From: Hyphomicrobiales bacterium
GTDB taxonomy: Bacteria; Pseudomonadota; Alphaproteobacteria; Rhizobiales; CAYWUX01
Reading direction: 5' to 3'
DNA length: 41,422 nt
Assembly (NCBI GenBank): GCA_028279265.1
Contig: JANQOC010000717.1
Coordinates: forward strand, 1-41,422
Shown: positions 1 to 41,422 of the stretch, one piece after another
Numbering within the stretch: the stretch's first letter is position 1
Layout of the letters: every line of letters begins with the position of its first letter
Program-made: the position numbers and the translations under genes
The notes under the pieces: model-generated
Seen by the model: the letters and a program-made list of their open reading frames with translations, nothing else
What the model was told of the DNA's origin: nothing
The model's database searches: none

Positions 1-99
1 CGTTGGAACGGCTACGGGCGGCAGCGGTTCTCTTACAAGCAGCATAACATCGCTTGGCAATGATTATTATTTAATAAAAATAACAGACACGCCGAATAA
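1..99. repeat. Terminal direct repeat, copy 1 (exact duplicate of 41324..41422); assembly overlap of a circular or circularly permuted genome
   Basis: Bases 1-99 (cgttggaacggctacggg...cacgccgaataa) recur exactly at 41324-41422. A long ORF reads across the junction in frame. Confidence 0.95.
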
Positions 100-2455
100 C
101 ACTGCGGGGCGTATGTACATCTTGTCAGCTACCGCAGATAATGTGGCTTCTCATAATGGCGGTGGTGTAAATGGATTTTATGGTTCGGCACCACAATTTA
201 GACTTACAAACTCCCCAGATGTTTACATAAAAAACACTGGTGTCGGTGCTACATACGCAGCACGCGGCGGTGATGCGGTCTACAAGCCTGTCCGACAGCT
301 TCTCGCCTATCCTGCCAACGCCAATAAAGGAACAGGTGTTCGCGCCACTGTTTCACCAGCGGACATTGACGGTCCCCGGGCCGATCTAAAAGGCGATAAG
401 ATCGTTGAGAATTCCGATCTAGCAACGACGCATTATATTGATTATGATTCTGTAAATGTCATGGCTGGTCAACATACGGGCCAAGCCCTCATGAAAGCCG
501 ATGAGCGCCGATGGATCAAAGCCGAATTCTTGACTTCCGGCGGCTATGCTTATTTTGACCTCACCGGCAAAGTCATCGGTACAACATCGGGCATCACCAA
601 AGCCCATATCATCAATGCCCCCAATGGTTATTACCGCATAGCGATTATAGATGATCTCGCGGCGGGAACTGAGACATTGCGCATTTCGCTTGCGGATAGT
701 GATGGCGGAGAAACCTATGACGGTGACGGGTCCAGCGGTGCGCACATTGCCATCGCCAATATTCAGCCCGGTGGCTTGAATGACTTTGTGGGTACGCGGA
801 ATTATATTCTCGATACAGATACTGATGGCGATAAGAATTTTAATGGATGGGCCAAGACGAATGCTGTTGTTACCGACGGCACTTTAGCGCCGGACGGCAG
901 TACAGATGCGGATACCCTAGCGGACGATAACAGTACAGGTACAGGAAACGTATCAGTATCGCGAACATTAACTTTCCCAAGTGCTGGAACTTATAGAGTT
1001 GGCGTTTTTATTCAGGCAAAACAGCTCAGTTGGGTTGCCTTGCGAGAGAATAATTTTGGCCTCGGCAATAACTATACGTTTTTTGACCTTGCAAATGGTG
1101 CAATCGGCGCAACCGACAATAATAGCAATTCGACCATAAAATATTGGGGCAATGGTTATTACATATGCTCATTTGAAATAACAGTATCGAGCGATTTAAC
1201 CGGTGCTTTCCAAATCTGGTTGGCAGATGCAGACAATGACCTAGTGGTTGATCTTGATGGCACGTCAGATGTGGTCGTATGGAATGCTTTTGCTCAACCC
1301 CTAGACCCAACCACCGGCCTTATGCAACCCCCCGTTGGCATGCCCCAAACAGCCTTTAAGCTGTCCGGATACCAAGGTGAGGGCGCGGCGACGAATATTT
1401 GCCCGGACTCTGAAGACCTTTCCAGTTGGACGAAATTCACGGTTGCAGATGTTATTGACACCAATGTTTACACTGCGGTTGATGGTGAAACTGTATTCGA
1501 CCGAGTGAATGTCGATGCCAGCGCCGGAATACACGGTGTCTTCAAAAACCTCACGACAACAGCCAATACAGATTATGTGCTTGCCAAAGATTTTAAGCCC
1601 GATGGCGCACGATATGTCTGGTTGAATTTATCTTCATCGACTGAGGATCACATATCCGTTCTCTATGACTTACTCGTCGGAATTGTTGTTGCCACCGATG
1701 TCGGAACAAGCTCGGGCACCATTGCTGATTATGGTGTTGAGTACAATATAGACGGTACATTGCGCTGTTGGATGGCCGGTCAAACCGCAGAAGCCAATTT
1801 AACGGCAGCAAGCGGTACGGCGGACAGCTCAACACCGACATGGGATGCGAGCGGACGTGTGTCACATACCCCGGCAGCGGGCGAAGACTATCTTGCTACA
1901 ATGGTTCAATGTGAAGCTGGGACGGAACCGACATCCTATATAAGAACGGGTTCGAGTTCTGAATCCAGAAGCGCAGACCTTCCCATAGACACAGATATTA
2001 GCTGGTTCAATCAAACCGAAGGTACATTTGTTATCAAGGGTTCGGTGAATCATGTAAACGGCAACGTTAAACAATTTGGGTCTGCGAATGACAACACGAC
2101 CTCAGAAAGGCATCAATTATTCGCAGACAATAGCGCAGCTTCAGCTCAATATACCGTTAGGGATGGGGGATCAGCTGTCGCAGACCTTAACGGATTAGGG
2201 ACAACAGTGTCTAAGGGCACCACCATGTTAGCCGCTGCCTATAAGGAAAATGATATAGCAGCTTGTCAGGATGGTGGGACTGTGAAAACAGACACAAGTA
2301 ATACGTTGCCGACAATAACTCAATTTGAATACGGTGTATCTGCTACTGGTGGAAATCCTTTGAATGGATCTATTGAATCGTTCGAATATTACAATACGCG
2401 TCTAACAGATGCTCAGCTTCAAGAGAAAACCCTTATCACCGAAACAGGACTATAG
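2..2455 (+). CDS. Modular fibre/adhesin-like virion protein, C-terminal part of a junction-spanning gene (~980 aa when 40836..41323 is joined to 1..2455)
   Basis: The frame of ATG 40836 continues through the overlap into the frame of track ORF 113..2455. It has repeated ~130-150-aa modules (W.KTN/W.ETN openings, F[DN]L..G..G, GNGYY/NGYYR/NDYYL motifs). The C-terminal ~190 aa is LamG/concanavalin-like (...SIESFEYYNTRLTDAQLQ). Confidence 0.75.
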   Translation, partial: VGTATGGSGSLTSSITSLGNDYYLIKITDTPNNTAGRMYILSATADNVASHNGGGVNGFYGSAPQFRLTNSPDVYIKNTGVGATYAARGGDAVYKPVRQLLAYPANANKGTGVRATVSPADIDGPRADLKGDKIVENSDLATTHYIDYDSVNVMAGQHTGQALMKADERRWIKAEFLTSGGYAYFDLTGKVIGTTSGITKAHIINAPNGYYRIAIIDDLAAGTETLRISLADSDGGETYDGDGSSGAHIAIANIQPGGLNDFVGTRNYILDTDTDGDKNFNGWAKTNAVVTDGTLAPDGSTDADTLADDNSTGTGNVSVSRTLTFPSAGTYRVGVFIQAKQLSWVALRENNFGLGNNYTFFDLANGAIGATDNNSNSTIKYWGNGYYICSFEITVSSDLTGAFQIWLADADNDLVVDLDGTSDVVVWNAFAQPLDPTTGLMQPPVGMPQTAFKLSGYQGEGAATNICPDSEDLSSWTKFTVADVIDTNVYTAVDGETVFDRVNVDASAGIHGVFKNLTTTANTDYVLAKDFKPDGARYVWLNLSSSTEDHISVLYDLLVGIVVATDVGTSSGTIADYGVEYNIDGTLRCWMAGQTAEANLTAASGTADSSTPTWDASGRVSHTPAAGEDYLATMVQCEAGTEPTSYIRTGSSSESRSADLPIDTDISWFNQTEGTFVIKGSVNHVNGNVKQFGSANDNTTSERHQLFADNSAASAQYTVRDGGSAVADLNGLGTTVSKGTTMLAAAYKENDIAACQDGGTVKTDTSNTLPTITQFEYGVSATGGNPLNGSIESFEYYNTRLTDAQLQEKTLITETGL

Positions 2456-2457
2456 TC

Positions 2458-3129
2458 ATGCAAATATATATTTTACAATATACGGATCGTGACGCCTTAG
2501 ATGCTGATTTAGTGAAGACTGGATTGGCAACATTCTCTGATCTCGACCCCGGTTCAATTGATGTCGATGTCAAAGTCCCGGTTGAGGTTGGGGGCCAAGT
2601 CCATGAGATCAAAACCGAGACACGGCAATTGTCCGCCGCCGACATTAACGCCAAACCAGACTTGGAGAATGAAGCGGCGACAATCAATTACAAGATTGAT
2701 AAGAACACGGCCCTGACTGCCCCAATGACCCACAAGCTGGAAAAGGTTCGCGTTGAAGATGACAGGCGAGCCACCTATCAGGTGTTCAAGTTCAACGACA
2801 AGGAATATCGGGTTCGCACCGGTGGCAAGCAGATGGTGAGGACCGCTCTTGCCAAGACACATGGTGTGAAGATTGATGATTTCCACCAAGGCCCAGACAC
2901 CGGATTTAAATTGGTCCAAACACCACACGTCGAAGATAAGGACGGGAACCGAATATCTGACCCGAAGCACGTTGATGGATATTTCGTATTCTGTGAAGTC
3001 CAAGACGACAAGTACAAACTGCCGCTAAAAATCCTTGACCCGACAAAATTAACTATCGATTGGACAAAGCAACACGGAAAAGCAAAGCAGGCGAATCAGT
3101 ATTGGCTGAATAATTTTGTCCGCGAATAG
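2458..3129 (+). CDS. Hypothetical protein (possible fibre accessory protein, by position only)
   Basis: Track ORF with its ATG 2 nt after the upstream stop. No recognisable motif. Confidence 0.6.
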   Translation: MQIYILQYTDRDALDADLVKTGLATFSDLDPGSIDVDVKVPVEVGGQVHEIKTETRQLSAADINAKPDLENEAATINYKIDKNTALTAPMTHKLEKVRVEDDRRATYQVFKFNDKEYRVRTGGKQMVRTALAKTHGVKIDDFHQGPDTGFKLVQTPHVEDKDGNRISDPKHVDGYFVFCEVQDDKYKLPLKILDPTKLTIDWTKQHGKAKQANQYWLNNFVRE

Positions 3130-3170
3130 CTTCTGAATAAACTGCCCCCGGTTTAATTGCGGGGGCATTC

Positions 3171-3533
3171 ATGCCGAAATTCATCTATGATACCAAGCTG
3201 GGCTGTATGGTCGATAAAGACACGGGCCAGCCCATATCTCATTCGCCTGAAAAGCAGGCGGCTTTCAATAAAATGCTGGAAACCCAGACCCCGGGGCAAA
3301 TCACCCTGGATATTCCAGATTATGCAAGCCCCGTAACAGGGGAAATTATCTCCGGTCGTGTCGCCCGGCGCGAAGATCTCAAAAAACATGATTGCTTTGA
3401 GATGGACCCGCCCACAAAACCCCTACGGGAGCGCATGAAGAAGCGCAAACCCGTTGAACTCGAAAACGTGCGGGAACTCAACGAAAAACTCGAAGCCGAC
3501 TTTAACAGGATGGTGCCCAATGAAGACCTTTGA
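3171..3533 (+). CDS. Hypothetical head-module protein
   Basis: Track ORF, preceded by GC hairpin 3144..3166. Charged C-terminus; no family recognised. Confidence 0.6.
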   Translation: MPKFIYDTKLGCMVDKDTGQPISHSPEKQAAFNKMLETQTPGQITLDIPDYASPVTGEIISGRVARREDLKKHDCFEMDPPTKPLRERMKKRKPVELENVRELNEKLEADFNRMVPNEDL

Positions 3534-4695
3534 TCTCTGGAACGCCGTGTTCTGGAACACCGAAGCTGCCCTAGGGGCGGATGTTTCACAGGATGTTTCA
3601 CGTGAAACATTACCGCCACCACCGGGAAGCGATCTCCCCGACAATGCCACAAAAAAGCAGGTAGATCAAAGCCTTGACGAAGCCTTGGGCGGTGTTTTCG
3701 ACAAGATGGAAGACCCGGAAGTGGATAAAGATCCGAAGGGGGAAGTTGAAAACGATGTCGAAATCGGCGCGAAAAAGGAAGATGAGAATGCAGCGAAGAA
3801 AGATGATTCGGATTCACAGCCTGAAGATGGCCAAGGCGTGGACAATCCTGACACAAAGAAAGTTGAAGCCCCGGAAGGATTGACGGCAAGCCAGAAGGAA
3901 GCCTGGGATAAACTGCCCGCTGAAGCCCAGGAACACGCTGCGGCGATCATTCGCGAGAGCAGTCAAAACCTGAATGACGCCACGACCTTCGCCAAGCCCT
4001 TCCTCGATATTTCAAACCAGTACAAGCATGTATTTGAAGCCAATGGGCTAAAACCCCATGAAGGCTTTGAGAAAATGATGGGGATCCAGCAAGCCCTGGA
4101 CACGGGAACGCCAGAACAAAGAGCGGCGAAGCTGATTGAAATCGCCAATCTCTATGGGGTTGATCTCGGGAAACATATCTATCCCGAACTGTCGGAAGTC
4201 TTCGGCGAAGATGTGAAGTTTTCAGGCCAGGACACGACCCAGGCGGATCCCAAGGTTGCAGCCCTGGAACAGACCATTCAAAACCTGGAAAAACGTCTGA
4301 ATGAACGCGAACAATCCGAACAGTCCCGGGAAAATAATCAGATCAGCGAAACCATTAAAGAGTTCAAGGCGGACAAGGAAAATTGGGACGAATTGGAAAA
4401 TGAAATCACGGCCCAGGTCCACGCGGTCCGCACCAATCACCCCAATCTGGGAACAAAGGAAGTTCTCGAAAAAGCCTATAAAAATGCTGTTTTCACCGAC
4501 GATAAGGCCCGCGCCGCGTACTTTGAAAAACAGGAAGCGGAGCGCAAGGCGAAACGGGAAGCGGAGTTAAAAGCTGAAGCTGAAAAAGCCAAAAAGGCAA
4601 ATTCTTTGAACATCGAATCGGATCCGTTGCATAAGGGTAAACCGCAGAGTTTGGATGAAGTTTTGTCATCCAAATATGATGAGATTACCAAGTAG
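3520..4695 (+). CDS. Scaffolding protein (putative)
   Basis: ATG 3520 (MKTFDLW...) lies inside track ORF 3454..4695. The protein is strongly acidic and Lys/Glu-rich with helical character, and ends 27 nt before the capsid gene, the classical scaffold position. Confidence 0.65.
   Translation: MKTFDLWNAVFWNTEAALGADVSQDVSRETLPPPPGSDLPDNATKKQVDQSLDEALGGVFDKMEDPEVDKDPKGEVENDVEIGAKKEDENAAKKDDSDSQPEDGQGVDNPDTKKVEAPEGLTASQKEAWDKLPAEAQEHAAAIIRESSQNLNDATTFAKPFLDISNQYKHVFEANGLKPHEGFEKMMGIQQALDTGTPEQRAAKLIEIANLYGVDLGKHIYPELSEVFGEDVKFSGQDTTQADPKVAALEQTIQNLEKRLNEREQSEQSRENNQISETIKEFKADKENWDELENEITAQVHAVRTNHPNLGTKEVLEKAYKNAVFTDDKARAAYFEKQEAERKAKREAELKAEAEKAKKANSLNIESDPLHKGKPQSLDEVLSSKYDEITK
3579..3610. repeat. 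GGATGTTTCAC x2 direct plus one inverted copy; includes the 18-bp perfect palindrome ATGTTTCACGTGAAACAT (3593..3610)
   Basis: Read directly: ggatgtttcac a ggatgtttcac gtgaaacat, inside the 5' end of the scaffold CDS. Confidence 0.9.
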
Positions 4696-4722
4696 AACTT
4701 AACCAACAGGAACCACGGAAAA

Positions 4723-5685
4723 ATGCCTACTCCAAGCGATACTTTCACGGAAATGGTTTCCACGACACTGCGACACCACGAACGAAGTGTCGCTGACAAC
4801 GTGACCAACCATAATGCGCTTCTTCGCTACATGAAGGAACACAACAACATCAAAACTGACGCCGGCGGCGGCTATGAAATCGCCATTCCGCTGAGCTACG
4901 CGGAAAACGAGACCTATCAGCGTTTTCATGGCGGGGAAATCCTGGATATTTCCGACAGCGATGTCCTGACGACCGCCAAGTTTGACTGGCGTCAGGTCGC
5001 TTTGCACGTCACGACCACCGGTCGCGATCTTAAACTGAACCGCGGCAAAGCCCAGTTGATCAATCTGGTGAAAGCCCGGGTTCAGGTAGCCATGGACACG
5101 GCTGCGAACAACATGTCGGTGGATATTTATTCCGATGGCGCCTTATCCAACCAGATTGGCGGTTTGCAGCATATCATTCAATCCGGCGGGCAGGGGACCG
5201 TTGGCTCGATTAATTCGGCCACATGGACCTTTTGGAGAAACCAGGTTCGGGAAATGTCCGATCCGACCGCCTTCGCCTCCCTGAAAGCCGATATGAACCT
5301 GATGTGGTTGTCCTGCGTCCGCGGTATGGACAAGCCGGATCTCATTGTCTTCTCCCATGACCTTTATTCGGTCTATGAGGGCGGGCTTCAGGATCTCCAG
5401 CGATATGCGGATTCAAAGGCGGCCGGTCTTGGGTTTGAAAGCCTGAAGTACAAATCCGCTTCTCTCATTTTCGACGATAATACCAACTTCGGAACGACCG
5501 CTGAAAGAGGATATTTCCTAAATACGAAATATCTCTACATGCAGCAACACCCCGAAGCCCAATGGGATGAGGATGAGAAGAAAATTCCGATCAACCAGGA
5601 CAAGATTGTTCTGCCGATTTACTGGATGGGCGAGATGTGTTGCTCAAACCGTAAACGTCAGGGCGTCATGGTCGATCTGGCCTAA
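4723..5685 (+). CDS. Major capsid protein (putative)
   Basis: 320-aa ORF directly after the scaffold gene, followed by a stable hairpin. Size and synteny (terL-portal-...-scaffold-this gene) fit. The fold was not verified. Confidence 0.75.
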   Translation: MPTPSDTFTEMVSTTLRHHERSVADNVTNHNALLRYMKEHNNIKTDAGGGYEIAIPLSYAENETYQRFHGGEILDISDSDVLTTAKFDWRQVALHVTTTGRDLKLNRGKAQLINLVKARVQVAMDTAANNMSVDIYSDGALSNQIGGLQHIIQSGGQGTVGSINSATWTFWRNQVREMSDPTAFASLKADMNLMWLSCVRGMDKPDLIVFSHDLYSVYEGGLQDLQRYADSKAAGLGFESLKYKSASLIFDDNTNFGTTAERGYFLNTKYLYMQQHPEAQWDEDEKKIPINQDKIVLPIYWMGEMCCSNRKRQGVMVDLA

Positions 5686-5707
5686 TTTGCCTCCCGGCAA
5701 ACCACTG

Positions 5708-5727
5708 GCTGGGGCTTCGGCCCCGGC
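5708..5727 (+). promoter_or_regulatory. UUCG-tetraloop hairpin after the capsid gene (mRNA stabiliser or attenuator candidate)
   Basis: gctggggc ttcg gccccggc, an 8-bp stem with one G.U pair, followed by ttccttct. Confidence 0.4.
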
Positions 5728-5757
5728 TTCCTTCTAATTGAATTGAGGATTTGAAAA

Positions 5758-6258
5758 ATGACGACAGAAGTTTTTGCCCAAGGGCATCCGGCGGGGGCAA
5801 ATTTCAACCAAGTTGATAATTCCGCATCCGCTGAATACAAGGTCGGCACATGCGCCATGGGCTCTAATGGGGGCCAATGGATGTATGTTCAGGCTTCCGG
5901 ATCCCTCGCTATTAACTCTTTGGTGGCGATTGATGAGGATTTCACCGCCCGCGTGGCCACATCGGCCCTTGCTGGGGCTGGCGACAAGCCTGGATGGCCG
6001 CAAGTGGCGATCCCGGATAATTCTTATGGCTGGGCCGCCCTGGATGGGTCTGAAATCAACGGTTTGGTGGCGGGCTCATGTGCGGCGGACACCAAGCTTT
6101 ATGTGGGTTCTACCGGTGTGACCGCGGGGGTTCTGGACGATGCCAGCGCCACCGGCCGGGTTACGGTCCAGGGGGCTGTGGCTGTAACGGCCAATTCAAC
6201 ATCGGCCGATGCTGCCGTTGAGCTAAAGGTGACAAATCCGGTCTTCCTGGACGTTTAA
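5758..6258 (+). CDS. Small Ala/Gly/Thr-rich capsid-associated protein (possible decoration/cement protein)
   Basis: 166-aa ORF with SD-like gaggatttgaaaaATG, between the capsid gene and a strong terminator. Beta-rich composition. The role is inferred from position. Confidence 0.5.
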   Translation: MTTEVFAQGHPAGANFNQVDNSASAEYKVGTCAMGSNGGQWMYVQASGSLAINSLVAIDEDFTARVATSALAGAGDKPGWPQVAIPDNSYGWAALDGSEINGLVAGSCAADTKLYVGSTGVTAGVLDDASATGRVTVQGAVAVTANSTSADAAVELKVTNPVFLDV

Positions 6259-6268
6259 TTGGGGACCT

Positions 6269-6309
6269 GACCCGGGCGGTGGGGGCATCACGCCCGGGTC
6301 TTTTTTTTT
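6269..6309 (+). terminator. Rho-independent terminator
   Basis: Perfect 10-bp stem gacccgggcg/cgcccgggtc with a 12-nt loop, followed by T9. Confidence 0.85.
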
Positions 6310-6312
6310 AGG

Positions 6313-7695
6313 ATGAACATGAAAACACAAGTTAAATTCAAAAGCGGTCTGAACACTTCGGAAGATGTATTTCTCGACAATACGCGGGCGAATATTGAGA
6401 AATACGGCCATTTAATCCCGACTTATTCCACGAAAAAGGCACTCATTTGTGGCGGCGGACCCAGCCTCGAAGACTGGATCGAGGAGATCCGTGATTTGAA
6501 AGATGCGGGCTGGACGATATTCGCGCTGAACGGGGTTGCCAGATATCTCTATGAAGAACACCAGATCATTTCCGACTGGCAGTTGGTGATTGACGCCAGG
6601 CCGGAGAATATAGAATTCATTGGCGATTTCTGGGCTGAAAATATCGCTTTGGGGTCACAAGTTGACCCCCAATTATTCGAAAAAGCCATTGCGAGTCAAT
6701 CGAATGTGGTCATGGTTCATTGCATGGCGGTCAAGGGAAGTCTTGATTTGATTCGCGAATTACACCCCGGTAACACGGTTTTGGGGGGTGGATCGACGGT
6801 CGGCATGATGGCCATGAATTTCATTTCGTCCGCCGGTTATGCCAAGGCGAAACTCTATGGATTTGATTCATCCCACCGGGAAGACAAAAAACACCCCTAC
6901 ACCCAGCCGTTGAACGAAGATCAGCCGGTGATTGATTTCATCTTCAATAAGCAATCGTTCAAATCATCCGGGCCGATGGCCTCACAAGCCCAACAGTTCA
7001 TCACCTATTGGAAGGTCTGGGCCAACAAGGGGCTCGAATTCGATATCAGGGGCGATGGACTACTTCCAACCATGTGGCGCTATGTCCAGGCCATTGAGGA
7101 ATTTGGATCCACCGAAGACCGGGAGCTGATCAAGTACGAAAAAGTCTGGCGCATGGACAATTACCGGAAATACTCACCCGGCGAAGACTTCTGGGATCAC
7201 TATCAGCATCACATCCCCCGGGACGCCAGAACTGTCGCTGATTTTGGCTGTGGAACCGGACGTATTGTCGCGAAAATCAACGAGTTGGGACCGGCTTACA
7301 TAGGGATCGATCACGCTACAAATTGTTTAGATGATGGAGCCAAGGATCTCATTGACACCCATCCCAATGAATTTATCCCGGCCAATCTCTGGCAATTCAA
7401 AGGACGCCTGTTTGACTTCGGGCTTTGTTGTGACGTGATGGAGCATATCCCCGCCTGGAAGATGGATGACACTCTTCAGGCGATTGCGCGATCCGTGCGG
7501 AAAGGCGCAATATTTACCATTTGTTGCGCCCCTGATGTCTTTGGGGAACGGGTCGGGGAAACTTTGCATATGAATGTGATGCCGCCGGATCAGTGGGTTG
7601 GGAGAATAGCTCTGCATTTTGGCTTTGCGGAAGAGATTTATGCCGAAGGCCCGAACGTGGTCATTGCGGCAAGAAAAGAGGGAACGGGATTATGA
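6313..7695 (+). CDS. Fusion protein: N-terminal DUF115/MptE-like (Maf-type glycosyl/nonulosonate transferase-like) domain plus C-terminal class I SAM-dependent methyltransferase
   Basis: N-terminal motifs: LICGGGPSL, IFALNG, DWQLVIDAR, GGGSTVGMMAMNFISSAGYAKAKLYGFD. C-terminal motifs: VADFGCGTGRIV (motif I) and LCCDVMEHIP. The start may be ATG 6319. Confidence 0.7.
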   Translation: MNMKTQVKFKSGLNTSEDVFLDNTRANIEKYGHLIPTYSTKKALICGGGPSLEDWIEEIRDLKDAGWTIFALNGVARYLYEEHQIISDWQLVIDARPENIEFIGDFWAENIALGSQVDPQLFEKAIASQSNVVMVHCMAVKGSLDLIRELHPGNTVLGGGSTVGMMAMNFISSAGYAKAKLYGFDSSHREDKKHPYTQPLNEDQPVIDFIFNKQSFKSSGPMASQAQQFITYWKVWANKGLEFDIRGDGLLPTMWRYVQAIEEFGSTEDRELIKYEKVWRMDNYRKYSPGEDFWDHYQHHIPRDARTVADFGCGTGRIVAKINELGPAYIGIDHATNCLDDGAKDLIDTHPNEFIPANLWQFKGRLFDFGLCCDVMEHIPAWKMDDTLQAIARSVRKGAIFTICCAPDVFGERVGETLHMNVMPPDQWVGRIALHFGFAEEIYAEGPNVVIAARKEGTGL

Positions 7696-7988
7696 CCATA
7701 GAAATCGTTGATATTTACACCAAAGGCACGCCAAAAACAGACGAAAAAGGCGAACCCATCCTGGCGAAGATGATCGTTTATCGCCCCAAACGTCACGGTC
7801 CGGAGATCACGGAAGCCTCCGAAAAGGATCTGCAACAGCGCCCAGGCTGGCGGGTGTTTGCCAAGCATATTGCGAAGTTCGAGGCCAAGAACGCCCCGGC
7901 TGAGAAACCGAAAAAGGCTAAGGCGAAGCGGAAATCGAAAAAGAAAGACGCCCAAATCGATCTGGAGGAAGCTATAGCCGAGGCTTGA
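7693..7988 (+). CDS. Small head-module protein with a polybasic C-terminus
   Basis: ATG 7693 overlaps the upstream stop (ATGA). MTIEIVDIY...KPKKAKAKRKSKKKD. The 5' extension to 7593 in the track overlaps the upstream gene. Confidence 0.6.
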
Positions 7989-8046
7989 CCAGGTTTGCGA
8001 ATAAGCGCAAGGGCCATTCATCAATAGTTTGCGGGGACAAGATAAC

Positions 8047-8682
8047 ATGACAATACGGGTACATAAATTCTGGACAACATTCGCCCCGGATCCCAAGGAT
8101 CCCGAGAAGTTAAGGGGTGTGGATATGGTTGCTTATCATTCCATCGGTCAGGCCCAATATTCGGTTCAGATCGAGGCGGTTTCCAGGTTGTCCAAACTCA
8201 TCCCTTTGGAGGGGAATGAGGATAATATTGCCGTTGTCATGGCCCATGATCGTTGGAACCAGATCAAGGGGCCTTATGATGCGTTCAAACATGGGAATGA
8301 ACTACCTGAAGACGGAACACCTTTGGCTGCTTGGTCGGGATTGACGCCGGAACAGGCCGATGAAGTGCGCCGCCAGGGGATCCGCACCGTCGAAGAGTTT
8401 GCCGAGCTGCCGGAAAATGTCGTCAATCGCCTACCCATGCAACATGGCAAAAAACACCAAGCCATTGCCAAGACCTGGCTCGCGACCCTGAAGGATCAGG
8501 CCCAGGCTGACCAGATGGAAGAAATGAAAGCCCAGGCCCAGGCTCAGGAACAGGAATTGGCCGAACTTCGGGAAACACTTGCGCGTATGCAGCAAGCCGC
8601 CGGTGACCCGACAGGGGAAGCAATTCATCCTGTTGAAGAGGAAACACCGAAGAAGGCGACACGCAAGAAGAAAGCTGCCTAA
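8047..8682 (+). CDS. Head-module protein with an HhH-like segment, coiled coil and basic tail
   Basis: ATG 8047 (the track start 8029 is TTG). LTPEQADEVRRQGIRTVEEFAELPENVVNRLP..GKK resembles a helix-hairpin-helix. QAQAQEQELAELRETLARMQ is a coil. It ends PKKATRKKKAA. Confidence 0.55.
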   Translation: MTIRVHKFWTTFAPDPKDPEKLRGVDMVAYHSIGQAQYSVQIEAVSRLSKLIPLEGNEDNIAVVMAHDRWNQIKGPYDAFKHGNELPEDGTPLAAWSGLTPEQADEVRRQGIRTVEEFAELPENVVNRLPMQHGKKHQAIAKTWLATLKDQAQADQMEEMKAQAQAQEQELAELRETLARMQQAAGDPTGEAIHPVEEETPKKATRKKKAA

Positions 8683-9393
8683 ATGCCGACAACGATCCTG
8701 ACATTGGGCGAAAACATCGCCCTTCAGATCTCGATGGCCAAGCCGACGACGTTGACTGACAGCGATACGGTCACAAACCACGGCGAAAAGATCCTTTTGC
8801 ATCTCCATCGCACATGTCGGGGTTTGGCTGGGGCCCATGACTGGCAGCGCTTGCGCCGGGAAGAAACTTTCACGACTGTAGCGGCGGAAACCCAAACCGA
8901 CACGCTGCCCGCGGATTTTCTCAGGCACATCCAGGGAACATTTTGGAACCGTACCGACCGCCGGCCGGTGATTGGTCCCTTAACACCGCAGGAATGGCAA
9001 TATTTGAAAGCCCAGGTGACCGGTGGCGTCGAAGATCAGTTCTATCAGAGAAACAATGATCTCCTGATCTATCCCGCGCCTTCGGCCGGGGAAACCATGG
9101 CCTTTGAGTACATCACCAAAATGATCGGCCTGGCCACGGACAACACGACCGAACGGGAGCTTTTCACCGTCGATACGGATTACACCTATTTCGATGATGA
9201 GCTGGTTATTCTCGGGGCCGCCTGGTCTTACAAGCAATCCGAGGGATTAGATTATTCCGAAGAGATGAATTCCTTCGAATTGCGCTTTTACGACATGGTG
9301 AAAGCCGACGGTGGCATCAGTGACAGAAATGCCGCCGGCAAGATGTATCAGCGCGAGATTAAACCAAAATTCCAGGAATATATTTCGTCATGA
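8683..9393 (+). CDS. Head-to-tail adaptor / tail tubular protein A-like (by position)
   Basis: 236-aa ORF with its ATG directly after the upstream stop, ATGA-coupled to the next gene. First of the tail genes; no family verified. Confidence 0.4.
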   Translation: MPTTILTLGENIALQISMAKPTTLTDSDTVTNHGEKILLHLHRTCRGLAGAHDWQRLRREETFTTVAAETQTDTLPADFLRHIQGTFWNRTDRRPVIGPLTPQEWQYLKAQVTGGVEDQFYQRNNDLLIYPAPSAGETMAFEYITKMIGLATDNTTERELFTVDTDYTYFDDELVILGAAWSYKQSEGLDYSEEMNSFELRFYDMVKADGGISDRNAAGKMYQREIKPKFQEYISS

Positions 9394-10937
9394 TTATGAG
9401 GGCGCCGGTTCGGCAAAATCGACGCCGGGCCAAGACAAACACCGTCAAATGGGCCAAGCCCCCATCAAGGGGATGGAACGCCAAGGACGATCTGGCGGAC
9501 ATGCACCCCCAGGATGCGGTGGTTCTCGATAATCTCATTCCAACCGAATCGGGCGTGAACGTCAGGAAGGGGAAGGCCAGCCATGTTACAGGCATCGGAT
9601 CGACCATTCGCTCCATGTTCAAACATCCGGGAATTGACGGATCTTATAAGTTTTTCGCTGCCACCGCCGACGCGGTTTATGAGGTATCGTCCGCGGGCGC
9701 CGTAGGGGCGGCGGATCTTTCCTCATTATCAAATGGTAACTGGCTCGGCACCATGATGGAAACATCCGGGGGTAATTTCTGGTGCATGGTGAACAATGCG
9801 GATGGGTTCCGCACCTATGACGGGTCGAGCTGGGCCACACAAACGATTACAGGTGTTGATGCAAACGATCTTGTCAGCCTGCATTCGCATATGTCGCGGA
9901 TCTGGGGGGTTGAAAGGGATACGCTTAACGCCTGGTATTTACCTGTTGATAGCATCGCCGGCGCCATGACGAAATTTCCCCTTGGGGGGCTATCCAGAAA
10001 AGGGGGATATCTCGTTGCTATTGCCTCATGGACCCGGGACGGTGGCGAAGGCCTGGACGATGTCTGTTGCTTTATCACCTCGGAAGGTGAAGTCCACATC
10101 TATTCGGGAACGGATCCAAGTTCTGCGTCCACCTGGTCCCGGGTCGGCACCTTCGACATAGCCAAACCAATTGGCCGAAAATGTGTCCGCGGCGCCGGTC
10201 CGGATTGCGCCATTCTGACCAGTATAGGCTTACTACCTTTATCCGCAGCTATCGGGCTTGCGAGATCGGCCCAGGCGAATGTGGCCGTCACCGATGGGAT
10301 AAGAAAAGCCTTTCAAACTCAATATGAGGGGCAAAAAGACAATACCGGTTGGGAGATCACGGAGTTTTCTTCGGAAAACCTGGTGATTGTGAACGTTCCC
10401 ATCGTCGATGGGCTCACCTATTACCAGTATGTGATGAACATTCGAAACCGGGGCGCCTGGTGCCGGTTCAAGAACTTTAACGCCCATGCCTTCCTGGAAG
10501 TGGACGATGAATTGTATTTCGGGGACGTGGACGGAACGATCTGGAAGTACGACGGTAACGACGATGACGGATCGGCGATAGATGTGTTTGTTGTCCAGGC
10601 CTATCAACATTTTGGCAGCTCTAACGAAAAGGTGTTCCATAGGATTCAACCAAGATTCTTTGGACCGCCGGGTTATGCGCCGTCCATTGGGCTCAGGATA
10701 GATTTCGACGAAACCGACATCACTTATCCCGCCGCCGCTTATACAGCCCCCGGCTCTTACTGGGATGAAGAGGAATGGGATCTCGCCGTCTGGGGGGTTG
10801 GGCAGGTGGCGAATGAGCTTTGGCAGGGGGTTTCCGGAAAAGGCTTTGTGGCGGCGATCATTTTTTCCGCGAGCCTCGATGAACCCCTGACATTTAACGG
10901 GGCGCGGATATCCTTTACTCAGGGGGATGGGATTTGA
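9390..10937 (+). CDS. Tail nozzle / tail tubular protein B-like (by position)
   Basis: 515-aa beta-rich ORF ATGA-coupled to the adaptor-like gene. No tube, sheath or tape-measure genes occur anywhere, which suggests a short tail. Confidence 0.4.
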   Translation: MIMRAPVRQNRRRAKTNTVKWAKPPSRGWNAKDDLADMHPQDAVVLDNLIPTESGVNVRKGKASHVTGIGSTIRSMFKHPGIDGSYKFFAATADAVYEVSSAGAVGAADLSSLSNGNWLGTMMETSGGNFWCMVNNADGFRTYDGSSWATQTITGVDANDLVSLHSHMSRIWGVERDTLNAWYLPVDSIAGAMTKFPLGGLSRKGGYLVAIASWTRDGGEGLDDVCCFITSEGEVHIYSGTDPSSASTWSRVGTFDIAKPIGRKCVRGAGPDCAILTSIGLLPLSAAIGLARSAQANVAVTDGIRKAFQTQYEGQKDNTGWEITEFSSENLVIVNVPIVDGLTYYQYVMNIRNRGAWCRFKNFNAHAFLEVDDELYFGDVDGTIWKYDGNDDDGSAIDVFVVQAYQHFGSSNEKVFHRIQPRFFGPPGYAPSIGLRIDFDETDITYPAAAYTAPGSYWDEEEWDLAVWGVGQVANELWQGVSGKGFVAAIIFSASLDEPLTFNGARISFTQGDGI

Positions 10938-11458
10938 TCCTCACCGCAGATCGATCAAAAGAGGTGGCCGAATGGGTCCAAAAAAGATGTGGGGGCGAAT
11001 TCACTTTACCCGTGGGCGTTTATCAAACCCTTGCGCTGATCGACAGGGACGAAATCGTCGCCGGCACAATCTGGTTCGCCTACACGGACACAGATATTTC
11101 CCTGTCATTAGCCGTCAAGTCCGGAACGATGATCCGCCGCGCAGTTGTGCATGATGCCTTTCATTATCCTTTCGTGCAACTGAACTGCAACCGGGTCAGC
11201 GCAGAAGTTTTGTCATCGAATCGAAAATGCCTAAAGATATTAAAAATTCTAGGTTTCCAGCGTGAAGGGATAAAGCGGGAGGCCGGCCCGGATGGTGAAG
11301 ATGTCGAGATCTGGGGATTGTTGAAAAGCGATTTTGCGCGGAAAGGTTTCACCTATGAAAGCCCCATCCCAGCCAAAAGCCCCGGACGCAAGAGCCACAG
11401 CCGCGGCCGATCAGGCGGGCAATGTGGGCACGGCTATAGCCCAAACGGCGCTCAATAA
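10934..11458 (+). CDS. GNAT-fold (RimJ/RimL-like) acetyltransferase-like protein
   Basis: TTG start overlapping the upstream stop (TTGA). C-terminal GNAT-like pattern NRVSAEVLSSNRKCLKILKILGFQREGIKREAGPDGEDVEIWGLLKSDF. The last ~100 nt overlap the next gene. Confidence 0.5.
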   Translation: MILTADRSKEVAEWVQKRCGGEFTLPVGVYQTLALIDRDEIVAGTIWFAYTDTDISLSLAVKSGTMIRRAVVHDAFHYPFVQLNCNRVSAEVLSSNRKCLKILKILGFQREGIKREAGPDGEDVEIWGLLKSDFARKGFTYESPIPAKSPGRKSHSRGRSGGQCGHGYSPNGAQ

Positions 11459-12542
11459 CGCCAACGAAGTTTCGCCCTTTGGGAATGTGAATTACGACAT
11501 CACGGGACATCAGACGGTTAAGGATGCCCAGGGCAATGATATTTCGGTCCCGACCTATACCCGGACCCAAACCCTTTCTGAAGACGAACAAGCCAAACTC
11601 GACCTTGAAAACCGGATTGCCCTTCAGTCCGGTGGTATTGCCGAAGATCAACTGGGGCGGTTAGAACAATCGCTGGCCACGCCAATTACCCTTGATGATC
11701 TTCCGGCAGCCGGCGTTTATGATCCCGACCGCTACGAGGCGGCGCTGTTTGAACGGCTTAACCCGCAACTCGACCGGGATCGCGCCGCGCTGGACACACA
11801 ATTAGCTAATCAAGGCATTAAACTGGGATCTGAAGCTCACCAAGACGCCATGCGAGTGCGCCAGCAGGGGGAAAACGATGCCCGCATTGCGACGATACTC
11901 GGAGCGCAACAGTACGGTCTAAATGATGTCGCCGCCGCCGATACCTCCCGGGAGCGGCGTTTGCAGGAAAATCTGGCGGTTAGAAATCAGCCCCTAAATG
12001 AGATTTCAGCCCTGATGTCCGGCAACCAGGTGAACATGCCGCAATTCTCCCAGTTCCGCGCCGGGACCATTGCCCCGACATCGGTTGGGGACAACATCTG
12101 GCGCGGCTATGATGCCGACATGCAGGCTTATAATCTACAACAGCAAAACCGTAATGCCATGATGGGCGGGCTTTTTGGATTGGGAAGCTCGTATATCGAG
12201 AGCCCTCACAGCGCCGCATCGCCGATATTTATGGCCTCCATGGCAGAACTAAAGACGGATATTGCCGAGCCCAAAGATTTTCTGGCGCGGCTTGATGAGC
12301 TGGATGTGAAAACCTGGCGTTATTCCCCGTCGGCCCAGATGGAATTAAAACTGGATGGGGAACTTCATATCGGCCCCATGGCCGACCAATGGAAGGAACT
12401 CTTCGGCGGTGACGGCCGGCAGATCAATCTAATCGATGCCAACGGGGTCTTGTTTCAGATCTGCAAAGAGCTGTTGCACTATCTCGACCACGTGGAAGCC
12501 CGGGTTCAGGAATTGGAAGGGGAGCTGGGAATATGCCGGTAA
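11355..12542 (+). CDS. Coiled-coil virion protein with a C-terminal S74-type intramolecular chaperone (auto-cleaving) domain; tail needle/plug or internal protein candidate
   Basis: ATG 11355 with SD ggaaagg. C-terminus: S-MAELKTDIAEPKDFLARLDELDVKTWRY...HIGPMADQWKELFG...IDANGVLFQICKELLHYLDHVEARVQELE matches the endosialidase / L-shaped tail fibre chaperone pattern. Confidence 0.7.
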   Translation: MKAPSQPKAPDARATAAADQAGNVGTAIAQTALNNANEVSPFGNVNYDITGHQTVKDAQGNDISVPTYTRTQTLSEDEQAKLDLENRIALQSGGIAEDQLGRLEQSLATPITLDDLPAAGVYDPDRYEAALFERLNPQLDRDRAALDTQLANQGIKLGSEAHQDAMRVRQQGENDARIATILGAQQYGLNDVAAADTSRERRLQENLAVRNQPLNEISALMSGNQVNMPQFSQFRAGTIAPTSVGDNIWRGYDADMQAYNLQQQNRNAMMGGLFGLGSSYIESPHSAASPIFMASMAELKTDIAEPKDFLARLDELDVKTWRYSPSAQMELKLDGELHIGPMADQWKELFGGDGRQINLIDANGVLFQICKELLHYLDHVEARVQELEGELGICR

Positions 12543-13789
12543 GACGGTTAGAAATGGCCCTTCAGCCGCAGCCCATTGACGATGTGACCTTTGAGGAATT
12601 GCAGCATCGCCGACAGCTTGCTAAAGAGGCCCGCGGAAAAAAGCGATTTGACACGATTGAACACCCGACCCAGGGGCTTGCCATGTTGATGGATGCCTTT
12701 AACACCCGGGAATACAACCGCCAAGCGGAAGAGGCTGAAGACGCTTTTAAACGCAAAACTGCGGCGGATGACTCGAAGATCGTTGATGTCCTATCAGGTA
12801 TGTATAGCCCAGGGGCCTCAAATTCAGGAAATAACGTACCGTCAGCGCCCGATCAGGGTGTTACGGGGGCGGGTGGGCCCGGGAACGCCGAAACGGGCGC
12901 TCAGAGCGGCGGAATTCGCCTTCCCGACGGTCGAAAATTGTCCGGGGACCAGATGCGGGCGCTCTTGGCGAATAAAGCCACAAGGGGATTTGCGACGAAA
13001 CTCTTGGCCTCCCAGATTGGGGATGCGAATAAGGGGCCTAAAACGACAGCAGCTTATGATAATTATAAATTAGGCCTTCAGGACCCAGGGTTTGCACAGC
13101 GCCAGATGGATCTGAAGAAAGCCGGCGCGGCCAACATGACAATGAAGGCCAATTTAAAGGGTGACAGTTCGCAACAATCTGAGGATGGAAAATATCTGTC
13201 AAAACTGAAACAGGAAGCAATGACCCGGGGGGCGGCATTACCTGGGGAAATGGCGCAGCTCGAAATACTCGAAACTCACCTTTCAGATCCGAATCTGCAC
13301 ACCGGCTCTTTTGCAAATATGGCCCTTGATGCAAAGAAGGCGTTCACTTCATTGACAGGCATTCATGTTGATGGTGTCGCCGATGGCATTGTCGCTCGAA
13401 ATCTCAGCAATGAACTAGCCCTGAAGGATAAGGAAAAAGTTGGCGGTGGTGTTCTCTCAAACTCGGATATTCAATTACTTCAGTCTTTACCGCCGAACAT
13501 TCTGAATACCAAGGAAGCTAATCGCTTGCTGGTGTCTCGCATGATGCACGAAAAGAAATACGAGCTGGCAAAGCATAGGGTTATTCTGGATGCCATGCAA
13601 AACGATCCATCGGGCCGCGGCCAAATCAAGTATGGCGATGTAATTAAGCCCCTGAATGAGTTGAACCGGATGCACACCAAGACGACACGTCAGTTCTATA
13701 CGCAATTGCGGGCCATGGCACCGAAAAAGCAAACGACGCCACAAGGCGCCGGCATGGAAGAGCTTTGGAATAAATACGGATTAGAATAA
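12533..13789 (+). CDS. Internal virion / ejection protein (putative)
   Basis: 418-aa ORF overlapping the upstream stop. Its position is equivalent to podovirus core proteins. No motif recognised. Confidence 0.4.
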   Translation: MPVRRLEMALQPQPIDDVTFEELQHRRQLAKEARGKKRFDTIEHPTQGLAMLMDAFNTREYNRQAEEAEDAFKRKTAADDSKIVDVLSGMYSPGASNSGNNVPSAPDQGVTGAGGPGNAETGAQSGGIRLPDGRKLSGDQMRALLANKATRGFATKLLASQIGDANKGPKTTAAYDNYKLGLQDPGFAQRQMDLKKAGAANMTMKANLKGDSSQQSEDGKYLSKLKQEAMTRGAALPGEMAQLEILETHLSDPNLHTGSFANMALDAKKAFTSLTGIHVDGVADGIVARNLSNELALKDKEKVGGGVLSNSDIQLLQSLPPNILNTKEANRLLVSRMMHEKKYELAKHRVILDAMQNDPSGRGQIKYGDVIKPLNELNRMHTKTTRQFYTQLRAMAPKKQTTPQGAGMEELWNKYGLE

Positions 13790-16488
13790 TGCCGGATTAT
13801 GCAAAAATCAGGCGAAATTTGGATCGCATGAAAGCCGGTGGCGCTGAAGTCCCAGAGGTCCAGCAATATCTGGAAACGGAAGGGGTAACGCTTCAAGAAG
13901 TCATGAGCCAGCCCCCGGACGCGGGATCGGGTATCGGCGACACGATCCAGCACTACGGCGAACGCGGCGCGAATTTCGTCAAGAATGTTGTCGGGGATCT
14001 CACGCGACCGGCGGTTGAGGCTTTTCAGGGCCAACAGGATCCGCGATTTGCTGGCGTTCCGTCTGTTGATGAAAACCCAACAGAACATCAGGGGTTAGCC
14101 ACACAAGGGCAGTTTGCCGAAGGCTTTCGGGGTGCTACGGGAACCGGGACCATGGCGCTTGGAAACTCGGATGAACAATATTACGATCTCATGGTTGAAA
14201 ACCTCGGGGATCGTTTTATTCCGACCGTGGATGGAAAGCCCAAACGGGATGCGAACGGCTATCTCCTGATCGATTATGTGGATCCCGACGGTCAGATCCG
14301 CACGGAGTATGTGAACAAACCCGGGGCCGACATGCAGGATCTTGATCGGGGTTTAGCGCAAGAGGTGCCGATGCTGGCTGCTGGCGGCATGGCTGGCGGC
14401 GCGGCGCGTCGGGCGGGATATGGATTGCTCAAGGGGTTGGGCCTGGTTGGGGCGTCGCAAGTGGCGGGATCTGAAGCCATGGACGCCCTGGCCACAACCC
14501 AGGGGTCCGAACAGGGCCAAGACCATGTGCGCGCGGCTTTATCCGGGGCACTTGTTGGTCTGGGTGGTGTGGGCAAGAAAACAGGCGCCGCCATGGGGGC
14601 GGGTTATGCCGGTGTGAATGCGTTTTCGGACGAAGAAGACACGACAGCGGAAAAGATCGGTAAGGTCGCCACCGGGCTGGCCGTCGGTTATGGGGCGGGT
14701 AAAGTGATCGGCGGGACAGGTTTACCGAAAGGCCAGACATCCCCTGATGAAGCCTTGGAACAGGCGAACAAACAACTTCCGCGCCATCAACAGCAACATT
14801 TGCGCACCGGGGAGATCGATCTGGAAAACCCCGGCATCAATCCGGAAAGCATTGAGATCGTCCAGGACCAGGTCCAGGATGCCTTGAATGTCTCTGAAGT
14901 GATGGATCATGGGAAGGCTATGAGAAAGGGCTATAGCGTCACCCAGGGGCAGATTTCCAATGATCCGGCCCAGCTTCTTCTGGAAGATAAAATGAGGAAG
15001 GGCGGTTTCGGTCCGACCAATGCCCGGGAACTCCTCGAAAACGACCAGGTCCGCCAAATGCAGATCCGCGAAGGGGCCATGGGGCCAATCTTCGCCGATG
15101 CGCGAAGTCTCAAAGGTGAAGGGGTTGGGGAAATCCTCGCCAAACGGAACCTGAACCCGGAAACCGACAGCCATTTGATCCGCTCAACCGTGGATGGCAT
15201 GACCAATCAAAGGGGGGTTGCGGCAAACACGTCCGTTCAGCCCGCCAATGTGGGCGAAGATATCCGCAAAAACTTTCAGGGCTTTGAAGGTACGGTTCGC
15301 GCCAAGGAAAACGAACTCTGGAAAGGGCTCGATGACGTCGTCGCCACATCTGACGGCATGGCGCTCTTAAAAGGGACGCTGGAGCGGGAGCTGGGGCCAA
15401 AAGGCATTCGCCTGGCGCGAACGGGACCGGCCCGGGAAATGCTTGAAGAACTCAGACATTTCGCCGAGCCCAAATCAGGACAAGCGCCGCCGGCGGCCGA
15501 TGGTTGGCTCGATAAACCGGGGGATGTTTTAACCATCAATCAGATGCGTGAAACAATCGGTGGCATGGTGGACGACGCCGCCACGACAAAAGAACGCCGG
15601 GCCGCCGGCCAGGTTTACCGGGCTTACAATGCCTGGATTGATGAGATCTCAGCAAAAAGCTTTGTCGAAGGCGAAGACGCCGCGGCTTTAGCATCAAGAA
15701 TGCGTGGCGCTCGGGCCTTTACCCGGGAGTTTCGCGGGCTCTTAAATCCAAAAGACAGTATGGGCAAGGCCACGCCGGGCGGGGCCATCATGAAACAGTT
15801 GAAAAAGGCGGATAGTGCTGAAAACTTCGCCGCTGTTCTTTTCGGCCGTCAAACCACGACCACGGCGCCGACGGCCGGCCGGGTTGAAGCCCTGGAAAAT
15901 ATCAAGAAGATGATTTTCTCGGACTTCGGGAAGTCGTCCATGGCCGAACGGCAATCCGCCTGGAATGATATCCGCATCGCCTATTGGTCAAAAATTGTCC
16001 TCGACAAAAAAGGACATATGAAAACGCCGGGACAGCTTCAGTCTGACCTGGTGGCCACATGGAAAAACCAGAACTCCATTATGAAACTCTTGTACGACAA
16101 GAAAGAACTGGCGGTGATTGCCGATTTCGTCGGCGACCTCGATGTTTTGAAGCGGTCGAAAGACGGTCTGGATGTTTCTGGGGTTGCCAAACATGTGATG
16201 GATCAGGCGACGAAGTCTCGTTGGTCCATGGGATTAAAGAAACAGTTGCAGATCAAGGGGACGCGGGAACGTCTTGGAAAAGGCCGGGTTTATGTCGCTG
16301 CCTTCTATCAAATGCTGGCGGGTAAGCTTGGGGACGACTGGGCCGGCGCCTTAACCGGGCAACAGGTCCGCAAAGCCCTGAGCCCGACGGTGAAGAAGAA
16401 AATCACCCGGGACCAGGTGGCCCGCGGTGTTGTCGGGGGTATGCTGGGGCGCCAGGTTGAGGGTTCAAAAACTGAGGGACAAAGATAA
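13789..16488 (+). CDS. Large internal virion / DNA-ejection protein (putative)
   Basis: 899-aa ORF, TAATG-coupled. Contains a Gly/Ala-rich hydrophobic stretch (PMLAAGGMAGGAARR...GALVGLGGVGKKTGAAMGAGYAGV). It is the largest gene in the tail module. Confidence 0.45.
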   Translation: MPDYAKIRRNLDRMKAGGAEVPEVQQYLETEGVTLQEVMSQPPDAGSGIGDTIQHYGERGANFVKNVVGDLTRPAVEAFQGQQDPRFAGVPSVDENPTEHQGLATQGQFAEGFRGATGTGTMALGNSDEQYYDLMVENLGDRFIPTVDGKPKRDANGYLLIDYVDPDGQIRTEYVNKPGADMQDLDRGLAQEVPMLAAGGMAGGAARRAGYGLLKGLGLVGASQVAGSEAMDALATTQGSEQGQDHVRAALSGALVGLGGVGKKTGAAMGAGYAGVNAFSDEEDTTAEKIGKVATGLAVGYGAGKVIGGTGLPKGQTSPDEALEQANKQLPRHQQQHLRTGEIDLENPGINPESIEIVQDQVQDALNVSEVMDHGKAMRKGYSVTQGQISNDPAQLLLEDKMRKGGFGPTNARELLENDQVRQMQIREGAMGPIFADARSLKGEGVGEILAKRNLNPETDSHLIRSTVDGMTNQRGVAANTSVQPANVGEDIRKNFQGFEGTVRAKENELWKGLDDVVATSDGMALLKGTLERELGPKGIRLARTGPAREMLEELRHFAEPKSGQAPPAADGWLDKPGDVLTINQMRETIGGMVDDAATTKERRAAGQVYRAYNAWIDEISAKSFVEGEDAAALASRMRGARAFTREFRGLLNPKDSMGKATPGGAIMKQLKKADSAENFAAVLFGRQTTTTAPTAGRVEALENIKKMIFSDFGKSSMAERQSAWNDIRIAYWSKIVLDKKGHMKTPGQLQSDLVATWKNQNSIMKLLYDKKELAVIADFVGDLDVLKRSKDGLDVSGVAKHVMDQATKSRWSMGLKKQLQIKGTRERLGKGRVYVAAFYQMLAGKLGDDWAGALTGQQVRKALSPTVKKKITRDQVARGVVGGMLGRQVEGSKTEGQR

Positions 16489-17963
16489 TGGCTTTGAACG
16501 GATCCGGAACCTTCAGCCGGCTTTACAACTGGGTCACTGACCGAAACAACTCCATTAAAATCCGCGCCGACCGCATGGACGCGGAACTTGACGGTATCGC
16601 CACAGCCCTAAGTCAGGCGCTTTACAAAGACGGCCAGCAAACGGTGACGGCGGATATCCCCTTTGGCGGGTTTCGTTTAACGGGTGTCGGTACGGCAACG
16701 GCGGGCACCGATGCACTCAATAGAGATGCAGGGGACGCGCGTTATATCCAATCTTTGAATGGTGTAAGCCCTATTACAGTTGACGACGCCAACAATAACA
16801 GCGTCGTCGAAATTCTTGAACTTCTGCACACGACATCGGGAACGCCCGGCGCCGGCATTGGATCGCGACTGTCATTTTCCGCCGAAACCGCAGCGGATAA
16901 TAATGAAAAAGGCGCAACGATTGAGGCCATCGCCACGGACGTGACCGACACGGCGGAAGTCTTTAATCTTCTCTTCCGGATTATGACGGCGGGATCCCTG
17001 GCGGATGCTTATCGCATGTTGCCGGCGGAATTCCGCCCTGCTGCGAATGATGGGGCCAGCCTTGGATCCGCATCCTTTAACTGGTCGGATCTCTTTGCAG
17101 CCCTTGGGGCGGTGATTAATTTCAACAATGGGGATGTGACCATCACCCATTCGGCCAATCAGTTGGATTTTGCCGGCGCTGACAATGGCTATCACTTTGC
17201 GCAATCCCTGTTTATTGCTGAAGCTGCGGCGGCCATTGCCGACCGGGCCGGCCATGGACAATTGCATGTCCGAAATAATACCCCAAACGATCTTTATTTC
17301 GTGGATGATACGGGTCAGGAAGTTCAGTTGACCGACAATGGATCTCTGGCGGTCCCAACGGTTTCCGGGCGATTGTTAAGTCAACAGGAATTCTCTTCAT
17401 CGGGAACCTGGACAAAACCGGTGGGTTGTAATCTGATTAGAATTCGCCTTGTCGGCGGCGGTGGTGCTGGTGGTGGTGCCGCTGAAAGTGCCGGGGATCC
17501 GGCGGGGTCTGGCGGCGGATCCGGTGGCCCGGAAGAAATGCTTCTGGATGTCAGCGCGATATCCAGCGTCACAGTGACGATAGGGGCCGGAGGAACGCCG
17601 GCAGCGGGGACGAATGGCGGTGACGGCGGAACAACGTCTTTCGGTGCTCATTGTCAAGGAACCGGCGGCGAAGGTGGCAAAGGCGGAACGGACATCCACC
17701 CCAATGAAGGCGGCGAAGGTGGTGTCGGCAGCGGTGGTGACGTCAATGGTCAAGGGGCGCAAGGTCATTCTGCTTTCAGTGATTGGGCTGGCGCTGGTGG
17801 TGATTCCATATTTAGCGGCGGCGGATTTGGCCGTGAAGACGACGGCAACGGCAATGCTGGTCTGCGGGGCTCTGGCGGCGGTGGCGGCCGTGACAATACT
17901 GGCGGATCCAATTCCGGTGGCGCTGGCGGTGCTGGATTTGTGATCATAGAGGAATACAGTTAA
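16488..17963 (+). CDS. Tail fibre with a glycine-rich C-terminal domain
   Basis: The N-terminus FSRLYNWVTDRNNSIKIRADRMDAELDGIATALSQALYKDGQ...GFRLTGVGTATAGTDALNRD is the conserved podophage fibre N-domain pattern. The C-terminus is GGGGAGGGA...GGAGGAGFVIIEEY. Confidence 0.7.
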   Translation: MALNGSGTFSRLYNWVTDRNNSIKIRADRMDAELDGIATALSQALYKDGQQTVTADIPFGGFRLTGVGTATAGTDALNRDAGDARYIQSLNGVSPITVDDANNNSVVEILELLHTTSGTPGAGIGSRLSFSAETAADNNEKGATIEAIATDVTDTAEVFNLLFRIMTAGSLADAYRMLPAEFRPAANDGASLGSASFNWSDLFAALGAVINFNNGDVTITHSANQLDFAGADNGYHFAQSLFIAEAAAAIADRAGHGQLHVRNNTPNDLYFVDDTGQEVQLTDNGSLAVPTVSGRLLSQQEFSSSGTWTKPVGCNLIRIRLVGGGGAGGGAAESAGDPAGSGGGSGGPEEMLLDVSAISSVTVTIGAGGTPAAGTNGGDGGTTSFGAHCQGTGGEGGKGGTDIHPNEGGEGGVGSGGDVNGQGAQGHSAFSDWAGAGGDSIFSGGGFGREDDGNGNAGLRGSGGGGGRDNTGGSNSGGAGGAGFVIIEEYS

Positions 17964-18262
17964 TGCACTACAATTTGATCAAAGATGGCGAGATCGTAAA
18001 CACCATCATTCTCGGCGAGGACACCGTGATCGGATCTCCCGAGGAACTGCCGGATCGGCCGGAAATGCCTAAAAAACCGGGATTTAAAAATCCGAAGAAG
18101 CCGACAACCAAAGAGATCAAAGCTCTGGAGGTCTGGCGTATCGAGGTCCAGGAATGGCGGCAAACCGTCCTGAAGGACTGGGAATTAAAATGTAAACAGG
18201 TTCGAGAAAGCAACAAAAATATTTACCAGCCCCCCGAGGGCATGGAGATTGAACCGGCATAA
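17963..18262 (+). CDS. Hypothetical Pro/Lys-rich protein
   Basis: Track ORF, TAATG-coupled to the fibre gene. No TM segment. Confidence 0.55.
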   Translation: MHYNLIKDGEIVNTIILGEDTVIGSPEELPDRPEMPKKPGFKNPKKPTTKEIKALEVWRIEVQEWRQTVLKDWELKCKQVRESNKNIYQPPEGMEIEPA

Positions 18263-18317
18263 AATTTTATCCGCGAATCGTTTCTGAATAAGGTTTCCCG
18301 GAACAAGCGGGGAACTC

Positions 18318-19154
18318 ATGTCCAAGAAATTCCAGGTTTACGAAGAATTCGTCAAACCCCAGCGAAAAGTCCATACGGCCTTCATTCATTGTTCGGCTAA
18401 TTCGAACCCCAAATGGGGCGTCGAAGAGTGCTATCACCTTCATGCTGTGACCAATGGCTGGGGCGATATCGGTTATCACGTTTTTGTTGAACGTGATGGA
18501 ACGGGTTATCTCGGGCGCGATTGGGAAAAGGTTCCTTATGCCCAGGCGCCGTTTAACACGGGTTCCATCGCCATTTGCCTGGATGGCGGCCAATATGGAA
18601 AAGATGATTTCACGGATGAACAGATCGCTTTCGTCCAGCGGATCATGCACGATATCGACCGCGCCTATGATGGGAAATTGAAATGGAAGGGCCACCGGGA
18701 AGTCAAGCCAGGCCGGGCCTGTCCGGCCTTCGATTATCACACCAGATTGCATATTTCCAAGACCGGTAATTATCTCGGGGGTGTGGCGACCAAGAAGAAA
18801 CTCAGGGAAGCCGGATCGGAAACCATCAAAGCGGCTGACCGGAACGACGACGTGGCCACGGGCTGCGCGGTGCTGGCGGCGGCCGGCGGCGGTAATGCGG
18901 TGGTCAACGGTCCACCGGAACCCAGTGCCTTGGAAAAAGCCACAAGCCTAGCCGCGGATGCGACCGCCTGGAAGCAAACCATGAACACGGGCGCGGAACT
19001 CTTATCCTGGGCTTCCGTCAACTGGTGGCTGGTTCTGGCGGCTTTTGCAGCCGTATTAATCTACAAGAACCGTAAGCTGATCCGGGCACGGCTCAATGAC
19101 GAAACCAAGATTGGAAGATTGTTTCAATGGGATGGATCGCCTCAATCGGCCTGA
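18318..19154 (+). CDS. N-acetylmuramoyl-L-alanine amidase (T7 lysozyme / PGRP, Amidase_2 type) with a C-terminal transmembrane segment
   Basis: Motifs IHCSANSN, GWGDIGYHVFVERDG, NTGSIAICLDGG and GHREVKPGRACPAFDY. C-terminus: WWLVLAAFAAVLIYKNRKLIRARL. Confidence 0.85.
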   Translation: MSKKFQVYEEFVKPQRKVHTAFIHCSANSNPKWGVEECYHLHAVTNGWGDIGYHVFVERDGTGYLGRDWEKVPYAQAPFNTGSIAICLDGGQYGKDDFTDEQIAFVQRIMHDIDRAYDGKLKWKGHREVKPGRACPAFDYHTRLHISKTGNYLGGVATKKKLREAGSETIKAADRNDDVATGCAVLAAAGGGNAVVNGPPEPSALEKATSLAADATAWKQTMNTGAELLSWASVNWWLVLAAFAAVLIYKNRKLIRARLNDETKIGRLFQWDGSPQSA

Positions 19155-19447
19155 AGGCCTTCGGCGGATCCCTTTGGGGGCTCGTTAGCCGTAATATGAC
19201 CACGGTGCTGATTATTGGGGCCTTGGTCTTAGGAAAATTTTACATCGGGGATAAGGTTCGGGATGAAAATGAGCGCACAAGACTGGAAGTTGAGAATGAA
19301 CATAGCGTTCAGGAAATGGAAGAATATATCAAGTCCATGCGCCGTTCCCGGGAAATTTCTGATCGCATTAGTCGCGATGGGGCTTTTGACCGCTTGCGGC
19401 GCCTTAAGTGCGAAGCCTGTTATCAAGACGAAGGTCATCAAGATTGA
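19127..19447 (+). CDS. i-spanin-like membrane protein
   Basis: N-terminal TM (TTVLIIGALVLGKFYI) followed by a charged helical domain. A lipoprotein ORF begins inside it in the +1 frame. Confidence 0.55.
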   Translation: MGWIASIGLKAFGGSLWGLVSRNMTTVLIIGALVLGKFYIGDKVRDENERTRLEVENEHSVQEMEEYIKSMRRSREISDRISRDGAFDRLRRLKCEACYQDEGHQD

Positions 19448-19589
19448 AACCTTCTGCGAGAAGTACAGGAACATCAAAAAGATCGAGCCCTGGGAAACCT
19501 GGTCCGATGAAAACGCCGAAGCGGTAATGGAAAATGAAGAAGAGTATCTGGAATGCAAGAAGCGCAAGGGTATTGGTTTTATTAGCTAG
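19296..19589 (+). CDS. o-spanin-like lipoprotein (overlapped architecture)
   Basis: The alternative frame inside the i-spanin-like gene encodes MNIAFRKWKN...FLIALVAMGLLTAC|G, a lipobox with Cys. The start among ATG 19263, 19269 and 19296 is uncertain. Confidence 0.6.
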   Translation: MNIAFRKWKNISSPCAVPGKFLIALVAMGLLTACGALSAKPVIKTKVIKIETFCEKYRNIKKIEPWETWSDENAEAVMENEEEYLECKKRKGIGFIS

Positions 19590-19591
19590 CA

Positions 19592-20098
19592 ATGCAGGAA
19601 TTACGAGGTATGAGCAATGTACGACCTGACGGCTTGGGGTCTGATGTGCTTGGCGGCTATAGTCGGGGGTATGACGTACCTCCTACCCAACACTATGGAA
19701 CTAACCAACAAGAGTCGCGAGAATTTAGAAGTCATTCGGGAGTTCCACCGGGAAAGCCTCATTACCTCGAAAATTCGGCCTTCCGACTCACCACGGTCGC
19801 GAGCGTTCTCATCGCCGTCGTCGTCTTCACGTGGAAAGCAAGCCAGCTCGCCAACGGTATCGAAAGATTTAAAGACGAAACCAACGTTGCCATTGAAGGA
19901 ATCCTCAAAACCCTGGACCGCCGATACTCAGAAGTCTATGGAAGCTCTCCCGAAGCTTTCAGACGACGCGACATGGCCGAATTCTGCCGAGACACTGAAC
20001 AGCTTAATAAGCAATTGGGATGGCGATGTAGTAATCCTTATACTATGCCCTCCTACCTTTCCAGATTGCAGAGAAATGACAGAGTAGACAAAAGATAA
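19592..20098 (+). CDS. Membrane protein at the end of the lysis cassette (holin candidate; frame ambiguity, see findings)
   Basis: TM LTTVASVLIAVVVFTW followed by a protein-like helical C-terminus. A second frame (19617..20087) is also open across the whole region. Confidence 0.45.
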   Translation: MQELRGMSNVRPDGLGSDVLGGYSRGYDVPPTQHYGTNQQESREFRSHSGVPPGKPHYLENSAFRLTTVASVLIAVVVFTWKASQLANGIERFKDETNVAIEGILKTLDRRYSEVYGSSPEAFRRRDMAEFCRDTEQLNKQLGWRCSNPYTMPSYLSRLQRNDRVDKR

Positions 20099-20150
20099 TT
20101 GGATTTTGCGGGGGCTTATTCATCCGGCCCGTCAGACACCGCAAATCGAA

Positions 20151-20188
20151 CCCCCAGGTGCTACCCCGCATTACCTGGGGGTTTTTTG
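20151..20188 (+). terminator. Rho-independent terminator ending the rightward late/lysis transcript
   Basis: cccccaggt ... acctggggg 9-bp stem followed by TTTTTT. Confidence 0.8.
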
Positions 20189-20204
20189 TGGGTAAGTGAG
20201 AAAC

Positions 20205-20237
20205 CACATTTACAATGTAAGGAACATGTTCTTACAT
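20205..20237. repeat. Nested palindromes ACATT-TAC-AATGT and ATGTAA(G)GAACATGTTCTTACAT
   Basis: Read directly. GAACATGTTC is a perfect 10-bp palindrome. Its arms extend to ~11 bp with one bulged G. Confidence 0.85.
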
Positions 20238-20273
20238 GGTCGGGCATCACCTAATGCACGATTACGGCACAAC

Positions 20274-20301
20274 AAAAAAGGCCCCGGATAAAACCGGGGC
20301 C
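20274..20301 (-). terminator. Rho-independent terminator ending the leftward moron gene
   Basis: ggccccgg ataaaa ccggggcc, preceded on the plus strand by A6 (a U-tract on the minus strand). Confidence 0.75.
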
Positions 20302-20339
20302 AGTTAGTTTCCAGGATCGGCAAGACCTGGAAACGGGGG

Positions 20340-20735
20340 TTAACGTAATCCCATCTGGTATTCCTGGATGATTTCCTTTACTTTCTTATCACCATAGAGG
20401 GCGGCGGACTTCAGGGCACGATTGGCCCGCCTTAACTCTGTTTTTGTTTTTTCGTCTTGCTTTCCATTGATTACAAATTTTATATCGTCGGATATAGCGT
20501 TAGACCCTTCGTGTTCAATAAAAAGCCTGTAACCTTTATTGTCCTCAAAGTTCTGGACAATAATCTTAGAATGTTCCGGATCTCCAAAAATGAAGAATTC
20601 GACCATATTGTCATATCGAAAACCCTCATGTGTTTTCCAGGACATCCCCGCCTTCATTTCATAACCGAGTTTCTCCAGGCCATCACGAAACGTGTTGAAG
20701 GAATGGTTGTGAAACAGGTCAACTTTTTTTGTCAT
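20340..20735 (-). CDS. Hypothetical protein (AT-rich moron)
   Basis: ATG 20735 with SD aagggg (MTKKVDLFHNHSF...). The 5' extension of track ORF 20340..20795 covers the promoter. Visibly AT-richer than its neighbours. Confidence 0.7.
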   Translation of the reverse strand: MTKKVDLFHNHSFNTFRDGLEKLGYEMKAGMSWKTHEGFRYDNMVEFFIFGDPEHSKIIVQNFEDNKGYRLFIEHEGSNAISDDIKFVINGKQDEKTKTELRRANRALKSAALYGDKKVKEIIQEYQMGLR

Positions 20736-20766
20736 ATAAAACCCCTTCTGTTGGTTGATAATTCTT

Positions 20767-20795
20767 AATATAGCACATATGAACCATAAGTTCAA
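20767..20795 (-). promoter_or_regulatory. Sigma70-type promoter TTGAAC-N17-TATATT for the moron gene, overlapping the dyad TGAAC-N5-GTTCA
   Basis: The minus strand reads TTGAACttatggttcatatgtgcTATATT. -35 is at 20795..20790 and -10 at 20772..20767. Confidence 0.6.
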
Positions 20796-20800
20796 GAGTA

Positions 20801-20846
20801 AATAAAAGAAATCCCCAGGTCCAGTTCAGCGAAACCTGGGGATTTC
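20801..20846 (-). terminator. Rho-independent terminator after the OMP gene
   Basis: Perfect 13-bp stem gaaatccccaggt/acctggggatttc, followed on the minus strand by TTTTATTT. Confidence 0.85.
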
Positions 20847-20872
20847 CCGTTCCATCAAGGGCAGATGGTAAC

Positions 20873-21445
20873 TTAGAAATTCGCTCCGGCGCGATACATA
20901 AACCGATCCTCACTTGGATCCGCGCCCATTATGGTTTCGTAATCCCAATGCTGCCATTCCGGCCCGTGGAAGATATTCCCGGACTGGAACTTGGCCCCGA
21001 GGCCATAAATCAAAGCATCAATCTCGGGTCCGCCTTTAACGCCTTGGCGGCCAACACCGACAAGACCATGGACGGAAGCTGAATCGCTCAACTGAATCCC
21101 GAAGATCCCAACACCATAGTAATAATCGTCCAGCTCAACCCCAAAGCCTTCTGCGCCGTTGAGGCCGTAGGCAATCCGGCCGCCCAGGATAATGGCACCG
21201 CCGGTTTGGAGCGTACATTCGCCGAAGATTTCGCCGGCCAGGCCGTCGCCGCCCAGATTACCGCCGCCAATATCAACATCGGCATTTGAGCGACCGCCGG
21301 CAGCACCAACGCCACAGCCCTGGAAGACACCCAAGAATTTCGGTGTTTCGTCTGCCTTAACTTCTTTTGGCCCGCCAAGATCGGCAGCCATTACAGTAGA
21401 GGCCGCGAATACCACCGCCCCGAGTACCGTCAATAGTCGTTTCAT
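20873..21445 (-). CDS. Outer-membrane beta-barrel protein (OmpA-like barrel / Omp25 / Ail-Lom type) with a signal peptide
   Basis: MKRLLTVLGAVVFAASTVMA|ADL signal peptide, alternating Gly/aromatic beta-strand pattern, and terminal ...FMYRAGANF, the C-terminal Phe beta-signal. SD aggggac. Confidence 0.8.
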   Translation of the reverse strand: MKRLLTVLGAVVFAASTVMAADLGGPKEVKADETPKFLGVFQGCGVGAAGGRSNADVDIGGGNLGGDGLAGEIFGECTLQTGGAIILGGRIAYGLNGAEGFGVELDDYYYGVGIFGIQLSDSASVHGLVGVGRQGVKGGPEIDALIYGLGAKFQSGNIFHGPEWQHWDYETIMGADPSEDRFMYRAGANF

Positions 21446-21461
21446 GAGTAGTCCCCTAAGT

Positions 21462-21485
21462 TGATTCGAATCATTCAACCGAATC
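21462..21485. promoter_or_regulatory. Cluster of three GANTC sites, including the 12-bp palindrome TGATTCGAATCA, in the OMP gene leader/promoter
   Basis: GATTC at 21463, GAATC at 21468, GAATC at 21481. Palindrome at 21462..21473. Confidence 0.6.
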
Positions 21486-21550
21486 TACATATCTGATTTG
21501 CTCAGAAAACTTGTGGTTTATACGTCACACGTTAACCTTTTCCCCCGAAA

Positions 21551-21589
21551 TAAAAACCCCGCCTTTGACCACGTTCCCGGGCGCGGGGC
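21551..21589 (-). terminator. Possible terminator ending the leftward early operon
   Basis: The minus strand reads ccccgc...(22 nt)...gcgggg followed by TTTTTATTT. The stem is short and the loop long. Confidence 0.4.
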
Positions 21590-21639
21590 AAATTCCCAGT
21601 GTTGCTATGGTCAAGAGGATCCCAGACCAATGAACGCGG

Positions 21640-22023
21640 CTAAACAAACAAAGCGCCGGTTTTCGTGTCTTTTTTGATTTTCGTCTTCGGTCCAATCCAG
21701 GCGCGGCCTTTGGAGAGATGAACCAGGATCTTACCGTTGATCTGGTCATATTCAACTTTCCCCTGGTCCAAAAGGTCCCGAACTCGGGGAACATCTTCCT
21801 TGGTGCCGTCCCATTCAAATTCCGTATATGAGACTTTCGGCTCAATAGGCGGTTCCCACCCTATAGATTGAATGAGCTGGTCAAAGGCCAGATTGAGATT
21901 GTTGATCGCCTGGTCGCGCATGGCATTGGCGCCGCGGACCTTCTCCAAAACTTTCTTTTTGACTTCCAGGTGATAATCCCGGATATCGTCCTGGACCAAT
22001 TCCAGTTCCGTTGGTTTTTTCAT
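21640..22023 (-). CDS. Hypothetical protein
   Basis: ATG 22023 overlaps the upstream stop (ATGA); alternative ATG at 22029. MKKPTELELVQDDIRDYHLEV... Confidence 0.6.
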   Translation of the reverse strand: MKKPTELELVQDDIRDYHLEVKKKVLEKVRGANAMRDQAINNLNLAFDQLIQSIGWEPPIEPKVSYTEFEWDGTKEDVPRVRDLLDQGKVEYDQINGKILVHLSKGRAWIGPKTKIKKDTKTGALFV

Positions 22024-22289
22024 ATCCATCCTAATCCTTTCAATAGAAAATAGCCCGCAATCACCCATAGAATGAGGCTGACAACAAACATCTTTGCCCA
22101 GGGGGCCGCATTCTCTTCATGGATCAGCCCCGGGCGTTCACCGCGACGAAGGCGTTCAGCAATCACCATATCCGCCAGGCGATCATCATTGTCTCGAAGG
22201 GCACGTTGGTAGATGAGTTTTAAATAGCCGTCGGAATATTGATAGAGGTCTTCTGGCATGAGAAGGTTTGCGCGAATAACTTTGTTCAT
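22020..22289 (-). CDS. Hypothetical protein with a C-terminal TM segment
   Basis: ATG 22289 overlaps the upstream stop (ATGA). MNKVIRANLL...MFVVSLILWVIAGYFLLKGL. Confidence 0.6.
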   Translation of the reverse strand: MNKVIRANLLMPEDLYQYSDGYLKLIYQRALRDNDDRLADMVIAERLRRGERPGLIHEENAAPWAKMFVVSLILWVIAGYFLLKGLGWI

Positions 22290-22462
22290 TTCATTGCCTG
22301 TGTAATGCGAGATCCAGCAGTTCCCGCAATAATTCCACAAATATAAAGGACCGCTTCAGCTCGTTCTCCAAGGTCAAATCCGTCGTTTATTATGATCGCA
22401 ATAATAAGCATTACCGAGTACACGAAAAAAAGTGAGATCATTTCGAGAAATACCATCATCAT
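22286..22462 (-). CDS. Small two-TM membrane protein (58 aa)
   Basis: Hand-translated: MMMVFLEMISLFFVYSVMLIIAIIINDGFDLGERAEAVLYICGIIAGTAGSRITQAMK. ATGA overlaps at both ends. Too short for the track. Confidence 0.55.
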   Translation of the reverse strand: MMMVFLEMISLFFVYSVMLIIAIIINDGFDLGERAEAVLYICGIIAGTAGSRITQAMK

Positions 22463-22632
22463 AACTTTCCCTTTTGCTTATCCTTCAGGGCTCGCCAGAT
22501 CATTCGCGCCTTCGCCGGATCAACTTTTCGCGTAGCTCGGAAGTTGATTGCCAACTGCTTGCGCTGGGCCGCGATTTCCGGGATGGCTTTATATTCCCGG
22601 TACATGGTTTCCGTGGGAATGTGCTTTTTCAT
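22459..22632 (-). CDS. Small basic protein (57 aa), translationally coupled to the recombinase
   Basis: Hand-translated: MKKHIPTETMYREYKAIPEIAAQRKQLAINFRATRKVDPAKARMIWRALKDKQKGKL. Its ATG overlaps the recombinase TGA (ATGA). Confidence 0.55.
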   Translation of the reverse strand: MKKHIPTETMYREYKAIPEIAAQRKQLAINFRATRKVDPAKARMIWRALKDKQKGKL

Positions 22633-23252
22633 GTTTCTAAAACACTTCTTTCAAAACGTTTGTAGGTTTTTCCGTTTCCCACCTCTTCGGATGTTAAACT
22701 ATTCCGTTTCAAAAAGCGCCATAGGGTTGAGCGGGAAACGCCGACTATTTTTGCAATATCGGATAAACCGGTATCTGCTTCCAAAAGCTGGATGACGGCC
22801 CGCTGTTTATCGAGCGTCATGGCCGCCGGCCGGCCGAATTTTGCCCCGCGCTGCCGGGCCGCCGCCAGTCCGGCCTGAATTCGCTCGTTTGTCATTTCGC
22901 GCTCGAACTCGGACAAGATCATCAGAAGGTTAAACATCAACTTGCCGGTCGCCGTCTGAGTGTCGATCTTTTCCTTCAGGCTTTCGAACTCGATACAGTT
23001 CTCCCGAAAGTGGTCGGTCAACTTCAAAAGGTCTCGAAGGGATCGAGCCAATCGGTCCAATTTCCAGACAATGATTTTATCGCCAGGCTTGACCTTCTTC
23101 AGCATCTTGTTTAGCTCTTTGCGGTCTTTCGTATATCGACCGCTGAACTTGTCTGTAAAGATTTCGTCACAGTCGGCAGCCTTCAGGGCGTCAATCTGAA
23201 GATCCAGCCGTTGATCTTCGGTGGATACGCGGGCGTAGCCATATACAGTCAT
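22629..23252 (-). CDS. Small serine recombinase (resolvase/invertase family)
   Basis: YGYARVSTEDQ (catalytic Ser), GDKIIVWKLDRLARS, and the C-terminal HTH DIAKIVGVSRSTLWRFLKR. 207 aa. Confidence 0.9.
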   Translation of the reverse strand: MTVYGYARVSTEDQRLDLQIDALKAADCDEIFTDKFSGRYTKDRKELNKMLKKVKPGDKIIVWKLDRLARSLRDLLKLTDHFRENCIEFESLKEKIDTQTATGKLMFNLLMILSEFEREMTNERIQAGLAAARQRGAKFGRPAAMTLDKQRAVIQLLEADTGLSDIAKIVGVSRSTLWRFLKRNSLTSEEVGNGKTYKRFERSVLET

Positions 23253-23494
23253 TATCCAGCCCCTGGTTTTGGAATTCGGTTTTTGTGGAACTTGTCAGCC
23301 CAGGCCTGAATTAAAATATCTTCAATATCCTGGAAGAAGCTGATCATGTCGCTGGGCTCTGTAAAGTCTAATGACACTTCACCGCCTGAATCCTTTCGGG
23401 CACCTACTCGAAGGGTCGCGCCGGTTGACATGATGTCAATTTCCGCCCAGCGCGACCCATAGTCGTGTTCGATCTTAATCTTCATTTGTTTCAT
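23252..23494 (-). CDS. Hypothetical protein
   Basis: ATG 23494 with SD ggga. Its stop overlaps the recombinase start (TAATG). Confidence 0.55.
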   Translation of the reverse strand: MKQMKIKIEHDYGSRWAEIDIMSTGATLRVGARKDSGGEVSLDFTEPSDMISFFQDIEDILIQAWADKFHKNRIPKPGAG

Positions 23495-23744
23495 CGATCC
23501 CAGCGCGCAAAATCGATTCCGCTTTTTCAGGGCTTGTGTGAATTTCAAATTCGCTAGCCAAGCTTATGACATCGCAGACCGTCAAATGTTCTTCGGCGGT
23601 GCCTGATATATTCCAGGTTTCCTTCATAAAGGCTTGGCCATGGGATATTCCAACAATTTTACTTACCGTGTAATTGTCGGGATCGGTATATCCTAGTGCC
23701 TTTAAAAATTCAGTATCGATTGATTCGTGAGTAGGTTGAGACAT
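23475..23744 (-). CDS. Hypothetical protein
   Basis: ATG 23744 with SD aagagg 6 nt upstream (MSQPTHESIDTEF...). Confidence 0.6.
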   Translation of the reverse strand: MSQPTHESIDTEFLKALGYTDPDNYTVSKIVGISHGQAFMKETWNISGTAEEHLTVCDVISLASEFEIHTSPEKAESILRAGIDETNED

Positions 23745-23769
23745 ATGATCCTCTTTTGTTTGCAACAGT

Positions 23770-24081
23770 TCAGTTCTTCTTCATATCCTCTGGGAGAATG
23801 ATGGATCTGGCCGCGTATTGGCGCTGTTTCATCACGAACTCTTCCAGAAGGGGTAAAAGGCTTTCCATGGGGATGTTGGTTTTAATGGACATGTCAACGG
23901 GTTGATCTTCAGTTCCCGGTTCCGGGGCCTGGAAATAGAGATGGAAATATCGCGCCCCGGGGGTTTCCTCAATCAGGGATGTCAAGACATCGGCCTGGGA
24001 GGTGATGCGCTTCATGCGCTTTAATATGTTCTGGGCTTCCGCCTGGCGTTCACGCGCCGCCTGGATTGGGTCTTTATTCAT
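23770..24081 (-). CDS. Hypothetical protein
   Basis: ATG 24081 (MNKDPIQAARERQ...). The longer track version overlaps the upstream gene. Confidence 0.55.
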   Translation of the reverse strand: MNKDPIQAARERQAEAQNILKRMKRITSQADVLTSLIEETPGARYFHLYFQAPEPGTEDQPVDMSIKTNIPMESLLPLLEEFVMKQRQYAARSIILPEDMKKN

Positions 24082-24247
24082 TAGGAGCCTTTGTTTTCTC
24101 AAATTGGATGATTTCGTCGTATAAGCTCTTTGGGATCTCATCCCAGTAGAACCCGTCATAATCACCGATTGCCCAGAAATATCTTCCGTCATAATCTAGC
24201 AGGTGGAGGCCGCCATAGGTGTTCACGATGCCTGTAACCTCAGTCAT
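24074..24247 (-). CDS. Hypothetical small protein
   Basis: ATG 24247 with SD ggaaggcgga (MTEVTGIVNTYGGLHLLDYDGRYFWAIGDYDGFYWDEIP...). Confidence 0.55.
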   Translation of the reverse strand: MTEVTGIVNTYGGLHLLDYDGRYFWAIGDYDGFYWDEIPKSLYDEIIQFEKTKAPNE

Positions 24248-24284
24248 TATTCCGCCTTCCGGGATAGTGTACCTCGACGGACCT

Positions 24285-24818
24285 CTATTCGGATGTTGAC
24301 GTTCTCTTTGTTCCATATCGAAACTCCATAAGTTTCATTCGCATTTGGTCAACGTCGAAAATGATCTTTCCATCTTTCTCGTGTTGACAGAGATAAAGCT
24401 GGTTGGCTATGGCACCGGGGTCATCGATGCCTCGGGCCTGGAACCAGGCGCGCTCCTCAGTGGATGCAAAAGTTTCCACACCGTTGATGTGGCAGTTGTG
24501 ACATAAGGGGACCGCCCACCAGTCGGGAGCTTTCAAACCCATGCCGCGGCCACCATAGGATTTCAGGTGATGGGCTTCCAGAGCCCGACCACCCCAACAG
24601 GAAATGCAGAAAGTTTCCCGAATGGCTTTCAGGTAAGCCGGAACCCAACCGTCACGTTTCGTCTTCGGGCTTTTCGATTTTCTTTTTAAGTTTGTCGAGC
24701 CACGGAGTTGAGCTTTCCCGGTTCTCTTGAACGCCGTTCTCCTCAACCCCTTCTTCGGTTTCGAGGCCGAAGGTTTCTTGAAGTTTGAACCGGAAGGCTT
24801 CCTGATTTCGTATGCCAT
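24285..24818 (-). CDS. Ref-like HNH nuclease (DUF968 family-like) with a basic N-terminal tail
   Basis: CISCWG..ALEAHHLKSYGGRGMGLKAPDWWAVPLCHNCH fits the DUF968/P1 Ref pattern C..C...HH...G.G.K..D...PLC..CH. The N-terminal ~55 aa are Lys/Arg-rich, as in P1 Ref. Confidence 0.6.
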   Translation of the reverse strand: MAYEIRKPSGSNFKKPSASKPKKGLRRTAFKRTGKAQLRGSTNLKRKSKSPKTKRDGWVPAYLKAIRETFCISCWGGRALEAHHLKSYGGRGMGLKAPDWWAVPLCHNCHINGVETFASTEERAWFQARGIDDPGAIANQLYLCQHEKDGKIIFDVDQMRMKLMEFRYGTKRTSTSE

Positions 24819-24957
24819 GTTGGAGGTCCAGTAAAATTCGATCAAGTTCGATGATTTCTCTATTCAAGGTGAGAAGGCGGGCGCGGGCGACAGCGACCTG
24901 GGCGGCCAGGTTCGGCCGCCCATCTTTCTTAGTCGTTGGAGACATTGTTTCGACCAT
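24652..24957 (-). CDS. Hypothetical coiled-coil protein (3' part overlaps the Ref-like gene out of frame)
   Basis: AAQVAVARARLLTLNREIIELDRILLDLQ looks genuine. The acidic tail may be a frame shadow of the basic Ref N-terminus. The start among 24990, 24957 and 24945 is uncertain. Confidence 0.4.
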   Translation of the reverse strand: MVETMSPTTKKDGRPNLAAQVAVARARLLTLNREIIELDRILLDLQHGIRNQEAFRFKLQETFGLETEEGVEENGVQENRESSTPWLDKLKKKIEKPEDET

Positions 24958-25072
24958 GGGTTTGATCGTAAACATCCTGAGAAATGCCATCAGGATTTCC
25001 CGAATGCTTGGCGAGAAGATCCCCGCACGCGGCCAGAAACGAGAGAAGAATAAGGGAGAAGATGATTTTCAT
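24929..25072 (-). CDS. Small lipoprotein (47 aa)
   Basis: ATG 25072 with SD agagga. MKIIFSLILLSFLAAC|GDLL carries a lipobox. Confidence 0.65.
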   Translation of the reverse strand: MKIIFSLILLSFLAACGDLLAKHSGNPDGISQDVYDQTHGRNNVSND

Positions 25073-25082
25073 AAGTGATCCT

Positions 25083-25193
25083 CTATAAAATCGGTTGTCG
25101 AAGTTCATAGAGCCAAATACCAGCAACAAGAATGGACCATAAGATAAGAATCACAATAACAGAGATCGCGATTCGTGTAAACCACTTGTTCAT
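25083..25193 (-). CDS. Mini membrane peptide (36 aa)
   Basis: Hand-translated: MNKWFTRIAISVIVILILWSILVAGIWLYELRQPIL. Its ATG overlaps the upstream stop (ATGA). Confidence 0.5.
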   Translation of the reverse strand: MNKWFTRIAISVIVILILWSILVAGIWLYELRQPIL

Positions 25194-25648
25194 AAATCCC
25201 CCCGTTTATACAGTTCAAAATGACCTTGAATAGCATTCCAAAATTCCAGCGCAACTTCATCATCCTGAATATCAGCCCTGGATTTTACGCCGATAACATC
25301 CCGCAATAAATCGGCTGTTTTTTCTTGCCTGGTCTTTCGATCCCAGTTGTTTTGAAATTCGCCGGCATTGTACGAACTGAACAGAAAAAGTTGGAATTGC
25401 AAATCGTCACAAAGCAAAGCCGCCTTTTGCGCGACAGGGTTTATTGATTTCGGTTTTGCTTGCGGTTCCTCCTCGCCCATCTTGGCGATGGCAACCCATA
25501 GCGTTCGGTCGGGAAGGGGCGGACCTAGCATTTCCAGGACTTCGCCCTGTTGTTCCATTTCAACTTCGAAGACAACCTGGATCTTCTTTCGCTGTAAAGC
25601 CGGGCGCCAGGTGTGATAGGTGGCCTTGATAACTTTCGCGTCGGTCAT
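25190..25648 (-). CDS. Hypothetical protein
   Basis: Track ORF, 152 aa, in a compact operon. Confidence 0.6.
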   Translation of the reverse strand: MTDAKVIKATYHTWRPALQRKKIQVVFEVEMEQQGEVLEMLGPPLPDRTLWVAIAKMGEEEPQAKPKSINPVAQKAALLCDDLQFQLFLFSSYNAGEFQNNWDRKTRQEKTADLLRDVIGVKSRADIQDDEVALEFWNAIQGHFELYKRGDL

Positions 25649-25651
25649 TAT

Positions 25652-25921
25652 TCAGCCCATATATTCATTGCGAAGTAAGAACAGCCGGGCTTTAATCATG
25701 GCGTCGATTTCAACCGGATTGCTTTTTGCCAACTCCAAGCCTGTTATGTCGAAAGAAAAAGGTTCAAAATAGCTTCTAATGAACCAAGCTATGGAAACAG
25801 TAAGTCCATCTTCTTCATAATGACCTCCGACCTCACACCAAACGGGAGGATCATCCATGCTTGATATTTGATTCAAAGCCAGCTTAAAGGCCCATTGGTA
25901 ATTTTCATGTTTGTTTTTCAT
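25652..25921 (-). CDS. Hypothetical protein
   Basis: Track ORF, overlaps the upstream stop by 4 nt. Confidence 0.6.
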   Translation of the reverse strand: MKNKHENYQWAFKLALNQISSMDDPPVWCEVGGHYEEDGLTVSIAWFIRSYFEPFSFDITGLELAKSNPVEIDAMIKARLFLLRNEYMG

Positions 25922-26178
25922 GGATCTTCCTTATAGGGCTTCGGAACCGCGTCTTCATAGGCTATGTCAAAAAAATCCCGGCGCTGTTGATAATTCCAGG
26001 TCCGGATCTGAAGCATATTCATCCACACCTTTTTATACATTCCCGGGGAAACTTCATATTTGGCGGCGAACTTATCCATATGTCTATTGATCTGGATTTG
26101 AACCGACCGTGGGGGATCCGGTAATTTGGCCGCGTGGCGATAGGCGACTTCGGTAAATCTTTTCAGGCTATGACTCAT
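25918..26178 (-). CDS. Hypothetical protein
   Basis: Track ORF in a compact operon. Confidence 0.6.
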   Translation of the reverse strand: MSHSLKRFTEVAYRHAAKLPDPPRSVQIQINRHMDKFAAKYEVSPGMYKKVWMNMLQIRTWNYQQRRDFFDIAYEDAVPKPYKEDP

Positions 26179-26482
26179 CTAGAATTTCTCCCGTTTCAGG
26201 ATCATAGTTCGGTTCCGCACTGGTCGAAAAAGGTTGATTGACTGTTGGATTTTCCAAAGCTGGATCTTTGAGGTTGTAGCCGTACCAGCCTTTATTAAAC
26301 TTCTGCCCCGCGAATATCAGTTCAACCAGGGTGATGAAGGTTTGAGCATCTTCAGCCGATGGGGCGCGGCGTTTATACATCTCAGCAAATCCATCGCGCA
26401 GTTCAGCGGCCAACTTTCCGACTTTAGCAACATCGCGCTGGAAGGCATCAGTTTCATCTCTGGTGTAATTGGCTTTAATCAT
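26168..26482 (-). CDS. Hypothetical protein
   Basis: Track ORF, first gene after the RecT-distal hairpin. Confidence 0.6.
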   Translation of the reverse strand: MIKANYTRDETDAFQRDVAKVGKLAAELRDGFAEMYKRRAPSAEDAQTFITLVELIFAGQKFNKGWYGYNLKDPALENPTVNQPFSTSAEPNYDPETGEILDES

Positions 26483-26493
26483 GTTTCACCCTT

Positions 26494-26534
26494 ATAAAAT
26501 GCCCCGCCTGGAATATGGCTCAACCAGGCGGGGC
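26494..26534 (-). terminator. Intra-operon terminator/attenuator downstream of recT
   Basis: Perfect 11-bp stem gccccgcctgg/ccaggcggggc, followed on the minus strand by ATTTTATAA. Confidence 0.55.
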
Positions 26535-26573
26535 GCCGACGCTTTGTTAGGGATAGTTAGAAGGGGGCGCCGG

Positions 26574-27431
26574 CTAAACTAATTCCCCAATCTTGTCATT
26601 GATCATCTTCCTCAATTCCATGGCTTCCGCCTTGCGACCGGGTTCGGCCCAGAACTGATTGAAGAAGATTTTATTCCGATCCAGCCAAACCTTAATCGAT
26701 AAGGCATCGTTGGTTTCGACCATCTCTTCGACCTTAGCCGCATATTGATCAAACGGGATCATTTCCTTTTCATTGGTGAGATCTTCGAAACAGATATGGC
26801 CGACAGCTTTCGCTAATTGTTTGCGCTGGCCTTCCTGCCATTGCTTGGCGTCTTCGGTTGGCGTTATATTGACCATCGACCTTTCCCATTCGGTCGGTTC
26901 ATAAATACCTTCAAAGACCGTCGGGAAAGCCTTGCGGAAGTTCTGGGCCTCGCCGCACTTGGCGATTTGGTTGCGGCCGCGCTTGATCCAGTGTTCGCCG
27001 GCCTTGCCGTATTTGTCTATCGGAACAAATTCATCCCAGTAAACAGTGGTTACGGTCGGAAACCAATCGTCGTCCACCTTTTTCCAGATCTTGGTTGTGC
27101 AACTTTCAATCCCGAGCGGGTTGGTTTTTGGGTTTTTCAGTTCATCTTTTATTTCGAACTTTGCCGGTTCATCGTCTGGGCGATATTTGCCCGTTTCTTC
27201 GGCCTTCCGGCGCCAGCCATCAATCCCGACCACGGGGACGATCTTTCGTTTTGCTGGGTCATTCTTATTATAGACCATGAAGTAAATTTCACGGCGCAAC
27301 GGATTAAAGCCGGTCATTTCGGCGAACGTGATGCACCAGTCAACATCGGTCTGGTTATCGATATCTTTGCACGCGGTAGACCAGATCAAGGCCCGTTCGC
27401 GAGAATTAAATGTGATGAGTTGATTTGCCAT
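26574..27431 (-). CDS. recT: RecT-family single-strand annealing recombinase
   Basis: GFNPLRREIYFM, VGIDGWRRKAEETG and KCGEAQNFRKAFP are typical RecT motifs. Confidence 0.85.
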   Translation of the reverse strand: MANQLITFNSRERALIWSTACKDIDNQTDVDWCITFAEMTGFNPLRREIYFMVYNKNDPAKRKIVPVVGIDGWRRKAEETGKYRPDDEPAKFEIKDELKNPKTNPLGIESCTTKIWKKVDDDWFPTVTTVYWDEFVPIDKYGKAGEHWIKRGRNQIAKCGEAQNFRKAFPTVFEGIYEPTEWERSMVNITPTEDAKQWQEGQRKQLAKAVGHICFEDLTNEKEMIPFDQYAAKVEEMVETNDALSIKVWLDRNKIFFNQFWAEPGRKAEAMELRKMINDKIGELV

Positions 27432-27530
27432 TCTATTACCCTTCTAAGTTTAGGTCGGTGATCTAAGGCGACCCGATCACCGAATTTTCCCTTTCATCCA
27501 TATTTCTATGGGATCGCCGCCGGGAATGGA

Positions 27531-28055
27531 TTACTTGAACCGAATGTTCACTTGTTCGCCGCCATTGTCAAGTCCCGCCCCGGGGATAACTCGACCATTT
27601 TTCTCCGCATCCCGGACATCGAGGTCCAAAGATTTTTTATCAAGCTTTGGATCCTGGGGCTGCCAGTAATTATCGGGGATTAATGTTTCGTCTGAGATAA
27701 CCAGTTTTCGCTTGGTAGCCGAAACCGAAACTGTGGCGAGAGGCCGCTCAATTTTCTTAGTTTCCGCGACCTGGCACGCATTGAGGACCGCCGCAAGTAG
27801 GAGACTATATCGTTTCTCAATACGGCTTTTGCGCTGGGAAGCTTCCCCCAGGATGATTTTAATCCCTTCAATAAGTTGTTTGTCATTGGCCATCTGCCAT
27901 AAAGCTTGATCCACCATCTCAAAAAGATCGGTTTCCCCTTCCAGGGTATCTTGGAGTAAGTCGTGATCATCGGCAAAGATATCCGCCATTTGGGATTTAA
28001 GGATCTCGGCAGCGCCGACGGCTTTGTTCAGCTTTGCTTCTTTGGAATGTGCCAT
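27531..28055 (-). CDS. Siphovirus Gp157-like protein
   Basis: N-terminal coiled coil, then C-terminal ...VSVSATKRKLVISDETLIPDNYWQPQDPKLDKKSLDLDV..GRVIPGAGLDNGGEQVNIRF, matching the Gp157 family pattern. Adjacent to recT. Confidence 0.6.
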   Translation of the reverse strand: MAHSKEAKLNKAVGAAEILKSQMADIFADDHDLLQDTLEGETDLFEMVDQALWQMANDKQLIEGIKIILGEASQRKSRIEKRYSLLLAAVLNACQVAETKKIERPLATVSVSATKRKLVISDETLIPDNYWQPQDPKLDKKSLDLDVRDAEKNGRVIPGAGLDNGGEQVNIRFK

Positions 28056-28116
28056 ATTAGGTTCCCTTCAATTGAAATGAAAAATGCGGCCAGGAGCGGA
28101 TCTGGCCGCATTCGCT

Positions 28117-28203
28117 TTACTGGACGAACTTAATTAACAGGATGAAAAACGCACTGGACGCAACCACAAAAAACGCCTGACCGATCCAGAAATGTTTGGT
28201 CAT
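28117..28203 (-). CDS. Mini membrane peptide (28 aa)
   Basis: Hand-translated: MTKHFWIGQAFFVVASSAFFILLIKFVQ. SD gaggatagg. First ORF after the promoter candidate. Confidence 0.4.
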   Translation of the reverse strand: MTKHFWIGQAFFVVASSAFFILLIKFVQ

Positions 28204-28236
28204 AGTCCTATCCTCTAAGTTTCAGCAACAGGTGAA

Positions 28237-28265
28237 CCATAAGTTTATTCGCGGACTAATGTCAA
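28237..28265 (-). promoter_or_regulatory. Promoter candidate TTGACA-N17/18-TTATGGT for the Gp157/recT operon, overlapping the 13-mer motif
   Basis: The minus strand reads cccTTGACAttagtccgcgaataaacTTATGGTtcacc, directly after terminator 28279..28312. Confidence 0.5.
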
Positions 28266-28278
28266 GGGCTTTTTCCAC

Positions 28279-28312
28279 AAAAAAACGGGGCCGTCTATCC
28301 GCCGACGGCCCC
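28279..28312 (-). terminator. Rho-independent terminator after the Acb2-like gene
   Basis: ggggccgtc/gacggcccc 9-bp stem. The minus strand continues TTTTTTT. Confidence 0.8.
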
Positions 28313-28388
28313 GCCCCAGGTTCCCTGATCCTTTGGTGTCGCCATTGATTAGGCCAAGGCGATGGATCCAGGGATCCCACCCCGCGAC

Positions 28389-28676
28389 TTAGTTCATGGG
28401 AAGAGATTCTTCGTTTGATTTTCTGGCGGTTGGGCTCACTTCTCTAGGATTAAAAACGGACTTGACAAAAAACATTTCCACTTCTTCCAAATGGGTTTTT
28501 GCTAAGGAAGACCAGCGCAACCGCCGTCCATCGGATTGTAATTTTTCAAAATCTTCAATTTGCGCTTTTATTCTAGCGATATCGATTTTAAAATTGTTGA
28601 CTAGGTCCACATGGCCTTGGCTTTGAGGCTTATAGCCTTCCACGGGAAGAGCTGCATGTTCGGTTTCGTCTGTCAT
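28389..28676 (-). CDS. Small helical-hairpin protein, Acb2-like (cyclic-oligonucleotide sponge) candidate
   Basis: ATG 28676: MTDETEHAALPVEGYKPQSQGHVDLVNNFK...LRWSSLAKTHLEEVEMFFVKSVFNP. The G-Y...(15 aa)...K spacing and the W..(A)KT..E....F..(R/K)..F.P tail match my recollection of the Acb2 family. Not verified. Confidence 0.4.
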   Translation of the reverse strand: MTDETEHAALPVEGYKPQSQGHVDLVNNFKIDIARIKAQIEDFEKLQSDGRRLRWSSLAKTHLEEVEMFFVKSVFNPREVSPTARKSNEESLPMN

Positions 28677-29049
28677 TTTGCTTGATAGCCTTTCTGATAA
28701 GTTGTGTTGCCCGCCAGCGCCACCAAGCGGTGCCAACACGTTGACTTCCCAAGTAAGTGGCGCCGGAAACAGTAGACCAATTGATCAAGTGGACGATGTA
28801 GTTTCCATACCTATCGTCGTGGTGGGCGACACCGTAAACATATCGAACACCATCTTCGCGGAACCATTGAATTCTCGGATTAGGTTTGAGAAGGTCGAAT
28901 ATAGCCATAGGTAAATAATTTAAATCTATTTGCATATGTGCCTGACGGGCGATTGATTGATTCGCAACGAAAACTCCACCATCTGCAAAGACAAACATAT
29001 GGTTGAAGAATGCCCGCCAGGTCTTGACGTTGATAAACTGTTCGTTCAT
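28630..29049 (-). CDS. Hypothetical protein divergent from the Cro-like gene (start uncertain)
   Basis: ATG 29049 (MNEQFINVKTW...). Upstream of it the track ORF is antisense to the Cro-like gene and Cys/His/Arg-rich. Alternative starts at 28998 and 28935. Confidence 0.45.
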   Translation of the reverse strand: MNEQFINVKTWRAFFNHMFVFADGGVFVANQSIARQAHMQIDLNYLPMAIFDLLKPNPRIQWFREDGVRYVYGVAHHDDRYGNYIVHLINWSTVSGATYLGSQRVGTAWWRWRATQLIRKAIKQNDRRNRTCSSSRGRL

Positions 29050-29060
29050 AGAATGCAACC

Positions 29061-29306
29061 ATGAAAAAAGAAAATGTGAAAAACGTCCGACAGCTTGTGA
29101 ATTATCTCGGTGGTGATGATGAGTTATCGGACAGATTATCGAATGCCGGCATGCGTATCTCCAAGCAGGGCGTTCGCAAGTGGATATATTTGGGCAACAT
29201 TCCCCTGAAATGGTGGCCCTTCCTTTGTGACTATGGGGATTTTTCAATTGACGAGATGTACCAAATCGTTTTACGCAGCAAGAAAGTGAAGTCTTTAGCT
29301 GCCTAA
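29061..29306 (+). CDS. Cro / YdaS-like HTH regulator
   Basis: ...SDRLSNAGMRISKQGVRKWIYLGNIPLKWWPFLCDYGDFSIDEMY fits the YdaS/Cro-type HTH pattern (vs.qaV.kW...g.iP). It is the first rightward gene. Confidence 0.65.
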   Translation: MKKENVKNVRQLVNYLGGDDELSDRLSNAGMRISKQGVRKWIYLGNIPLKWWPFLCDYGDFSIDEMYQIVLRSKKVKSLAA

Positions 29307-29360
29307 TTTGCGTCCAGCGTAAAAAGTTCAAATCTTCAGCCGTTCAGCGGAGAATTTTTT

Positions 29361-29738
29361 ATGCAGGAAACAAAGTGGAAACCCCATATTTTCAATGCTG
29401 CCAAGCGTATGTGGCTCGACGGACGGTCGGGTCAGTATATTGCTTTGCAATTAGGGAATGGGCTGTCATCGTCGGCCGTTGTCTCAAAAATGAACCGGGA
29501 AGGCCTGGCCAGGGATCCGGCAAAACGGATTAAGAAAAAACGGGTTTATGATCCCGCCAAATACGTCAAGAAAAAGCGTTATGTTACCCCGGATCCCTGG
29601 GTCATTCCAAAGCGCCCCCGCCATGCTCGGGGCAAGCACGCTAGTTCCGAGTGGTATAAGAATTGTAATTTCGCTTTTGCTCAAAAGATGGCCCGCGCGG
29701 GTTATCTGCCGGTGTTTCCAGACTGGGTTTATGCATGA
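29361..29738 (+). CDS. GcrA-like cell-cycle regulator N-terminal domain protein
   Basis: W(K)PHIFNAAKRMWLDGRSGQYIALQLGNGLSSSAVVSKMNREGLAR aligns with the GcrA N-domain W.....LkklW.eG.SasqIA..LG.gvSRnAViGKvhRlGL. The C-terminus is not GcrA-like. Confidence 0.6.
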   Translation: MQETKWKPHIFNAAKRMWLDGRSGQYIALQLGNGLSSSAVVSKMNREGLARDPAKRIKKKRVYDPAKYVKKKRYVTPDPWVIPKRPRHARGKHASSEWYKNCNFAFAQKMARAGYLPVFPDWVYA

Positions 29739-29920
29739 TGCGATATCTTTGGAAACTGATTGATTATTACATCATTTCACCTATTAGCTTTCGAGGGACG
29801 CCCATTGAACGTTCCTGGTATGAATATAAGGAAGAGCCTTTACAGTTTGAATGCGATGACAATCTAGAAAGGATGATACGTGATAGGACTAAAGCCGCCG
29901 GAAGGCGACAATCGAATTAA
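29735..29920 (+). CDS. Hypothetical small protein
   Basis: ATG overlaps the upstream stop (ATGA). Confidence 0.5.
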   Translation: MMRYLWKLIDYYIISPISFRGTPIERSWYEYKEEPLQFECDDNLERMIRDRTKAAGRRQSN

Positions 29921-30098
29921 AAAAATAATAGCCTTATCCCTTTCGGTTGAAGGGGAACCGGTTCTCCATTGTGAAACAGAGATGGTTAAGGAGCATTACA
30001 TAAGCCTGAACCAGCTCAATAGGACCGAGCGAAACCGGGTTTACTTGGCCCTAAAACATCAAATTGATGGTCTGGGGCCGCGAATTCTGAATCCATAG
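29880..30098 (+). CDS. Hypothetical small protein (GTG start, weak call)
   Basis: Track ORF that overlaps the previous ORF by 41 nt. The only internal ATG is at 29982. Confidence 0.35.
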   Translation: MIGLKPPEGDNRIKKIIALSLSVEGEPVLHCETEMVKEHYISLNQLNRTERNRVYLALKHQIDGLGPRILNP

Positions 30099-30140
30099 AA
30101 TTTCCGGTAACGGTTGCGCGTAACGGAAAAGGGGGATCCC

Positions 30141-30356
30141 ATGTTGATTAATAATTATTCCGATCTCATCAATCAATTATTAGACAATTACGGGATCCCC
30201 GCATCCAACCGGCAATATTCCCGAACCGCCGGCGGCCGAATCAATGGCCTGACCATTATACGGGGCGGGGAACGCATTCAGGTCAAGAAAATCGGCCTTT
30301 CCTCCAACCAGGAAAACCGCATTTACGAGGGATTGAAACGCATCCTGGTCCCTTGA
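30141..30356 (+). CDS. Hypothetical small protein
   Basis: ATG 30141 with SD aaaggggga (MLINNYSDLINQLL...). Confidence 0.55.
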   Translation: MLINNYSDLINQLLDNYGIPASNRQYSRTAGGRINGLTIIRGGERIQVKKIGLSSNQENRIYEGLKRILVP

Positions 30357-30412
30357 TCTCCATGCTACAAATCAGATAAGGCAAAAGTTCGACATATCGG
30401 GGGACTTCATCT

Positions 30413-31357
30413 ATGCCTAATCGTGCCATCGCCCTTTTGCTTTACCTTGGATCCCTGGGAATGCTGGGCGTTATCCTTCTTATTGAATATGGCTTCGGTC
30501 ATTCACTTGCCGAAGACGCCAAACAAGCCTGGCTGCATATGGGGATCGGGGTTTTCGGGCTCTTATCTATTTGGACATCCGGATCCTTAGTTGCTCATCC
30601 GGGCTGGGGATATAAGGCCGGCGGCGCTTTTGCGGGCATGTTTGCCCTGTTCTTCGCCGCCTTCACCTTCGTTAATATCGCCGGCTATTCCGCGTCTAAG
30701 CCCCTGCAAAGAAACGCGGCGGCTGAAAAGAATGTGGCTATCAAAAAGGAAAGCTTTGACAAACAGGTGGAATTCCGCGCCGGAACAACCCAGTGGATGA
30801 AACAGCAAACCATCCGGGGAAAGAACACCAACCGCGCCGACCGCCGCGCTGCCCTGAAAGCCATTCAGGAAATGGCAACATCTGGTCCCATAGCGGGTTA
30901 CAAGGTCACCGCCGAAGAGGCTATGCCGGACCCCCAAGCGGCCGCTGTGGCCATGATGTTTGGGGTTTCCATTGACTGGGCCAGGATGGGGATCTCGGGC
31001 TATGCGGCGATTGCAGCGATCCTCGCAGAGCTCTTTGGCGGGTTTTTCGCACCAATCCTATGGAGCCTCGACCGGTCTACCGTGAAAAAATCCCTTCGCG
31101 GCCAGGTCGTCGAAATCAAAAAGGCTATCTATACACCCCTACGCCTGGCACCCCCGGAACACCCGGTTAAGAAGTGGGGCAAGAAACTCCCCAAAGAACA
31201 GCACAATCTCACAAAGCTCTTCGATCAATATTCCGAAGAGGCCAAATTGCACAAATGGCCCATACCTCGGAAACCTGATTTCGCTATTCTGATTAAGGGA
31301 TGCGGGTTCATGAAAAACCCAAGGCGGAAGGGCTATTATATGCCGAAACCAACTTGA
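30413..31357 (+). CDS. Polytopic membrane protein with a basic soluble C-terminal region
   Basis: About four N-terminal TM segments (IALLLYLGSLGMLGVILLI, MGIGVFGLLSIW, FAGMFALFFAAFTFVNIAG), a further hydrophobic pair near residue 200, and a Lys/Arg-rich tail. Confidence 0.65.
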   Translation: MPNRAIALLLYLGSLGMLGVILLIEYGFGHSLAEDAKQAWLHMGIGVFGLLSIWTSGSLVAHPGWGYKAGGAFAGMFALFFAAFTFVNIAGYSASKPLQRNAAAEKNVAIKKESFDKQVEFRAGTTQWMKQQTIRGKNTNRADRRAALKAIQEMATSGPIAGYKVTAEEAMPDPQAAAVAMMFGVSIDWARMGISGYAAIAAILAELFGGFFAPILWSLDRSTVKKSLRGQVVEIKKAIYTPLRLAPPEHPVKKWGKKLPKEQHNLTKLFDQYSEEAKLHKWPIPRKPDFAILIKGCGFMKNPRRKGYYMPKPT

Positions 31358-31464
31358 CAAAGGAGAACCGGCGGTTCAGGGTAGAAGCCGCCGGCTGGAA
31401 AGGTATATCATAATGGGGCCAGACCGACGCGCGGATCGTGATACGCAAATCCCCAGCCTGGCTA

Positions 31465-31492
31465 ACGGGCGATGTTCAAACCCGTGTTTTTT
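31465..31492 (+). terminator. Weak terminator candidate
   Basis: acggg-(11 nt)-cccgt followed by gTTTTTT. The stem is only 5 bp. Confidence 0.3.
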
Positions 31493-31640
31493 GATGGCTA
31501 AAGTGATTTGCACATTTGGTCAACAATTTATTTAGGAGAAACTTAGATAGTCAGGAAGACACCGAGAAGCCTTTTAAGTTTGGAGTAGGGCCTGGTTCGA
31601 TGTCTCCCTGTCGATCTTCAATAAAGGAAAGGTTAATATA

Positions 31641-32567
31641 ATGGGAACTCGCCCATATTTCAAATACTATCCTGAAGAATTCGACAGCGCCGTTCGAGCA
31701 TTGGGTCTGAGCTTCGAAATCCGCGGGGCTTACCAGGCTTTCATAAACTGGCAATGGCAGCTTGGTGGACCTGTTCCTTACGACCCCAAAAGATTTTCCT
31801 TTCAGACCGGTGTTCCCACCCGAACCTGCAAGCGGGTTTTGAAGATCCTGTTAGATTTTGGACTGATTCGCTTTGTCACCAATGACCACGTTGAAAATCC
31901 GAAGATGGCGGATATGATCCACAGTTATTTTCAGAAGGCGGAAATTATGAACCGCAACCGCCGAAAAAATAGAAACGTCAAACAAACGGCTGTTAAAGCG
32001 CCCGTTAAACGCGCGTTTAAAAACGATTCAGTTCCGAAAAACCCAATAAAAACAACGGATGAATTTTCAAATCAGGGGGACAAGTTAGAAGTTAGAAGTT
32101 ATAAATATAAAAACTATCTCCCTACTGAGGTAGAGACTCAGAAGGATGAGGGGGATAATTTAGATATTGAAAAATTTGAAGATGTATTCTATCAGGCCAT
32201 CAGTCCTGATCAGCCGATTGATCACAAAAACACCCCCCTAAACGGATCCTTCGAAACTATCGTGCGCTTTCATGAGCGCCATGGAAGCCTGACACCGAAC
32301 AGCGCCATCGCTGCGGTTCAGAAGTTGATGGACGATTATCCTCCCGAGATAATCAAACACGCCCACCGCCTGGCAATGTCGGACAACATCCGGAATAAAT
32401 ATCAATATTTCTCCAAAGTACTGGCCAATGAAACCGCGCCGGCGGATCCCGCCCTAGACAATCGTCCGGACTGGGTGAAGGAAAAAGAAAAACACGACGA
32501 GTTCATGAAAAAGACTTCACTGGGGACGCCCGGGATTTTTGAACAGATTGCTGCCCTAGACGATTGA
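31641..32567 (+). CDS. Replication organiser: DUF1376 (YdaU-like) N-domain plus DnaD-like C-domain
   Basis: N-terminus YFKYYPEEFDSAVRALGLSFEIRGAYQAFINWQWQ (DUF1376 pattern). C-terminus ...PEIIKHAHRLAMSDNIRNKYQYFSKVLANE (DnaD/DnaB_2-like). The two are joined by a basic linker. Confidence 0.65.
   Translation: MGTRPYFKYYPEEFDSAVRALGLSFEIRGAYQAFINWQWQLGGPVPYDPKRFSFQTGVPTRTCKRVLKILLDFGLIRFVTNDHVENPKMADMIHSYFQKAEIMNRNRRKNRNVKQTAVKAPVKRAFKNDSVPKNPIKTTDEFSNQGDKLEVRSYKYKNYLPTEVETQKDEGDNLDIEKFEDVFYQAISPDQPIDHKNTPLNGSFETIVRFHERHGSLTPNSAIAAVQKLMDDYPPEIIKHAHRLAMSDNIRNKYQYFSKVLANETAPADPALDNRPDWVKEKEKHDEFMKKTSLGTPGIFEQIAALDD
31990..32120. other. Candidate replication origin inside the organiser gene linker
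   Basis: GTTAAAGCGC / GTTAAACGCGC direct repeats. 16-bp perfect palindrome TTAAACGCGCGTTTAA (32005..32020). GTTAGAA GTTAGAA GTTA tandem (32084..32101) followed by an AT-rich tract. Confidence 0.4.
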
Positions 32568-32593
32568 CACCCTCAGACCAAATCAGTTAATTC

Positions 32594-32608
32594 AAAACTT
32601 ATGGTTCA
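32594..32608 (+). promoter_or_regulatory. Third copy of the 13-mer AACTTATGGTTCA, 17 nt upstream of ATG 32625
   Basis: Exact match to the reverse complements of 20780..20792 and 28233..28245. It has the same orientation relative to its downstream gene. Confidence 0.6.
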
Positions 32609-32624
32609 TTAAAAAGGGGTCGTC

Positions 32625-33302
32625 ATGTTCGGGAAATACGAAAAACACAGCGTCGTTCGAAACTTCATGGATCCGGTTTCTCGCCATCGGCCATTCGAAA
32701 AGCGCCTTTCGGAAAAGCCGGCCGATTTTGAAAATTGGGTCGGGGACTATTGCGCAATCCTGGGGCATCACCAGCCAGAAACTTTGATGAAGGCGGCCGC
32801 CTTGGCTGTTCAGGCGACGACAAACCGCGCCTTCCCGACAATCCCCGAGGTTCAGAAGCATTGTGAAAGCGTCGTCGGCGTCGCCATCGACAAGGGGACC
32901 ATGAAGTTTGAAAATAAATGGTCCGATGAAAACCGCACTCCCGATGAAGACAAGCCCGGTCGGCATTTCGAAGCTGCAAGGTTAATGCAATCGGAGTTTG
33001 GCGAAGAGGCTCTTCGTCGCGGGGTTCATATGGGGCTTTACGATCTGTTTCGATATAATCCGCAGTTAATTCCAACGGAAGCGACCTTTCGGGAATTGGA
33101 AGAGCAAAAGGCCACGCATGAAGAGCAGCGCAAAACTGTTACTGACCCTCGAAATTGGACAGCCGCCGATCTGCAAGCTGCTTGCCTGGCCGCCTTGGAG
33201 GGAATGGACGCCGGCGCTGAGAAGGTCGCCCAGGTCATTCGCGGTGAACTAAAAGCCGGTGTTTTTGCTTATGGAAGGAATTATCGTGCGAACCAAGCTT
33301 GA
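32625..33302 (+). CDS. Hypothetical protein (possible replication/helicase-loader accessory, by position)
   Basis: Track ORF with SD aaaagggg, directly after the organiser gene. W..Y..IL......L..A.......FP.I.E motif only. Confidence 0.55.
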   Translation: MFGKYEKHSVVRNFMDPVSRHRPFEKRLSEKPADFENWVGDYCAILGHHQPETLMKAAALAVQATTNRAFPTIPEVQKHCESVVGVAIDKGTMKFENKWSDENRTPDEDKPGRHFEAARLMQSEFGEEALRRGVHMGLYDLFRYNPQLIPTEATFRELEEQKATHEEQRKTVTDPRNWTAADLQAACLAALEGMDAGAEKVAQVIRGELKAGVFAYGRNYRANQA

Positions 33303-33459
33303 AGAGAAAGACCGGAAGAAAATCTTGGAACTTTATAAAAACGGTTATCACACCGCCATGATAGCCCGACGGTTTAATATTTCAGCGAACCATGTTCGCA
33401 AACTGGCAAGCAATGCGGGCGTTAGAGCAAGGCGGGTTCGTCAGACTGAGCCAGTTTAG
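33271..33459 (+). CDS. Small HTH protein
   Basis: KILELYKNGYHTAMIARRFNISANHVRKLASNAG is a resolvase/sigma-r4-type HTH. The start is ATG 33271 or GTG 33286 (SD ggaagga). Confidence 0.55.
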   Translation: MEGIIVRTKLEEKDRKKILELYKNGYHTAMIARRFNISANHVRKLASNAGVRARRVRQTEPV

Positions 33460-33484
33460 TGTCTTAATCGAGGATTATGGGATT

Positions 33485-33676
33485 ATGACCGATATGGAAA
33501 AGCGGCTTTGCAGAGCATTGAAAATGGTTTTGCCGTTAGCCAAGAAAAATTTAAAACCCGAAACTTCTTACAGTGATAATCCTTACAAACATGAGGCAGA
33601 AGCTTGGGAGCTGTCGCGAAAAATCGAAATTGCAGAGGCGACGCTAAGGGACGCTGAAGCTCGTAATGAAGGATAA
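33485..33676 (+). CDS. Hypothetical small protein
   Basis: ATG 33485 after SD gagga. The track's longer version overlaps the upstream gene. Confidence 0.5.
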   Translation: MTDMEKRLCRALKMVLPLAKKNLKPETSYSDNPYKHEAEAWELSRKIEIAEATLRDAEARNEG

Positions 33677-33822
33677 TGAGCATGAAAAATATAACTGAAC
33701 ATGCTTTTCATTTTTGTGGTTCGTGTCTCACCATGTTTTCTTTCAAAAAGAAGGGGAACAAAACTAGATACACAAGCTGCCCGTCATGCTTTGTCGTTCA
33801 TGAAATAAAGTATCTTAACTAG
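33676..33822 (+). CDS. Zinc-ribbon mini-protein (48 aa)
   Basis: Hand-translated: MSMKNITEHAFHFCGSCLTMFSFKKKGNKTRYTSCPSCFVVHEIKYLN (CxxC...CxxC). TAATG overlap with the upstream stop. Confidence 0.5.
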   Translation: MSMKNITEHAFHFCGSCLTMFSFKKKGNKTRYTSCPSCFVVHEIKYLN

Positions 33823-33835
33823 GGGATATGAGCCG

Positions 33836-34213
33836 ATGCCAAGATATTACAAAGATCACAAGCGCGGATACGATTTAGATTTGGAGCTTCCATTTCTTGA
33901 ATCTAATGGCGTCAAATACTGCCTCGGGTCGTCTGACTCATTCATCTTGGTTTGCATGGAATGCGGAGAAGAACATTTCCGTGAGCGTCCAGCAATCCCC
34001 GGTAATTGCTTTCAAGGCTGTGGACCTATGGTTCCATTGACATTCGATAATAGAGAACAGGCTCTTAAAATCTGGGAGCAAAATGGAGGCCGAATAACAA
34101 CGGTCCAAGAACGCAAGCAAATTAGATTGGACGATGAAGAACGCCGACCTTGGCACTGGCAATTTGGCGACAAGACGGAAGCGGATTTCCCGCTCGGATA
34201 TGTCAAAGAATAG
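33836..34213 (+). CDS. Hypothetical protein with a Cys-cluster (CMEC...CFQGC)
   Basis: Track ORF, 125 aa. Confidence 0.6.
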   Translation: MPRYYKDHKRGYDLDLELPFLESNGVKYCLGSSDSFILVCMECGEEHFRERPAIPGNCFQGCGPMVPLTFDNREQALKIWEQNGGRITTVQERKQIRLDDEERRPWHWQFGDKTEADFPLGYVKE

Positions 34214-34232
34214 AAGCTCTTTATTGAAGGTT

Positions 34233-34433
34233 ATGAGCGCGATGGACTACGCAAAGAAATGGAACGACTTCAATGTCATCTACGATCTCAAAAAGACGGT
34301 CGTATATCCCAAAGGTATGGAGGCCGACACGTTGGAAAATGTTCTCAAAAAATGCGGGCACAAAATCGTTCCGATTGGTGAGCGTAAGTCATCTACAGAC
34401 TTTGAAACGATGCCTGAGAAGAAAGTGTTTTAA
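34233..34433 (+). CDS. Hypothetical small protein
   Basis: ATG 34233 after SD gaagg (MSAMDYAKKWNDF...). The longer track version overlaps the upstream gene. Confidence 0.5.
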   Translation: MSAMDYAKKWNDFNVIYDLKKTVVYPKGMEADTLENVLKKCGHKIVPIGERKSSTDFETMPEKKVF

Positions 34434-34442
34434 TAGAAAGAT

Positions 34443-34595
34443 ATGAGCATGAATAATCTACCTCTTGACGGACCTGTAAGCATTACAATTCGGCGCATCA
34501 AATGCCCAATTTGTAAAACCGTTCTTGATGTGGTCATTGACCCGACAGGACCGCCCGAAAAATGCAAAGTATGTGGGTCTGGACTAAATTTGTGA
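34443..34595 (+). CDS. Zinc-ribbon mini-protein (50 aa)
   Basis: Hand-translated: MSMNNLPLDGPVSITIRRIKCPICKTVLDVVIDPTGPPEKCKVCGSGLNL. Confidence 0.5.
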   Translation: MSMNNLPLDGPVSITIRRIKCPICKTVLDVVIDPTGPPEKCKVCGSGLNL

Positions 34596-34644
34596 AAAAT
34601 AGATGCGGGTTATGAAAAACGGATTTTTATAGGGAATAAATATA

Positions 34645-35079
34645 ATGAGCAGATCAGGTTACGGAGACGATTGCGAGAATTGGGCGATCATATGCTGGCG
34701 CGGCGCTGTTGCTAGTGGCATTCGTGGAAAACGCGGTCAAGCATTCCTGAGAGAAATGCTGAAAGCCTTAGACGAACTTGAACAGCATGAACTCATCACC
34801 GACGATTTAGAGCGGGAGGGCAAAGTCTGCGCGTTGGGTGCGGTCGGCGTAAAACGCGGTTTAGATATGTCAAAGCTCGATCCGTACGAGTCAGACCAGA
34901 TTGCCGAGGCATTCGGTATCAGTCGCGCTCTGGCTTGCGAGATCGTCTATATGAACGACGAAGCTGGTTTGTATTGGAACCCTGATGAGACAGTTCGAAA
35001 CCGCAATCGATATGAGCGTATGCGCCGCTGGGTGATTGAGCATATCAACGGCGACCTGCCATCAACGGCAGTAACTTAA
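34645..35079 (+). CDS. Hypothetical protein
   Basis: Track ORF, 144 aa, starts ATGAGC. Confidence 0.6.
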   Translation: MSRSGYGDDCENWAIICWRGAVASGIRGKRGQAFLREMLKALDELEQHELITDDLEREGKVCALGAVGVKRGLDMSKLDPYESDQIAEAFGISRALACEIVYMNDEAGLYWNPDETVRNRNRYERMRRWVIEHINGDLPSTAVT

Positions 35080-35101
35080 TGGGTCATAAAAGGAAAAAGA
35101 A

Positions 35102-35437
35102 ATGACTGTTATGACGTCAGAAGACGAGCGATTGCAAATATGTGAAATCATCCAATCGCAACCGTTACGAGAAATTATCAAAGACAATAAAATAGTTGGA
35201 CCGTATCCCGATGCAGGTGGAACTGTGTTCGCCCTAAGAGATGCGGGGTTTGAAATTGAGAAAGCAAGCAACCTTTCACGTTTGCAGCAACAGAACACAG
35301 AACTAGCTGAGGCACTGGAAAAACTCGTTAAGGCCATCGACGATCCAGTGAACAATGACAATTTTATTGAGGATGTGTTTGAGGAAATAGAGAAGTCAAA
35401 TGCTGTTCTAGCAAAGGTCCGCGATCAAGGATTTTAA
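35102..35437 (+). CDS. Hypothetical protein
   Basis: Track ORF, SD aaaggaaaaag. Confidence 0.6.
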   Translation: MTVMTSEDERLQICEIIQSQPLREIIKDNKIVGPYPDAGGTVFALRDAGFEIEKASNLSRLQQQNTELAEALEKLVKAIDDPVNNDNFIEDVFEEIEKSNAVLAKVRDQGF

Positions 35438-35446
35438 CAGGGAAAT

Positions 35447-35761
35447 ATGAGCATGAGCAAAAAAGACCAAGCGGAACCAACAGTTTCCGATATGGAAAAG
35501 GTTGAATTAATTTATAATTCCTTAACCAAATCACTTAATGACTGTAAAGCATCAGACAGTGAGTCATTGCTGGGGGCTTCTAGGTTTATCGCGGATCTGT
35601 TGTGTCTTATTGTTGAGCCCCATTCAGACGAAAATAGAGCAAAAATAATTAACTCGTTTGTTGAGTCGTCAAAGCAGCGTATCTACCAGAATTTCAATTA
35701 CCAGAAGGGGAAACCAGAAAATGACAATGCAGTCGAACGCGGCGATGAAGGCCAATCTTGA
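35447..35761 (+). CDS. Hypothetical protein
   Basis: Track ORF, starts ATGAGCATGAGC. Confidence 0.6.
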   Translation: MSMSKKDQAEPTVSDMEKVELIYNSLTKSLNDCKASDSESLLGASRFIADLLCLIVEPHSDENRAKIINSFVESSKQRIYQNFNYQKGKPENDNAVERGDEGQS

Positions 35762-36269
35762 AGATTACCTTCAGTCCGAAGAAGGTCCACCGCCGACAAT
35801 ACCCGCCAAGGGGCACAATCAGCCACCCCGGGACACCATACTGGACTGGCTGGTGCGTGAAGGCTATATCCCGAAAGAGGATCGGGAGTTTGCCCGGAAC
35901 TATGTCCGCTTTCTCGTTCACCGCAAGGATGTTCTCTCAAACGGTGATCATGACGCCACGGAAAGCCAGCCCTACCGTGAATGGTCCCTGGTTGATCAAT
36001 GGGTCCAGTCCATTATTCCCACACCCCAGTATGATGAAAACACATGGGGCCTTTGGGAACTCATCATTCAGGAAGAATGGGAGCGGATTACCGGTCGGCA
36101 GGGGCGATCTCAATTCCACAGATTTCGCCATCTGGCCGCGGACAACAATGTTTACTATGCCGAATACCAGGAACTTTTCGCTTCCGGTCAGGTACGAACA
36201 CTGATTTCCATGGCTCACACCCGGGCCAAGCGGGCGATGGCATTTGCGGAAAAGAAGAGGAGAAAATAG
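35721..36269 (+). CDS. Hypothetical protein
   Basis: ATG 35721 after agaagggga (MTMQSNAAMKANLEDYL...). Overlaps the upstream gene by 41 nt. Confidence 0.55.
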   Translation: MTMQSNAAMKANLEDYLQSEEGPPPTIPAKGHNQPPRDTILDWLVREGYIPKEDREFARNYVRFLVHRKDVLSNGDHDATESQPYREWSLVDQWVQSIIPTPQYDENTWGLWELIIQEEWERITGRQGRSQFHRFRHLAADNNVYYAEYQELFASGQVRTLISMAHTRAKRAMAFAEKKRRK

Positions 36270-36272
36270 AAA

Positions 36273-36443
36273 ATGAAAAGTAAAAAGATAACACATACTC
36301 AGAAGTGCATTAATTGCGACAAGGTGTGGACGTCTACGGCATATGTTCCGTCAGGCAAAGGGAAAGTGGCTATAGGTGTCTTAAAATGTTGCTTAGAATG
36401 TGGAGGTCAGGTTGAGTCCCCTAAGCGAGCTGCGCAGGGATAG
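36273..36443 (+). CDS. Zinc-ribbon mini-protein (56 aa)
   Basis: Hand-translated: MKSKKITHTQKCINCDKVWTSTAYVPSGKGKVAIGVLKCCLECGGQVESPKRAAQG. Confidence 0.5.
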   Translation: MKSKKITHTQKCINCDKVWTSTAYVPSGKGKVAIGVLKCCLECGGQVESPKRAAQG

Positions 36444-36470
36444 TTTTTACAATACGGAAAACTGCCAAAA

Positions 36471-36977
36471 ATGCCCAAAGCGGGAAAAACAGTCGCGAAG
36501 AACAGCAAAAGTAAAATGGGAAGGCCGGACAAGTATGATCCGGCCTTCTGTAATATCGTGAAAAATCTTTATCTCATGATCCCTAATATAAAAGTTGAGG
36601 AAGTTGCAGAACTACTTGGGATTAGCGTAAAGACATACTACAATTGGCAGGAAAAGTACTCAGCTTTTGAACAAAGCGTGAATGAAGGGAAGGTGGGGAC
36701 CGACCTAAAGGCCATAGAAAACCTAGCTGATATGGTCACGGGCTATGAAATAGTTGAAGTCCACATTAATAAAACAACCGGGGATGAAATCGAGGTTCGA
36801 CGGCAATCCAAGCCCGATCTGGCCGCGATCCGGTACTGGCTCAACAATCGGCGATCCGAGAATTGGCGGGAGCGTCGGGATAACAATGTGACCCATGATC
36901 TGGGGGATCCATTTAAGGAAATGATGGAGCGTGTCGCAGCAAGAAAAGGTCGCATCCCTGGAAGATCAGTTGAATGA
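36471..36977 (+). CDS. terS: Terminase small subunit
   Basis: GRPDKYDP...VEEVAELLGISVKTYYNWQEKY (HTH) and ...RYWLNNRRSENWRER are typical small-terminase patterns. Lies directly upstream of terL. Confidence 0.7.
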   Translation: MPKAGKTVAKNSKSKMGRPDKYDPAFCNIVKNLYLMIPNIKVEEVAELLGISVKTYYNWQEKYSAFEQSVNEGKVGTDLKAIENLADMVTGYEIVEVHINKTTGDEIEVRRQSKPDLAAIRYWLNNRRSENWRERRDNNVTHDLGDPFKEMMERVAARKGRIPGRSVE

Positions 36978-38520
36978 CTGGTTCTGGCGCCTCAACAATC
37001 TCTATTGGATCCTGGACAAGGAAGGTCGTGAAGTTCCGTTCATCCTGAATGATGAACAGATCGATTTTTACGAGAATATCCACACATTGAATGTCATTTT
37101 GAAGGCCCGCCAGCTTGGGTTCTCAACGTTTATTGCCATGTTCATGCTGGATAGCTGTCTTTTCGAGGAAAATGTCAATTGCGGGATTATCGATGTCACG
37201 TTACCGGATGCCAAGCGCAAACTGGAAAAGATTAAGTTCGCCTATGACCGCCTGGATCCACATATTCAGGCTGCGGTTCCCATTGAACGGGCCTCGACCC
37301 AGGAAATCATCTGGGCGAATGGCTCCACAATCAGCGTAGGAACGTCACACAGAGGCGGAACGCTTCAATATCTCCATATATCCGAATTCGGCAAGATCTG
37401 CGCCACACGCCCCGATAAGGCCCGGGAAATCATTACCGGGGCCTTGAACACCGTCCAGGCCGGACAGTTCATTGCCATTGAATCGACAGCCGAGGGCCAG
37501 GAAGGCCGGTTTTATGACATCTGCCAGACCGCCCAGACCCTAAAGCGGATCGGAAAAACCTTAACGGATCTCGACTTCAAGTTTTTCTTTTATCCCTGGT
37601 GGACCCGGGATGAATACAAACTTTACGACGATCAGGTACCGATCACGGATGAATTCAAAACATATTTCAACAAGCTGGAAGGCCAAATCGGTCAAGAATT
37701 ATCCCTGGAACAGAAAGTTTGGTACGTCAAAAAGCAGGAAGTCCAGCAAGATGATATGAAGCGCGAGTTTCCCGGGACGCCGGAAGAGGCGTTCGAAGCT
37801 TCTGTTGAGGGGGCGATATTTGGGAAACAAATGGAGGCCGCGGAATTTGAGGGGCGAATTGGCAGATATCCAGCCATTCCGGGTATTCCGGTCAATTCCT
37901 TCTGGGACATAGGTCGTCGGGATTATAATTCCATTTGGTTTGCCCAGATCATCATGGGGCCGTTCATTCGTGTGGTCGGGTTTTATCAGAATTGTATGTA
38001 TGGCCTGCCTCATTATGCAGAATATTGCTCAAATCTCTATCAGGAAAAGGGCTGGGAACATGGCGAAGACTATTTTCCCCATGACATCAAGGTCACTGAA
38101 TGGGGCACGGATCGAACCCGGATTGAGATGGCTATTTCGCACGGTTTTAATGCTGTCAAGGCACCAACTCTGGATCTTCAGGATGGGATTAACGCCGGTC
38201 GAGCCACGATCCCGATTTGTTATTTTGATGAGGAGGGGTGTGGCGATGGGATCAGAGTCCTGAAGTCCTACCGCTGGGAATGGGATGATATACGGGGCGC
38301 CTGGAAAACTAATGTTCCCCGCCATGATGAAAACTCTCATGGGGGCGATGCCTGGCGAACCCTTGGCGTGTCCTGGCGGGAAATCACCCCCGAACTTGAC
38401 CCTGGCCCGCGGCGTGACGAACTTGTTTTGTCCGCGAATCGGGATGGGTCTATAACGACGAACATGTCTGTTCGCGAGATCATCGAAGCGAAAGCAAGAA
38501 AAAAACGACGGAACCGGTAA
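36931..38520 (+). CDS. terL: Terminase large subunit
   Basis: ILKARQLGFSTF (Terminase_6-type ATPase motif), 529 aa, followed by the portal gene. The start is GTG 36931 or TTG 36970. Confidence 0.85.
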   Translation: MSQQEKVASLEDQLNDWFWRLNNLYWILDKEGREVPFILNDEQIDFYENIHTLNVILKARQLGFSTFIAMFMLDSCLFEENVNCGIIDVTLPDAKRKLEKIKFAYDRLDPHIQAAVPIERASTQEIIWANGSTISVGTSHRGGTLQYLHISEFGKICATRPDKAREIITGALNTVQAGQFIAIESTAEGQEGRFYDICQTAQTLKRIGKTLTDLDFKFFFYPWWTRDEYKLYDDQVPITDEFKTYFNKLEGQIGQELSLEQKVWYVKKQEVQQDDMKREFPGTPEEAFEASVEGAIFGKQMEAAEFEGRIGRYPAIPGIPVNSFWDIGRRDYNSIWFAQIIMGPFIRVVGFYQNCMYGLPHYAEYCSNLYQEKGWEHGEDYFPHDIKVTEWGTDRTRIEMAISHGFNAVKAPTLDLQDGINAGRATIPICYFDEEGCGDGIRVLKSYRWEWDDIRGAWKTNVPRHDENSHGGDAWRTLGVSWREITPELDPGPRRDELVLSANRDGSITTNMSVREIIEAKARKKRRNR

Positions 38521-40542
38521 ATGGCTGAACCAGGTACAGGCGGCGAAATTGAGTCCGAAGGCGATGCCAAACGGGAAGGCAAGACCGAGGCCGAACTTTG
38601 GAAGCAGAAAATCGACAGGGCATTAGCGGATGAAAAATCTTTCCGAGATACAGCGAAGAAAGCGGTTGAGATCTATGAGGCCCAGAAGGATAAGTCGGTT
38701 GCATTTAATATCCTACATTCAAATATTAAAACAATTGTCCCGGCGATCTACAATTCAACGCCGGTCCCGGATGTCCGCCGGCGGTTTTCTGACAATGACC
38801 CCATTGCCAAGAATGTCGGTGACGCGACCGAACGCCTAATTTCCTTCGATATCGATCAATTTGACCTCGATGATGAGATGGAAATGATGATGACCGACGG
38901 CCACGTTGCCGGTCGAGGCATTATCCGCGTGAGATATCGTGCCCAGCAATCCGGAAACTTCATCATCCGACGCACCACATGTGAGCGCTGGCCCTACGAT
39001 CGCATCGTCATAGGCCCCGCAAGATCCTGGGGAACCGTGCGGTGGATCGCTTTTCAGCATGATTTGACGAAAGATCAGTTGCAACGTTTAGGCGTCGAGG
39101 CGGTCCGCTTATCGAATATGGGTTTTGATGAGGTGAAGGCCGGCGAAGGCGATAATCGCGGGATTGAGAAATCCGCCCAGGTCTGGGAGATCTGGTGCAA
39201 AGATACGCGCAAAATCAAATATCTGATTTACAATGATATTGACGACGGCCTGGCGAAGGTTCTCGATGATCCTCTTGGGCTGCCGGAGTTTTTTCCCATC
39301 CTGAAGCCTTATATGCCGATTTCGCGAATCAGCCAATACCTACCGGTAACGCCTTATTTTATTTATGAAAAACTGGCAAATGAGCTGGATATCATCACCA
39401 AGCGCATCACCCGCCTGACGGAAATGCTCAAATATCGCGGGCTCACGGATGCCTCGATCAAAGCCGATGTGGACGCGATCATGTCCGCAGACGACGGGGA
39501 TTTCATTGACAGCCAGTCGGCCAAACTCTGGGCTAATGGCGCCGGTGGTTTGGAATCTGCGATTTACACCATGCCCCTGGACCAGTTAACACAAGCCCTT
39601 GCGGGTTTGTACGTCCAGCGCGACCAGGTCAAAGCGACAATTCATGAGGTAATAGGGCTTTCTGACGTGTTGCGTGGGGCATCCGATGCGCGGGAAACCG
39701 CCGCCGCCCAGCATATCAAGTCGGAATGGGGATCCCTTCGGATCAATAATCATCAGCGCGCCGGCGCTAAACTGGCCCGGGAGCTGTTCCGCATGATGGC
39801 GGCGATCTATCAGGAGCATTACGACCCGGAAACGATCTCGACGATCACCGGCCTGCCTATGAACGACCAGCAGCGCCAGATCTGGCCCCAGGTCCTGCAA
39901 TTGTTCAAATCGGATTTGATGTCGTTCAAGATCGACATCGAAACGGATTCAACGATCCGCGGGGACATGGCGCGATCTCAGGAACAGATGAACTTATTCC
40001 TGCAAGCCACCGCGCAATTTGCGACCTCCATGGGCGGTGTTCTCCAAATCGCCCCGGACCTTCTTGTTGTGGCCGTGGAAGTCTACACTTCATTCGCCCG
40101 ACAGTTCAAATTGGGCAAGCAGGCCGAAGACGCTCTGGATCAACTTTCTCAACGCGCCCCAGAGATGGCCCAGAAGGCCGCTCAGGGCGACCAGGAGGGC
40201 CAAGCCGAGGCTCAGGCGCAAATGCAGCTCGAAATGGCAAAACTCGAACAGGCGGTCAAACTGAAGGCCATAGACAAGGAAATAAACGACGCCAAGAACG
40301 CCGTTCAGCTTCAGATCGCCGAAATCACCGCCCAGGGCGCCCACATTCAGCACCAGGACAGCATTCAGCTCGAATATGACAAACTAGCCCACCAGAAGCG
40401 CAAGGACGCCCGTGAGCTTGAATTAAAAGCGGAACAGATGGACATCCAGGAAGAACAGGCCGACGAACAACGGGCTTGGGAAGATTATCACCGCAACCAG
40501 GATCGAGAAGACCAGAAGAGGATTGCAGCCAATGACCGTTAG
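38521..40542 (+). CDS. Portal protein
   Basis: 673-aa ORF starting immediately after the terL stop. It has the N-terminal FNILHSNIKTIVPAIYNSTPVPDVRR pattern and a long C-terminal coiled, acidic tail. Confidence 0.8.
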   Translation: MAEPGTGGEIESEGDAKREGKTEAELWKQKIDRALADEKSFRDTAKKAVEIYEAQKDKSVAFNILHSNIKTIVPAIYNSTPVPDVRRRFSDNDPIAKNVGDATERLISFDIDQFDLDDEMEMMMTDGHVAGRGIIRVRYRAQQSGNFIIRRTTCERWPYDRIVIGPARSWGTVRWIAFQHDLTKDQLQRLGVEAVRLSNMGFDEVKAGEGDNRGIEKSAQVWEIWCKDTRKIKYLIYNDIDDGLAKVLDDPLGLPEFFPILKPYMPISRISQYLPVTPYFIYEKLANELDIITKRITRLTEMLKYRGLTDASIKADVDAIMSADDGDFIDSQSAKLWANGAGGLESAIYTMPLDQLTQALAGLYVQRDQVKATIHEVIGLSDVLRGASDARETAAAQHIKSEWGSLRINNHQRAGAKLARELFRMMAAIYQEHYDPETISTITGLPMNDQQRQIWPQVLQLFKSDLMSFKIDIETDSTIRGDMARSQEQMNLFLQATAQFATSMGGVLQIAPDLLVVAVEVYTSFARQFKLGKQAEDALDQLSQRAPEMAQKAAQGDQEGQAEAQAQMQLEMAKLEQAVKLKAIDKEINDAKNAVQLQIAEITAQGAHIQHQDSIQLEYDKLAHQKRKDARELELKAEQMDIQEEQADEQRAWEDYHRNQDREDQKRIAANDR

Positions 40543-40831
40543 TGTGGTATTTTGTGACGTCGGGGGCTTGAACCAGATCAACGCCCCGGCAATGAAGACT
40601 CTAGGGGCTTCAGGGGAAGAGATCTCGGAAAGCGGTTCAAATCAGACAACCACGGCGGCGGCGACCTCGACCCGTCGGTTTGCCCGCGTGGCGACGGATG
40701 CGGCGGTTTATGTGAGTTTTGGCAACGCTCCAAACGCCACTAGCGACGGCGGTCGGGTTATGCTTCCATCAGGAAGTGTTGAATATTTCTTATGCAATGT
40801 AGGCGATATTGCCGCTGTTGTAACGGTGTAA
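40532..40831 (+). CDS. Small beta-rich virion protein (unknown role)
   Basis: ATG 40532 (the track start 40523 is TTG), overlapping the portal stop by 11 nt. ...RFARVATDAAVYVSFGNAPNATSDGGRVMLPSGSVEYFLCNVGDIAAVVTV. Confidence 0.55.
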   Translation: MTVSVVFCDVGGLNQINAPAMKTLGASGEEISESGSNQTTTAAATSTRRFARVATDAAVYVSFGNAPNATSDGGRVMLPSGSVEYFLCNVGDIAAVVTV

Positions 40832-40835
40832 CTCT

Positions 40836-41422
40836 ATGCTGGTTCAACCAGGAAAATTGATGACGGCAGCGCAGTTGAGCGGGGGGACGCCAGCGGCGTT
40901 CAGTGCCAATTTTAAAACCCTACCCCTGTCAAGCACGGGCTGGTTCCAAGGGCTGGACGGAACTTTTTTCCGCACCTCTCCTGCAAGGCAGTTCAATATT
41001 AATGGGGAGCTGGAGTACGCAGCGCATAATTTTCACACATATACCGAGAATTGGGAAGATGCTGGATGGACGGAAACCAATGGCACGTTGACCGCTGCAC
41101 CTTCTGAAACAGTCCCTGGATACGATGCCTCGGTTTCCTTATTCACAGAAGGGACAGACACGGCAGTCGAGCATTCTATCGGTGTTAGCTCAACATTCGT
41201 TATTCCTACAGATCAATCGGTTACCGCTCAAATCCTTTTGAAAGCAAACGTAAATGATCATGTTCGAATTGCTATTTTTGCGTTCACAAATTATCAGGGA
41301 TATTTCAATATCTCATCCGGTAGCGTTGGAACGGCTACGGGCGGCAGCGGTTCTCTTACAAGCAGCATAACATCGCTTGGCAATGATTATTATTTAATAA
41401 AAATAACAGACACGCCGAATAA
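40836..41422 (+). CDS. N-terminal part of the junction-spanning fibre/adhesin-like gene (continues at base 100)
   Basis: ATG at 40836, 5 nt after the upstream stop. The frame is open to the contig end with no stop (MLVQPGKLMTAAQLSGG...WTETNGTLTAAP...GNDYYLIKITDTPN). It is missing from the ORF track only because it has no stop in the window. Confidence 0.75.
   Translation, partial: MLVQPGKLMTAAQLSGGTPAAFSANFKTLPLSSTGWFQGLDGTFFRTSPARQFNINGELEYAAHNFHTYTENWEDAGWTETNGTLTAAPSETVPGYDASVSLFTEGTDTAVEHSIGVSSTFVIPTDQSVTAQILLKANVNDHVRIAIFAFTNYQGYFNISSGSVGTATGGSGSLTSSITSLGNDYYLIKITDTPN
41324..41422. repeat. Terminal direct repeat, copy 2 (exact duplicate of 1..99)
   Basis: Identical 99-mer at both contig ends. 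Confidence 0.95.

Follow-up and report, generated by a model that had tools for sequence, protein, structure and literature searches.

To our knowledge, glycosylation of the capsid has been established among tailed phages only for some mycobacteriophages, where it alters antibody recognition. The glycosyltransferases of these mycobacteriophages are conventional GT-A/GT-B enzymes that use UDP- or GDP-sugars. In Che8, Rita and others (Freeman et al. 2023, as described in PMC11256854 and PMC12582341), phage-encoded glycosyltransferases place glycans covalently on capsid proteins, forming a glycan shield, and in the related phage Maravista the genes for putative glycosyltransferases are found outside the head module, close to the genome's 3' end (PMC11256854). 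This system is the closest in concept to the one described below, but its hosts are Gram-positive actinobacteria, its reported target is the major capsid protein, and it is not known to include a fused methyltransferase. A fusion of that kind occurs in chlorovirus PBCV-1, whose protein A064R has the architecture rhamnosyltransferase-rhamnosyltransferase-methyltransferase, and whose C-terminal class I SAM domain O-methylates the sugar just added to the virus's own capsid glycan (PMC9614988). A064R is the best functional analogue of a glycosyltransferase-methyltransferase fusion; it differs in belonging to a eukaryotic giant virus, in combining GT-A-like and new-family GT domains, and in using UDP-rhamnose for an N-linked glycan, and its transferase parts are not homologous to the enzyme considered here.

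Our other comparisons were with cellular enzymes: the Maf flagellin nonulosonic-acid O-glycosyltransferases (M. magneticum Maf 5MU5, C. botulinum CbMaf, G. kaustophilus GkMaf, Aeromonas Maf1 and Campylobacter PseD/PseE/Maf4), the GT42 enzymes Cst-I and Cst-II of C. jejuni, and archaeal MptE (8SD5). Maf has a degenerate N-terminal Rossmann domain and a C-terminal helical/TPR domain that binds flagellin, and is encoded in flagellar glycosylation islands together with NulO biosynthesis genes. By mutagenesis, MmMaf E324, MmMaf D415 and a conserved Ser (CbMaf S334) are essential (bioRxiv 10.1101/2020.06.03.131540), and Maf enzymes accept CMP-Neu5Ac and CMP-Kdo as donors (PMC11339370). Cst-II acts on lipo-oligosaccharide, not on protein, and has no methyltransferase.

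We analyzed a phage locus within a window of 41,422 nt, which is the whole stretch of DNA considered in this study (Table 1). The ORF at 6313..7695 (+) encodes a 460-aa protein in which a sequence-only reading had recognized a DUF115/MptE-like domain followed, in the same chain, by a class I SAM methyltransferase. All of the motifs quoted in that reading were present in the translation: LICGGGPSL (aa 44-52), IFALNG (69-74), DWQLVIDAR (88-96), GGGSTVG...YGFD (158-185), VADFGCGTGRIV (308-319) and LCCDVMEHIP (371-380). Both domain assignments were upheld as well. Pfam PF01973 (MptE-like/DUF115/Maf_flag10) matched aa 20-189 over profile positions 3-169 of 171 (E=8.3e-15; 55.4 bits versus a cutoff of 34.6). 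Four methyltransferase families matched aa 304-403 above their cutoffs, namely Methyltransf_23 (34.0 versus 27), _25 (33.7 versus 27), _11 (33.1 versus 21.2) and _12 (31.5 versus 30), and the SAM-binding residues D310-x-G312-x-G314, D333 and D374/E377/H378 were invariant in the 79 sequences of the family alignment. The second ATG of the ORF, at position 6319, has a better Shine-Dalgarno spacing and may be the real start.

Table 1. Features of the head module around the enzyme gene. Positions are those of the window; functions resting on profiles, models or position are predictions.
Feature	Position	Strand	Basis
Major capsid protein, Mx8 p48 type	4723..5685	+	phrog_9953 'major head protein', E=4.2e-76
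Predicted capsid decoration (cement) protein, 166 aa, Mx8 p49 position	5758..6258	+	Model fold; position after capsid gene
Intrinsic terminator (attenuator) between decoration and enzyme genes	6269..6309	+	G+C-rich hairpin and nine U; -24.5 kcal/mol, z=-2.9
N-terminal Maf-like (PF01973/DUF115, GT42-related) domain, predicted nucleotide-sugar transferase	6313..7098	+	aa 1-262; Pfam, PDB profile match, conserved residues, predicted structure pLDDT 94
C-terminal class I SAM-dependent methyltransferase domain with N-terminal cap helices	7099..7695	+	aa 263-460; Pfam, invariant residues, Foldseek
98-aa lysine-rich ORF, ATGA overlap with enzyme stop codon	7692..7988	+	No Pfam, PHROG, NCBIfam or PADLOC match
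p50-like head-completion region protein, downstream edge of insertion slot	8029..8682	+	phrog_20268
Head-to-tail adaptor, SU10 adaptor family	8683..9393	+	PF24175, E=1.2e-8; phrog_6013, E=8e-34

When the model of the full-length protein was compared with the PDB, the top Foldseek matches were all SAM methyltransferases (E ~1e-9) and carried no information on the N-domain; the relatives of this domain were judged by family-profile searches against PDB sequences. These searches grouped it with Maf 5MU5, the best match (E=8e-16 and 1.3e-14), and not with an unrelated fold. The alignment to Maf, which covered Maf residues 243-433, placed D94 opposite MmMaf E324 and D185 opposite MmMaf D415, and both phage positions were Asp in 79 of 79 sequences. 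T162 aligned with MmMaf T392, which was taken as the counterpart of CbMaf S334 on spacing alone; this position was Thr in 41 and Ser in 26 of the 79 sequences (Ser or Thr in 67). H194 and Q198 were conserved and common to Maf. The phage enzyme and Maf thus share the PF01973/Maf_flag10 domain, a GxGPS nucleotide-binding loop, two acidic residues, a Ser/Thr, a His and a Gln. In contrast, the phage enzyme lacks both outer domains of the 666-aa Maf and carries an intact SAM methyltransferase instead, and its gene lies in a head module.

The match to GT42 was weak (Cst-II sialyltransferases, E ~1e-3 to 1e-2) but in register over aa 42-202, which is consistent with a distant homolog: GGGPS aligned with GNGPS, N73 with the Asn of RCNQ, and G183/D185 with the Gly/Asp of GID. 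We take the aligned Asn and Asp of Cst-II to be N31 and D154. The phosphate-binding Tyr residues of Cst-II, presumably Y156 and Y162, aligned with Ser187 and His194 of the phage enzyme, and the alignment gave no counterpart for the catalytic His. This relationship suggests the same type of donor for the phage enzyme, a CMP-activated acidic sugar. With MptE, the phage enzyme has in common the Pfam family and the N-terminal nucleotide-binding Rossmann part, whereas its catalytic core is Maf-like and its context includes nothing related to pterin or folate.

The two domains of the fusion are functionally linked, and they were found in both orders, DUF115-MTase and MTase-DUF115. Homologs of the methyltransferase half in Planctomycetes were fused to TPR proteins, one of them (L163) with a match to a GT9-like glycosyltransferase, and the cellular gene contexts of standalone homologs in Chlamydiae and Verrucomicrobia were uninformative. 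The idea that the MTase-then-DUF115 order corresponds to the N-terminal and central domains of canonical Maf was dropped, as there was no sequence-level match of the methyltransferase to the Maf N-domain. NCBIfam gave nothing above cutoff for the window protein, including no match to the PseD equivalog (NF050051); a relative, P0142, scored 26 bits versus a cutoff of 670. Because PADLOC likewise gave nothing above cutoff for the enzyme, we concluded that it is not a known defense or anti-defense component. Literature searches that paired DUF115, MptE-like, Maf or nonulosonic acid with phage or capsid turned up nothing relevant, one apparent match being to DUF1156.

The sequence-only reading had placed the gene between the capsid/decoration genes and the head-completion/tail genes, and PHROG and Pfam matches on both sides, together with the decoration fold upstream, agreed with this placement. 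The capsid protein shared 33-45% identity with its counterparts in Mx8, Mx9, Bradyrhizobium phage ppBjS10J-1 and MW202489; tail genes followed downstream of the SU10-type adaptor. The p50-like protein had homologs in 98 loci, which lay after the enzyme gene or, where that gene was absent, straight after the decoration gene. The 98-aa lysine-rich ORF had been described as a polybasic protein ATGA-coupled to the enzyme, and the overlap is indeed seen in the sequence; the ORF itself had no homolog in any of 220 fetched loci. Because it is not conserved, this neighbor is probably not part of the enzyme system.

The terminator upstream of the enzyme gene consisted of a hairpin (GACCCGGGCG...CGCCCGGGTC) followed by nine T. 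Its outer loop lay beyond the limit of our promoter/terminator scan, and the region was folded directly. The stability obtained confirmed that this terminator is strong, but not that it is the strongest, as had been claimed: in our own scan of the window it ranked second to a minus-strand hairpin at ~28284 that reached -28.9 kcal/mol. The overall counts of the promoter/terminator scan equaled the shuffle expectation, and that scan was uninformative. The 54-nt gap before the enzyme gene is filled by the terminator, leaving no space for a promoter. T-run hairpins occurred at the same position in 20 of 71 non-redundant relatives, and the stems listed for them mostly differed in sequence.

We then surveyed the fusion among phages. 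It was found on at least 518 IMG/VR viral contigs from freshwater, marine and soil metagenomes; neither the 50,697 deposited phage records nor isolate genomes contained it, and the enzyme gene is carried by no phage in culture. The slot after the decoration gene was fixed in ~80 divergent IMG/VR phages whose capsid proteins were 29-46% identical to that of the window. Related fusions also lay in the head module of an HK97-type phage (L214), adjoining a collagen-repeat protein, and in that of a phage whose capsid protein is of the PF09950 type (L216), so that three phage lineages, each with a capsid family unrelated to the others, had the fusion in their head modules. In a further locus (L154), an MTase-DUF115 protein was accompanied by a second methyltransferase, an NAD-dependent sugar epimerase and UDP-galactopyranose mutase, all between a capsid-proximal small ORF and the adaptor. 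Co-occurrence of the fusion with capsid genes, a check proposed in the sequence-only reading, was thus borne out by the fixed slot and the two further lineages, as well as by the co-divergence reported below. Other cargo of the slot received no glycosyltransferase assignment from Pfam or PHROG; this included a 270-aa ORF (L218) that had appeared GT-A-like by eye and that we do not count as a glycosyltransferase. Among the 64 closest capsid relatives of the window, 62 were without the enzyme gene. Because most of these relatives lack the gene, and because the decoration family also exists without it, the gene is accessory and the modification dispensable.

The gene that precedes the enzyme corresponds in position to Mx8 p49, which is annotated as a virion structural protein. 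The AlphaFold model of its 166-aa product (pLDDT 91) had its top matches among decoration or cement chains, namely Pam3 8hdt_G (Foldseek E=1.8e-4, TM 0.56) and Sf11 9ocb (3.8e-4); further matches were to such chains of HFTV1, TW1, Adjutor and T1 and to the base of the phi29 gp8.5 head fiber (probability ~1.0, TM 0.45-0.56). Judged by this predicted fold and by its position, the protein is a putative capsid decoration protein, and its family was present in 106 loci. Distances among enzymes correlated strongly with distances among decoration proteins (rho=0.86, n=63; 0.82-0.86 across comparisons), and the divergence of the enzyme did not track that of the capsid protein (rho 0.30) or the adaptor (0.26). 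In partial correlations, the enzyme-decoration value given the capsid was 0.84, versus 0.01 for enzyme-capsid given the decoration protein. For the 26 phages with all five genes, the decoration protein correlated with the N-domain at 0.83 and with the methyltransferase at 0.48; within the same set the values were 0.26 for enzyme-adaptor, 0.29 for enzyme-p515 and 0.09 for enzyme-capsid, and the core structural genes inter-correlated at 0.44-0.70. The pattern was also visible in individual phages. Three loci with capsid proteins 37-41% identical to that of the window (L218, L219, L220) had decoration proteins 54-61% identical, and phages without the fusion whose capsid proteins were 52-72% identical to the window's had decoration proteins that were at most 37% identical or undetectable. 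Three substrates had been proposed from the sequence (the capsid protein, the 166-aa protein and the adhesin), and the co-divergence favors the 166-aa protein among them. The same co-divergence could reflect joint transfer of the two genes as a cassette instead of an enzyme-substrate relation.

Our preferred reading, to which we assign a probability of roughly 0.55, is that of an accessory enzyme made late and in small amounts, which uses a CMP-ulosonic acid of the host to O-glycosylate the decoration protein and then methylates the glycosylated product. Behind the genes for the capsid and decoration proteins, which are expressed abundantly, transcription would read through the attenuator and yield the enzyme at catalytic and not structural levels. 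As donor, the host would provide an ulosonic acid in CMP-activated form, which could be pseudaminic or legionaminic acid, sialic acid, or the Kdo that every Gram-negative cell makes as CMP-Kdo. The Maf-like domain would transfer the sugar to Ser/Thr of the decoration protein in the cytoplasm, while the head is being assembled or earlier. The fused methyltransferase would then methylate the transferred sugar or, less likely, the adjacent protein. The outcome would be a chemically altered capsid surface bearing methylated acidic sugars. Because Maf and the phage enzyme have the fold and the catalytic residues in common, the predicted chemistry is that of Maf, in which Ser/Thr of a protein destined for surface exposure is O-glycosylated in the cytoplasm with a CMP-ulosonic acid. 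Supply of the donor is assumed, because Pfam detected no flagellar, NulO/Kdo biosynthesis or sugar-nucleotide pathway genes across the window. A point against this reading is that the protein is without the two outer domains of canonical Maf, one of which binds flagellin. The virion-protein modification that had been proposed from the sequence is supported by every part of it that can be computed (domains, catalytic positions, slot and co-divergence); glycosyl transfer as the reaction, its donor and acceptor, the methylation target and the biological benefit are what we infer from these.

We asked how well the evidence fits other readings. The enzyme might modify another virion protein than the decoration protein, such as the capsid protein, the tail fibers or adhesin, or Ser/Thr-rich or collagen-like fiber proteins, and the co-divergence would mark a recombination cassette. 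In L214 the related enzyme lies beside the collagen-repeat protein and not beside a recognizable decoration protein, a ~119-aa Ser/Thr-rich ORF directly follows the enzyme in 18 loci, and the mycobacteriophage glycans are on the major capsid protein (PMC11256854). Neither the Ser/Thr-rich ORF nor the collagen-like protein, however, is present in the window. The Ser/Thr fraction of the decoration proteins was higher with the enzyme (0.205) than without it (0.176), a significant difference but one that phylogeny confounds, and in the window the protein is not especially Ser/Thr-rich (0.163). A per-column Ser/Thr contrast between proteins with and without the enzyme was significant in both directions and confounded by clade structure; it serves here only to nominate S49, S54, S118, T132 and S149 as candidate modification sites. 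Against a different acceptor, the N-domain tracked the decoration protein (rho 0.83) and not the capsid protein (0.08-0.09) or the adaptor (0.25-0.26), whose genes are equally close or closer. We consider a different virion acceptor unlikely.

We regard it as unlikely, too, that the enzyme acts on the host. Its target would be an envelope glycoconjugate (LOS, LPS or capsule, as for GT42) or flagellin (as for Maf), and the effect would be to block superinfection or the trapping of progeny on debris; alternatively, the enzyme might enter the cell with the virion and serve as an early effector, in the manner of T4 Alt and P1 Dar, which are packaged and injected. All characterized relatives act on components of the cell, Maf on flagellin and Cst-II on LOS, the gene has been gained and lost often in the manner of lysogenic-conversion or moron genes, and the window also encodes a recombinase and RecT. 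However, the gene has no promoter of its own and lies in a late structural operon behind an attenuator, which makes expression in a lysogen unlikely, and the flagellin-binding C-terminal domain of Maf is absent from the shorter phage protein. A fixed head-module slot in three unrelated lineages and co-divergence with a capsid decoration protein would also be unexpected for such an enzyme. Finally, the mean divergence of the enzyme was the same as that of the structural genes, which argues against a recent acquisition from bacteria.

The fold alone is no proof of glycosyl transfer, because PF01973 also includes the pyrophosphokinase MptE. The N-domain might accordingly be a kinase or pyrophosphokinase (MptE-like) or another nucleotide-using enzyme, acting together with the methyltransferase on a small molecule or nucleic acid, for example in DNA or RNA modification around packaging. 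PF01973 is named for the archaeal 6-hydroxymethyl-dihydropterin pyrophosphokinase, the N-domain profile matched 8SD5 (E=4e-6 and 3.8e-5), one family member carries a DSPc phosphatase domain, and the best PDB matches of the methyltransferase half were small-molecule N-/O-methyltransferases such as phosphoethanolamine N-methyltransferase. Yet the MptE match was confined to aa 10-96, whereas the Maf match spanned the catalytic core with an E-value better by nine to ten orders of magnitude, and the catalytic residues known from Maf were invariant. Moreover, sugar-nucleotide enzymes lie alongside the fusion in L154, and this type of methyltransferase is the one fused to the GT9-like protein of Planctomycetes. 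These results leave a function other than glycosyl transfer improbable. DNA hypermodification in particular was rejected, since no DNA-hypermodification, hydroxymethylase or pterin genes were found in the window and the gene lies in the head module, outside the replication module.

Glycosylation of the decoration protein by a Maf-like enzyme may belong to a wider pattern, which we put forward tentatively and at somewhat less than even odds. There would exist a widespread, unrecognized class of phage capsid modification in which Maf-type enzymes place an O-linked, methylated nonulosonic or octulosonic acid on decoration proteins, a kind of sialylation in bacterial form; the decoration and enzyme genes would form a mobile two-gene cassette among environmental Mx8-like podoviruses, and in unrelated lineages the counterparts of the enzyme, with MTase and DUF115 domains, would act on other structural proteins. 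We found no description of capsid modification by a Maf-type enzyme. The name 'MptE-like diphosphokinase', which databases assign automatically to the phage proteins, is probably misleading and, if our reading is true, the labels '6-hydroxymethylpterin diphosphokinase MptE-like' and 'DUF115' would have to be corrected.

That the enzyme diverged in step with the decoration protein, and not with the capsid protein, indicates that a candidate substrate of an orphan modifying enzyme can be named from comparative genomics alone. E. coli already contains CMP-Kdo, so that the enzyme system is directly testable there, and if the preferred reading is true, enzyme and acceptor would make a compact two-gene system of possible use in glyco-engineering. 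The decoration protein would then be the first non-flagellin substrate for Maf enzymes, and a Maf/GT42-like, CMP-ulosonic-acid-dependent and methyltransferase-coupled enzyme class would act on the decoration proteins of a large set of uncultured phages. If the wider pattern holds, phages of Gram-negative bacteria can coat their heads with acidic sugars drawn from the nucleotide sugars of the host.

We translated the ORF at the center of this analysis into a 460-residue protein, and all the motifs that the sequence-only reading had quoted for it were found. That reading had described a DUF115/MptE-like N-terminus joined to a SAM methyltransferase, and Pfam supported both parts above its cutoffs: PF01973 (MptE-like/DUF115/Maf_flag10) covered residues 20–189 (E = 8.3e-15; 55.4 bits vs. 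a cutoff of 34.6), and four class I methyltransferase families, each above cutoff, matched residues 304–403. PHROGs matched only the methyltransferase half, and no curated model in NCBIfam or PADLOC covered the enzyme. Two in-frame ATG codons occur at its start (6313 and 6319), and an AGGA abuts the first and lies 5 nt 5' of the second; from this spacing, translation may start at residue 3.

Genes of the head module surrounding the enzyme gene
Feature	Coordinates	Strand	Evidence or context
Major capsid protein	4723..5685	+	phrog_9953, E = 4e-76; 5' of enzyme gene
166-aa ORF	5758..6258	+	between capsid gene and enzyme gene
Enzyme gene	6313..7695	+	Pfam PF01973 and four methyltransferase families
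98-aa basic (lysine-rich) ORF	7692..7988	+	overlaps enzyme stop codon by ATGA
p50-like protein gene	8029..8682	+	3' of 98-aa basic ORF
SU10-type adaptor gene	8683..9393	+	PF24175; tail genes also downstream

Pfam and PHROGs matches confirmed the claimed location of the gene between the capsid/decoration genes and the head-completion/tail genes, and its ATGA coupling to a polybasic ORF was evident in the sequence. The basic ORF had no family match and no homolog among the 220 loci fetched from relatives, so it is either restricted to this phage lineage or very fast-evolving. The capsid protein shared 33–45% identity with its counterparts from Myxococcus phages Mx8 and Mx9, Bradyrhizobium phage ppBjS10J-1, Stenotrophomonas phage BUCT555 and an uncultured Manatee Spring phage. 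Gene order followed that of Mx8 (p47 scaffold, p48 capsid, the 162-aa virion structural protein p49, p50, p51 adaptor, p52), with the DUF115-methyltransferase gene and the basic ORF as extra genes between the p49-like and p50-like genes.

Directly after the adaptor gene, where Mx8 carries p52 (a ‘phage stabilization protein’ in MW202489), the ORF at 9390..10937 (+) matched phrog_5107, which is labeled ‘amidase / lysis’ (E = 7e-113). Because of this position and the co-divergence of its product with the adaptor (rho 0.70), the label is probably a propagated annotation error; the genuine amidase of the window lies at 18318..19154. Elsewhere the window encodes a small serine recombinase, RecT, a GcrA-like regulator, an amidase and an S74-chaperone tail fiber, and its remainder contained no sugar-nucleotide, nonulosonic-acid or DNA-hypermodification genes. 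The recombinase (22629..23252, −; Resolvase and HTH_7) is 207 aa long, which fits a DNA invertase or resolvase and not a large serine integrase; no clear integrase was found in the window. The GcrA-like cell-cycle regulator domain (29361..29738, +; E = 4e-5, slightly under the Pfam cutoff) hints at an alphaproteobacterial host, and MAG bins with enzyme-carrying phage contigs include Rhodobacteraceae, Phenylobacterium and Rhodospirillaceae.

The fusion proved nearly confined to unnamed records and uncultured phages, and its function has thus gone undescribed so far. Its N-domain (residues 1–262) was absent from all 50,697 deposited phage records. A 90%-clustered database gave 382 fusion matches, nearly all unnamed and at best 42–44% identical, and an exhaustive search of 50% representatives returned 135 matches at E ≤ 1e-30 and 2,530 at E ≤ 1e-3, the weaker of which include proteins similar to one half only. 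At least 518 stretches in IMG/VR encode a relative. Among 185,579 species-representative genomes, the full fusion occurred in no isolate genome and on only about six short MAG contigs, three of which (L156–L158) have phage gene order. BFVD holds similar ‘MptE-like’ proteins of uncultured Caudovirales under automatic names only, and no account of DUF115 or Maf within phage head modules turned up in our literature searches.

The co-occurrence with capsid genes that had been proposed for study was borne out by a fixed slot. Of 80 IMG/VR loci fetched via the fusion (31–36% identity to the query), 72 had the capsid gene ~0.5–1 kb upstream of the enzyme gene, with a single small ORF (155–183 aa) between the two, and ~75 had the adaptor and p515 genes downstream. 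The enzyme gene is accessory: it was missing from 62 of the 64 slot-covering loci fetched via the capsid protein (52–72% identical), a full fusion being present in L146 and a DUF115-only gene in L098. Related fusions also occurred in the structural modules of independent phage lineages. L214, with an HK97-type capsid (PF05065) and a PF04860 portal, carries an MTase-MTase-DUF115 gene (10001-11986), just upstream of which lies a 559-aa collagen-repeat protein (7651-9330); elsewhere, collagen-like fibers typically serve as substrates for glycosylation. In L216 a DSPc-MTase-DUF115 gene lies 2.2 kb 3' of the capsid gene (PF09950), and the same module includes a Phage_cement protein and Mu-F. In L215 the ORFs preceding a DUF115-MT24-DUF115 protein are 329, 324 and 172 aa long, sizes that fit an Mx8-like pattern. 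In two loci (L154, 1147-9285; L155, 838-8976), the interval from the capsid-proximal small ORF to the adaptor holds a glycan-gene cassette encoding a 1,049-aa MTase-DUF115 protein with ~600 uncharacterized C-terminal residues, a 304-aa methyltransferase, a 274-aa NAD-dependent sugar epimerase/dehydratase and a 381-aa UDP-galactopyranose mutase.

The 166-aa ORF encodes a member of a conserved family, which transitive BLAST detected in 106 loci, both enzyme-carrying and enzyme-less. The fold of its model (pLDDT 91) matched capsid decoration/cement proteins of Pam3, Sf11, HFTV1, TW1, Adjutor and T1, as well as the base of the phi29 head fiber. We compared pairwise distance matrices by Spearman correlation in 63 non-redundant phages, and in a second set of 26 phages having all five genes.

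Co-divergence of the enzyme with head-module proteins (Spearman rho)
Pair	63 phages	26 phages
Enzyme vs. decoration	0.86	
Enzyme vs. decoration, partial given capsid	0.84	
Enzyme vs. capsid	0.30	0.09
Enzyme vs. capsid, partial given decoration	0.01	
Capsid vs. decoration	0.35	
Decoration vs. N-domain		0.83
Decoration vs. MTase half		0.48
Enzyme vs. adaptor		0.26
Enzyme vs. p515		0.29
Capsid vs. adaptor		0.68
Adaptor vs. p515		0.70
Capsid vs. p515		0.44

The decoration gene is equally near the capsid and enzyme genes, and the adaptor gene is close downstream; linkage alone is therefore not enough to explain the enzyme-decoration correlation. The decoration-capsid tie was loose (0.10 in enzyme-carrying and 0.36 in enzyme-less phages). 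In three enzyme-carrying loci (L218, L219, L220), capsid proteins were 37–41% and decoration proteins 54–61% identical to the window's, whereas 59 enzyme-less loci with capsids 52–72% identical had decoration proteins that were ≤37% identical or undetectable by BLAST. The Maf-like domain thus co-evolves, and is co-transferred, with the decoration protein. In relatives, HNH homing-endonuclease genes inserted in the capsid/decoration region (L218 4712-5434, phrog_374, E = 2e-68; L043 6933-7367 and L050 6928-7383, both assigned by eye) may promote mosaic exchange of this pair.

We consider the decoration protein the likely acceptor, and co-divergence is the strongest argument available for it, short of proof because a cassette could be transferred without any enzyme-substrate relation. 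Exploratory candidate sites on it are S49, S54, S118, T132 and S149, a set confounded by phylogeny. That the enzyme modifies another virion protein instead is unlikely. Directly 3' of the enzyme gene, 18 enzyme-carrying loci have a Ser/Thr-rich ORF of ~119 aa (~25% Ser+Thr; e.g., L083 9284-9643, L023 9191-9550, L029 3057-3783), which matched neither Pfam nor PHROGs and is missing from the window; its product could be a further acceptor, or the acceptor in place of the decoration protein.

The gene's expression was also considered. Direct folding of 6269..6309 gave a hairpin with nine U after a G+C-rich stem (−24.5 kcal/mol), which a consensus promoter/terminator scan of the window did not list because of its loop length. 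It had been called the strongest terminator, but it ranked second in our own hairpin and T-run scan of the window, the one point on which the original observation did not hold; the top structure (~28240..28290, −; −28.9 kcal/mol) ends the leftward early-gene block. The terminator takes up the 54-nt gap 5' of the enzyme gene, leaving no space for a promoter. A hairpin and T-run occupied the same gap in 20/71 non-redundant relatives, and the stems listed there were mostly dissimilar in sequence. The gap hairpins fit an attenuated, late expression of the enzyme. A host target for the enzyme, or its injection as an effector, seems quite improbable.

Family alignment A1 (79 sequences) was used for the enzyme's structure model (pLDDT 94.4, pTM 0.88) and for conservation counts. 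Ranking family profiles against sequences of solved structures, a check of the kind the earlier reading had called for, placed M. magneticum Maf (5MU5) first (8e-16 using the full profile and 1.3e-14 using that of the N-domain alone), ahead of the archaeal MptE pyrophosphokinase 8SD5 (4e-6 and 3.8e-5, over residues 10-96 only) and then the GT42 sialyltransferases Cst-II (~1e-3 to 1e-2, in register over residues 42-202). An MptE-like reaction other than glycosyl transfer is accordingly ranked as very improbable. In MmMaf, E324 and D415 are essential, and CbMaf and GkMaf likewise depend on a conserved Ser (bioRxiv 10.1101/2020.06.03.131540). By HMM alignment, E324 and D415 correspond to D94 and D185 of the enzyme, each Asp in 79/79. 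Maf T392, by spacing alone the probable equivalent of that Ser, aligned with T162 (Ser or Thr in 67/79), and Maf H424 and Q428 with H194 (77/79) and Q198 (79/79). In the methyltransferase half, D310-x-G312-x-G314, D333 and D374/E377/H378 were invariant, and it should therefore bind SAM. With these residues conserved, both halves look catalytically competent.

The two families, carrying the same motifs, were fused in either order (DUF115-MTase and MTase-DUF115), some fusions having a second DUF115, Methyltransf_24, a DSPc phosphatase or ~600 more residues. Homologs of the methyltransferase half also form the C-terminal domains of ~1,025-aa Planctomycete TPR proteins. Such TPR-linked homologs (31–37% identical) lie at L163 5580-8654, L181 5514-8600 and L162 78-1904. 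The L163 protein had an additional GT9-like match and looks like an uncharacterized protein-glycosyltransferase/methyltransferase architecture whose glycosyltransferase is unrelated to DUF115; L181 and L162 gave TPR and methyltransferase only. The occurrence of this methyltransferase type with two kinds of fused transferase suggests that its substrate is the partner's product. PBCV-1 A064R offers a precedent, in that its third domain adds an O-methyl group to the capsid glycan's terminal sugar (PMC9614988). The transferase module can exist separately, since DUF115-only genes occur alone in the enzyme slot (L098 3496-4302, 268 aa, without a methyltransferase) or as a second copy of 255 aa after the full fusion (L012, L013).

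In the mechanism we propose, read-through of the attenuator would yield the enzyme late and at a low level. Its Maf-like domain would draw on a host CMP-ulosonic acid, given that Maf enzymes use CMP-Neu5Ac and CMP-Kdo besides their native donors (PMC11339370), and would O-glycosylate the decoration protein, after which the methyltransferase would methylate the transferred sugar. The benefit could be a surface shield, by analogy with mycobacteriophages (PMC11256854). The enzyme, a PF01973 member, is predicted to work in the manner of a Maf, but it departs from the Maf flagellin glycosyltransferase family in architecture and gene context, and we therefore do not class it as a Maf. Phage-encoded enzymes that glycosylate virions were already known, as was a viral glycosyltransferase-methyltransferase fusion acting on a capsid glycan. 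What is new is a Maf-like class in a proposed virion-modifying role, encoded within the head module, together with the pairing of such an enzyme with a decoration protein and its abundance in uncultured phages.

What the first reader, a model, noticed from the sequence alone, without database searches (positions are those of the whole stretch)
20780..20794. Exact 13-mer AACTTATGGTTCA upstream of three unrelated transcription units
TGAACCATAAGTT occurs at 20780..20792 and 28233..28245, and as its reverse complement at 32596..32608. In all three cases it reads AACTTATGGTTCA in the direction of the downstream gene. It lies 45, 30 and 17 nt before the start codons of the AT-rich moron, the Gp157/recT operon and the post-organiser gene. 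In copy 1 it completes the dyad TGAAC-CATAA-GTTCA and covers the -35 box. In copy 2 it covers the -10 region. Three identical 13-mers, all intergenic and co-oriented in a 41-kb genome, are far beyond chance, so this is probably an operator for a phage regulator.
Basis: seen in the sequence. Interest (0 to 1): 0.6.

Follow-up and report, generated by a model that had tools for sequence, protein, structure and literature searches.

The report
Repeated operator at phage promoters
Three identical 13-base sequences sit on top of three promoters in a novel circular phage genome and belong to a wider set of 15-base inverted repeats (TGAAC-N5-GTTCA), which most likely serve as binding sites for a phage repressor; this is an ordinary kind of phage control element in a phage with no known relatives.

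Summary
AACTTATGGTTCA occurs exactly three times (20780-92 and 28233-45 on the minus strand, 32596-608 on the plus strand). All three copies are non-coding and read in the direction of the downstream gene.

The bare triple is only marginally unusual, since 4% of shuffles give some triple 13-mer. Its placement is what makes chance untenable:
- all three copies lie in the roughly 4% of the genome that is non-coding;
- each copy overlaps or abuts a sigma70-like promoter with a near-consensus -35 box.

New here: the 13-mer is the best-conserved class of a 15-bp inverted-repeat family, TGAAC-N5-GTTCA.
- There are 3 perfect copies against 0.07 expected, and 8 copies with at most one mismatch against 1.29 expected.
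- Three further members (27536, 29034, 31364) also lie 4-15 nt downstream of a TTGACA/TTGACG box, including the promoter of the Cro-like gene.
- Site position relative to the promoter varies (-35, spacer, -10, +1), which fits repression by occlusion rather than activation.

The motif is not a host regulon and not the host LexA box, which is GAAC-N7-GAAC. It also does not look like an invertase crossover site.

The likeliest binder is the 81-aa Cro/XRE-fold protein, but this is unproven. Verdict: a real, ordinary operator set in a novel phage.

The parts
20780..20794 (-). Copy 1. The 13-mer is at 20780-20792 and forms the perfect 15-bp dyad TGAAC-TTATG-GTTCA. It overlaps the -35 box and spacer of the promoter of the 131-aa moron gene (20340-20735).
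20767..20795 (-). Predicted promoter TTGAAC-17-TATATT of the 131-aa moron. It lies directly after a terminator-like hairpin (about 20809-20845) that ends the OMP-like gene.
28233..28247 (-). Copy 2. The 13-mer is at 28233-28245 and the 15-mer reads TAAAC-TTATG-GTTCA. It overlaps the -10 box TATGGT of the leftward early promoter.
28236..28265 (-). Predicted promoter TTGACA-18-TATGGT (10 of 12 consensus positions). It lies after the intrinsic terminator 28286-28313 and drives the 28-codon ORF, Gp157/Gam-like, RecT and downstream genes.
32594..32608 (+). Copy 3. The 13-mer is at 32596-32608 and the 15-mer reads AAAAC-TTATG-GTTCA. It lies about -4 to +9 relative to a promoter whose -35 TTGACA (32564-32569) overlaps the stop codon of the DnaD-like gene. 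The ATG of the 225-aa gene follows 16 nt later.
27536..27550 (-). Site D, the perfect dyad TGAAC-ATTCG-GTTCA (minus-strand reading). It occupies the last codons of Gp157, 15 nt after a TTGACA (27566-27571) and about 105 nt upstream of recT.
29034..29048 (+). Site F, TAAAC-TGTTC-GTTCA. It lies 4 nt after TTGACG (29024-29029) and abuts TAGAAT (29049-29054), in the promoter of the Cro-like gene whose ATG is at 29061.
28992..29006 (+). A 2-mismatch variant of the 13-mer (CAAAC-ATATG-GTTGA). It lies 42 bp upstream of site F, which is four helical turns, and is a possible auxiliary operator.
31364..31378 (+). Site G, AGAAC-CGGCG-GTTCA. It lies 4 nt after a TTGACA (31354-31359) that overlaps the stop codon of the 314-aa gene, at the head of a 283-nt non-coding stretch.
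21506..21520 (+). A 2-mismatch variant (AAAAC-TTGTG-GTTTA on the plus strand). It lies in the terminator-to-promoter gap upstream of the OMP-like moron (about 20873-21446, minus strand) and is inverted relative to that gene.
19297..19311 (.). Site A, the perfect dyad TGAAC-ATAGC-GTTCA, inside a lysis-region ORF. No promoter box is nearby, so its function is uncertain.
25178..25192 (-). Site C, TGAAC-AAGTG-GTTTA. It overlaps the ATG of a small membrane ORF and a TTTACA-17-TATTGT promoter-like site. The 2-mismatch 13-mer at 25133 lies 45 nt downstream. Its status is uncertain.
29061..29306 (+). The 81-aa Cro-like protein, an all-helical Cro/XRE-type fold. It is the best candidate for the protein that binds the dyads.

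Best explanation
The three 13-mers are the most conserved members of a set of 15-bp, partly palindromic operators with consensus (T/A)(G/A)AAC-N5-GTTCA. The two half-site centres are 10 bp apart, which is one helical turn. The operators lie on or beside host-sigma70-type promoters of the phage's early, internal and moron transcription units.

A phage-encoded dimeric helix-turn-helix protein most probably binds them and blocks RNA polymerase. The best candidate is the 81-aa Cro/XRE-fold protein at 29061-29306, whose own promoter carries two such sites. Binding would switch these promoters off together and autoregulate the Cro-like gene.

Shown here:
- the sites exist and are over-represented;
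- they are specific to the phage;
- they are linked to -35 boxes;
- their placement within the promoter varies.

Inferred, not shown:
- that a protein binds the sites;
- that the effect is repression;
- which protein it is.
For: Over-representation.
- Three exact copies and 6 hits at <=2 mismatches against 0.81 expected.
- All exact copies lie in the 4.3% of the genome that is non-coding.
- The dyad defined by copy 1, TGAAC-N5-GTTCA, recurs perfectly at 19297 and 27536: 3 copies against 0.07 expected, 0 of 100 shuffles.
- With <=1 mismatch there are 8 copies against 1.29 expected; the largest shuffle value was 5.
- All of them lie in the 19.3-33.7 kb early/moron part of the genome.

Promoter linkage.
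- A sense-strand TTGACA/TTGACG box lies 4-24 nt upstream of copy 2, copy 3 and sites D, F and G. Copy 1 overlaps TTGAAC.
- The genome has about 32 such boxes, so the chance per site is about 2.8%.
- Copies 1 and 2 follow terminators and fall in the promoters found by the scan.
- The sites cover the -35 box, the spacer, the -10 box or +1 at different promoters. This fits occlusion rather than a fixed activator geometry.

Phage specificity.
- Phage density of the perfect dyad is 0.073/kb against 0.003/kb in the host.
- Of 212 host hits with <=1 mismatch, 8.5% lie in non-ORF DNA, against a 9.4% non-ORF background.

Candidate binder.
- The AF2 model of the Cro-like protein has pLDDT 79 and five helices.
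- Its best Foldseek matches are Xfaso-1 Cro, C.BclI, lambda cI N-terminal domain and 434 Cro.
- Its few remote homologues weakly match YdaS/P22_Cro.
Against:
- No related phage was found, so there is no phylogenetic footprint.
- In an unbiased scan of all 5-N(0-12)-5 dyads, TGAAC-N5 is not exceptional. Some dyad reaches 3 perfect copies in about 47% of shuffles. The dyad enrichment therefore counts only as a test of a hypothesis taken from copy 1.
- A dimer reading only the arms does not explain why the asymmetric spacer TTATG is identical in all three copies, or why they are co-oriented.
- The left arm of copy 3 (AAAAC) has two mismatches to the dyad.
- Sites A, C and H are intragenic and may be chance.
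- The sigma70 scan as a whole is not above shuffles: 26 hits against 20.5 +/- 5.6.
- The Foldseek E-values for the Cro-like model are weak (0.6).
- No CI-like maintenance repressor or integrase was found, so the circuit is incomplete.
Confidence: 0.55

Rival explanations
1. The exact 13-mer is an asymmetric, orientation-dependent site for a monomeric or two-domain regulator, like the stoperators and operators of mycobacteriophage L5. Alternatively it is a second class of site read by a different protein from the one that reads the variable-spacer dyads.
For: - The non-palindromic spacer TTATG is identical in all three copies and all three are co-oriented with transcription.
- The near-copies keep T(A/G)TGGT.
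- L5-type sites are 13-mers, asymmetric, dispersed in promoters and short intergenic gaps, and orientation-dependent (PMC9283540).
Against: - There are only three copies, against more than twenty in L5.
- All three lie on core promoters, not downstream of them.
- The variant at 21508 is inverted relative to its gene.
- Co-orientation of three sites is only p=0.25.
- The arms form a clear dyad that recurs with other spacers.
- No two-domain repressor was recognised among the ORFs.
Confidence: 0.12
2. The 13-mer is itself part of the promoter: a -10-like TATGGT with flanks, or a box for a phage sigma-like or appropriator factor such as the 66-aa HTH (sigma region 4-like) or the GcrA-like protein. 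On this reading it activates transcription rather than repressing it.
For: - TATGGT serves as the predicted -10 box in copy 2.
- The phage encodes a GcrA-like protein (Pfam E=4e-5) and a small HTH protein with weak sigma70 region 4 hits.
Against: - The distance from the motif to the nearest -35 box (0, 12 or 24 nt) and to the start codon (44, 29 or 16 nt) is not fixed.
- Copies 1 and 3 lack a -35 box at 16-18 nt from TATGGT.
- In copy 3 a -35-like role would put the transcription start inside the gene.
- The motif contains no GANTC.
Confidence: 0.08
3. The site is bound by a host transcription factor, such as LexA or an Rrf2/RirA-type TGA-N9-TCA binder, so the phage promoters answer to a host signal.
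For: - GAAC/GTTC arms resemble LexA boxes, and the motif fits TGA-N9-TCA (from my own knowledge).
- One exact 13-mer lies in a host contig, just after a stop codon (C300:7762-7774).
Against: - The host lexA upstream region carries the alphaproteobacterial direct repeat GAAC-N7-GAAC, not an inverted N5 dyad.
- Host dyad hits show no intergenic enrichment.
- Host exact and 1-mismatch 13-mers (1+3) match the chance expectation of about 4.7.
- Two other genomes of the family hold none.
Confidence: 0.07
4. The copies are crossover or accessory sites for the phage's small serine recombinase (DNA-invertase type, 22629-23252), allowing inversion or deletion between them.
For: - A Hin/Gin-like invertase is encoded (Pfam Resolvase 9e-45; phrog_125 2e-68).
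- No classical invertible tail-fibre segment is evident.
- Copies occur in both orientations.
Against: - Conservation ends at 13-15 bp, whereas hix/gix-type sites are 26 bp with conserved outer half-site parts.
- The arms are 10 bp apart, centre to centre, with an odd 5-bp spacer, which does not suit a 2-bp central stagger.
- There are no hix-like AAACC-NN-GGTTT sites above chance.
- Recombination between copies 1 and 2 would delete 7.4 kb of early genes.
- Read evidence could not be obtained.
Confidence: 0.03
5. The element acts at the RNA or translation level. The 13-mer contains ATG-GTT-CA(Y), which opens mini-ORFs starting MVH of 22, 10 and 3 codons, in the manner of a start-associated sequence or uORF.
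For: - An ATG sits at the same place in each copy, in the sense orientation.
- Cluster K SAS are 13-bp asymmetric repeats tied to translation starts (PMC3203893).
Against: - No Shine-Dalgarno sequence lies upstream of the internal ATG.
- With the predicted promoters, copies 1 and 2 lie upstream of or across the transcription start, so they would not be in the mRNA.
- The distance to the real start codons varies from 16 to 44 nt, unlike SAS.
Confidence: 0.04
6. There is no function: the three copies are a chance coincidence in AT-rich promoter-like DNA.
For: 4% of shuffles give some triple 13-mer. The unbiased dyad scans are unremarkable.
Against: All three copies lie in the 4.3% non-coding DNA, are co-oriented and sit on promoters. 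The dyad members D, F and G are independently linked to TTGACR boxes.
Confidence: 0.06

Closest known systems
Lambdoid CI/Cro operators (OL/OR of lambda, 434, P22)
   Same: - They are partly palindromic 14-18 bp sites with half-sites one helical turn apart.
- They overlap sigma70 promoters of divergent early operons.
- They are bound by Cro/XRE-fold HTH dimers, and the cro promoter itself carries sites.
- A leftward recombination operon (Gam-like, RecT) lies under such a promoter.
   Different: - The sites here are single (at most paired 42 bp apart), not tandem triplets.
- They are spread over six or more promoters, including two morons and internal promoters.
- Three of them share an identical asymmetric spacer.
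- No CI-like repressor or integrase was found.
- The Cro-like protein has no sequence homologue among known phages.
Mycobacteriophage L5 / Cluster A repressor sites (operators and stoperators)
   Same: They are 13-bp sites, highly conserved and dispersed in promoters and short intergenic gaps. Their orientation is correlated with the direction of transcription, and one repressor silences many units (PMC9283540).
   Different: - L5 has more than 20 fully asymmetric sites bound by a monomer, many of them acting on elongation.
- Here there are only 3 exact copies, with clear dyad arms, all on core promoters.
- The host is a different phylum, and no gp71-like protein was recognised.
Cluster K mycobacteriophage Start Associated Sequences
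   Same: They are 13-bp asymmetric repeats, co-oriented with genes, just upstream of start codons of unrelated genes, and essentially absent from the host genome (PMC3203893).
   Different: SAS include a ribosome-binding-like core at a fixed short distance from the start codon and number 11-19 copies. Here there is no SD-like core, the distance varies from 16 to 44 nt, and the sites coincide with promoter boxes.
LexA boxes (Gram-positive GAAC-N4-GTTC; alphaproteobacterial GAAC-N7-GAAC)
   Same: They share the GAAC/GTTC arms. Some phages place host LexA boxes on their promoters (from my own knowledge).
   Different: The spacing and symmetry differ: this motif is an inverted repeat with N5. The host's own lexA promoter carries the direct repeat GAAC-N7-GAAC, and the host shows no regulon for this motif.

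Membership tests
Operator set of a phage Cro/CI-type HTH dimer | Partly palindromic site with half-sites about one helical turn apart | tested here: met
   TGAAC-N5-GTTCA has arm centres 10 bp apart. It is perfect in copy 1, site A and site D, and has one mismatch in copy 2 and sites F, G and C.
Operator set of a phage Cro/CI-type HTH dimer | Sites overlap core promoter elements of early operons, including the regulator's own promoter | tested here: met
   Predicted promoters only. Copy 1 lies on the -35 box and spacer, copy 2 and site D on the -10 box, sites F and G in the spacer, and copy 3 at +1. Site F and the variant at 28992 lie at the Cro-like promoter. Transcription starts were not mapped.
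Operator set of a phage Cro/CI-type HTH dimer | A cognate Cro/XRE-fold DNA-binding protein is encoded next to the sites | tested here: inconclusive
   The AF2 model of the 81-aa protein (pLDDT 79) best matches Cro, C-protein and cI N-terminal-domain folds, but only at E=0.6. Pfam gives no hit, and the remote homologues only weakly match YdaS/P22_Cro.
Operator set of a phage Cro/CI-type HTH dimer | Specific binding of the protein to the sites, with repression | not testable with these tools
   This needs EMSA or footprinting and reporter assays.
L5-type stoperators | Fully asymmetric site bound by a monomer; many (>20) copies; orientation strictly follows transcription | tested here: not met
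   There are 3 exact copies with dyad arms. Of the three 2-mismatch variants, the one at 21508 is inverted relative to its gene.
Cluster K Start Associated Sequences | Fixed, very short distance to the start codon, with an SD-like core | tested here: not met
   The gaps are 44, 29 and 16 nt, and the 13-mer has no GGAG-like core.
Host LexA (SOS) box | Same motif upstream of the host lexA and recA genes | tested here: not met
   The region upstream of lexA has GAAC-N7-GAAC. No TGAAC-N5-GTTCA lies at lexA or recA.
Hin/Gin-type invertase crossover sites | 26-bp sites with conserved 12-bp half-sites around a 2-bp core, occurring as an inverted pair near the invertase gene | tested here: not met
   Conservation stops at 13-15 bp. 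The spacer is an odd 5 bp. There are no hix-like sites above chance and no convincing inverted pair near 22629-23252.

The most novel reading that the evidence does not exclude
The three identical, co-oriented 13-mers are a separate class of asymmetric, orientation-dependent sites. They may be read by a monomeric or two-domain regulator, or by a second protein that shares half-sites with the dyad binder. That would give this alphaproteobacterial phage a two-tier operator code comparable to the stoperator system, which is so far known only from actinobacteriophages.
Probability: 0.1. Interest if true: 0.55.

Novelty: new member of a known kind. Interest (0 to 1): 0.3.

Why it matters
The sites give a first regulatory map for a phage with no cultured or metagenomic relatives. 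They point to six or more promoters sharing one operator, including the promoters of two morons (a 131-aa gene and an OMP-like gene), the recombination operon, the Cro-like gene and the post-replication genes. This makes the circuit directly testable with one protein and a few oligonucleotides. It also offers a compact repressor-operator pair from an alphaproteobacterial phage, which could be useful as a genetic part. It does not challenge current ideas of phage regulation.

Tried and rejected
Comparative footprinting found no usable relatives:
- megablast of the early region against phages;
- protein-seeded scans of viral contigs with the 225-aa, Gp157 and DnaD-like proteins;
- a scan of metagenome contigs;
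- a search of 400 genomes of the host class;
- homologue searches, in which Gp157's best hit was 41% identical, the Cro-like protein matched nothing but itself, and the 139-aa ORF matched nothing;
- tblastn against cultured phages, with no hit for the Cro-like protein and 45% as the best identity for TerL.

Two distant Gp157-bearing contigs (L006, L007) carry neither the motif nor a repeated k-mer of their own. The one 1-mismatch hit in L006 lies inside a coding sequence. A pattern scan of viral contigs for TTGACA-N9-18-13mer gave 4 hits in unrelated AT-rich contigs, which is the chance level.

Ideas rejected:
- Host LexA box.
- Host regulon.
- The fourth exact copy on host contig C300 as an attB-like site. 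It lies after the stop codon of a membrane-protein gene, about 0.12 copies are expected by chance, and the phage has no integrase.
- Invertible tail-fibre segment. The minus-strand genes next to the tail and lysis genes are an OMP-like moron with a signal peptide and C-terminal Phe, and an unknown 131-aa gene, not fibre variants.
- hix-like sites.
- Known RNA families and tRNAs.
- Structured RNA in 31375-31640, which folds with z = -0.65.

Other results that led nowhere:
- The unbiased dyad scans did not single out TGAAC-N5.
- The AF2 model of the 139-aa ORF was unusable, with pLDDT 48.

Full report
**Context.** The window is a whole contig (C617) of a 765-contig MAG. Its first and last 99 bases are identical, so it is a circular phage genome of about 41,323 bp.

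The late genes lie on the plus strand: small and large terminase at 36.5-38.5 kb, portal, capsid, tail, and an amidase endolysin at 18318-19154.

A minus-strand block runs from 20.3 to 29.05 kb and holds:
- a 131-aa unknown gene;
- an OMP-like gene with a signal peptide and C-terminal Phe;
- a Hin/Gin-type serine recombinase;
- DUF968, RecT and Gp157/Gam-like genes;
- an Acb2/Tad1-like gene.

A rightward early block starts at 29061 and holds a Cro-like gene, a GcrA-like gene, a 314-aa membrane protein, a DnaD-like organiser, a 225-aa unknown gene and a small HTH protein.

The host looks alphaproteobacterial, because its lexA promoter carries GAAC-N7-GAAC. No integrase or CI-like repressor was recognised.

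**Check of the observation.** AACTTATGGTTCA is present exactly at 20780-92 (-), 28233-45 (-) and 32596-608 (+). Each copy reads in the direction of the gene downstream. It is the only 13-mer with three or more copies.

The triple alone is not far beyond chance, because 13 of 300 dinucleotide shuffles contain some triple 13-mer. Several other results make chance untenable:
- For this particular word, hits at <=2 mismatches are 6 against 0.81 expected.
- With a hand-curated gene map, non-coding DNA is 4.3% of the genome, and all three copies fall in it.
- The other 3.93 Mb of the MAG holds one exact and three 1-mismatch copies, which is the chance level.
- Two other genomes of the family hold none.

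Copy 2 is followed first by a 28-codon hydrophobic ORF and a hairpin, and only then by Gp157.

**What the sites are.** Copy 1 is a perfect inverted repeat, TGAAC-TTATG-GTTCA. I took that dyad as a hypothesis and searched the genome for it.
- TGAAC-N5-GTTCA occurs perfectly three times (19297, 20780, 27536) against 0.07 expected.
- With at most one mismatch it occurs eight times against 1.29 expected, and the largest of 100 shuffles gave 5.
- All eight lie between 19.3 and 33.7 kb.
- The density of perfect dyads is 0.073/kb in the phage and 0.003/kb in the host.

Read in the direction of transcription, the aligned members are:

| Site | Sequence |
|---|---|
| copy 1 | TGAAC TTATG GTTCA |
| copy 2 | TAAAC TTATG GTTCA |
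| copy 3 | AAAAC TTATG GTTCA |
| D | TGAAC ATTCG GTTCA |
| F | TAAAC TGTTC GTTCA |
| G | AGAAC CGGCG GTTCA |
| A | TGAAC ATAGC GTTCA |
| C | TGAAC AAGTG GTTTA |

There are also two 2-mismatch variants of the 13-mer, at 21506 and 28992.

One caveat applies. An unbiased scan of all 5-N(0-12)-5 dyads does not single this one out; some dyad reaches three perfect copies in about half of the shuffles, and GC-rich dyads have more near-copies. The enrichment is therefore valid only as a one-hypothesis test, with two extra perfect copies against 0.07 expected (p about 0.002).

**Link to promoters.** This evidence is independent of how the sites were found. On the sense strand, a TTGACA or TTGACG hexamer ends at the following distance upstream of each site:

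| Site | Distance from -35 box |
|---|---|
| copy 2 | 12 nt |
| copy 3 | 24 nt |
| D | 15 nt |
| F | 4 nt |
| G | 4 nt |
| copy 1 | overlaps TTGAAC |

The genome has about 32 such sense-strand boxes, so a random site has one within 36 nt about 2.8% of the time. For the three sites that were not part of the original finding (D, F and G, out of six), the probability is about 4e-4.

Copies 1 and 2 each follow a terminator hairpin and fall within the two promoters that the consensus scan also reports: TTGAAC-17-TATATT and TTGACA-18-TATGGT. Site F fills the spacer of the Cro-like gene's promoter (TTGACG-4-site-TAGAAT, then ATG 6 nt later, suggesting a leaderless mRNA). The variant at 28992 lies four helical turns upstream of site F.

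Across promoters the site covers the -35 box, the spacer, the -10 box or +1. A repressor that occludes RNA polymerase tolerates such variation. An activator or a promoter element would need fixed geometry.

**Who binds.** The recognisable DNA-binding proteins are:
- the 81-aa Cro-like protein;
- the GcrA-like protein;
- a 66-aa HTH_23 / sigma region 4-like protein;
- the HTH of the invertase;
- the small terminase.

The Cro-like protein folds with pLDDT 79 into five helices. Its best structural matches are Xfaso-1 Cro, C.BclI, lambda cI N-terminal domain, DdrO and 434 Cro, with probability about 0.9 but E = 0.6. Its only remote homologues weakly match YdaS/P22_Cro. Proteins of this fold bind as dimers to 14-18 bp pseudo-palindromes with half-sites one turn apart, which is the geometry seen here (established knowledge). 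I therefore name it as the likeliest binder, at about 30% for the identity. The operator-for-a-phage-regulator reading as a whole stands at about 55%.

The 139-aa ORF divergent from the Cro-like gene (28630-29049) is doubtful as a gene. It has no homologues, it was not even called in the source annotation, and its model has pLDDT 48.

**Rivals.**
- The identical asymmetric spacer and the co-orientation of the three 13-mers are not explained by an arm-reading dimer. They may mark a high-affinity class, or a second asymmetric reader as in L5 stoperators (PMC9283540). Three copies, clear dyad arms and one inverted variant argue against a true stoperator system.
- A promoter-element or activator role fails on the variable geometry.
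- A host factor is unlikely. The host LexA box is different, and host copies show no intergenic enrichment.
- Invertase crossover sites are unlikely. Conservation stops at 15 bp, the spacer is odd, and no hix-like sites are present.
- An RNA or uORF role (ATG-GTT-CAY inside the motif) lacks an SD sequence and conflicts with the predicted transcription starts.

**Limits.** There are no relatives of this phage in any collection searched. Conservation, transcription starts and rearrangements could therefore not be tested.

**Verdict.** This is a real, non-random regulatory repeat and most probably a repressor operator family. That is an ordinary kind of element, here in a phage without known relatives.

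Noticed in passing
window 22629-23252 (-): A Hin/Gin-type small serine recombinase (Pfam Resolvase 9e-45, HTH_7; phrog_125 DNA invertase 2e-68). No recognisable invertible segment, hix-like sites or tail-fibre variants lie nearby, and the phage has no integrase. Its substrate is unknown.
   Followed up: partly
window 28389-28676 (-): The first leftward gene after the divergent region matches the Acb2/Tad1 hairpin domain (Pfam PF24729, 1e-10), which suggests an anti-CBASS/Thoeris nucleotide-sponge-like protein. It ends at a strong terminator just upstream of copy 2.
   Followed up: partly
window 28082-28203 (-): The copy 2 promoter is followed by a 28-codon hydrophobic ORF (MTKHFWIGQAFFVVASSAFFILLIKFVQ). 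A 12-bp-stem terminator-like hairpin (28082-28113) comes next, before Gp157. This could be a small membrane peptide or a leader/attenuator arrangement.
   Followed up: no
window 31354-31640 (+): A 283-nt non-coding stretch opens with TTGACA plus site G. It contains a terminator-like hairpin with a T-run at about 31466-31496, so it could encode a ~120-nt small RNA or hold the replication origin. Its fold is no better than shuffles (z = -0.65) and it has no Rfam hit.
   Followed up: partly
window 20873-21446 (-): A moron encoding a small secreted beta-barrel-like protein, with a signal peptide MKRLLTVLGAVVFAASTVMA and a C-terminal ...YRAGANF. It has its own promoter region and terminator. The promoter region carries a 2-mismatch variant of the motif and the GANTC cluster noted by another reader.
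   Followed up: partly
window 28630-29049 (-): A 139-codon ORF starts 11 nt from the Cro-like ATG on the other strand. It has no homologues among 5.8 billion proteins and was not called in the source annotation, and its C-terminal third looks out of frame. It may be non-coding regulatory DNA (about 380 bp) rather than a gene.
   Followed up: partly
window 1-99 and 41324-41422: An identical 99-bp terminal overlap shows that the contig is a closed circle of about 41,323 bp. The 980-aa ORF at 40836 continues across the junction.
   Followed up: yes
G000:C300:7762-7774 (L005): A fourth exact copy of the 13-mer lies in a host contig, 5 nt after the stop codon of a 455-aa membrane-protein gene. About 0.12 copies are expected by chance in the host, so it is probably a coincidence.
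   Followed up: partly
window 29049-29063: The Cro-like gene has no Shine-Dalgarno sequence, and its ATG lies 6 nt after a TAGAAT box. It is probably a leaderless mRNA.
   Followed up: no

Follow-up and report, generated by a model that had tools for sequence, protein, structure and literature searches.

Three GANTC sites within 23 bp, two of them abutting in a perfect palindrome, lie just upstream of a likely outer-membrane protein (OMP) gene on a phage contig, and the question that this locus raises is what, if anything, reads them. The original prediction had the gene as a moron (a phage cargo gene) wired both to methylation by the host enzyme CcrM and to a GcrA-like protein encoded by the phage itself. 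The window, by which we mean the whole stretch of 41,422 nt that was analysed, is the entire contig C617 of a 765-contig MAG. A frame at its 3' end (40836..41420) runs in phase into one at its 5' end (2..2455), indicating that the contig is probably circular or permuted, and we regard its 41.4 kb as probably a complete circular or permuted phage genome, with genes for the small and large terminase subunits, portal, major capsid protein, tail, tail fibre and amidase, and additionally for RecT, a Mu Gam-like protein and a small serine recombinase.

The gene in question and the two elements that bound it are as follows.

20873..21445, minus strand: orphan 190-aa gene, probably encoding a small Omp25/31-type beta-barrel (signal peptide, C-terminus and weak relatives)
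20801..20846, minus strand: strong intrinsic terminator with a stem of ~16-17 bp and a U-run, directly 3' of the OMP gene
21552..21589, minus strand: terminator-like hairpin GCCCCGC...GCGGGG followed by U5, picked out by eye 50 nt past the stop of the upstream gene

The ATG of the OMP gene is in frame with the open reading frame 20873..21478, and its translation has a signal peptide (...FAASTVMA/AD) and the C-terminus ...YRAGANF. Searches of Pfam and PHROG returned no direct family match; the product has weak relatives alone (E = 1e-4 to 6e-4), which are themselves PF13505 or OmpA_membrane matches, and a single-sequence AF2 model was uninformative (pLDDT 34). From these features the product is likely an outer-membrane beta-barrel. 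The downstream terminator is exceptionally stable (-34.1 kcal/mol, z = -5.5, with 0 of 200 shuffles as stable), and the upstream hairpin is absent from the terminator scan, the whole 101-nt fold around it scoring z = 0.03 against shuffles. With terminators on both sides, the OMP gene would need its own promoter, within 21446-21551. Flanking terminators and a deviating base composition (58% GC in the gene, 50% in the phage) are together what one expects of a moron.

The lambda-type morons lom and bor are autonomous promoter-gene-terminator cassettes for small outer-membrane proteins and are expressed independently of the phage programme. The cassette described here resembles them in lying beside the tail/lysis end of the genome and in encoding a small predicted outer-membrane protein, and differs from them in that its product is an orphan of Omp25/31-like type. 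We know of no description of a lom or bor cassette that is regulated by a host methylation reader.

Within the stretch where a promoter would be expected, the following elements can be recognized.

21463-21467 (GATTC), 21468-21472 (GAATC) and 21481-21485 (GAATC): GANTC sites 1, 2 and 3, read from the sequence
21462..21473: TGATTCGAATCA, a perfect 12-bp palindrome formed by the two abutting GANTC sites (sequence and site listing)
21480..21486, minus strand: third GANTC in the context AGATTCG, which agrees with the GcrA box at 6/7 positions and overlaps a -10-like hexamer
21482..21487, minus strand: TAGATT, a -10-like hexamer chosen by eye, with a putative transcription start near 21475
21452..21457, minus strand: Shine-Dalgarno sequence AGGGGA, with a spacing of 6 nt to the ATG at 21445 (sequence)
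21508..21520, plus strand: degenerate copy, with two mismatches, of the recurrent phage 13-mer AACTTATGGTTCA, in opposite orientation to the OMP gene

The three sites begin exactly where they had been placed (21463, 21468 and 21481), and the ATG at 21445-21443 on the minus strand bears out the reported distance of 17-28 nt between the palindrome and the OMP start. An exact copy of TGATTCG can be read from each half of the palindrome, one at 21462-21468 of the plus strand and the other at 21473-21467 of the minus strand. The description of the third site as overlapping a TAGATT that has no good -35 element also holds, as the hexamers 16-18 bp 5' of TAGATT (TTTTCT, GTTTTC and AGTTTT) are all poor, and a promoter consensus scan called nothing in the OMP upstream stretch. 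If TAGATT is taken as the -10 element, the two abutting boxes would be centred at ~+6 and ~+11, and the third site at ~-8, relative to the putative start. The choice of TAGATT is a guess: with the alternative -10 element TATAAA at 21522-21517, the sites would lie at +28, +41 and +46, and site 3 alone would be in range.

The degenerate 13-mer copy is centred ~38 nt upstream of the putative transcription start, and its relevance to the OMP promoter is uncertain. Two other ideas about this stretch were rejected. A leader RNA hairpin finds no favour in the fold of 21425-21500, which is no stabler than shuffles (z = +1.0). An invertible segment was suggested by the small serine recombinase gene at 22629-23252, and a gix-like AAACC..GGTTT is present at 21504-21525, but no inverted-repeat partner for it was found.

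Before any reader of these sites is proposed, it must be asked whether their proximity is a coincidence. Under such an account the three GANTC sites co-occur by chance and the OMP promoter uses other elements, which we regard as a possible, albeit doubtful, explanation. There are 57 GANTC sites in the window (~1 per 727 bp). Base composition would predict 161, an order-3 Markov model 126 and dinucleotide shuffles ~200, and GANTC is the most depleted among the 16 NNxNN palindromes in the window. Coding sequences contain 42 sites, whereas synonymous-codon shuffles of 42 genes give 92.5 +/- 7.2 (z ~-7); this shortfall indicates that the depletion results from selection, codon usage being no explanation for it. 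Such strong selection against GANTC makes the survival of three sites in 23 bp harder to explain by drift, and so weighs against chance.

The full count and clustering test that the original prediction had proposed point the same way, to a cluster that is unusual for the phage (P ~0.02 given 57 sites): when the sites are placed uniformly, any three fall within 23 bp with P = 0.017-0.020; triples of the other 15 palindromes all have P values of 0.06 or more; and in shuffles of the 194-bp intergenic stretch a triple this tight arises with P ~0.0004-0.0007. In favour of chance, the window-wide probability is only ~0.02 for a cluster that was found by an eye scan for a favoured motif, and a Bonferroni correction over the 16 comparable palindromes raises it to ~0.3. 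Moreover, the MAG (4 Mb) contains 31 triples with a start-span of <=30, compared with ~30 expected from calculated random placement, and 24 abutting GANTC pairs, compared with ~26 expected by chance. As triples are improbable in the phage and occur at the chance rate in the MAG, the cluster is unusual for this phage and not for a bacterial genome. We conclude that the cluster is real and moderately unlikely to have arisen by chance, with the caveat that the motif was picked by a reader looking for it.

The position and context of the sites bear on the same issue. The claim that no GANTC occurs in the other intergenic regions is nearly right, its one exception being the site at 18275, which is intergenic; five others (23722, 25148, 25170, 35561 and 36414) lie outside a crude ORF set, yet within short ORFs on closer reading. 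Of the four GANTC sites in the phage that are intergenic beyond doubt, three are those of the cluster, and the 7-bp GcrA consensus is complete at both abutting sites; neither fact is readily expected of a coincidence. A more general signal, that GcrA boxes lie upstream of gene starts, is not robust and was discarded: with curated starts it reached P = 0.0008, and with an objective, greedy ORF list it was gone (6/18, P = 0.3; Mann-Whitney 0.06-0.5), which again counts in favour of chance.

Comparative data were sought for all of the components. Searches of IMG/VR, INPHARED and a set of 5.8 billion proteins found no relatives of the OMP product, of the protein encoded next to it on the upstream side, or of the phage GcrA-like protein, and the 27-nt arrangement of the sites occurs in none of the viral or metagenome contigs searched, a result that is compatible with chance. 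Capsid relatives were found at 60-73% identity, and neither the OMP region nor the motifs are common to the three capsid-relative loci compared. Given an OMP gene, a promoter stretch and a regulator that are all without relatives, nothing shows that selection has retained the sites.

What is new here, beyond the cluster itself, is that the top GcrA-binding consensus, TGATTCG, occurs twice in the palindrome, that the MAG in which the phage was binned has both CcrM and GcrA, and that TGATTCG is the GANTC class most often intergenic in this MAG. We hypothesize that the cluster is a moron promoter or leader that would be read by the CcrM and GcrA of the host, and assign this reading a probability of roughly 40%. 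GcrA prefers the context TGATTCG, or more broadly YGAKTCK, and the promoters under its control have sites near -20 or at +2 to +30, those on the -10 element being exceedingly rare (Haakonsen et al., PMC4647560); a position near -30 likewise fits this class of promoter. A closely similar box, YGAKTCG, was described by Wu et al., who place the boxes of PmipZ at +4 and +12 and find that GcrA acts as a monomer (PMC9976885). The identity of both palindrome halves with the top GcrA motif argues for reading by host GcrA, as does the position of the boxes, which with TAGATT as the -10 element would be at ~+6 and ~+11 and hence within the +2 to +30 range. Site 3 argues against it, as it lies on the putative -10 element, where GcrA-regulated promoters almost never have sites.

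The mechanism that we envisage takes the cluster as the regulatory core of an independently transcribed, terminator-flanked moron. CcrM of an alphaproteobacterial host would methylate all three GANTC sites, and a complex of host GcrA, sigma70 and RNA polymerase would load through the methylated boxes onto an otherwise poor promoter, as at PmipZ of Caulobacter. OMP expression would then follow the methylation state of the host and the S-phase window of GcrA, and the site on the -10 element may add direct sensitivity to methylation. The GcrA-like protein of the phage is probably unneeded in this scheme; if it did bind here, it would more likely be a competitor of GcrA.

Promoters of the PmipZ type in Caulobacter crescentus are the closest precedent, as they likewise have near-consensus, methylatable boxes near the start and a weak core (PMC4647560, PMC5887438, PMC9976885). 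Their spacing is also similar, with the PmipZ boxes at +4 and +12 and those described here at a predicted ~+6 and ~+11 if TAGATT is the -10 element, and both systems have CcrM as writer and GcrA as reader at their disposal, here in the presumed host. The present locus differs in that its boxes abut as a perfect palindrome, its third site falls on the -10 element, and the gene concerned is a phage cargo gene known from sequence alone and not a cell-cycle gene. A second precedent is provided by Agrobacterium tumefaciens, whose GcrA binds a probe with three GANTC sites only when it is methylated and can either activate or repress at GANTC-dense promoters (PMC13687562). The repABC/repE and ddl-ftsQAZ promoters of that species share with our locus the presence of several GANTC sites per probe and an alphaproteobacterial lineage with CcrM and GcrA (PMC13687562); they differ in serving chromosomal or replicon-maintenance genes, in having experimental support, and in the spacing and positions of their sites. 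Taken against these systems, the candidate is plausibly a GANTC-rich promoter of the known CcrM/GcrA type that is located on a phage moron.

This reading depends on a host that has the circuit. The original prediction had named lack of CcrM in the host as grounds for abandoning it, and the binned MAG carries a full-length CcrM: a single PF01555 gene (227 bits) whose 367-aa product matches Caulobacter CcrM (PDB 6PBD) with E = 1.8e-155 over residues 16-362, and which is adjoined by an RNase HII-like ORF (translation read by eye). The MAG GcrA, on contig C712, scores 183.6 bits against PF07750, retains VSRNAVIGKVHRLGL, and has R33, N34, I37, G38, K39, H41 and R42 all present and identical to those of Caulobacter; its C-terminal part has three cysteines and a histidine in the order of the CCCH motif (by eye, unaligned to Caulobacter GcrA). 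Judged by these genes, the MAG encodes a full CcrM writer and a full GcrA reader, and it is assigned as the host by binning alone. That assignment concerns a free, circular-looking contig, which argues against reading by this particular GcrA, and no DNA link between the phage contig and the other MAG contigs was found when one was looked for. The relatives of its structural proteins fit an alphaproteobacterial host: the capsid has one in a Xanthobacteraceae MAG, and the portal has them in Brucella, Rhizobium, Bradyrhizobium and Ruegeria phages. The phage has no DNA methyltransferase of the N6_N4 type, and a methyltransferase domain in 6313-7695, considered as a candidate, proved to be a class I SAM enzyme fused to an MptE-like domain.

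The claim that the moron is wired to the CcrM/GcrA circuit therefore divides in two: its host half is plausible, given the TGATTCG boxes and the CcrM and GcrA of the MAG, and fits the published consensus more closely than the original prediction had recognized, and the half that involves the phage protein, to which we return below, is not supported. Even for the host half, the chance-level frequencies of tight triples and abutting pairs in the MAG count against reading by GcrA, and so does the best Omp25/31-type (PF13505) gene of the MAG, whose upstream 250 nt are free of GANTC. A second, weaker Omp25/31-type match has an upstream region that runs off the contig end. The notion that the moron copies the regulation of host OMP genes was consequently rejected, the one readable upstream region being without GANTC.

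If host CcrM and GcrA do read the promoter, a phage cargo gene would be plugged into the alphaproteobacterial epigenetic cell-cycle circuit, production of a prophage surface protein would be restricted to a particular part of the host cycle or to methylated DNA, and the concept of the CcrM/GcrA regulon would extend to mobile elements. The locus would, in addition, offer a compact natural test promoter with two back-to-back consensus boxes and a further site on the -10 element.

The perfect symmetry of the 12-bp palindrome suggests a dimeric binder, and as GcrA works as a monomer this is a further argument against the host GcrA reading. It leads to a rival in which TGATTCGAATCA is the operator of a dimeric phage or host protein, for instance a repressor sitting at +2..+13, and the GANTC sites are incidental or serve methylation-sensitive binding; we consider this unlikely. 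Its attraction lies in the perfect dyad symmetry of these 12 bp, in their placement with the likely start on one side and the Shine-Dalgarno sequence on the other, the classic position for a roadblock, and in the existence of readers of paired GANTC motifs outside the CcrM/GcrA system, such as the plasmid protein TraM. Dyad symmetry, moreover, is not required by the GcrA model, GcrA being monomeric and using mostly one box per promoter (PMC9976885). Set against an operator is its solitude: the phage has no second or near copy, the best others having three mismatches (23 against 28 expected), and its recurrent control words, a 13-mer and a 16-mer, are different. The sole other copy in the MAG lies upstream of recA, where we estimate that ~0.24 would be expected by chance.

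There remains the phage protein that gave rise to the second half of the original claim.

29361..29738, plus strand: gene for a 125-aa protein with a GcrA-type DNA-binding domain (DBD) at residues ~4-49 (profile and structure match)

The description of this protein as a GcrA-like factor stands with respect to the fold of its DBD, which matches the GcrA structure 5YIV, and fails with respect to its reading residues, its zinc finger and the Pfam cut-off. It scores 24.4 bits against PF07750, with a cut-off of 26.9, covering model positions 3-56 of 155, and matches PDB 5YIU in phmmer with E = 6.4e-5. AF2 predicts a three-helix N-terminal domain with pLDDT ~78-85 over residues 11-50, for which the top three Foldseek matches are all GcrA structures (5YIV with a target-normalised TM-score of 0.89 and an rmsd of 1.2 A); beyond the DBD the product is disordered and basic and has a C-terminal helix. 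In GcrA, residues R33, N34, I37 and G38 read the bases and two methyl groups (PMC5887438). The phage protein replaces all four (R33S, N34S, I37V and G38S, corresponding to its S37, S38, V41 and S42) and retains equivalents of W3, W15, S20, K39 and R42, so that its DNA specificity probably differs from that of GcrA. Only one of its 125 residues is a cysteine, and the CCCH sigma70-interacting domain is missing; without this zinc finger the protein would be unable to act as a sigma70 cofactor. As modelled, the product is a protein with the GcrA-DBD fold and not a GcrA.

GcrA-similar genes are known from other alphaproteobacterial phages, namely phiCbK gp222 and its relatives (PMC3556154) and brucellaphage ORF4/5 (PMC11836647), and the portal of our phage is distantly related to Brucella podophage portals. 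The phiCbK proteins are full PF07750 members, whereas the protein described here is below the cut-off and consists of the N-terminal domain only, with altered reading residues and no zinc finger. Wiring of the moron to this protein is hence unsupported, given R33S, N34S and G38S and the missing sigma70-binding zinc finger. A looser version, in which the DBD-only protein binds the sites and, as a decoy or competitor, obstructs host GcrA or shuts off the moron in lytic growth, or else is a specific activator by an unknown route, strikes us as very unlikely. The confident GcrA-DBD fold (TM-score 0.89 to 5YIV), the retained W3, W15, S20, K39 and R42 equivalents and the location of the gene, an early gene beside an immunity-type region, speak for some such role; the replacement of base- and methyl-reading residues (PMC5887438), the lack of a sigma70-interacting domain and the lack of detectable homologues from which a target motif could be derived speak against it. 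A DBD-only relative of GcrA would nevertheless be of interest as a possible natural antagonist of GcrA, or as a factor that re-targets it.

Beyond the OMP locus, the distribution of GANTC contexts across the phage and the MAG has a bearing on the significance of TGATTCG. Among coding-sequence sites, GcrA boxes number 9 against 13.1 expected from synonymous shuffles (TGATTCG, 5 against 4.4), whereas non-box sites number 33 against 79.4, and the fraction of boxes among phage coding-sequence GANTC sites is accordingly elevated (P = 0.02); in this exploratory analysis the phage has purged GANTC yet kept GcrA-box contexts. TGATTCG is the commonest class in the phage (10/57, 17.5%, against 2.4% in the MAG), an excess with P = 0.0015 under an order-2 model and 0.014 when the palindrome is left out. 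In the MAG it ranks first of the 32 NGANTCN classes for intergenic location, with 26.6% of its occurrences outside long ORFs compared with 12.3% for all GANTC (P = 8e-10), and as the most intergenic class it looks like a regulatory word in this lineage. These features of the phage and the MAG speak for reading of the OMP cluster by host GcrA.

A broader proposal would have the whole phage written for the methylation reader of its host, through a GANTC purge that spares GcrA contexts, a boxed, late-promoter-like 16-mer, TTTTGTCCGCGAATCG, upstream of the portal, lysis, internal-protein and capsid genes, and a DBD-only GcrA relative that redirects or blocks the host GcrA-RNA polymerase. We regard this as distinctly improbable; were it true, both the timing of phage genes and the expression of the cargo would be gated by host CcrM methylation.

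Some minor observations concern the same words. The GANTC observed/expected ratios of the capsid relatives are 0.80, 0.16 and 0.19, and these relatives have no box bias and no 16-mer. A search for TTTTGTCCGCGAATCG in IMG/VR gave eight matching contigs that are unrelated to the phage and were set aside as chance matches. Within the phage, TTTTGTCCGCGAATCG has four copies at <=2 mismatches, all on the late-gene strand, and a looser fifth, and a back-of-envelope estimate that assumes uniform base composition puts the family-wise chance of the four-copy family at ~0.04. Gene starts follow the copies at distances of 53-126 nt, -10-like words are present 16-18 nt after TTGTCC, and four of the five contain a CGAATCG box, the copy at 3114 having GAATAG.

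Across the window (1-41422), 57 GANTC sites were counted, and the motif is strongly counter-selected: the 42 genes contain 42 occurrences, compared with 92.5 +/- 7.2 expected from synonymous-codon shuffles. This counter-selection spares GcrA-consensus contexts, with observed/expected ratios of ~0.7 for the boxes and ~0.26-0.42 for non-box GANTC, and the commonest NGANTCN class in the phage is the GcrA box TGATTCG (10 of 57 sites; 2.4% in the MAG that holds the contig). The capsid protein is common to a large uncultured clade at 60-73% identity (proteins P0006-P0124; loci L020-L022), one member of which is annotated from a Xanthobacteraceae MAG. Observed/expected GANTC ratios in three members of this clade are 0.80, 0.16, and 0.19, so avoidance is frequent in the clade without being universal.

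In the rest of the MAG (G000), TGATTCG ranks first among the 32 NGANTCN classes for copies lying outside long ORFs (26.6% versus 12.3%, P = 8e-10), an intergenic share consistent with a functioning vocabulary of GcrA boxes in this uncultured alphaproteobacterium. The 12-bp palindrome upstream of the phage OMP gene, TGATTCGAATCA, has a single other copy in the MAG (C379:532, locus L023), which lies ~175 nt upstream of recA and downstream of an ORF ending in a putative response-regulator receiver domain; by our own estimate ~0.24 copies are expected in the MAG by chance, and the copy near recA may therefore be meaningless.

GcrA-type boxes also occur within a repeated word of the window, TTTTGTCCGCGAATCG, which is present in four copies with at most two mismatches and one looser copy:

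Copies of the 16-mer TTTTGTCCGCGAATCG
3114-3129, + strand, repeated late-promoter-like word
4605-4620, + strand, repeated late-promoter-like word
11208-11223, + strand, repeated late-promoter-like word
18265-18280, + strand, repeated late-promoter-like word
38426-38441, + strand, repeated late-promoter-like word

Every copy is on the late-gene strand, with gene starts 53-126 nt downstream and, 16-18 nt beyond TTGTCC, -10-like words. The GcrA-type box CGAATCG is present in four copies, the one at 3114 having GAATAG instead; the GANTC centre of this box would fall near -24, outside both known GcrA position classes.

A 13-mer, AACTTATGGTTCA, recurs six times (0.8 expected), three times exactly and three times with two mismatches:

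Copies of the 13-mer AACTTATGGTTCA
20780-20792, exact copy
28233-28245, exact copy
32596-32608, exact copy
21508-21520, weaker copy (two mismatches)
25133-25145, weaker copy (two mismatches)
28994-29006, weaker copy (two mismatches)

The copy at 20780 occupies the spacer after a TTGAAC -35, and one weak copy lies, in the opposite orientation, within the OMP upstream region.

Among the early genes, a 95-aa protein (28389-28676, - strand) matches Pfam PF24729 (Acb2/Tad1 hairpin domain; 42.7 bits, cut-off 27) and is likely, as predicted from this match, an anti-CBASS/Thoeris nucleotide sponge. A possible rightward early promoter at 29020-29063 comprises TTGACG, a 19-nt spacer and TAGAAT ending 6 nt upstream of the ATG of gene 29061..29306 (81 aa), and its transcript might be leaderless or near-leaderless; the GcrA-like gene is the second gene after it, behind the 81-aa gene. 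A short ORF at ~25079-25192 (- strand; ~37 aa, MNKWFTRIAISVIVILILWSILVAGIWLYELRQPIL), with the ribosome-binding site GGGGGG, encodes a single transmembrane helix and holds two GANTC sites (25148 and 25170) separated by 22 bp. At the contig ends, the open 3'-end frame (40836-41422) runs in phase into the open 5'-end frame (1-2455; tail/adhesin-like protein, phrog_5939), which suggests that the contig is a complete genome, circular or permuted.
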